Shown here: positions 1 through 32,482 of the stretch, one piece after another | Layout of the letters: every line of letters begins with the position of its first letter | Position numbering within the stretch: position 1 is the stretch's first letter | IMG/VR virus record: IMGVR_UViG_3300048854_000272 | Span: 1 to 32,482 of that record | Strand: one strand, 5' to 3' | Length of the DNA stretch: 32,482 nucleotides | Origin: a virus | Lineage: Duplodnaviria; Caudoviricetes | Program-made: the position numbers and the translations under genes | The notes under the pieces: model-generated | The model's input: only the letters and a program-made list of their open reading frames with translations | Told to the model about the DNA's origin: nothing | Databases searched by the model: none

Positions 1-516
1 GTGAACGCAGACAAGCGTCTCTTCCTTGAAGAATTCATCGCCCGCATGGAGGTGCGCATTGCCGCGCGCCGCGCGATGCCGGACCGGCGGTCGCAGAATA
101 TCGCGGATACGCTCGCGCGCATCATCGCCGCAGATCGCGCCGAGCTCGATGCCGCGCCGGCTCCGATCGTCGATGCGCCAGTCCCGATTTCATCGGATCG
201 CGTCACGTGGAAGCATCCGGTGTTCAATGCCGGCGGTCGCTTCAACCCGTTCGCCGGCACCTATGCCGAGCGGATGCTCGCGAGCGCCGACGTTTGCGAT
301 CGCCTGGGCTATCCCGATATCGCCGATGGCTATCGCGCGATCGCGGCCCGCCACGCTGAGGGTTGCCCTGAAGTAGTTCAGGTAACGGAGCTCGCGAGCG
401 AGCAGCTACCTCGGCGGCCGATGAAGCGTCGCCGTGAGATCTGGACCGGACCGAACATGCCTCCGCCCGAACCGGTACCGTTCGTGGCCGGCGAGCAGAT
501 GGGTTTCGCCCTATGA
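1..516 (+). CDS. Hypothetical phage protein
   Basis: 171-aa ORF from GTG at 1; stop overlaps the next start (ATGA 513-516). True start could lie elsewhere. Confidence 0.7.
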   Translation: MNADKRLFLEEFIARMEVRIAARRAMPDRRSQNIADTLARIIAADRAELDAAPAPIVDAPVPISSDRVTWKHPVFNAGGRFNPFAGTYAERMLASADVCDRLGYPDIADGYRAIAARHAEGCPEVVQVTELASEQLPRRPMKRRREIWTGPNMPPPEPVPFVAGEQMGFAL

Positions 517-905
517 CGCCGGCGGCGCTCAAGCTGCGCATGGCGATCGCCGAAGCGAAGCCACGCAAGGGCGGCAATAAATATAGCGCTCGCAAGACGC
601 CGTGCAGCGCTGGCCATGTGCATGACAGCGGCCGCGAGGCTGTGCGATGCGGTGAGCTCCATATGCTGGCGCGCGCCGGCGCGATCGCCGAACTCGAGCA
701 CCAAGTCTTCTATCCATTCGTCATCGCCGGCATCGCGATCAAGCATCCGGGCGGCCGCGCTGTCGGCGTGAAGATCGACTTTACCTACGTCGAGAAGGGC
801 CAGCGCGTCGCGGAAGACAGCAAGGGCCATCGCGTCCGCGACTGGCCGCTCCGTCGCGCCATCTTCGAGGCGCTCTACCCTGACATCGAGGTGCGTGAAA
901 CGTGA
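513..905 (+). CDS. DUF1064-family (PD-(D/E)xK-like) phage endonuclease
   Basis: Motifs NKYSARKT, DSGREAVRCGEL, LEHQVFYP, IDFTY, VAEDSKG typical of DUF1064 proteins; overlaps both neighbours by 4 nt. Confidence 0.85.
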   Translation: MTPAALKLRMAIAEAKPRKGGNKYSARKTPCSAGHVHDSGREAVRCGELHMLARAGAIAELEHQVFYPFVIAGIAIKHPGGRAVGVKIDFTYVEKGQRVAEDSKGHRVRDWPLRRAIFEALYPDIEVRET

Positions 906-2134
906 GTGGTGCTGTTCTTCCCGAACCGATGTCGTCGGCCGACTGCGATCTGCGTGGGCTCTCATGGATGCCGCTCGACGTCGCCGAGCTATCCCGCAGC
1001 TCCCTTGCCGCCAAAGCGACCGGCGACGGCTTCCGCGCGGCGGTGATGCTGTGGTGCGCAGCTTGGCAGCAGGTGCCGGCGGGATCGCTGCCGGATGACG
1101 ATGACGAACTCGCGTGGCTGGCTGGCTTCGGCCGTGACCTGCGATCGTGGAAGCGCGCGCGCCAATGGGCGCTGCACAAGTTCGAGCTCTGCACCGATGG
1201 CCGCTTCTATCACCCGATCATATGCGAGAAGGCAATGGAGGCGCTGCCCGGGCGGCTCGCGGCGATCGAGCAGAAGAACAACACGGCGGAGCGCAAGCGC
1301 CAGGAGCGCGACGATCGCCGCCGTATGTTCGAGACGCTGCGCGGCCGGGGCGTCGTGCTCGCCTATGACACGCCGACGTCACAGTTGCGCCGCCTGACGG
1401 CACCGGAGGCATTGCCACTTCTCCCGCAACCAGAAGGTGACGACGACGTGACGGGCGTTGCACCTGTCACGCCCGTTTCTGTGACAGGTCACGCACAGGT
1501 CACGGCTAAGAGAGAGAGAGGGACAGAGACAGAGAGAGAAAAAGAACTCGACGATGAGCGTGCGCGCGAAATCGATTGGTCGACGATCAAGGGTTTGGCC
1601 GAGCAGCTGGCGGCGATCGCCGAGGCCGCTGGCATTCCCCTCGACCCGTCACGGCAGCGCTGGTCGATCGAGCTCGAGCATCTGAAGGGCTGGATCGCCG
1701 CCGGGTACGACATGCAGGCCGACATCCGGCCGGCGATAGACCGCACGCTGGCCAGTCTTCCCGAGGGCGATACCATCGGCTCGCTCAAGATCATCGACCG
1801 CCAGTTGAAGGGCGCTCGGGCAAAGGCGAGGGTGGCGCCCAAGCCCGTGCCGTCGAAGCCGGCCGAGCCGCTGATATTCGCGAAGGACGGGGAGGCCGAA
1901 GCTATTGCGGCGTGGCGAGCCGCCGCTGCCGCGATGATCGGTGCCGGCCCCTACCGCGCCTTGCTCGACGGCGCGCGGCTCTCAGTCGATGATGAGGGCC
2001 TGTTCGTCATCCGCGTCACCAGCGCGCTCGTCGATGCGCAGCTGCGCGAGCAACATCTTTTCCGTCTCGAGCCGCTGGCGCAGCGGTTCCTGGAATCACC
2101 CTTCATCCGCATCGAGGTGCTCGATCATGCCTGA
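902..2134 (+). CDS. Phage replication initiator, DUF1376/YdaU-like N-terminus, DnaA-N-like C-terminal domain
   Basis: WMPLDV...LWCAAWQQVPAGSLPDDDDELAWLAG is the DUF1376 pattern; low-complexity central linker with repeats; C-terminal W..(IGAGPYRALL)..FVIRV..LREQHL resembles DnaA domain I. Confidence 0.8.
   Translation: MSGAVLPEPMSSADCDLRGLSWMPLDVAELSRSSLAAKATGDGFRAAVMLWCAAWQQVPAGSLPDDDDELAWLAGFGRDLRSWKRARQWALHKFELCTDGRFYHPIICEKAMEALPGRLAAIEQKNNTAERKRQERDDRRRMFETLRGRGVVLAYDTPTSQLRRLTAPEALPLLPQPEGDDDVTGVAPVTPVSVTGHAQVTAKRERGTETEREKELDDERAREIDWSTIKGLAEQLAAIAEAAGIPLDPSRQRWSIELEHLKGWIAAGYDMQADIRPAIDRTLASLPEGDTIGSLKIIDRQLKGARAKARVAPKPVPSKPAEPLIFAKDGEAEAIAAWRAAAAAMIGAGPYRALLDGARLSVDDEGLFVIRVTSALVDAQLREQHLFRLEPLAQRFLESPFIRIEVLDHA
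1437..1546. repeat. Iteron-like GTGAC/GTCAC cluster plus purine tract; candidate replication origin
   Basis: GTGAC at 1437, 1448, 1481; GTCAC at 1466, 1488, 1499; inverted pair ACCTGTCAC (1462-1470)/GTGACAGGT (1481-1489); followed by an almost pure A/G tract 1508-1546. Confidence 0.6.
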
Positions 2135-2903
2135 GACCAATTCCCCAGCGCCTACGACCGGCCCAGAATATTGGCGTAAGCAGCACCACCGCCTGCCGTC
2201 CGTTCTGCGGGATCATGTTACTTGGGTTCTCGTATGCGAGGCCGAGCCGCATGTGATTGCCGATGCTGTCTCGGCCGTCGAAGAGGCTGCGAACCTCATC
2301 GAGACGCTGCAACAGACTCTCGCCGAACCCGCCACGGGTGTCGATCACGAGGCATGGATCGCGCAGCACTTCACCGGCCACGGTGTCGCCCTTCGCAGAA
2401 AGGACGATACAGCTATCCCCGGCGAACCTTTCATGTCGATGGCGGTCGCGAAGGATATCTGTCGCAAGGCACTTGCCCTCGCCGAACCCGCCACGGGGGG
2501 AGAGGTGCTTCTTGTGCCACGCGATCCAACCGACGCGATGCTGGACGCTGCCGAGCGCGTGAACTTCGACAACGAAGACGAACGCGGGATGGCCTGCAAT
2601 CTCTGGTCTGCCATGCTCGCCGCAGCGCCCACCACCCCGGTGCGGAGTTATCTCGTAAAGCACCTTGCGGACTTGATCGAGGCTCACGACGCCGACTGCA
2701 AGGCAGCAATCGATCGCCACGGCTTCGTGGGAGCATGGGCAATGGGGACTTTCTCTCCAATGCGGGATTGGATTGTCGCGAACCGAAGAGCCATCCTCGC
2801 CGCCCTCTCCACCGCCCCAAGCAATCCGCCCGATCCGTCTGAAGAAGCGCAGCCTTTAATAAGCGATGGATCGGACGCCCTTATTAAAGGCTGCGAGCGG
2901 TGA
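2127..2903 (+). CDS. Hypothetical mosaic phage accessory protein
   Basis: ATG 2127 overlaps the end of the initiator gene, in frame with ORF 1941..2903; contains LVPRDPTDAMLDAA...WSAMLAAAP, a motif common in phage accessory proteins, and an LAEPATG repeat. Confidence 0.7.
   Translation: MPETNSPAPTTGPEYWRKQHHRLPSVLRDHVTWVLVCEAEPHVIADAVSAVEEAANLIETLQQTLAEPATGVDHEAWIAQHFTGHGVALRRKDDTAIPGEPFMSMAVAKDICRKALALAEPATGGEVLLVPRDPTDAMLDAAERVNFDNEDERGMACNLWSAMLAAAPTTPVRSYLVKHLADLIEAHDADCKAAIDRHGFVGAWAMGTFSPMRDWIVANRRAILAALSTAPSNPPDPSEEAQPLISDGSDALIKGCER
2848..2895. repeat. Perfect 16-bp inverted repeat with 16-nt spacer
   Basis: CGCAGCCTTTAATAAG (2848-2863) and CTTATTAAAGGCTGCG (2880-2895) are exact reverse complements. 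Confidence 0.9.
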
Positions 2904-3217
2904 AGTGGCGCAACCCATCGCGTAGAACGCAGGATATCCTGATCGCGCCTATCGCTATCCCGACCGCCGCCTTGGCAGCTGTCATCATCTTGCCGGCAGT
3001 CGGCGTGGTATGGTGTCTCAACGCAGCGATGAAACCCTTCCGCGCCGGCCCTGAATGGGCGCGGTGGTTTGCGTGGCGGCCCGTTTATACCGGCGATATC
3101 TGGGACGACGACCGGCGCTGGATTTGGCTTGAGATGGTTGAGCGCCGCGACAATGGACGATACTCCCCGCACGTCCTGTATCGCGCTCCCGGATGTGTGA
3201 AGATCGATCGGCCATGA
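2900..3217 (+). CDS. Hypothetical membrane protein
   Basis: GTGA/ATGA overlaps at both ends; N-terminal hydrophobic stretch; W-rich WARWFAWRPV...WIWLEMVERR motif seen in small phage proteins. Confidence 0.7.
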   Translation: MKWRNPSRRTQDILIAPIAIPTAALAAVIILPAVGVVWCLNAAMKPFRAGPEWARWFAWRPVYTGDIWDDDRRWIWLEMVERRDNGRYSPHVLYRAPGCVKIDRP

Positions 3218-3459
3218 CCTGCGATCGCGTTGCCATGCCCGGCGGTGGCGTGGCGATCGTCTGCTCGAACCGGAGGCGGCAGCAGTGCCAATGCGGCCGG
3301 CCAGCTACGCTTGCGTGCGATTGGAAGGTGTCGAGCAGGCGCAGCGGTACGTGCGACGCGCCTATATGCACGCGCTGCACGACGTCTCCTGCACCTGACA
3401 AGGATCTCTGCCCGGATCACGCCGAGGCGTTCAAGAAATGGATTGCGGATCGATCATGA
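3214..3459 (+). CDS. Small Cys-rich putative zinc-binding protein
   Basis: ATG 3214 overlaps the upstream TGA; CxC, LACD, TCDAPICxxC, DLCPDH pattern. Confidence 0.75.
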   Translation: MTCDRVAMPGGGVAIVCSNRRRQQCQCGRPATLACDWKVSSRRSGTCDAPICTRCTTSPAPDKDLCPDHAEAFKKWIADRS

Positions 3460-3487
3460 GATCGACCGTGCACATATCGAAAGTCTG

Positions 3488-3901
3488 ATGCCGAACAAGC
3501 TGTTGCCGAACAGGTTTCTCATTCATCGCCTGCCGGCATGCCTAGAAGCGATCCGGCGGCACTACTGCGACTTCGGCTGCTCGCCCAGCATCACCGAGCT
3601 GGCAGCGCGCATCGGCGTCACCAGATCGTCCCTGCATCCGCTACTGCGTAAGCTGGCGACGGCGCAGCTGATAGGCTGGACGCCAGGAACGCGGCGCTCG
3701 ATCACGCTGCCACGCCCGTTGTCGGCGATGGCGACGAGTGACCTTTTGTGGGAACTGCAGGCGCGCGGTCACGTCACGAGTATTCACCCGCCGGGCACCG
3801 TCGCGGCGATATCCGCGTGGCCGGAAGCGAGCGTCGTCGATCTCGCCCAACTACCAAAACATGAACGCGATTTGCTCGATCGTCTCTGCGACATACCGTG
3901 A
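3488..3901 (+). CDS. LexA-type winged-helix DNA-binding protein lacking the S24 peptidase domain
   Basis: GCSPSITELAARIGV...LLRKLATAQLIGWTPGTRRSITL matches the LexA DNA-binding domain pattern (PS.REL...L..L...G.I......RSI); start taken at ATG 3488 inside ORF 3230..3901. Confidence 0.75.
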   Translation: MPNKLLPNRFLIHRLPACLEAIRRHYCDFGCSPSITELAARIGVTRSSLHPLLRKLATAQLIGWTPGTRRSITLPRPLSAMATSDLLWELQARGHVTSIHPPGTVAAISAWPEASVVDLAQLPKHERDLLDRLCDIP

Positions 3902-4674
3902 ACGGCGCAGGCGCGTCGATGTTCACGGGGGTGAGTATGGGCCGCGTTCCGACCGCAGACGATGAAGATCAGGCAACCAGGCGGAGCCGGATCAGGCGCG
4001 CATCAGCGGCGCGGACAAGGCTCGCCGATCAGCATGCGACATCACCGGGCGGCGTCAACCGGTATGAAGGTCGCATGGGCCGCCTCGCTGCCGTCAGGCG
4101 CCGCGAGAACGACAAAGAGCGCGGATGGTGCATCCTCCGTACCAACGGACGACGCACGCTGACGTTGGCCCAGTCCTTGAATGCTGCCGGCATCGAGGCG
4201 TGGACGCCGCGCGAAACCCGCAAGCGCCGCCTGCCGCGCGGCCGGAAGGGTTTCAAGGAAACCGAAGAGCCTATAGTCCCGAGTTTCGTCTTTGCGCGCG
4301 CCATCCATCTGCCCGACCTGCTGCGCGTGTTGGCCATGCCGCTCAGTCCCCACCCGTCGTTCTCGATCTTCCAGCATGCTGGCCGCGCGCCGGTCGTCGC
4401 TGATCGTGAGATTGCCCACCTACAGTCGGCCGAAGACAATGCCCGTCGGGCTCAGTTGAAGACGCGCCGCCATGACGTAGAGATAGGCACAAAGGTGTGC
4501 CCGACCGATGGCGCCTTTGCCGGCCTTGAGGGCGTCGTCGAGAAAGTCAGCGGCCGATCAGCACAGGTTCGCTTTAACAATTGCTTTGTCGTTACTGTCG
4601 CCACTTGGCTGTTGATCGATGAAGCTGTAGAAGGCCCGCCGTCCCGAATGGGGTCCGCCGCTTTAGCGGCATAG
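3898..4674 (+). CDS. NusG-family transcription antiterminator (NGN + KOW), phage-encoded paralog
   Basis: NGN features WCILRT, L...GIEAWTP, EPIVPSFVFAR; KOW motif IGTKVCPTDGAFAGLEGVVEKV. Start uncertain (3898 GTG coupled to the upstream stop, or ATG 4075). Confidence 0.9.
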   Translation: MNGAGASMFTGVSMGRVPTADDEDQATRRSRIRRASAARTRLADQHATSPGGVNRYEGRMGRLAAVRRRENDKERGWCILRTNGRRTLTLAQSLNAAGIEAWTPRETRKRRLPRGRKGFKETEEPIVPSFVFARAIHLPDLLRVLAMPLSPHPSFSIFQHAGRAPVVADREIAHLQSAEDNARRAQLKTRRHDVEIGTKVCPTDGAFAGLEGVVEKVSGRSAQVRFNNCFVVTVATWLLIDEAVEGPPSRMGSAALAA

Positions 4675-4848
4675 GTGGCAGGCACGATCCGTCGTGCCGG
4701 GGCAGCAGGCCAAGAGCCCAGCGCCGCCACCGCCCGCTACGATGCAGCCGGCATCAAGAGCGGATGTGCGAAGCGTTGGCTAAGACCGACACCATCAGAT
4801 TTCCAGCATCCACCCAAAGCGCTCGCTGCCTCGTGCCCGCGAGCGCTT
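4657..4848 (+). promoter_or_regulatory. Hairpin-rich putative late-operon leader RNA
   Basis: Stems GCCGC/GCGGC (4657-4670), GGTGGC/GCCACC (4674-4679/4726-4731) enclosing GGCACGA-TCCG-TCGTGCC (4681-4698), nested stem 4734-4763, and a perfect 10-bp stem AAGCGCTCGC/GCGAGCGCTT (4817-4848). Confidence 0.5.
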
Positions 4849-4867
4849 GCAGTTTGAGGGCCGGCCT

Positions 4868-5041
4868 TTGGTCCAATCCACACCAGCCGAACGCCTCGAG
4901 AAGCTGGCCGGCGAGTTGCACGCCGTGGCGTTCGACTTCGCCGAGCCGGCGCGCTCGGTCCAGTTCGCCGATCGCCGCATTGCCGAGGTCGAGCGCATCT
5001 GCGCGGACGCACGTGCCGTCGTGCGCGGCGGCCGCCAGTGA
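4868..5041 (+). CDS. Small hypothetical protein (57 aa)
   Basis: TTG start at 4868 after GAGGG; helical composition; stop overlaps the next GTG. Confidence 0.55.
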   Translation: MVQSTPAERLEKLAGELHAVAFDFAEPARSVQFADRRIAEVERICADARAVVRGGRQ

Positions 5042-5145
5042 TCAGCGTCGGTCGATATGCCGGCATCGCCATCTACGTGGCGATCGTCGGCATATTCGGC
5101 CTCGCCGTCTTCGGAGCGGTCGCTTGGGCGGGAACGCAGTCGTGA
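5038..5145 (+). CDS. 35-aa single-pass membrane peptide (absent from the ORF track)
   Basis: Translates to MISVGRYAGIAIYVAIVGIFGLAVFGAVAWAGTQS; GTGA overlaps at both ends. Confidence 0.6.
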   Translation: MISVGRYAGIAIYVAIVGIFGLAVFGAVAWAGTQS

Positions 5146-5369
5146 GGCTGTGCGACGTCGACGCAGCGCAGACGCTCGCGATGCAGCGCGAAGAGCTGCA
5201 GGGCCGCATCAGGCTCGTCGAGAGTGGCAACTTCACCATCGTGATCGGCAAGCTTCCCATCATCGACCTCGCTGACATCGCGCGCGGCTCGATCGTCGCC
5301 GAACTGCATCATCGCGTAGCCCTGATCGACGACAGGCTGGTCCAGCTGGGCATCATCGTCACCGACTGA
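5142..5369 (+). CDS. Small hypothetical protein (75 aa)
   Basis: GTG 5142 coupled to the upstream TGA; 3' part of ORF 4764..5369 with typical GC3-rich codons. Confidence 0.6.
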   Translation: MRLCDVDAAQTLAMQREELQGRIRLVESGNFTIVIGKLPIIDLADIARGSIVAELHHRVALIDDRLVQLGIIVTD

Positions 5370-5463
5370 CCGAAATGCGACGAACCGAGGGCGTAGGAAC
5401 TGCTCGTCGGCGCGTGGAGCCAGATCTGGCACGATCCTTGTCCGACCCACCCCCCCCCCCGTT

Positions 5464-5561
5464 GGGTCCTCCCCGGCAAATCGGAACAATGCGGGGGGCG
5501 AAGGCTCGGTGCGGGGCCGGATATCGTGTCCGGAAATCACTACGCCTTATTATTACGCCTT
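5464..5561 (+). other. Putative lambda-like cos packaging site (cosQ, cosN-like, repeat region)
   Basis: GGGTCCT (5464-5470, identical to lambda cosQ), then about 23 nt, then G-rich GCGGGGGGCGAAGGCTCG; TACGCCTT direct repeat (5541, 5554); lies directly upstream of the small terminase gene. Confidence 0.65.
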
Positions 5562-5601
5562 TGGAATTTGCCTGCCCGGCTGACGGCGTGTTGGAGGGTC
5601 G

Positions 5602-6207
5602 ATGGCGAGGGCCTCCACGCCGCGAGCGGCGCCGCGAAAGCGCCGCGCCGACGAACTGATCGTCAATCTGGACGAGTTCGCGTCGCTATGCGGCGTCACG
5701 CCGGAAACGATGCGCGGCCATTTGAAAGTCGCGCCGGCCGACGCGAAGTGGATCCTCGAGCGCGGCGCGCGCGGCCGCGGCTACAAGATCGCGGCGCAGG
5801 CCGCGCTCGAATGGTGGCGAAAGCGCACCGCCAACGACGGCGAGGACGCCGATCGACGGCAGAGGCTCGCCGAGCTTCGCCTGCAGATGATGGGCGGCGA
5901 TGCCGGCGAAGAGGATGTCCTCCTCACCGGTAAGCAGCGGTACGAAGAGTATAGGGCCGGCGAGGCCGAGCTCGCCTACCGACAGGCAATCGGCGAGCTC
6001 GCCCGTCTGGCCGACATCGAAAACGAGTTGGTCAATTCGGTGATAGAGCTGCGTCGCCAGCTGCAGGGTGTCGGCCGATCCATCCGGCGCAAGTTCGGGC
6101 TCGATCGCGACGTCGAGAGCGCGATCGACGAGCTGATCGGCAAGCGCCTGAAGGAGTTTGTGAAGGCGCTGGATGTCGATGACGAGTCCATCGCCGGCGC
6201 CGGATAA
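5602..6207 (+). CDS. Terminase small subunit (Nu1-like)
   Basis: N-terminal wHTH IVNLDEFASLCGVTPETMR resembling lambda gpNu1, coiled C-terminus, RBS GGAGGG, position before TerL. Confidence 0.85.
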   Translation: MARASTPRAAPRKRRADELIVNLDEFASLCGVTPETMRGHLKVAPADAKWILERGARGRGYKIAAQAALEWWRKRTANDGEDADRRQRLAELRLQMMGGDAGEEDVLLTGKQRYEEYRAGEAELAYRQAIGELARLADIENELVNSVIELRRQLQGVGRSIRRKFGLDRDVESAIDELIGKRLKEFVKALDVDDESIAGAG

Positions 6208-8359
6208 CGATCGGGGCCACATCAACATACGGCTGGGCGCTCTCTCGACGCTCATGCAGCAGACGAGGGAGCCGCCGAAATTCGCCGACGTCCGCGCGGC
6301 GATCCGTCGTTCGTTCGGTGAGGTTCTCTTCCCCGAGAAGGTCTCGGTGCTCGAAGCGGCCAACCGCCACCGAAACCTGCGCAACCCCGGAGCATATAGC
6401 GGCCCGTGGGGAGAGAGCCCGGAGTCGGACGAGCATCTCGACGACCCGATGAACAACCTGGCGATGTCCAGCCCGTACAACATCGTGGCGGTCATCGGTC
6501 CGAGCCAGACCGGCAAGTCCGAGATCGGCAACAACTGGCAGGTCCATTCGGTCATCTACGACCCGGCGGACATCGGCTTCTGGGCGCCGACAGAAAAGCT
6601 GACCGCGTCCTACGTCACCACGCAGATCGACAAGCTGCTCGACGAGTGCCCGGACGTGAAGGCCCGGCAGCTTTCGACCGCCAGCGCCGACAACATCGCG
6701 CTCAAGCAGTTCAAGGGCTGCGACTGGCACTTTTTGTGGCCGACGGGACCAAACTTCCGCGCGCGCCCTTTCTCGCGCGGCCGGCAAGACGATTACGACG
6801 ACTTCGACGACGACATCGGCGGCCAGGGCGATGCCGTCTCGCTGTTCAAGGGCCGCACCACCAGCTTCCTGAGCTACGGCTGGAAGCTCTACGTCAACTC
6901 GTCGCCCAAGAAGGGGCCGAAGAAGGGGATCGAGCCGCTCGTCGCGGGCGGCACCAGCAAGCGTCGGTGGGTGGACTGCCTCCAGTGCGCGACACCCTTC
7001 CAGCTTTGCCATGAACGCCTGTCGTTCAGGAAGGACGGCACCGCACTCGACGCCCGCAATTCCGCTTGCGTCGTCTGCCCGGATTGCGGCTTCCCTCACC
7101 TGCAGGCGCATAAGGCGCCGCTGCTCGCGACGGGACGCTGGATCGGGAAGGGCGAAACCGCCGTATCGTTCTCGAGCGGCAACAACGCCGGCAAGTTCGG
7201 CGAGATCGAGCCCAACTCGGTCGATAGTTACTGGTTCGAAGGTGTCTTCGGCTTTGCGCCGTGGCCGGATCTCGCCGAGGGCGAGCGCTCGGCCGAGCTG
7301 ATGTTCGAGGAGCACCAGGACGAGCAGCCGCTCAAGTCCTACTACCAGACCAAGGTAGGCCGGAACTATGTCAGCCGGTCCTCGGGCGATGCGCCGGTGA
7401 CGATCGACGCGCTGACCGAGCGCGCACGGGCGTCCGGCTACACAATGGGCGTGGTGCCCGACGGCGTGATCGCGATCACGCAGACGGTCGATCTCGGCAT
7501 CGATCGCTTCTCGGTGATGACGGTCGGCCATGGCGTCGGCAACCGTGCCTGGATCATCGATCGCTTCGATATTCTGACGCTGAACGATGGCGTCACCAAG
7601 CTCGAGCCCTTCCGTCGGCGTGAGCATTGGGCGGTCCTCTACGAAAAGGTGCTGAGCCGCACCTATCCCCTGCAGCGCGATCCGACGCTGCGCATGAAGG
7701 TCTTTTGCACCGGCGTCGATACCGGCGGATCGGACGACGCGACCGACAATGCCTATGCCTGGTGGCACGACATGGTCACCGGCAGCCGCAAGGATGGCCG
7801 GCCGGCTCTGCCGACCACCGCAATCACGCTGCTTAAGGGCGGCAACCGGCCGAACGGCCGGCTGCTGCCGGCGCCGACGGTCGACGCCAAGCGGCAAGTA
7901 AAAGGCTTGCCCGAGTGCGAGCTCTTCGTCCCGAACGTCAACCGGTTGAAGGACATGGCGGATTACCGTTTCCGTCGTCCGGAGCCGGGCCCGGCGTACG
8001 TCGATCTGCCGAACGACTTTCCGGACAAGCGGATTGCCGAGCTCCGCGCCGAGGAGAAGGTGGAGGGCCTTTGGGAGAAGCCCGAGGGTGTCCGCAATGA
8101 AAGCTGGGATCTCTTCGTCTACGCGATCGCCGTGATGCTGCGCCTGGTCGGCCTCGATCAGAACCTCACGCGCGTGCCGATGTGGGCACGACCGCCTAAG
8201 GCGAGGGCGCCGGAACGGGCGCCGCCACCCGAAGGCACGCCCGACGTGCCGGCGCCTGCGAAACGCCCCGTGGTGCAGGTGACGCGGCCGAACCAGACGT
8301 CGCCGACACCGAGCCGACCCAAGCCCAGGCGCACGGTGCGCATGGTCCGTCCATCCTGA
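6173..8359 (+). CDS. Terminase large subunit, GpA family
   Basis: Walker A VIGPSQTGKSE, YVNSSP motif III, CxxC...CxxC zinc site, nuclease motifs TVD, GVDTGG, NESWDLFVY. Start may be 6179 or 6254. Confidence 0.95.
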   Translation: MSMTSPSPAPDNDRGHINIRLGALSTLMQQTREPPKFADVRAAIRRSFGEVLFPEKVSVLEAANRHRNLRNPGAYSGPWGESPESDEHLDDPMNNLAMSSPYNIVAVIGPSQTGKSEIGNNWQVHSVIYDPADIGFWAPTEKLTASYVTTQIDKLLDECPDVKARQLSTASADNIALKQFKGCDWHFLWPTGPNFRARPFSRGRQDDYDDFDDDIGGQGDAVSLFKGRTTSFLSYGWKLYVNSSPKKGPKKGIEPLVAGGTSKRRWVDCLQCATPFQLCHERLSFRKDGTALDARNSACVVCPDCGFPHLQAHKAPLLATGRWIGKGETAVSFSSGNNAGKFGEIEPNSVDSYWFEGVFGFAPWPDLAEGERSAELMFEEHQDEQPLKSYYQTKVGRNYVSRSSGDAPVTIDALTERARASGYTMGVVPDGVIAITQTVDLGIDRFSVMTVGHGVGNRAWIIDRFDILTLNDGVTKLEPFRRREHWAVLYEKVLSRTYPLQRDPTLRMKVFCTGVDTGGSDDATDNAYAWWHDMVTGSRKDGRPALPTTAITLLKGGNRPNGRLLPAPTVDAKRQVKGLPECELFVPNVNRLKDMADYRFRRPEPGPAYVDLPNDFPDKRIAELRAEEKVEGLWEKPEGVRNESWDLFVYAIAVMLRLVGLDQNLTRVPMWARPPKARAPERAPPPEGTPDVPAPAKRPVVQVTRPNQTSPTPSRPKPRRTVRMVRPS

Positions 8360-8374
8360 TCGAGCGAGGCCAGC

Positions 8375-8614
8375 ATGGCAGACGTCGGAATCACGCTCGA
8401 GATCGCGGCCCAGCGCCTGCAGGACTACCTCGCCGCGGAGAAGAAGATTCTCGCCAGCCAGGAATATCGCATCGCCGATCGCCTGCAGCGTCGCGCCCTG
8501 TTGAGCGAGGTTCAGGACGACATCACGCTCTGGCAGGAGCGTATCGACAAGCTCGGCGGCACAACCCGGCGCGCCGTCGGCCGTATCCGTCGCGGATCGT
8601 ATCGGATCCGCTGA
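8375..8614 (+). CDS. Head completion/adaptor protein (gpW-like position, DUF6148-like)
   Basis: 79 aa between TerL and portal; YLAAEKKILASQEYRIADR...L.EV motif. Confidence 0.8.
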   Translation: MADVGITLEIAAQRLQDYLAAEKKILASQEYRIADRLQRRALLSEVQDDITLWQERIDKLGGTTRRAVGRIRRGSYRIR

Positions 8615-8615
8615 G

Positions 8616-10310
8616 GTGAATTTCGAAGCCAAGCCCAATCTGGTCGACAGGGCGGTCGCCTTCTTCGACCCGTCCGCCGGTCTCGCGCGCGTCGAATCGC
8701 GCACGCGGCTGATGGCGACCACGGCTATGTTCGGCGGTGGTCAGGGCGGCTATCGCGGCGGCAAGGGCGAGCGCGCTAAACGGCGCGGCTGGTTCTCGCG
8801 CGGCCGATCGGCCAACGCCGACGTCATCCCCGGTTCGGACCGGCTCCGTGCCGAGCAGCGCGACGCGGCGATGAACCAGCCGATCGCCACCGCGGCGATC
8901 AACCGGAAGGCGATCTTCACGATCGGCACCGGGCTTATGGCAATTCCGAGCGTAAACGCGGACTTTCTCAAGCTCACGCCCGACGAAAAGGCCGCCTGGG
9001 AGAAGCGGATTTCCGACGATTACGACGCCTATATGGCGTCGAAGGACGTCGACGCCGAGCGCAAGGCGACGGGTTACGGCATCTACGGCGTGCAAGGCAT
9101 CGTCCAGCGCGGCGCCGATACATCTGGAGATATCCTCGCGCTGCGCGTGATGCCTGACAATCAGCCCGGGCGCGTCATCTCGACGGCGTGGAAGCTGGTC
9201 GAGGCGGACCGGCTGCGCAACCCGCCGGGCACGATGGACGGCGCGATCTGTGCGCAAACCGGCAATATGATCGCCGGTGGCGTCGAGGTCGATGCGTACG
9301 GCGCACCAGTTGCCTACTGGATCCTGAAACAACACCCGGGCGACCTGGTGCAGCGGCCGGGCTTTAGTCCGATTCCCGAGCGCATCGACGCCTGGGACAC
9401 CGCGCTGAACCTGCCGCGGGTGCTCCACATCTACAAGAAGGAGCGCCCCGAGCAGCTGCGCGGTGTCGGCATGCTCGCGACCGTGATCGAGCTGCTCGGC
9501 ATGATTGCCGATCTGACCGATGCCGAACTCTTCGCGGCCGTGATGTCGGCGATGATCGCCATCGTCTATAAGTCGCCGGGCGCGCAACCGATGCCGGAGC
9601 CCGACTACGGCGAGGACGACGGCAATCTCGGCCACGATGGCGGCCCACCGCTCCACGACCAGCAGCCGCAGTATAAGATGGAATCCGGGTCGATCATGGA
9701 GATCGACAGCGACGCCGAGGTCGACATCAAGAGCCCCGGCCGGCCGAATTCCGCCTTCGACCCGTTCTTCCAGGCCATCGTCCGCCAGATCGGTGCCGCG
9801 ATCGGCATCCCGGCCGGCGTGCTGATGCTCCTGTTCAATTCGAGCTACACCGCCAGCAAGGCCGAGCTCGAGGCGATGTATCTCTACGTCCGTGCCGAGC
9901 GAGCGTGGATCGGCGGCGACTTTTGCGATCCGACTTATCACTGCTTCGTCGCCGAAAAGGTCGCGCGCGGCGATTACGTAATGCCTGGTTTCTTCAAGGA
10001 TCTCGCGGTCCGCGCCGCTTGGCTGGGCGTCACGTGGCGGGGCGACGGCAAGATCACGCTCAATGCCGCCCAGGAGGCTGCCGGCTACAAGATCCGGCAG
10101 GATAATGGCTGGCAAACGGGCGAGGAAATCACCGCCGAGCTCACCGGTGGCAGCTTCAGCGACAATGTCCGCAAGCGCGGCGCCGAGCATCGCGCCTGGC
10201 TGGCCGAGGGTCTTCCTGTCGCCGTGTCACCGGGCACGCCGGCGGCCAATGTGGATCCAGGCGCCGACGATGGACCGCCGGCCAAGAAGAAGGATCAGCA
10301 GGATGATTGA
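8616..10310 (+). CDS. Portal protein, lambda family
   Basis: KLVEADRL, GGVEVDAYGAPVAYWI, LHIY..ERPEQLRGV, SSYTASKAEL motifs. Confidence 0.95.
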   Translation: MNFEAKPNLVDRAVAFFDPSAGLARVESRTRLMATTAMFGGGQGGYRGGKGERAKRRGWFSRGRSANADVIPGSDRLRAEQRDAAMNQPIATAAINRKAIFTIGTGLMAIPSVNADFLKLTPDEKAAWEKRISDDYDAYMASKDVDAERKATGYGIYGVQGIVQRGADTSGDILALRVMPDNQPGRVISTAWKLVEADRLRNPPGTMDGAICAQTGNMIAGGVEVDAYGAPVAYWILKQHPGDLVQRPGFSPIPERIDAWDTALNLPRVLHIYKKERPEQLRGVGMLATVIELLGMIADLTDAELFAAVMSAMIAIVYKSPGAQPMPEPDYGEDDGNLGHDGGPPLHDQQPQYKMESGSIMEIDSDAEVDIKSPGRPNSAFDPFFQAIVRQIGAAIGIPAGVLMLLFNSSYTASKAELEAMYLYVRAERAWIGGDFCDPTYHCFVAEKVARGDYVMPGFFKDLAVRAAWLGVTWRGDGKITLNAAQEAAGYKIRQDNGWQTGEEITAELTGGSFSDNVRKRGAEHRAWLAEGLPVAVSPGTPAANVDPGADDGPPAKKKDQQDD

Positions 10311-11181
10311 GGCCTTCGGCGCCCGCACTCTCTGGGCAATGCATCCGGACGCGCTCTGTGGACTGCTGGCGCGTCAATCTTTCGAGGCGATGCTGCCCGA
10401 CGCTCTGAAGAGCCTTGCAGCTATGGCAGGGGTCGCGGCACCGAAAGCGGCCGCGTCAGTCGATCCCATCCGCGAAGGCGGAACCATGATCATCCCGCTG
10501 GTCGGCCCGCTATCTCCCAAGGGTAGTTATGGGGGCACGTCGACGCAGCGCTTCTCCAATCAGATCCGCGAGGCCGGCGATGATCCCAAGGTCGGCGCGG
10601 TGATCATTCCCGTCGGGAGCCCGGGCGGCCTCGTATATGGAACGGCGGAAGCCGGCGATGCCGTGCATGACGTGCGTCAGAAGAAACCGGTGATTGCTGT
10701 AGCCAGCCCGTATTCGTTCTCGGCCGCCCATTGGATCGCCACCCAAGCGTCGGCGTATCATCCGAGCACGAGCGGCGAAGTCGGATCGGTCGGCGTTCGC
10801 GGTGGTCACGTCGACATGTCGGGCTTCGAGAACAAGATCGGCATGAAGACGACGCTGATTGCCTCATCGCCCGAGAAGATCGCCGGCCACCCGTATGCGC
10901 CGCTCACGGACGACGACCGCGCGGACATGCAACGTGAGATCGACGAAATGAATCAGGCGTTCGTCGCCGCAATCGCGCGGGGCAGAGGATTGTCGGCGGC
11001 CGACGTGCCGGCCATCCACGGCCAGGGCCGGACCTTCTCCGCCGCGCAGGCCGCGGCGACCGGGGTTACGGACGGCGTCATGACCCTGCGCGACGCGATC
11101 GCGAAATACGGATCGAGCCAGAGCCGTCTGGAGCTCATGCGCAAACGTGCTGCCATTCGCGGGGCCGCCGCCTCGATCTGA
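10303..11181 (+). CDS. Prohead protease, S49 (SppA-like) family
   Basis: GSPGG, SAAHWIATQA, VGSVGV, FVAAIARGRG motifs; ATG 10303 overlaps the portal end. Confidence 0.93.
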   Translation: MIEAFGARTLWAMHPDALCGLLARQSFEAMLPDALKSLAAMAGVAAPKAAASVDPIREGGTMIIPLVGPLSPKGSYGGTSTQRFSNQIREAGDDPKVGAVIIPVGSPGGLVYGTAEAGDAVHDVRQKKPVIAVASPYSFSAAHWIATQASAYHPSTSGEVGSVGVRGGHVDMSGFENKIGMKTTLIASSPEKIAGHPYAPLTDDDRADMQREIDEMNQAFVAAIARGRGLSAADVPAIHGQGRTFSAAQAAATGVTDGVMTLRDAIAKYGSSQSRLELMRKRAAIRGAAASI

Positions 11182-11270
11182 ACTACCCGCGCTCGAGCGG
11201 GATAGCCGTTGCCCCGCCGGGGCGGCGTTTCGGGCGCGCGCGCCCTCCACTGGCCTCAGAGGAGATCCCT

Positions 11271-11816
11271 ATGACTTTGGCCGAATTGAAGAATAAGGCG
11301 CGCTCGGCTGCCAAGCGCGTCGAAGACCGTCTCACTGCCGCGATCGGCGAGGGACGCGAGCTCACCTCAGCCGAAGAGAGCGCGAACACCGCCGATGAGG
11401 CGGAGCTCGCGACGCTCAACGCGCAGATCGCGACCGCCGAGGGGGGCTCTTCCGAGTCGTCCAATGCGGTGCAGCTGCAGCTCGACGGCGCCGCGATCGC
11501 CGCGACTGCGGCCGCGAACGAGCGCACACGGATCCTCGCGCTTGTCGATCTCTGCCCGAGCAGCTCGGTGAGCGATCCGCTGCGCGCCGCGATCGACGAC
11601 GGGCAGGAGGCCGGTGCTTTCGCGATCGGCCTCGCGCAAGCCGCGAAGACGCGCGGCGCCAGCATGGAAGACCTGCGTGACGGGACCGTTCAGGACGACC
11701 AGCTGCCGGCCAACGGCAAGCAGGGCGTGAAGGGCTCGGGCGGGCAGAAAAAGCCGGGTCTCGCGGATCGCCTCGCGACGCTGGGCCACCGTGGCATGGC
11801 CCACCTGAAGGGCTGA
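11271..11816 (+). CDS. Probable capsid scaffolding protein (Nu3-like)
   Basis: Ala-rich coiled protein with AAANERTRILAL motif between protease and decoration genes; RBS GAGGAG. Confidence 0.7.
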   Translation: MTLAELKNKARSAAKRVEDRLTAAIGEGRELTSAEESANTADEAELATLNAQIATAEGGSSESSNAVQLQLDGAAIAATAAANERTRILALVDLCPSSSVSDPLRAAIDDGQEAGAFAIGLAQAAKTRGASMEDLRDGTVQDDQLPANGKQGVKGSGGQKKPGLADRLATLGHRGMAHLKG

Positions 11817-11852
11817 TCCACCTCTCCATTCCTCCTTCGAAAAGGACGAACC

Positions 11853-12485
11853 ATGTACGAAAAAGCTGGCCGTACGGTGGAAGCGCCGCACGCTAATTCC
11901 ACCATCATCCGCGGAAATGGCTTCCTCCGCTCTCGCAAGGTCGTGCTGCTCGCCGGCGCCCTGTTCGCGATCGGCTCTGTACTCGGGGTCGCTACCGAGG
12001 GCGCGGCTACCGCCGTGGCCAAGGCGGGCGGCAATACCGGCAATGGCGCGATCTCGGCCGTCACCGTGAAGCCCGACGCCAAGCTCGGTGTCTATACGGT
12101 GCGCTTCACCGACCCGACGCACTTCGATCTTCATGATCCGGAGGGCTTCGTGCTCGAGGAAGCGGTCGCCGTCGGTACTGCAGTGGCGAACGATCTTGGT
12201 TTTACGGTCACCGCTGGCGGGACTGCTTTCGTTGTCGGCGACGGCTTCGATATCACCGTCGCTGACGGTACCGGAAAGGCGAAGCTCGCCACTGCCGCCG
12301 CGGTAGACGGCACGCAGCACCCGAGTTTGGTGCTGCCGTATGCGGTCGACGCCACCGATGGTGACGTCGAGGCGATCGTCTACGAGGCCGGCGACTTCAT
12401 CGAGGAGAACCTCGTCTTCGGCGCCGGCATCACCGCCGACAGTGCTCGCGAGGCGCTCCGCATCCGCAACATCACCTACGGCTGA
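11853..12485 (+). CDS. Head decoration protein (gpD-like) with internal extra domain
   Basis: GSVLG, DGTQHPSLVL..AVDAT, YEAGDF..E.L.FG motifs; directly precedes the capsid gene. Confidence 0.88.
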   Translation: MYEKAGRTVEAPHANSTIIRGNGFLRSRKVVLLAGALFAIGSVLGVATEGAATAVAKAGGNTGNGAISAVTVKPDAKLGVYTVRFTDPTHFDLHDPEGFVLEEAVAVGTAVANDLGFTVTAGGTAFVVGDGFDITVADGTGKAKLATAAAVDGTQHPSLVLPYAVDATDGDVEAIVYEAGDFIEENLVFGAGITADSAREALRIRNITYG

Positions 12486-12566
12486 TCAGCCAGCAAGCGA
12501 TCAGCGCCCGTCTGAGGGCGGCGCGGCTCCGGTCGTGCCGCCCCTTGCCATTTATGGAGCATCATC

Positions 12567-13610
12567 ATGGCCTTCAGCCTCTACGACACGACGGACCTGA
12601 TCGCGACCATCCGGTCGCTGCGCGTCCCCGGCACTTTCCTTTGGACCATGTTCTTCGGCGCCGAACCGATCACCTTCGACACGCCCGACGTGAAGATGGA
12701 TCGCGTCTTCGACGATCTGCGCGTTGCCGCCTGGCAGAGCCCCTATTCTCCCGGCAAGCCGAGGCAGGATATCGGCTTCCAGGTCGAGAGCTTCACGCCC
12801 GGCTACCTCAACCCGTTCGATCGCGTCGATGCGGGCAAGCTCTCGTCGCGCCTGCCGGGTGAGCCGATCGGCGGCAACCTTTCCATGGCCGAGCGGCGCG
12901 ATCTGCTGATTGCCGGGTATCTGACCAGCCAGAAGATGTCTCTGGTCCGCCGAAACGAGATCATGGCATCCGAGATTCTGCGCACCGGCGCCGTGATCAT
13001 CATCGGGGAGGACTATCCGTCCACCACGATCGACTTCGCGCGTGACGAGTCGCTGACCGTGTCGCTGATCAACGCGGCGCAATGGGGCGAGGCAGGCGTG
13101 TCGCCCATCGATGACGTCGAGAACTACTGCGACGAGGTTGCTGCCGCATGCGGTGCCGCCCCGACCATTGTGTCGTTCGACAAGCTGTCCTGGCAGCTGT
13201 ATCGCTCCGATCCGAAGTTCGAGAAGGTGATCGACACCACGCTCGGCCAGACCAGCGCCATGCAACTCGGTCTGCAGCCTTCCGCGCCGGGCTCGCCGGT
13301 GTTCAAGGGTCGCAACGGCAGCGTCGAGCTCTATGTCTACAACGACACCTACAAGGATCCGCTCGACGACCAGATCAAGCCGCTGATCCCGGACTACACC
13401 GTGATCATCGGCGCGCCGATCGCCTTCGAAGGGACGCCCACCTACGGCGCGATCCTCGATCCGGAGGCGGGCTACGCGGCGACCGAATACTGGTCGAACA
13501 ACTACATCGACCGCGGGACCAAGAGCGAGGTCGTGCAGACGCAGTCGGCACCGCTACCGATCCCCAAGCGCGTCAACGCGAGCAAGTGCGTCACCGTCCG
13601 GACCTCCTGA
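12567..13610 (+). CDS. Major capsid protein, lambda gpE family
   Basis: 347 aa; FTPGYL, RLPGEPIGG, RRNEIMA, IDFARD, LYVYND, TQSAPLP motifs. Confidence 0.96.
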   Translation: MAFSLYDTTDLIATIRSLRVPGTFLWTMFFGAEPITFDTPDVKMDRVFDDLRVAAWQSPYSPGKPRQDIGFQVESFTPGYLNPFDRVDAGKLSSRLPGEPIGGNLSMAERRDLLIAGYLTSQKMSLVRRNEIMASEILRTGAVIIIGEDYPSTTIDFARDESLTVSLINAAQWGEAGVSPIDDVENYCDEVAAACGAAPTIVSFDKLSWQLYRSDPKFEKVIDTTLGQTSAMQLGLQPSAPGSPVFKGRNGSVELYVYNDTYKDPLDDQIKPLIPDYTVIIGAPIAFEGTPTYGAILDPEAGYAATEYWSNNYIDRGTKSEVVQTQSAPLPIPKRVNASKCVTVRTS

Positions 13611-13630
13611 TCCGGCGGCACGTCCTTTGT

Positions 13631-13661
13631 CCGGCCGGGTAGCGCCCGGCCGGCCCTCTTT
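13631..13661 (+). terminator. GC-rich hairpin after the capsid gene (weak terminator or stability element)
   Basis: CCGGCCGGGT-AGC-GCCCGGCCGG stem followed by CCCTCTTT; U tract is poor. Confidence 0.4.
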
Positions 13662-13675
13662 CGAAAGACCTTGAA

Positions 13676-13963
13676 ATGGCCACCCCGAAATCCAAGCTCG
13701 CCGCGACCGCGGCGGCGGTCACCCAACGCATCCTCGGTTCGAAGCTCGCCCAGCCGGCGATGGTCAAGATGCCGAAGGCGCGCCACCAGATCCACGTCAC
13801 GCCGACCGACATCATTCCTGCCGGCACGGTCCTTACGTCCGAACTGCTCGAGCTCGCCGAAATCGACCAGGACACGCTGGATGCGCTCGCCCGCACGGGC
13901 GCCGTCGTCATGATCGAAGTGCTGGCGAGTGCGATCGCGGCCGACGAGAGCGAAGCGGCCTGA
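13676..13963 (+). CDS. Hypothetical virion assembly protein (gpFI-like position)
   Basis: 95-aa ORF directly after the capsid gene; IIPAGTVL...LDALARTGAV motif. Confidence 0.6.
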   Translation: MATPKSKLAATAAAVTQRILGSKLAQPAMVKMPKARHQIHVTPTDIIPAGTVLTSELLELAEIDQDTLDALARTGAVVMIEVLASAIAADESEAA

Positions 13964-13966
13964 TCG

Positions 13967-14302
13967 ATGCCGCTCGAGACCGCCGACGACCTCGACACGT
14001 TCTTCGATCCCGAGGAATTCGGTGTCGCGGCGGTCTACACGGCTCCGGGTGGCGCGCCGTTTGATCTCGTCGCCATTCGCGATGAAGATGATGCACGCGT
14101 GCAGGGCAGGCAGGGCGGGCGGTTCGTCATGGCGACGAACTTCTTCCTCTTGCGCGCCGACAAGGTGTCTCCGGTCGACAAGGCCCGGCTCGATCTGTTC
14201 GATGAAGACGGGCAGGTGACCGAAAGCTTCGTCCTGCAAGGTGCGGCGGTTCGCTCGGACATTAGCGCCGCGCTGTGGCGATGCGCGGCCGTGCCGACCT
14301 GA
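13967..14302 (+). CDS. Head-tail joining protein
   Basis: DLDTFFDPEEFGVAAVYT N-terminus, 111 aa, gpFII-like position. Confidence 0.8.
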   Translation: MPLETADDLDTFFDPEEFGVAAVYTAPGGAPFDLVAIRDEDDARVQGRQGGRFVMATNFFLLRADKVSPVDKARLDLFDEDGQVTESFVLQGAAVRSDISAALWRCAAVPT

Positions 14303-14303
14303 C

Positions 14304-14951
14304 ATGCGAACGACGATCGCGATCCCCAGCCTCGCGGGCGTGGCGGACGAGATCACCAAGGAGGTCGCGGCCGACGCGACCCAGGCGATGCGTGACGCCA
14401 CCATCACGATGAAGACGGCGCTGCGTCGCCAAGTCACCGACGCGGGCTTCGGGGTCCGCCTGTCCAACACATGGCAGGCTTCAACCTACCCAACTAGCGG
14501 CGATGCGCTCAATCCAGCCGGCTACGCGTGGTCCAACGCACCCGACATCATCGACGCGTTCGATCGTGGCGCGACCATCAGCCCCCTCAACGGCAGGAAA
14601 TTCCTGTGGATCCCGACGAACGCGGTGCCGAGAGCCCGCGGTCGAGCCACATCGCAGAAGAAAATGACGCCGCCGCAGGTGCTAGCAGCGTTCCACGCCG
14701 ACAGTTTCGTCATCCGGAAGGGTAAGGGCGGACACCTGCTCGCCTTCATCGTCGAGCAGCGAGGCCTCAACGCGCGCGGCCTCCGAAAGAAGGTCCGTCG
14801 CGGTCGGATCGGACACGGCGACGCTGGCGAGCTTGTCCTCATGTTCACGTTGGTACCGAGTGTCACCATGCCAAAGGCGCTCGATATCGAAGCGGCTGGC
14901 AAGCAAGGCGCGGACGATTTCGTTGCGCGCTTCGGTCGATCGAGGAGCTGA
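14304..14951 (+). CDS. Neck/tail completion protein (DUF6441-like, gpZ position)
   Basis: Basic protein with LRRQVTDAGFG.RL.NTW, IIDAFDRGATI, LWIPT, FTLVPSV motifs; ATG 14304. Confidence 0.75.
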   Translation: MRTTIAIPSLAGVADEITKEVAADATQAMRDATITMKTALRRQVTDAGFGVRLSNTWQASTYPTSGDALNPAGYAWSNAPDIIDAFDRGATISPLNGRKFLWIPTNAVPRARGRATSQKKMTPPQVLAAFHADSFVIRKGKGGHLLAFIVEQRGLNARGLRKKVRRGRIGHGDAGELVLMFTLVPSVTMPKALDIEAAGKQGADDFVARFGRSRS

Positions 14952-14953
14952 TC

Positions 14954-15391
14954 ATGTCCACCCGCCTCGATGTTCTCAATGCCGTGGTGGCGATGATCCG
15001 TCGAGCGTTGCCAGAGGCTGACGTGATTGGGCTCGATGATGGCGCTGACGCTCCGGACACGATCGGTCCCAGTGGCCGTGTGATCGTCCGGCCTGGCGAT
15101 CCCGGCGATCCTGAAATCGATCTGAGCCCGGTCATCTACAACTATTTGCACCCGATCCCGGTGGAGTTCGCCTCCTATGGCACCGACACGCTGACCCCGT
15201 CAAAAGCGGTCGATGCGATGCTTGAGGCAGTCTCGGCCGAGATCGAGGGCGATCGCTTCCTGGGCGGCCTGGTCGACTATCTCGACGCGACCGCGCCGGA
15301 GACAGCGGACCTCTACACGGACGCCGCCACGGTGGCTCACGAAGCGGCCGCCGACATCGTCGCCACTTATTCCACCCCGCATCCCCTGTAG
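14954..15391 (+). CDS. Tail terminator protein (gpU position)
   Basis: Acidic 145 aa; GDPGDPEIDLSP, DRFLGGLVD, YSTPHPL; directly precedes the tail tube gene. Confidence 0.7.
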   Translation: MSTRLDVLNAVVAMIRRALPEADVIGLDDGADAPDTIGPSGRVIVRPGDPGDPEIDLSPVIYNYLHPIPVEFASYGTDTLTPSKAVDAMLEAVSAEIEGDRFLGGLVDYLDATAPETADLYTDAATVAHEAAADIVATYSTPHPL

Positions 15392-15402
15392 GAGACATCG
15401 AT

Positions 15403-16356
15403 ATGGGTCGCGCACGCGGTTCAAATGCGAAGGCGTTCGGCGTCTTCGAGGTCACGCCCGGCACGGTGCCGGCGGCCGGCCCCAGTTGGTTCGGCATTCC
15501 GTTCGTCAGCCACTCGCTCGGCGAGGAGCGCCCGCTGATCGCATCCGACCTGCTTGGTCAGGGTCGCGAGACGCAGGATCCCACGCCCGACGTCGCCACC
15601 AACGACGGCGACCTGGTCGTGCCGGTCGACGTCCGTAACTTCGGCCACTTCCTCAAGCTGTTCTTCGGTGCGCCGACGACCACTGGCGAAGTTGGCGACG
15701 GCTACGATCACGTCTTCACGTCCGGTGCCGCGAACCTGCCGAGCATGTCGATCGAGATCGGCGCGCCGGAAGTGCCGGCCTTTTCCACGCACTACGGCGC
15801 GCGCGGCAACCAGCTGAAGATCAGCATGGCGCGATCCGGTCTACTCAATGCGACGGCCAGTCTGATCTGCATCGGCGAGAGCGCCCCGGCGAACGCCAGC
15901 GCCGCCGGCGTCGGCGCCACGGCCGCGCTCGCGATCCAGCGCTTCCCGCAAGCCACGGGTAGCGTGACGAAGGACGGCGCGGCGCTCGGCAGCGTCGTCG
16001 CGGCAGACTTCACCTTCTCGAATAGCCTCGAGAAGGTCGAGACGATCAAGCCCGACGGTCGCATCGAGGACAGCGATCCGGGCATGGTCAGCATGACGGG
16101 TTCCGTCACGGTCCGCTTCAAGGACACGACCCTGCTCGCAGCGGCGACGGCAGGCACGCCGTGCGAGCTCGATTTCGGCTGGACGATCGGCACCTTCAGC
16201 CTCATTTTCGCCGTACCCCGTGTCTTCCTGCCACCGGCGAAGCGTCCGATCACTGGCCCGAACGGCATCCAGGTGCAGTTCAACTGGCAGGCGAGCGGCG
16301 CAGATGCGGCGGCGGTCACCGCAACGCTGCATAACGACGTGGCGACCTATGCTTAA
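15403..16356 (+). CDS. Major tail tube protein
   Basis: MGRARGSNA, LGEERPLIASDLLGQGR, LPSMSIEIG, ITGPNGIQVQFNWQA motifs; RBS GGAG. Confidence 0.9.
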   Translation: MGRARGSNAKAFGVFEVTPGTVPAAGPSWFGIPFVSHSLGEERPLIASDLLGQGRETQDPTPDVATNDGDLVVPVDVRNFGHFLKLFFGAPTTTGEVGDGYDHVFTSGAANLPSMSIEIGAPEVPAFSTHYGARGNQLKISMARSGLLNATASLICIGESAPANASAAGVGATAALAIQRFPQATGSVTKDGAALGSVVAADFTFSNSLEKVETIKPDGRIEDSDPGMVSMTGSVTVRFKDTTLLAAATAGTPCELDFGWTIGTFSLIFAVPRVFLPPAKRPITGPNGIQVQFNWQASGADAAAVTATLHNDVATYA

Positions 16357-16945
16357 GCTCGGTGGCTTTCCCGGCGGCTGGGAGGATTATGTCCTGGGCG
16401 CCCGCGTCCGGTTCGCGCCGATCGGCCCGAAGGCGGTGCGCCGCGCGCGCATCGCCTGCGCGGCCGCGCTGCGCGTCGACGTCGCCGACATCGAGGAGGC
16501 CGGCGACGCGCTGTCTCGCGAGCTGATCCGCCGCGGCATCGTCGAATGGGCAGGTATCGAGGACGCCAAAGGCGAGCCCTTGACGCCGGCTACCCTCGTG
16601 CCCGTCTTCGACGCCTACGGGGAACCGGTTCTCGATGACGATCAGCAGCCGGTCATGCAGGCGGCAGTCGAGCTGTTCATCGCCGATGCGACCGCCTTCG
16701 AATGGGCCGATCGCGTCTATGTGAGGCCCTGGGCGGACAGGGAACGGGAAAAAAACGGTTGGGCCGGCTCGCCGAATGGCACTTCGACGGGGGCGACGCC
16801 GGCGCCCGATACTGCCAGCTCAGTTGCTCCGCCGGAGACGGGGAGCGATGCCGCCCCGATCCGGAAACGGGCGAGGGCGGGCTCTGCCCGTACCTCGAGC
16901 ACGAACCGGAAACCGAGGCGGCCGAGGAAGTCTGGGAAGTCCTAG
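16349..16945 (+). CDS. Tail assembly chaperone (gpG-like)
   Basis: ATG 16349 overlaps the tube gene end; IVEWAGIEDAKGEPL motif; sequence after EKN becomes low complexity. Confidence 0.8.
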   Translation: MLKLGGFPGGWEDYVLGARVRFAPIGPKAVRRARIACAAALRVDVADIEEAGDALSRELIRRGIVEWAGIEDAKGEPLTPATLVPVFDAYGEPVLDDDQQPVMQAAVELFIADATAFEWADRVYVRPWADREREKNGWAGSPNGTSTGATPAPDTASSVAPPETGSDAAPIRKRARAGSARTSSTNRKPRRPRKSGKS

Positions 16946-17136
16946 CCGGCTGCGCTGGTCAGCTGCGCACTGCTGGCTTCGGTCACCCCTACGCGCTTGA
17001 TTACAACGCGGTGCTGAGACTGGGCGAAGCCCGGTGCGTCGATATGCAACTGCTGGCGGAAGTCCTGCCAGCGGTCGAGCCGCATATCGTCGGCGCGCAT
17101 CATGACGACGGTGAGGGAGGCGACGCAGATGTCTGA
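16750..17136 (+). CDS. Tail chaperone frameshift extension (gpT-like), reached by -1 frameshift
   Basis: In-frame slippery heptamer A AAA AAC at 16750-16756; the -1 frame stays open to 17136 (LAEWHF...CPY...GQLR...ALDY) and overlaps the tape measure start. Confidence 0.8.
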   Translation, partial: KKRLGRLAEWHFDGGDAGARYCQLSCSAGDGERCRPDPETGEGGLCPYLEHEPETEAAEEVWEVLAGCAGQLRTAGFGHPYALDYNAVLRLGEARCVDMQLLAEVLPAVEPHIVGAHHDDGEGGDADV

Positions 17137-20100
17137 CCGCTCCGTCTCCATTCGTCTCGGCACCGAGGGCAAGGCCCAGGTGAAGTCGGACTTCACCGAG
17201 ATCGCCGACAGCGGGGATGCGTCCGCAAAGCGCCTGGTCGCATCGTACGATAAGGCTGGCGACGACATCGAGAAGGCGCTCGCGCGTCGCGATGCTGCCG
17301 CCGCCAAGATTCAGGCGATGATGCCGAGCCCGGTGCAGGCCACGATCGAGGCGAACAACGGCAGTCGCGTCGGCCAGCGCGACGCCGGCGGCGGTCCATC
17401 GGCGGGCCAGAATGCCACGGCGACCGAATATGCCGCGCTGCTCGCCCAGCAGGAAAAGCAGGTCGCGGCGGTCCGCGCGGCGATCGACCCGCTCTACACC
17501 GCCCAGAAGCGGTACGATGACGAGATCCGCGTTGCCGACGGCCTGTTGAAATCAGGTGCGATCAGCGAAGCCGAGCACGCCGCCGCTGTTGGATTGTCGG
17601 GGAAGGCACTTGCGGCGGCGGAGCGAGAGCTCGGCGGCCACAGCAACGCGCTCAGCTTGAACCGCAACCAGCTCATCATCGGCGAGAGCGCGGTTCATCG
17701 CTTCGTCGACTCGATCCTCGCCGGCCAAAGCCCGATGAAGGCGTTCGCCATGCAGGCGGGCGATGTCGGCAACGTTCTCTCGATGGACGACGGTGGCGTC
17801 GCTGGCGGGCTGGCTAAGGTGCGCGCATTACTGACGCCGACCAACCTCACTTTGGGGGCGACCGCCGCCCTCGTCGCGATCGGCGCGGCGGCCTGGTACT
17901 CGTATAGCTCGGCGCTCGAGAAGCTCGAAGCCATATCGCAGGGCGCCGGTCGCGTGCTCGGCGAGAGCGGCGCCGAACTTGAGGCGAATGCCGAAGCCGC
18001 AGCCGCAGCCGGAAACATCAGTATTTCGTCCGCGCGCGAGATCGAGCAGGCCTACCTTGGCGTAGCGAAGTCGGGGGACGTGCTTGTAGGTCTCACCGCG
18101 ATCACCAAGGACTTTGCCGCCGCGACCGGTACGGACGCAAAGGCTGCGGAGCAGGCGCTCACCAGCATCTTCAGCGACCCGATCGCGGGAGCGAACGAGT
18201 TGGCCGAGAAATACGGCATGCTTAGTCAAGCGCAGGTCGACCATATCGCAAAGCTGGTTGAAGAAGGGCAGGCGACCCAGGCGCAGCGCGAATTACTCGA
18301 GGATCTGGGTAAGTCGGTCGATGGCGCGTCTGATCACGTCACTGGCCTGGCCGCGGCTTGGGACCTTGTGAAGACGAAGGCATCGAACGCTTTCAGTGCC
18401 ATCGGTTCGTATCTCAATCGCGAGGGCCCGGGCCTCGTTTTCTCGCTTACGGGCATTCCGCTCCCCGGCACATTCGGTGAAGGCAAAGGCCCGCCGCCAC
18501 GCCAGAACGATGCTGCCGCCAACAAGGCCCGCGCGGACGCTGCCGCACTTGCCCAGCGGTACCAGGGCGACGATCGCGACAAAATCCAATCGACGATCGG
18601 CGTGTTGCGCGCCGGTATTGCCGCCGGCGGCGCTCCGGACGAGGTGAAGGCCTGGACGGACGCGCTGCAGGCCAACGAACATGCGCTGACGACCTGGATC
18701 CCCGCTCAGCAGAAAGCGACCGAGCTCGCGTCGCTGGACGCCAAGATCGCGGCCGCCAAATCCCCAGCGGACAAGGCTGCGCTTGCTGCGCAGCGGGCAC
18801 GGGTGGAACTCCAGGGAAAGGTTATCACCGGCGCGGACGCTGAAGCCCAGGCTCATTCCAAAGGGGCGGCGGCATTGGCGACAGCCAGCCGCGCTGGTGC
18901 TGGCCACGCTGCTACGCTGGCGCGCGAGGCGGCTTCGATGGAGGCCAGCGCGCGCGCCGCTCTCGATGTCGCAGCGGCCTACCTGCAGAGCGACGGCGCC
19001 GGGGCGCTTGCCGAAGCTCGGCGCAAGGCGATCACCGACGCCACGAAGAAGGGTATCGATGTCGAGGCGGAAGCCCGGCGCCAGATCGCGCTGAGCATCG
19101 CCGACAGCATTGCGTCCGGTGCGAAGTCCGTGTCGGGCCTCCGTCTCGAGACGGCCGCGAGGACCTCGGTCAACCTGCAGGTATCGAACGGCGCTCTGGC
19201 AGTCGGCTTGATGAACCAGGCGCTCGGCGATGAGGCTGCGCTCCGTCCTTTGCTCAAGCTGCAGGCGCTCGCCCAAGGCGATGCGCTCGCGCAGTTGACC
19301 ACCGTCATCGACGTCTATCGCAAGGCGCTTGCCGAGGCTCATGCGGAGGAAGCGCACGGCCAGGCGCTCCAGTCCCTCGATGCGCTGAAGCAGCGCGTCG
19401 ACGATGCCCGTCTCGCCACGCAGTTCGCCGGCGACACCAGCGGCAACGCCGATCGGGCCCGCGCGCGCGCCGCCGGTAATCGCGAAGCCGATCAGCGCGG
19501 CTACAACGACAATGATCGATCTGCCGTCGTGCAGGGCAATGTCGATGCGACCAGCGCCGAGCTCACGGCGCGGCGGGCGCAGTCGGCGGCCGAGGCACTG
19601 CGCACGTCGCAGAACCAGGTGGAGCTCACGCAGGCCGAGGTCGGCTTGATCGGCAAATCCGCTGACGAGCATGATCGCGTCGTGTCGCGCCTGCAGCTTC
19701 AGCAGCAGCTCGCCCAGGAGCTCGGTGACGATTACGCGAAATTCGCGCCTTCGATCTTGGCCGCAGCCGATGCGGCGGTGCAGGACCAGCAGCGATTCAA
19801 GCAGCTGCAGAGCACGATGTCCGAGCTGCAGAGCACGGGCGATCAGTTCATCGACACCCTGTTCCGTCCAAACGGCGACGTCCTGAAAAGCCTGCTGAAG
19901 GAGGTCGAGCAAGAGCTGCTCAAGCTCGCCGCCATCAATCCGCTGAAGAACCTGTTGCTGGGTGAAAGCAATCCCACATTGGCCAGCGTCGGCGGTCTCC
20001 TCGGTGGAAAGTCCGGAAGTGGCCTCGGCGGGCTGCTCGGCAAGGTGTTGGGGCACGGCGTCGATCTGAGTTCGCTCGACAGTCCCGCGCTCAACATCGG

Positions 20101-20473
20101 CGGCGGCATCCCATCCAGTATGGCCGTTTCCTCGATCGACCTGTCGTCGTTCATTCCCCACTTCGCCTCGGGCACCGAATATTCGCCGGGCGGATTCGCC
20201 GACGTCGGCGAAAACGGCATGGAGCGCGTGTTCCTGCCGCAAGGATCGAAGGTCACCAACGCGGCCGACACCCGTCGCATGATGAGCGCGGCGAACGATC
20301 CCGCGCATATCAAGGTCTCGGTCGAAACCAACGACCCGGCCTTCACGGCCAAGATCTCGAGTATTTCCGGCGCACACGTCCAGGCCGCTGCACCCTCGAT
20401 CCGCGCCGGCGCGGTCAGCGACGTGAAAGAGCATTACGCTCGCCAGGGCCGCAACCGGTATCCGGGGGGCTGA
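17129..20473 (+). CDS. Tail tape measure protein
   Basis: About 1114 aa, Ala-rich and helical; GQSPMKAFAMQAG lambda-type motif, C-terminal HFASGT...VGENGME; RBS GGGAGG before ATG 17129. Confidence 0.95.
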   Translation: MSDRSVSIRLGTEGKAQVKSDFTEIADSGDASAKRLVASYDKAGDDIEKALARRDAAAAKIQAMMPSPVQATIEANNGSRVGQRDAGGGPSAGQNATATEYAALLAQQEKQVAAVRAAIDPLYTAQKRYDDEIRVADGLLKSGAISEAEHAAAVGLSGKALAAAERELGGHSNALSLNRNQLIIGESAVHRFVDSILAGQSPMKAFAMQAGDVGNVLSMDDGGVAGGLAKVRALLTPTNLTLGATAALVAIGAAAWYSYSSALEKLEAISQGAGRVLGESGAELEANAEAAAAAGNISISSAREIEQAYLGVAKSGDVLVGLTAITKDFAAATGTDAKAAEQALTSIFSDPIAGANELAEKYGMLSQAQVDHIAKLVEEGQATQAQRELLEDLGKSVDGASDHVTGLAAAWDLVKTKASNAFSAIGSYLNREGPGLVFSLTGIPLPGTFGEGKGPPPRQNDAAANKARADAAALAQRYQGDDRDKIQSTIGVLRAGIAAGGAPDEVKAWTDALQANEHALTTWIPAQQKATELASLDAKIAAAKSPADKAALAAQRARVELQGKVITGADAEAQAHSKGAAALATASRAGAGHAATLAREAASMEASARAALDVAAAYLQSDGAGALAEARRKAITDATKKGIDVEAEARRQIALSIADSIASGAKSVSGLRLETAARTSVNLQVSNGALAVGLMNQALGDEAALRPLLKLQALAQGDALAQLTTVIDVYRKALAEAHAEEAHGQALQSLDALKQRVDDARLATQFAGDTSGNADRARARAAGNREADQRGYNDNDRSAVVQGNVDATSAELTARRAQSAAEALRTSQNQVELTQAEVGLIGKSADEHDRVVSRLQLQQQLAQELGDDYAKFAPSILAAADAAVQDQQRFKQLQSTMSELQSTGDQFIDTLFRPNGDVLKSLLKEVEQELLKLAAINPLKNLLLGESNPTLASVGGLLGGKSGSGLGGLLGKVLGHGVDLSSLDSPALNIGGGIPSSMAVSSIDLSSFIPHFASGTEYSPGGFADVGENGMERVFLPQGSKVTNAADTRRMMSAANDPAHIKVSVETNDPAFTAKISSISGAHVQAAAPSIRAGAVSDVKEHYARQGRNRYPGG

Positions 20474-20479
20474 TCCGAG

Positions 20480-21073
20480 ATGTCGATCGAGCTTCCGCAG
20501 CCACGGCTGCCACAGACGGCCGTGCCACGCTTTCTTGACTACGGCGGCGTACTGAGCCCGCCGGGTGGCGGCATCGGCCAGCAATTCATTCGCCCAGGCA
20601 GATTCGCGATGGTGATCAACTATCCGCGGCTCCGGCCTGATCCCGACGGCCGCATCCTGATGTCTGCCATCCGAAGGGCGAAGCTGGAGGGCGCGCTCTT
20701 TCCGGTCCCGGAACCGGGCATCGCCGCCGTCGCTTACGGCACCCCGCAAGTGAACGGCGTCGGCCAAACCGGCATGTCGCTTCAGTTGAAGGGCCTCACG
20801 CCCGACATCACCATCCTTGATGGCAAGTTCTTCTCGATCATCTTCGGTGGACGCCGCTATCTCCACCACGCAACCGCCGACACGGCCGTGACCGCCGGGG
20901 GCAGTTGTTTGCTGCCGATCTTCCCGATGTTGCGGGTCTCGCCGAACGACAGCGCGACCATCGAGCTCGCGAAGCCTTACATCGAGGGGACGCTAGGAGG
21001 GAGCACGGTCGACGTGGAGCTGGCGATCGCCAGGGCGACACCGGCGTCACTGACCATCACCGAGCTGGCTTGA
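20480..21073 (+). CDS. Distal tail protein (probable)
   Basis: 197 aa directly after the tape measure; PIFPMLRVSP...IELAKP motif. Confidence 0.7.
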   Translation: MSIELPQPRLPQTAVPRFLDYGGVLSPPGGGIGQQFIRPGRFAMVINYPRLRPDPDGRILMSAIRRAKLEGALFPVPEPGIAAVAYGTPQVNGVGQTGMSLQLKGLTPDITILDGKFFSIIFGGRRYLHHATADTAVTAGGSCLLPIFPMLRVSPNDSATIELAKPYIEGTLGGSTVDVELAIARATPASLTITELA

Positions 21074-21666
21074 TGACCAGCTTCTCGGTTGCCAATGATC
21101 AGGCGCTTGCCCAGCCGAGCGTGATGCTCGTCGGTGTGTGCAAGATGGTGCTCCCGACGAAGACGGTGCGTCTGATCGACGCCTCGGTCGCGGCTCGCGT
21201 CGGCGCGGATCTGTACGAGGGCTCCGACCCGACATTCGGCTCGCTCTACGCGCTGTCCGACTTCACCGACGGCGCAGTCAATGAAGCGCCTTCGTTCACG
21301 CTGACCTTCGCGCCAGCGAGCGATGCCGCGGCGATCGCGCTGTCTTCGCCTGCGATGCAGGGCTCGCCGCTCTCGCTCTCGCTCGGCATCCTCGTGCCGG
21401 CGACGGGATTGTTCGTCGACACGCCGGAACTGATCCTCTCGGGTCAGCTCGATTATCCCGTGCTGCGCGGCGAGGACAACAGTCGCCTGCTCGATCTCAT
21501 GATCACCGCCGACACCGAACAATTCTTCCGCGGTGACGACGGCACCCGACTGTCCGACGCGTGGCAGCAGATGCGTTACCCCGGCGAGACCGGGCTCGGC
21601 CAGGTCAGCGGCATCCTTCAACAATTCTGGTGGGGCCAGTCCCCGCTCTCGGGGGTATCGCGATGA
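21073..21666 (+). CDS. Tail tip/hub protein (probable)
   Basis: TGATG coupling; RLSDAWQQMRYPGETGL...WWG C-terminus typical of this position. Confidence 0.7.
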   Translation: MTSFSVANDQALAQPSVMLVGVCKMVLPTKTVRLIDASVAARVGADLYEGSDPTFGSLYALSDFTDGAVNEAPSFTLTFAPASDAAAIALSSPAMQGSPLSLSLGILVPATGLFVDTPELILSGQLDYPVLRGEDNSRLLDLMITADTEQFFRGDDGTRLSDAWQQMRYPGETGLGQVSGILQQFWWGQSPLSGVSR

Positions 21667-22097
21667 TCCGCAAATCCTCCCACATAATGACGCGCCGTGT
21701 TGCCGCGGCGCAGGCTACGCTCGATCATTTCGAGGGCAAGCCCTTCGCCTGGGGTAGCTGCGACTGCAGCCGCATCATCGCCTGGCATCTGCGCAAGTTG
21801 GGCCACAAGCCCGGCGTCGCTCGCTTCGGCAATTATCGGACGGCGCTTGGCGCGCGCGCGGCGCTGACGCGCGGAGGCTTCGCGTCGCTAGCCGACGTAA
21901 TCGACGCGATCGGACTTCCGCGCATCGCGCCTGCGGCCGCGCTCGTCGGCGATATCGTCCAGGGCGAGAGCGGCGATCCGTTCGGCGCCATGGGGATTTA
22001 TCTCGGCAACGGCGCGATGCTCGGCTTTCACGAGGACGCTCCCGGCGCGACCAAGCTGCGCCGTATCGCGCTCTCGACAGCCTGGAGCGTTGCGTGA
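21663..22097 (+). CDS. NlpC/P60-like tail-associated protein (DUF6950-like)
   Basis: PFAWGSCDC motif and GDIV; ATGA and GTGA overlaps. Confidence 0.8.
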   Translation: MIRKSSHIMTRRVAAAQATLDHFEGKPFAWGSCDCSRIIAWHLRKLGHKPGVARFGNYRTALGARAALTRGGFASLADVIDAIGLPRIAPAAALVGDIVQGESGDPFGAMGIYLGNGAMLGFHEDAPGATKLRRIALSTAWSVA

Positions 22098-25000
22098 GCA
22101 AGTTCCTGCGCACCGCGGCCGAGATAGTCGGCGTCGCCGCGCTCGCGGTGACCGGCGTTGGAGCCGTTGTTGGCGCCGCTGCCTTCACGGCTTTTGCCGG
22201 AATCACGGCAGGCGCGCTGGCGGCCGACATTGGCTTGGGCGCTGCCGCCCTGGGCGTGCTCGGCGCCCTGACCGCGAAGAAGCCCGCGACGATCGCGACC
22301 CCGACCGAGTGGCAATCCGATCCGCAGGCCGGCGTGCCGCATATCGGCGGCCGCATGTATGCTTCGGGCCAGATCGTCTACCGGGCGACCTTCGACAAAG
22401 ACAATGTCAACGAGACGCTCAACACCGTCTATTCGACGGGTCCCATCAGGGGTTTCGAGGGCTGGTATTTCTCGGGCGTCCTGTCGCCGATCGACGGCAA
22501 CGGCCACCCGACCAATGTCGTCGATGGCGAAAAGATCTTTCTTGGCAGCCAGCTCGGCCGTCAGCCCGAACTGCTGCCGATCGCGGGAACGAACAATCCC
22601 GGCATAACTGCTGCATCCAAGCTGTCCGGGCTGGCGGCCTCGACGGTCACGTTCAGCTATGACACGACCGGTGGCCGAACCTTCACGACCGAGCCGAACA
22701 TCGGCGCGGTGGTGCTCGGGACGCCCGTCTATGATCCCCGGCAGGACAGCACATACCCTGGCGGCGCAGCGAACGGACCGCAGCGCTGGAACGACGAGAC
22801 CACCTGGAGCTTCACGGGCTACGACAATCCGGGCCTGAAGGCGCTCTCCTGGCTGATCGGCTATCGCCAGAATGGCTATATCGTTGCTGGCGTCGGCCTG
22901 CCGCTCCAGTCGATCAACGTCGCGCAGTTCGTCGAGATGGCGAACGTCTGTGACGCCAATGGCTGGAAGTGCGGCTTCGAGGCCAAGTCGACAGATCCGT
23001 CGTTCCAGGTGTTCGCGCAGATCCTGCAGGCCGGTGGCGCTGTCCCGACGCGGAACGGCGCGATCACCGGTTGCATGGTCAACGCGCCGAAGGTCAGCCT
23101 CGCGACCTTCGAGATCGACGACATCATCGGCTCCTGGAGCGTCCAGGGGTCCCAATCGCGCCGCGATCGCATCAACGCGATCGTGCCGCGATATATGGCC
23201 GAGCAGTCGTTCGTTGGCGAAACGACAGACAAAAACGGCAACATCGTCCTTCAGACTACCGTGACCTGGGGTATGCAGGCCGCCGGCGTCGTCGCCGTCG
23301 CGAGCTATGCGGCGGAAGACGGCGTGTTTCAGCTCGACGAGCTCGGCAACATCGTCCTCGACCAGAACGACAACCCGGTCCGCGTACCGGCGGTGCGGCT
23401 GAAGGGCGTCGACTATCCCTATGTGACAGGCGTTTCGACCAACGGTCAGGCGCCCCCGCAAGTCGCCCAGCTCGCGCGCTACGACATCGAGAACGCGCGA
23501 GAGTTCGGCCCGATCACGCTGCCGATGAAACCCCGTTGGATGGGGTACCGCGCGGGCGACGTGATTACCGGCGGCGCGAGCGTCACCGAGCTCGGCCTGG
23601 TCGGCCAGGACATCATGATCATGCAGCGCCAGTTCTCGGCTGCGAACATGACGGTCACGATGACCGCGCGCTCCGAGACCGCCGCGAAACACGCCTTTGC
23701 GCTCGGCCAGACGACGATCGCGCCTCCGACGCCCGTGCTGAGCGGGCCTCCGCTTATCCCGACGCCCGGGCCCGCCGCTTGGGCGCTGACCGCCGGGCAG
23801 CTTACCGCGGCGAACGGCACCGCCGCGGCGGCTTTGTTTCTGACTGGAGCGCCAGACAGCAGTGTCATCGACGCGATCATCGTGGAGATGCGCGTCGCGA
23901 CGGGCCAGCAGGACAGCAGCGCGGATTGGGAAGGCGTGACCACGCTCGCCCCGAACTTCTCGGGGCAGCTGTCGATCGTGAACGTGATGGACGAGGCCGT
24001 CTATCAGGTCGCCGTCAGCTATCGGACACCCGCAGGCGTCGGCAACCGGCTCATCCTTGGCCCGGCGACGGCCGGGCAGACCGCCGTCCCTTGGACGGGG
24101 GGCGTCGTCGGGCCCGGTAAACCCGAGGACGGGGCGACGGTCGGCGCGCCGGCAGGTACGGACGTAGGAGGCCGCGAGGCGGCCGCGCTGGTCAGCGACG
24201 TCGATCTGAACGCGAACACGCTGCTGGCCTATCAATTCGACCAGCAGACCCTGCGCGATTATGTGAACGGTCTGCTCTTCGTGTCCGGCGTGCCGGTCAA
24301 CACGGCCATCGCCACCGAGACCAGCCAGCGGATCGACGGGCAGAACGCGCTGGCGCAAGAGATCGGCCTGATCGGCGCCAGCAACCCGGCTGGCTCGGCG
24401 TTCATCCTCAATCTGAACACGGTGCAGCTCGGGAATGGCACGAGCATGTTCGATCGGCTCGCGGGCATTGACGCAGAGGTCGGAAACGTCGCTGACAGCG
24501 TCACCACGATCAACAGCCAGTTGGGGACGGCGCAGGCATCGATCACCACGCTCAACGAGGTCCTGACGACACCGAGCGGCGGCGCCAGTGCGAAAGCGCT
24601 CTTCCAGCTCGGCGCCAATGGTCACGTCGTGGGCTATGCGGAGACGAACGACGGGACGACCGGCGCGATCGTCTTCGACTTCGACAGCTTCACGATACTG
24701 CGGCCGGACGGGGCGGTGCTGCTGACCAACGATGGCGACACGCTGAAGCTGCCGTCCGTCGAGATCGACACGCTGAAAATTTCGACCGCCGTTACACCCG
24801 TTCGTGCATCGGCAACGTCGACTATTTCCGGCACCTATTCGGGCTCCCTCGATCCCCTCGGCAATATTCCTCAGGCCAGTACCAGCACCGTCCTTACCGT
24901 CGTTATCTCGATGCAAGTGCCAGGATGGATAGAGGCCACCGCAGTCTCCAAACAAGGTTTTGCCCACCCGGAAGATTCTCATCCGTGGGCCTTTGCGTTG

Positions 25001-25189
25001 GATGTGAACGGTACATTGCTTCCTGAGGCGTATACCTACGGCCAGGTTCCGCAAGACACTGTCCCACTTCAAGGGTCGTTCTACGCGACGACGCCCGGCA
25101 ACTACACCGTCAACTTTCGCTGGGCCGGAGACAGCACGACTTCGCTGATCGGCCGCAGCCTGTTCGTCAAGGGATACCCCTTTACATGA
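22094..25189 (+). CDS. Central tail tip/host-specificity protein (gpJ-like)
   Basis: 1031 aa; VYDPRQDSTYPGG...WSF..NP motif, Fn3-like segment, coiled region, then DUF1983-like GANGHVVGY...FDFDSFTI. Confidence 0.9.
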   Translation: MSKFLRTAAEIVGVAALAVTGVGAVVGAAAFTAFAGITAGALAADIGLGAAALGVLGALTAKKPATIATPTEWQSDPQAGVPHIGGRMYASGQIVYRATFDKDNVNETLNTVYSTGPIRGFEGWYFSGVLSPIDGNGHPTNVVDGEKIFLGSQLGRQPELLPIAGTNNPGITAASKLSGLAASTVTFSYDTTGGRTFTTEPNIGAVVLGTPVYDPRQDSTYPGGAANGPQRWNDETTWSFTGYDNPGLKALSWLIGYRQNGYIVAGVGLPLQSINVAQFVEMANVCDANGWKCGFEAKSTDPSFQVFAQILQAGGAVPTRNGAITGCMVNAPKVSLATFEIDDIIGSWSVQGSQSRRDRINAIVPRYMAEQSFVGETTDKNGNIVLQTTVTWGMQAAGVVAVASYAAEDGVFQLDELGNIVLDQNDNPVRVPAVRLKGVDYPYVTGVSTNGQAPPQVAQLARYDIENAREFGPITLPMKPRWMGYRAGDVITGGASVTELGLVGQDIMIMQRQFSAANMTVTMTARSETAAKHAFALGQTTIAPPTPVLSGPPLIPTPGPAAWALTAGQLTAANGTAAAALFLTGAPDSSVIDAIIVEMRVATGQQDSSADWEGVTTLAPNFSGQLSIVNVMDEAVYQVAVSYRTPAGVGNRLILGPATAGQTAVPWTGGVVGPGKPEDGATVGAPAGTDVGGREAAALVSDVDLNANTLLAYQFDQQTLRDYVNGLLFVSGVPVNTAIATETSQRIDGQNALAQEIGLIGASNPAGSAFILNLNTVQLGNGTSMFDRLAGIDAEVGNVADSVTTINSQLGTAQASITTLNEVLTTPSGGASAKALFQLGANGHVVGYAETNDGTTGAIVFDFDSFTILRPDGAVLLTNDGDTLKLPSVEIDTLKISTAVTPVRASATSTISGTYSGSLDPLGNIPQASTSTVLTVVISMQVPGWIEATAVSKQGFAHPEDSHPWAFALDVNGTLLPEAYTYGQVPQDTVPLQGSFYATTPGNYTVNFRWAGDSTTSLIGRSLFVKGYPFT

Positions 25190-25380
25190 TCGCGATGCTT
25201 TATGACGAAGCCGGCGCGATTCGGCAGACCGTCGTCGGGCAACAGGACCTGATCGAGGCGACCGCCTCGGTTATGGGCTTGAAGTGGCTCGCCTATGACG
25301 GTCCCTACGATCCTGGGGCGATCGACGCTTTCGATGCGAGCCATCGTGTCGTCAACGGCCAGTTCGCGGCGATCGGCTGA
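25186..25380 (+). CDS. Small hypothetical tail-associated protein
   Basis: 64 aa, coupled at both ends (ATGA, TGATG). Confidence 0.65.
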   Translation: MIAMLYDEAGAIRQTVVGQQDLIEATASVMGLKWLAYDGPYDPGAIDAFDASHRVVNGQFAAIG

Positions 25381-27347
25381 TGGCATCCTCGCCCCCACCG
25401 ACGACGCCCGCGCAAGCGGCGGCCGCTTTTCTCGGCTATGTCGCGAACATCAATGCCGACCGGGCTGCGTATAAGAACTGGTGCGGCGGCACGCCCACGG
25501 GCGGACCGAACGGCGACGGCAATTATCCGCTGACCGACTTCACCGGCAACACGATCCTCGTCGCGTGTCCCGCGAAGCTCGCGGCGATCGGCGGCAACAT
25601 CACCGCGATGATGGCGGCCTTGGCCGAGGCCGAGCAGTCCGAGGTTGTCACCGAGCAGGTCGAGGTCATCTTCACGCCATCGGCCGGTGCGGTGCCGGTT
25701 CGCGGCAGCCCGTTCATGTTCGCCTCGCGCCGGACGGTCGACCTTCAGCCGGTGCTGGACGCGCAGATCAGCGATCTCGTCCAGATCACGCGGCTCGGCT
25801 CCGACAAGCAGCTATCTCTCGGCGCGATCACGAAGCTGCTGAACAACAATTACATCAACCTGCTCTCGCCGCCATACAATGTGAAGCCGGACATGCGCGA
25901 GGTCCGCGACGCGACCAGCACCGCCGGCACGCCCTATATCGATAGTCCATCGGCCGGCTTCACGTCCGACGATGTCGGCAAGACGATCGTGCTGTCGAGC
26001 GCAGCGAACACGGGCGGCGGCCCGCTGGCCAGCACCATCATCGCTTGCATCTCGGCGACACGCGTCCAGATGGCGGTCAATTCGACGAACAGCGCCACGG
26101 CGCGCTGCTATTGGGGCACCGACAATACCGTCGGCGTCCGCCAGGCGATGGCCGATGCGGAGAGCGTCGGGATCTATCAGATGGGGACGACCATTGTCGT
26201 TCCGGCCGGCGGGATCATGACGCGGCCGTTCCGCCAGCACGCCCGCACAACGCTTTTTGGATACGGCGATCGGCAGAGTTTCTTCTACCGCCTTCCCGCG
26301 CTGTCGGGCGGAACCGGCCTCGACGCCAAGGCGGGCGTGTCTTTCTTCCGAAATTACGTCCAGTTCAACAACACGACTGGCGATAACGGGAAATTCTATC
26401 CGTTTGGCGACGACTTCATCGCACTCGTCAACGTCGGGTTCCAGGGCGGCTTTTTCGGTCAGCCCGGTGGCGATCCAGGCGTCACCGTGGAGTTTCTGTC
26501 GACGCTCGGCGACGAGGCCCTGGCCCAGGCCGATCCGTATTGGCGCATGATCAATGTGTCGGTTTGGGAGAGCCCGGGGGACGGCATCCACACCTACGGG
26601 CGCTCGTCATCCAACTTCGGCTTCATCAACGTCGAGAATTGCAACAACCGCGGTTATCACGTCGAGAGTTTCGACGACAACGTGAACACGATCGTCGTGA
26701 TCGCGAACGGCCAAGCCGGGCTCCATCTCGACGGCAATGGTGGCGCGAACGGCAACTTCACGACGGTCAAGGCTTCGTTTAACGGGACGGCGGGATCGAG
26801 CAATCGTATCAACGTCAACGTCCTGATCGAGGGCGAGGGCTTCACTCTAACGGGTTGCCGCTTCCAAGAATCGTTGAACAGTAATCTGACGATCTGTGGG
26901 CAGCGCAACCAGATCAACGGCGTTTCGATCGAGGATACCGGGTGCATCCAGCCGAAGCATGGCGGAGGCCCGTCGACAGCCACGGTGCGCGCGGGGATTC
27001 TGTTCGCCAACATCAACAATGCCGGCAACAACGAATACGCCTACGGCAACCAGCTCTACAATGTGGTCATCGGCCCTTCAGTCCATAGCGGCGATGCTGC
27101 CGCACAATATGGAAGCCACGGGATTTACTTTCAGGGCTCTGCAACATCATCGATAAACGCGCCGCAATACAATGTTATCGAGGCCAGAATGACGACCCCG
27201 TTCGGTCAGATCAATGGGGCGACCGGCGCTATCACGCCGTGGAGTTTCGAGAACTGGGGCGCCGGCACCGGTAAGACCGGCAAGGACGCCTTCAGCAGCT
27301 ACAATGCTAATAACGTGACGATGGACGGCGTTCTGGTGGCCGACTGA
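25380..27347 (+). CDS. Tailspike/tail fibre with parallel beta-helix (putative polysaccharide depolymerase)
   Basis: N-terminal anchor GGPNGDGNYPLTD; WGTDNT.GVRQAM entry motif; N/G-rich repeats (DGIH, RGYHV, AGLHL) typical of pectate-lyase-like folds. Confidence 0.8.
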   Translation: MASSPPPTTPAQAAAAFLGYVANINADRAAYKNWCGGTPTGGPNGDGNYPLTDFTGNTILVACPAKLAAIGGNITAMMAALAEAEQSEVVTEQVEVIFTPSAGAVPVRGSPFMFASRRTVDLQPVLDAQISDLVQITRLGSDKQLSLGAITKLLNNNYINLLSPPYNVKPDMREVRDATSTAGTPYIDSPSAGFTSDDVGKTIVLSSAANTGGGPLASTIIACISATRVQMAVNSTNSATARCYWGTDNTVGVRQAMADAESVGIYQMGTTIVVPAGGIMTRPFRQHARTTLFGYGDRQSFFYRLPALSGGTGLDAKAGVSFFRNYVQFNNTTGDNGKFYPFGDDFIALVNVGFQGGFFGQPGGDPGVTVEFLSTLGDEALAQADPYWRMINVSVWESPGDGIHTYGRSSSNFGFINVENCNNRGYHVESFDDNVNTIVVIANGQAGLHLDGNGGANGNFTTVKASFNGTAGSSNRINVNVLIEGEGFTLTGCRFQESLNSNLTICGQRNQINGVSIEDTGCIQPKHGGGPSTATVRAGILFANINNAGNNEYAYGNQLYNVVIGPSVHSGDAAAQYGSHGIYFQGSATSSINAPQYNVIEARMTTPFGQINGATGAITPWSFENWGAGTGKTGKDAFSSYNANNVTMDGVLVAD

Positions 27348-27467
27348 CGGCGATGCACCCCGAAGGCGGAGGGCGTGATCTCCCGCCGCTAAAATCCAGC
27401 ATTTTCTATCACTAGTGCGCGCCAGAGCTCGGGCGCGGATCTCGGGGGCGTTGTGAGGGGATCGAAC

Positions 27468-27830
27468 ATGTCTGAGCCAGTCGTGCAGCCCACGCCGGGT
27501 AACATCGAGGCATCGCTTGTCAGGCTCGAGGGCAAAATCGATCGTGTGATCGATAATCAGACGCACCAGGCCGAAGAAGTGAAGATCGTCCGGGAGCGCC
27601 TGCACGAGCATGCGAACATTCTCACGACCTTCACAGCGCTGAATATCCCGGAAAAACTCACGGCGGCGCGGGAGAGACTGGATCAACACCAGGCGGATAT
27701 CACGGCGTTGCGGAGCGATTTCGACCAGCGCAGGGGAGCGCTCAACGTCATGAAGGCGCTCTGGGCAATGATCGGCCTCATCGGCGCCGGGGGCATCGCC
27801 GCGATCGTGAAGCTCATCGCCGCTCATTGA
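27468..27830 (+). CDS. Coiled-coil protein with C-terminal membrane anchor (holin/antiholin-like position)
   Basis: RBS GAGGGG; LVRLEGKIDR coiled coil; hydrophobic C-terminus; precedes the lysin. Confidence 0.65.
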   Translation: MSEPVVQPTPGNIEASLVRLEGKIDRVIDNQTHQAEEVKIVRERLHEHANILTTFTALNIPEKLTAARERLDQHQADITALRSDFDQRRGALNVMKALWAMIGLIGAGGIAAIVKLIAAH

Positions 27831-27853
27831 CCATCGTTTTTGCTGGAGGTTTT

Positions 27854-28372
27854 ATGATCCCACTCGCCTGGGGGCGCAAAGTCGCGCCCGCCTTCCGTGA
27901 CCGCGTGCGCGCTATCGCCGGCGAGCTCGGCTGCTCGGCCTCCGACCTCATGGCCTGCATGGCCTGGGAGACCGGCAGGAGCTTCTCGCCTTCGGTGCGC
28001 AACAGCGCCGGCAGCGGCGCGATCGGTCTGATCCAGTTCATGCCGCAGACGGCCGGCCAGATGCACACCACGACGGACAAGCTCGCCGCGATGAGCGCGG
28101 TCGCGCAACTGGATTATGTCGATCTCTATTTCCGCCCTTGGCGTGGGCGGCTTCACAATCTCGGCGATCTCTACTGCGCGATTCTCTGGCCGGCCGGCGT
28201 CGGCAAGGCGGATACCGCAATCCTGTTCGAGAAGGGCGGAGATCACCCGAAGCTCTACCTGCAAAACGCAGGGCTCGATCTCAACCACGACAACGACATC
28301 ACGCGCGGCGAGGTGACAGCGAAGGTGCGTGCGCTGCTCGCCGAGGGACTGCTGCCGGCGAACGCGGCCTAG
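27854..28372 (+). CDS. Endolysin, lytic transglycosylase/lysozyme-like, with C-terminal EF-hand-like loop
   Basis: Catalytic MAWETG, SGAIGLIQFMP motif, QLDYV; DLNHDNDITRGE loop; RBS GGAGG before ATG 27854. Confidence 0.9.
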   Translation: MIPLAWGRKVAPAFRDRVRAIAGELGCSASDLMACMAWETGRSFSPSVRNSAGSGAIGLIQFMPQTAGQMHTTTDKLAAMSAVAQLDYVDLYFRPWRGRLHNLGDLYCAILWPAGVGKADTAILFEKGGDHPKLYLQNAGLDLNHDNDITRGEVTAKVRALLAEGLLPANAA

Positions 28373-28608
28373 GCCGGCGGGTTGATGTCGGCCCAGTGGG
28401 TTACGCCGCTAATGGGAAGGCATTCGTAAAGCGCCCTCCAATGTCCGTCCGGCTCAGGGTCGTCGAGCTGATGGAATATATCGCCGCCCCGCTCCCAGGT
28501 GCCGACATCCGGACCGTCAGCCCACAAAAGCATATTGCGGCCATCCTTCCGATCATCGGGAATTGCATCGATCGGCTGCCAGTCGATGCCTTTGACGTGG
28601 ATCATCAT
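28369..28608 (-). CDS. Small antisense protein, DUF551-like
   Basis: RBS GGAGA before ATG 28608; WQPIDAIP..RKDG..MLLW and VTHWADINPP termini; stop overlaps the lysin stop (CTAG). Confidence 0.75.
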   Translation of the reverse strand: MMIHVKGIDWQPIDAIPDDRKDGRNMLLWADGPDVGTWERGGDIFHQLDDPEPDGHWRALYECLPISGVTHWADINPPA

Positions 28609-28625
28609 ATTCTCCGTTCGCTGCA

Positions 28626-28750
28626 CGCCGGCGGTAGGGATTCGAGCCCACGGCAGGCTGGGTATCGGCTCTCCGGCGCCACCCAACCCAACTAGCCGGT
28701 CACGCCCTTACTCGTTCGGGTTCAGCCTTAGACCACTCAGCAACACCGAC
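28626..28750 (-). ncRNA. tRNA-like RNA/pseudo-tRNA (Ser/Leu-type D arm, no canonical anticodon arm)
   Basis: On the - strand: acceptor GTCGGTG/CGCCGGC, D arm GCT-GAGTGGTCTAA-GGC, T arm GTGGG-CTCGAAT-CCCTAC, long extra stem GGGTTGGGT/ACCCAGCCT; no encoded CCA. Confidence 0.7.
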
Positions 28751-28784
28751 GCGCAGCACCGCTTTCTACCATCCGGAGCATCCC

Positions 28785-29087
28785 ATGAACAGCATTCCGC
28801 ACGTCCGTGTGGTGGTGGGCTTTTGCCTGCTCGCCGCCGTTGCGTACCTTGGCTTCAGCATCTTCATCGTCGGCTGGTCCGGTGACGCCGCGCTACGCGG
28901 CGACGTGATCGGCACATGGAAGTCCTTCGCGGTCGCCGCCTTCGCCTTCTGGGTCGGATCGAGCAGCGGGGGCAAAGCCAAGGATGCCCCGCCCCCTCCT
29001 AAAGATGCCCGTGAGGCTGCCGACGCCGTCGCAGGCGCCGCCACCGATCGGGCCAACTCAATCACTGGCGACACTACCGGCGCCTGA
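28785..29087 (+). CDS. Holin-like membrane protein
   Basis: Two hydrophobic segments ending in AFWVGSSSGGK, the F.FGSS.GS-type motif of small phage holin-like proteins; RBS GGAG. Confidence 0.75.
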   Translation: MNSIPHVRVVVGFCLLAAVAYLGFSIFIVGWSGDAALRGDVIGTWKSFAVAAFAFWVGSSSGGKAKDAPPPPKDAREAADAVAGAATDRANSITGDTTGA

Positions 29088-29139
29088 ACCCAGTCCCCCG
29101 GCGCGAGGTGCGCCGGACGACACTCCATGGAGAAGTGCT

Positions 29140-29571
29140 ATGTCCCTCATTCCGGACTTTCATATCGTGTTCCTGAACGACGCCCAGAAGGCCGTCGTGA
29201 AGCAGGCGCTGGCCGATGCGGGCCACGTCGTCGAGGTTGCGGCCAAGTCGGCCGGCGACGACCTCGTGCTCGCGCTGAAGTCGACATCGGTCGGCACCTT
29301 CATCGCGTCGGAGATCTCGACGCTGAAGGATGCCTCGCTGACCGGCCTGCAGAAGATGGAGCAGGTCGTCGAGAAGGCCATCCCCGCAGCGATCGCGCTG
29401 TTCGCCGCCGGCGGTGTCGCCAAGACGGCGGAAGAGGTCGAGGATGCCGTGCGCGGCGCCGCACAACTGATCTACAACGACACGGTCTCGACCACGATCC
29501 CGGCGCTTGCTGCCGATGTCGGAAAGATCGTCGGCGCGGTGACCGCTCCGACTGCTCTCGCGCCAGCCTGA
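29140..29571 (+). CDS. Hypothetical helical protein
   Basis: RBS GGAG before ATG 29140; Ala-rich amphipathic helices; TGLQKMEQV motif. Confidence 0.7.
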   Translation: MSLIPDFHIVFLNDAQKAVVKQALADAGHVVEVAAKSAGDDLVLALKSTSVGTFIASEISTLKDASLTGLQKMEQVVEKAIPAAIALFAAGGVAKTAEEVEDAVRGAAQLIYNDTVSTTIPALAADVGKIVGAVTAPTALAPA

Positions 29572-29828
29572 TGAAGACCGCCAATGTGATCAGCGCCGGC
29601 CCGGAAGAACATCCGGAGTCCGGCGCTGATCTCATGCGCATCCTCGTAAACCGGCCGTGGGCTGTCGCTGGAGAGCGATGGCCCGCGACCGAACTATGGG
29701 CTCAGCGGGATATGCCGGAGCCCGTAACCGGCGAGGCGATCGAGTGGGATCACCGCCACGTCTGGCTGCGCGGCGTCCGCTACGAAAAGCCCGAGGACGA
29801 TCGAAACCCGTCCGCATCGCTGCACTGA
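29571..29828 (+). CDS. Hypothetical protein (85 aa)
   Basis: TGATG coupling with the upstream gene; 3' part of ORF 29127..29828. Confidence 0.55.
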   Translation: MKTANVISAGPEEHPESGADLMRILVNRPWAVAGERWPATELWAQRDMPEPVTGEAIEWDHRHVWLRGVRYEKPEDDRNPSASLH

Positions 29829-29853
29829 TGCGCCCCTTTGAAAGGACCATTCG

Positions 29854-30621
29854 ATGAAGACGCTCATCCGAACAGCCCTTGCGCTGTTCGCCGTGATCGC
29901 GCTCGGCTTCCCGACGCCGACCGTTGCCCAGATCGTTTCCGGCCCGCCGGCAGGCGCCGGCTCGGCGCCGCGGCTGGTGCCCAGCGGCGCCGTGGGGTTC
30001 GGCTCCCTGGGCCAACCCTATACGGCCGTCGACCTTACGCACGGACTGCCCGTCAATTGCATCGTTGGATGTGGCGGTGGTGGCGGCGGCTCCAACGCGG
30101 CCGCAGCATCGACGGGAACGACGGCCAGCGGCTTCGCAAGCCAGACCGGCTACGTCGGCTCCGACGGCAAGGTCTATAATTGGGTTGGCGATCTGCTCGG
30201 CCATCCTGCCGTATCGATCTTCGGGACGGTCCCGATCAGCGCCGCCTCGCTGCCGCTGCCGGCCGGCGCAGCGATCGCGGCGAAGCAACCCACGCTCGAC
30301 ACCAACGGCGACATCCGGCTGCCGACCTATACGGTGACCCCGTTCTTCGTCTCGATCGCGGCGAGCACGTCCACCACCCTTCTCGCCAGCAGCGCGACGC
30401 GGATTGGCTTCGACGTCCAGTGCGCGACCGGCGGCGTCGGAATCAGCCGCACCGGAGCGACGCTGACGAGTGCCACCCCTTCATCGGGCGGCGCCGATCT
30501 CGTTATCCCTGCGAGCGCGAACGCCTACTTCACCCCGTCCTACGTGTCGAAGACGGCAGCGGTCACCGCCTACACCGGGACGGCTCAGGCTTGCTGGGGT
30601 GTAAGCTATGCACAGCAGTAA
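29854..30621 (+). CDS. Exported Gly/Ala/Thr/Ser-rich protein
   Basis: Signal-peptide-like MKTLIRTALALFAVIALGFPTPTVA/Q; RBS AAGGA; poly-Gly linker; beta-rich C-terminal domain. Confidence 0.8.
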   Translation: MKTLIRTALALFAVIALGFPTPTVAQIVSGPPAGAGSAPRLVPSGAVGFGSLGQPYTAVDLTHGLPVNCIVGCGGGGGGSNAAAASTGTTASGFASQTGYVGSDGKVYNWVGDLLGHPAVSIFGTVPISAASLPLPAGAAIAAKQPTLDTNGDIRLPTYTVTPFFVSIAASTSTTLLASSATRIGFDVQCATGGVGISRTGATLTSATPSSGGADLVIPASANAYFTPSYVSKTAAVTAYTGTAQACWGVSYAQQ

Positions 30622-32482
30622 GCTCTTCCGCGCGCTGATCGGGCTGCTCGCGCTCGTCGGCGCTTTCGCGCCAGCGGCTGCTATCCGTCCGCGCATCGGC
30701 TCGCTCGGCTTCCGGCCGGGGTTCCAGTTCGTGTCGCTTGGGGCCGGCGCAACCTCCCTCCAGCCGATCGAAAGAGGCAACGCAGGCCTCGCCACGGCGA
30801 CGGTCACATCCAGTCAGGCCGCGCAGTATACCGTCCATACCGTTCGCGGATCGGCGACGGGCGACCTGATCGTCACGCTCGCGGCGGTGACTTGGGACAC
30901 GCTGCTCGGCGAACTCCCGATCGGTAACGACATCTCGTTCCGCGTCCAGGTCGAGACGCCCAAAGGCTCCGGCACATTCTCGACCGCCGTGACGGGGACG
31001 GTGCCGAACGGGCAGTCTCTTGATGTCGATACCGGCGTGCCTGTCCCTGCGGATGGGAGCGATTTCGGCCTCTTCGTATGGGCGTCGGCTGCGGTTCTTC
31101 CGACGCGCGGCACGGGCGGAGCGATCAACACCGAGCTCTATACCGACGAAGGCTGCATCGTCAGCACGACGGTTTCAACGACGCCCACGAACGCCATCGC
31201 CGATAGTTTCTCGCGTCGGCGCAGGCTCGCCCTCGTGGCCGGTATCTTCGCGCAGCGTGCCACGACCGATAAGACAGTCGCCGTCGTCGGCGACAGCATC
31301 CAAGCCTATGAGACGGCGACACTGGCCGCGAACAGCGCGACCAGCGATCATGTTCGCGGCGATCTCACCCGCACCATCAGCCAGTCCTATGCGACCATCA
31401 ATCTTGGTATCGGCGGCGACCAGCCATCGACCGCGCTCTTCGCGTCGCGTCCGATCTGGCGGATGCTGTGGGGCCGCGCGACCTATGTTGCGAATGCCTA
31501 TGGCATCAACGAGTTCAACAACCGCAACCTCTCGGCGGCGGCCGCGCTCGCATACCGCGCCAATTTCGTCCGCCTGTTCAACGGCAAGCACTATATCGAT
31601 GGGACGCTGACACCGCGCGTGACGGCCACGACCGACGCCTATGCGACCGAGGCGAACCAGACGGCGGCGACCTATTCGGCGGCGACCGACACGTACAACA
31701 CGGCGATCCGCGCGCAGGCCAACTTCATCGAGCGTCGGACACCTATTCAGGGCATCAATCCTGATGTCTGGCCGGTCAACGGCACGGCCAATTATTCGAC
31801 CCTCGACGGCCTGCATCCGTCGCTGACTGGCCTCGGCCTGATCATGGAGACACAGACCGCGATCAAGGCTGCGCTCGATGCCGCGCCGGTAGCAGCGTTC
31901 GTACAGGCCGATCCGACGTTGACCTTGGCCGCGACGCCGGCGTTCGCGGGCGGCAAATTCACGCGAGGTACGGCGATCGGCAACGGCTTCGTTGCGTCCG
32001 CCGCGCCCGCGTCATCGGAAGCGTTCTTCACGGTCACCAGTACCGCGGCAAATGGGTTCGGCATCTTCGACTGGCAGCTCGGCTCGGCCGGCGCAGTTGC
32101 GGTCAATTCGTCCGGCAATCTTGTGTTCAAGGCGGGCAACGGGTCAAACTTGGCTGGAACGACCGTCCTCACCGGCACTGGCGAGCGCCACGTCGAAGTC
32201 GATACATCTTCGACTGGGACGAAGGTCTACCTTGATGGCGTGCTGGAAATCACCTTGGCGTGGACCCCCAACGCCACGCAGACGAATACCAATCTAGCGG
32301 TCCACATCCCGAACGGCGGAGGCGCGATCCGCCAGATAGCGAGCTTCGCGGCGCTTCGGCACAGCGCGAACTTCACACCGCCCGCGCCTGGATATCTCGT
32401 CCCGGCGAGTGATCCGACGTGCGTGGCCTATTGGCCGCTGGCGACGGACGGATCGGGTCAGGTCGGAGGGTATCTGCCGTAG
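30608..32482 (+). CDS. Exported SGNH/GDSL hydrolase with C-terminal LamG/ConA-like domain
   Basis: Signal peptide MHSSKLFRALIGLLALVGAFAPAAA; blocks VVGDSI, NLGIGG, YGINE, DGLHPS; C-terminal HVEV...TKVYLDGVL...ALRHSANFTPP. Confidence 0.85.
   Translation: MHSSKLFRALIGLLALVGAFAPAAAIRPRIGSLGFRPGFQFVSLGAGATSLQPIERGNAGLATATVTSSQAAQYTVHTVRGSATGDLIVTLAAVTWDTLLGELPIGNDISFRVQVETPKGSGTFSTAVTGTVPNGQSLDVDTGVPVPADGSDFGLFVWASAAVLPTRGTGGAINTELYTDEGCIVSTTVSTTPTNAIADSFSRRRRLALVAGIFAQRATTDKTVAVVGDSIQAYETATLAANSATSDHVRGDLTRTISQSYATINLGIGGDQPSTALFASRPIWRMLWGRATYVANAYGINEFNNRNLSAAAALAYRANFVRLFNGKHYIDGTLTPRVTATTDAYATEANQTAATYSAATDTYNTAIRAQANFIERRTPIQGINPDVWPVNGTANYSTLDGLHPSLTGLGLIMETQTAIKAALDAAPVAAFVQADPTLTLAATPAFAGGKFTRGTAIGNGFVASAAPASSEAFFTVTSTAANGFGIFDWQLGSAGAVAVNSSGNLVFKAGNGSNLAGTTVLTGTGERHVEVDTSSTGTKVYLDGVLEITLAWTPNATQTNTNLAVHIPNGGGAIRQIASFAALRHSANFTPPAPGYLVPASDPTCVAYWPLATDGSGQVGGYLP

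Follow-up and report, generated by a model that had tools for sequence, protein, structure and literature searches.

Between the lysis genes of a provirus, on the strand opposite to them, lies a short stretch of DNA whose RNA would have the frame of a transfer RNA and no anticodon arm, followed closely by a small antisense gene. This raises the question of whether the RNA is a part of that gene, a regulator of lysis, the remains of a tRNA or a small RNA gene in its own right. The window, by which we mean the whole 32,482-nucleotide stretch of DNA analyzed here, is a 32.5-kb provirus record that is 47% complete, and a family search of its 36 proteins found lambda-type head and tail genes. We infer a sphingomonad host, as Sphingobium and Rhizorhabdus are the sole organism-named homologues among the 120 matches listed for the putative holin. 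The unit had been placed between endolysin and holin in the original prediction. The location stands, and the upstream gene (27854-28372, plus strand) is a lytic-transglycosylase-type (SLT) endolysin, with a weak SLT match; it shares 53-55% identity with annotated lytic transglycosylases of phages. The small hydrophobic protein on the other side (28785-29087, plus strand) matched nothing in family searches and is holin-like by context: a gene abuts its homologues upstream in 18 of 28 loci, and 14 of those 18 genes carry a lysin domain, so that endolysin and holin are normally adjacent. A LexA-like box at 28790 was rejected, since the window contains 21 such matches with one mismatch and this one overlaps the holin start. 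Further along, a strong GC-rich hairpin without a U tail (29583-29638) lies 3' of a 143-aa gene, and the stretch around it is conserved in close relatives (89-91% over 245-305 nt; L002, L003).

The whole tRNA-like unit spans 138 nt of the minus strand (28757-28620), starting with GCTGC and ending with GCAGC. All of the parts previously listed for it (a 7-bp acceptor, a D arm, a CCC-10nt-GGG hairpin, an oversized extra stem, the loop CTCGAAT and no CCA) are present in the sequence, as are the seven extra flank pairs (28757-28751 with 28626-28620), which bring the closing stem to 14 pairs. The 5' arm of this stem (28757-28744) consists of the paired leader (28757-28751) and the acceptor 5' strand (28750-28744), and its 3' arm (28633-28620; pair probabilities 0.96-1.0) consists of the acceptor 3' strand (28633-28627), the discriminator G (28626) and the paired trailer. 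No CCA is encoded, and positions 73-79 are paired with the leader. Eleven of the 14 closing pairs are Watson-Crick and three are G-U on the minus strand, the latter becoming A-C mismatches on the plus strand; the fold energy is -63.7 kcal/mol for the minus strand versus -47.2 kcal/mol for the plus strand. The acceptor itself has five Watson-Crick and two G-U pairs, with C3-G70. Seven pairs arise by chance at 0.14% of random position pairs.

Inside the closing stem lies a Ser/Tyr-type D arm (28741-28725) with A14, G15, G18, G19 and A21 present. The anticodon arm is replaced by a weak hairpin (28720-28705) of 3 bp and a 10-nt loop, with neither a 7-nt loop nor U33, and an oversized variable arm (28697-28652) is predicted to fold into about 14 bp in three segments, with CCGGAGA in the apical loop. 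The middle of the unit is 73 nt long. The T arm (28651-28634), with its loop CTCGAAT, carries two lesions, namely C54 (28646) and, on the 3' side of its stem, one additional base (28636). This extra unpaired T-stem base goes beyond the original prediction, and so does the U, rather than G, at position 9.

Several scores argue that the frame is real. The D-arm motif (0 mismatches) occurs once in the window against 0.02 occurrences expected from shuffles, and the T-arm motif (1 mismatch) once against 0.04, both motifs having been picked post hoc; the two lie on the same strand and in order. A covariance model built from 14 other RNAs (R2) scored the unit at 41.9 bits (E 1.5e-12), with 9.6 bits for the next best hit in the window. 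Because the 14 sequences were gathered with window-informed patterns, this score confirms the frame and not kinship. Folding against shuffles gave a modest z of -1.95 for the whole unit, 0.25 for the 125-nt core and -0.74 for the middle, and the D-stem probability from 2D folding (0.01, versus 0.00-0.22 in the 14 other RNAs) is uninformative. Where a pseudo or undetermined call had been expected, neither ARAGORN nor the scan against Rfam made a call on the unit. Calls from relaxed ARAGORN runs, among them one scoring 70.8 without an identified tag, were spurious and were set aside.

The RNAs behind the model form a wider class of enlarged frames. A pattern scan of viral contigs gave 16 matches, three of which were tandem-tRNA artefacts and were dropped; the other 13 are frames of class II, their middles ranging from 54 to 84 nt, and one frame from GTDB makes up the set of 14. 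These 14 keep 96.7% of their frame pairs and have changes on both sides at 7/7 acceptor pairs, and the frame of the wider class is therefore under selection, although some of its members may be intron-bearing tRNAs. The 73-nt middle of the window unit is inside the 54-84 nt range of the class. Its acceptor extension amounts to seven pairs versus 0-2 in the 14 members, all of which have G9, U54 and an unbroken T stem, whereas the window unit has U9, C54 and a T-stem bulge. Eight loci (L015, L017, L018, L019, L021, L022, L025 and L026) carry, near position 1500, enlarged tRNA frames of the serine type that differ in their hairpin inserts and form a coherent family; Rfam labels them as low-scoring tRNA only, and several have a second, weaker tRNA-like unit some 250-450 nt downstream. 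In a Paenirhodobacter MAG (L042, 1486-1623), a tRNA-Ser(TGA) carries a second D arm and a partial anticodon arm on its 5' side.

Compared with tRNAs from three host-type genomes, the D arm and the T-arm entry of the window unit match those of Ser and Tyr tRNAs. Its acceptor is unlike that of the 15 class II host-type tRNAs examined (agreement at 8-10 of the first 15 bases), yet it stays paired. This difference in the acceptor argues that the unit is not a recent copy of a host-type class II tRNA. Neither U9 nor C54 occurs in any of the 15.

When R2 was run on 20 related phage records, it returned three ordinary tRNA-Met, a truncated tRNA-Ser adjacent to an integrase-like gene and a single sibling of the window unit. 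(The 5' half of a tRNA-Ser(TGA) at L049, 4848-4920, adjoins an integrase-like gene and is probably an attachment-site remnant.) The sibling is 112 nt long, lies on the minus strand of the complete record G866 (L137, 1606-1495) and scores 48.8 bits. It has the same D arm as the window unit, and GCCGTGGG, the T-arm entry of the window unit, here leads into an intact T arm. Its closing stem comprises ten Watson-Crick pairs, from GCTGC to GCAGC, and its long variable arm shares the loop CCGGA(A/G)A with the window unit. None of the three departures of the window copy (U9, C54 and the T-stem bulge) is found in it. There is no U33 loop: a marginal Pro call by ARAGORN has C before the nominal anticodon, and the Rfam tRNA score of 28.1 bits is below the cut-off. 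No gene lies directly downstream of the sibling, which faces a run of small convergent genes outside the lysis region. The absence of an anticodon arm and the existence of this sealed-end sibling bear out the proposal that the unit is a tRNA frame that does not decode.

By eye, TTGACG and TAGGGG stand upstream of the sibling at a spacing that would put +1 on its first stem base. A possible extended -10 in the window, TG-N-TAGAAA (28763-28771, minus strand), lies at a nearly matching distance to the sibling's TAGGGG; the RNA start would be at about 28757, and there is no good -35. Consensus promoter scans found no promoter at the window locus and none at the sibling locus. A GCWGC-bracketed pattern matched only the window (locus L001) and L137 among 139 loci. 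The two middles (73 and 45 nt) align no better than shuffles (score 14 versus a shuffle mean of 16.9), so that, apart from the tRNA frame, the only signs of common ancestry are the layout, one loop motif and the ends GCTGC and GCAGC. These shared features were all spotted post hoc, and the family consists of two sequences.

We then considered the small antisense gene (28369-28608, minus strand), which encodes 79 aa and belongs to a family with the pattern WQPI..DRKDGR..THWADI, for which a profile search found 138 homologue clusters. Its homologues begin MIH, and it therefore probably starts at its second ATG (28605) and encodes 78 aa. A Shine-Dalgarno-like GGAG (28612-28615, minus strand) is found 4 nt past the closing stem. 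Thus the predicted ribosome-binding site is upheld, the predicted length of 79 aa probably needs this small revision, and the proposed likeness to DUF551 is a lead only: a Pfam search of the protein gave no match, the gathering cut-off of DUF551 (PF04448) not being reached, one of 30 family proteins matches DUF551 at E 0.031, below cut-off, and DUF551 is carried by 11-21% of the members in the nearest Atlas clusters. The stop codons of the endolysin and the antisense gene overlap inside a 12-bp perfect palindrome (28361-28378). Elsewhere, WQPI-type small genes lie antisense after a lysis cassette at L046 (3329-3571), L047 (about 3335-3560), L051 (about 3647-3850) and L056 (2945-3175); the one at L047 sits behind a gene resembling an SOS-associated peptidase. 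A close sub-family (L079 and L081-L084, about 1501-1704) has an AT-rich promoter-like stretch upstream in several genomes, and the gene ahead of it is one that we take to be nucleotidyltransferase-like.

Sequencing run X2 contains a close relative in which the gene and the RNA are separated. A 691-nt contig (depth 7.9) covers the endolysin, the small gene and the holin start and skips 133 nt (28623-28755; joint 28622/28756), which is precisely the tRNA-like part. Near-direct repeats, alike at 6 of 7 positions, lie at 28759-28753 and 28626-28620, the first across the stem base and the second within the 3' arm of the stem, and the joint is ambiguous by two letters either side only. The small gene of this relative retains its GGAG and has nine listed differences from that of the window, six of them synonymous and three non-synonymous, the latter matching protein P0002. 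A second X2 contig joins 28368 to 28784 with other sequence between, and a 151-nt contig (depth 2.1) is identical in sequence to the window. A single contig, from a single run, shows the skip, which might be an artefact of library preparation. Hairpins flanked by short repeats can lose sequence when a polymerase slips from one repeat to the other, both in vivo and with some PCR enzymes, according to the part of PMC4134008 available to us; on this ground an artefact is conceivable, and loss is more likely than gain in the X2 relative. In four close endolysin relatives the lysis slot is empty or holds unrelated genes, and no intact tRNA occurs at this slot in the relatives examined. The unit is likely a passenger in a variable lysis slot.

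The original prediction had described the RNA and the gene as a fused unit. One way to picture this is a structured 5' leader of the small-gene message that stabilizes it or is cut by RNase P or RNase Z for maturation. The unit does lie between the possible -10 and the ribosome-binding site, which is largely unpaired in the predicted fold, and tRNA-like modules are described as RNase P substrates in the available portions of PMC4919913 and PMC4201824. However, the X2 relative without the unit keeps the gene with mostly synonymous changes, and the sibling has no downstream gene, which together speak against a functional fusion. Moreover, no tRNA-like leader was found upstream of small-gene homologues at any of 15 other loci (L035; L046, L047, L051 and L056; and 10 matches in 9 of 341 genomes), and a fully paired 5' flank and a damaged T arm make a poor processing signal. 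We therefore regard the leader as quite improbable.

A second proposal, that the cassette acts in the lysogen as an antisense brake on the expression of endolysin and holin, fares worse. The cassette is indeed convergent with the endolysin, the stops overlap, a terminator was looked for on the minus strand of the antisense cassette and not found, and 4 of 28 holin loci have a small gene of the family in antisense within or just behind the lysis cassette. But the tRNA-like part is opposite intergenic sequence only and ends 18 nt before the holin ribosome-binding site, read-through needs no tRNA frame, the relative without the unit retains the antisense gene, and the sibling is not in a lysis region. 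A brake thus seems scarcely probable at all.

The same contig can be read the other way around, with the relative as an empty site rather than a deletion and the unit as a small mobile tRNA-derived cassette with the target GTGC(A/T)GC. Presence and absence are exact, with near-direct repeats at both ends, and the sibling, at a different place, has the same GCTGC/GCAGC ends. The flanks also look like a short hairpin found in a close relative: in record G004 (L129, 1420-1448), a 9-bp hairpin lies in a late-leader tRNA array, and it shares with the window flanks (28774-28753 and 28626-28620) GGATGGTA, a 7-nt gap and GTGC(A/T)GC. The cassette may thus be an inverted piece of such a late tRNA leader. 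This match was found post hoc in one viral record; the hairpin motif gave seven matches, namely G004 itself and six without a nearby tRNA, the best-looking of which lies opposite a coding-like region. Against mobility, the skip is asymmetric to the stem, as slippage predicts, the joint permits just those two letters either side, the unit is single-copy in each genome, and no transposase is nearby. We consider such a cassette very improbable. As a separate observation, TGACGGCGGTAA occurs three times around a phage tRNA-Met leader (L128, 1309-1320, 1414-1425 and 1877-1888) and once in another phage, after a small-gene cluster (L035, about 1425-1437).

The null model of the original prediction was pseudogene decay, and in its present form it holds that the unit is a decaying tRNA-Ser pseudogene, or a dead class member, on a captured DNA fragment, inert and being lost. 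The three departures speak for it, since none of them occurs in the 14 class members or the sibling and U9 and C54 are each found in 0/15 host-type tRNAs; so do the clean loss in a close relative, the want of a close homologue in the collections searched and a middle that folds no better than shuffles. On the other side, 14/14 closing pairs are intact, and the three that are not Watson-Crick are G-U on the minus strand only; the acceptor, unlike those of host-type tRNAs, is still paired; and a sealed-end sibling exists. With no relative carrying an intact tRNA at the locus, these points argue that the unit is not simply an ordinary tRNA that decayed in place, while decay stays a live account of this particular copy. 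Overall, we judge the pseudogene reading somewhat unlikely.

Comparison with known systems placed the unit nearest to two RNAs of phage T5, RNA1 (144 nt) and RNA2 (125 nt), which are annotated in AY543070 as "tRNA-like stable RNA with unknown functions". Like the window unit, they are phage-encoded frames with D and T arms and an enlarged, non-decoding middle. Unlike it, they lie in a tRNA cluster and have acceptor stems of ordinary length and U54, whereas the window unit is solitary and its ends are sealed. The T5 RNAs reach only 13-14 bits on R2 and were compared by their GenBank annotation. Measured against this group of non-decoding phage look-alikes, the window copy has the frame and the enlarged middle but lacks an intact T loop and stem. 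With class II tRNA-Ser/Tyr (RF00005) it shares a nearly identical D arm and T-arm entry, G73 and a long variable arm, and it differs in having no anticodon arm, U33 or CCA, an acceptor start other than GG, U9, C54, the T-stem bulge and the 73-nt middle; as a canonical class II tRNA it thus has the acceptor and D arm, but not the 5-bp anticodon stem with its 7-nt loop, the 5-bp T stem with a TTCRANY loop or a free 3' end.

The YrlA Y RNAs, as far as PMC4201824 is available to us, likewise have a tRNA-like module mimicking D and T arms and are found in bacteria and phages, mostly uncharged. In that account, however, the T arm precedes the D arm with an acceptor-like stem between them, and the RNA adjoins a Ro60 gene within 4 kb; in the window unit the D arm comes first, the 36 window proteins yielded no Ro60 family, and no Rfam match was obtained. 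The tRNA-Other of Bacillus cereus, in the accessible part of PMC3399842, is also non-translating and linked to mobile DNA, and is proposed to be a structural module of a longer RNA. It flanks a chromosomal island and has a demonstrated phenotype, whereas the window unit is carried by a phage, its middle is enlarged and its ends are sealed. Finally, the tRNA-like domain of tmRNA resembles the unit in having an acceptor and a T arm and no anticodon arm. An identity with tmRNA was rejected: there is no G3-U70 (the unit has C3-G70), the D stem is paired, no tag frame is found, and the unit is far too short.

Searches for further homologues came back empty in the collections covered. Three element-specific patterns gave 0, 1 (a tandem-tRNA artefact) and 0 matches in viral contigs. 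A scan of GTDB genomes gave six matches and no homologue: four looked like intron-bearing tRNAs, one was a tRNA-Ser behind a duplicated D arm and one was an enlarged frame (L043). In phage and plasmid records, the window unit as query found no close homologue and the sibling found no homologue, its two best plasmid matches being ordinary tRNA-Ser. In 401 genomes of one family, which we take to be sphingomonads by 16S signature, 12 short matches were at chance level, with two candidates scored per genome, and 18 genomes of one genus held no close homologue. The patterns called for gaps of at least 45 nt in one case and at least 56-60 nt in the others; these gap ranges and the D-loop letters would miss the sibling, and the blank searches thus set no limit on the size of the family. 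Neither Rfam nor the searches of open-licence papers turned up the sealed-end, stand-alone form; the model list of PMC10690425 could include it.

Together, these results lead us to favor, tentatively, the reading that the serine-tRNA-derived, anticodon-less, sealed-end unit is a stand-alone accessory small-RNA gene whose product acts as a nuclease-resistant, uncharged decoy presenting a tRNA elbow, with the window copy a partly worn passenger. Transcription would start at the first stem base, driven by a promoter immediately before it. The paired leader and trailer would let the RNA escape trimming by RNase P, CCA addition and charging, and the sealed RNA would resist exonucleases. The exposed elbow of D and T loops and the long arm could then bind or titrate host proteins that handle or cut tRNAs. 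An elbow decoy is our best guess because only the elbow and the long arm are left exposed. RNase P and other molecular rulers clamp the D/T elbow, as stated in the accessible text of PMC4919913, and the D/T mimic of bacterial Y RNAs is recognized by tRNA-modifying enzymes, according to what is available of PMC4201824. In the window copy, U9, C54 and the bulge may already disable the elbow, and these three lesions, with the loss in the relative, suggest relaxed selection on it; that loss would have come about through deletion by slippage from one to the other of the short repeats at the base of the stem. Against the earlier idea of a decoy for anticodon nucleases, the well-known anticodon nucleases read the anticodon loop, and the window RNA has none.

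More broadly, it is possible, though we think it unlikely, that temperate phages of sphingomonad-like hosts carry stand-alone, sealed tRNA mimics that begin with GCTGC, serve as elbow-only decoys against tRNA-targeting defenses and travel as a removable cassette that moves between slots. Non-decoding phage tRNA look-alikes of the T5 RNA1/RNA2 type are known; the sealed-end, stand-alone form, as seen in two sequences, appears to be new. Look-alikes of the T5 type are annotated as being of unknown function, and standard tRNA and Rfam scans miss the window unit. The sealed acceptor helps to separate the possible jobs of such an RNA: the usual charging and trimming would be impossible, and any effect would have to be exerted through the elbow or the long arm. 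Two close relatives, one with and one without the unit, also offer a natural comparison. As a relic, the unit would illustrate the loss of such RNAs through slippage at a hairpin; as a decoy, it would represent a class of RNA-only counter-defense genes that annotation has overlooked.
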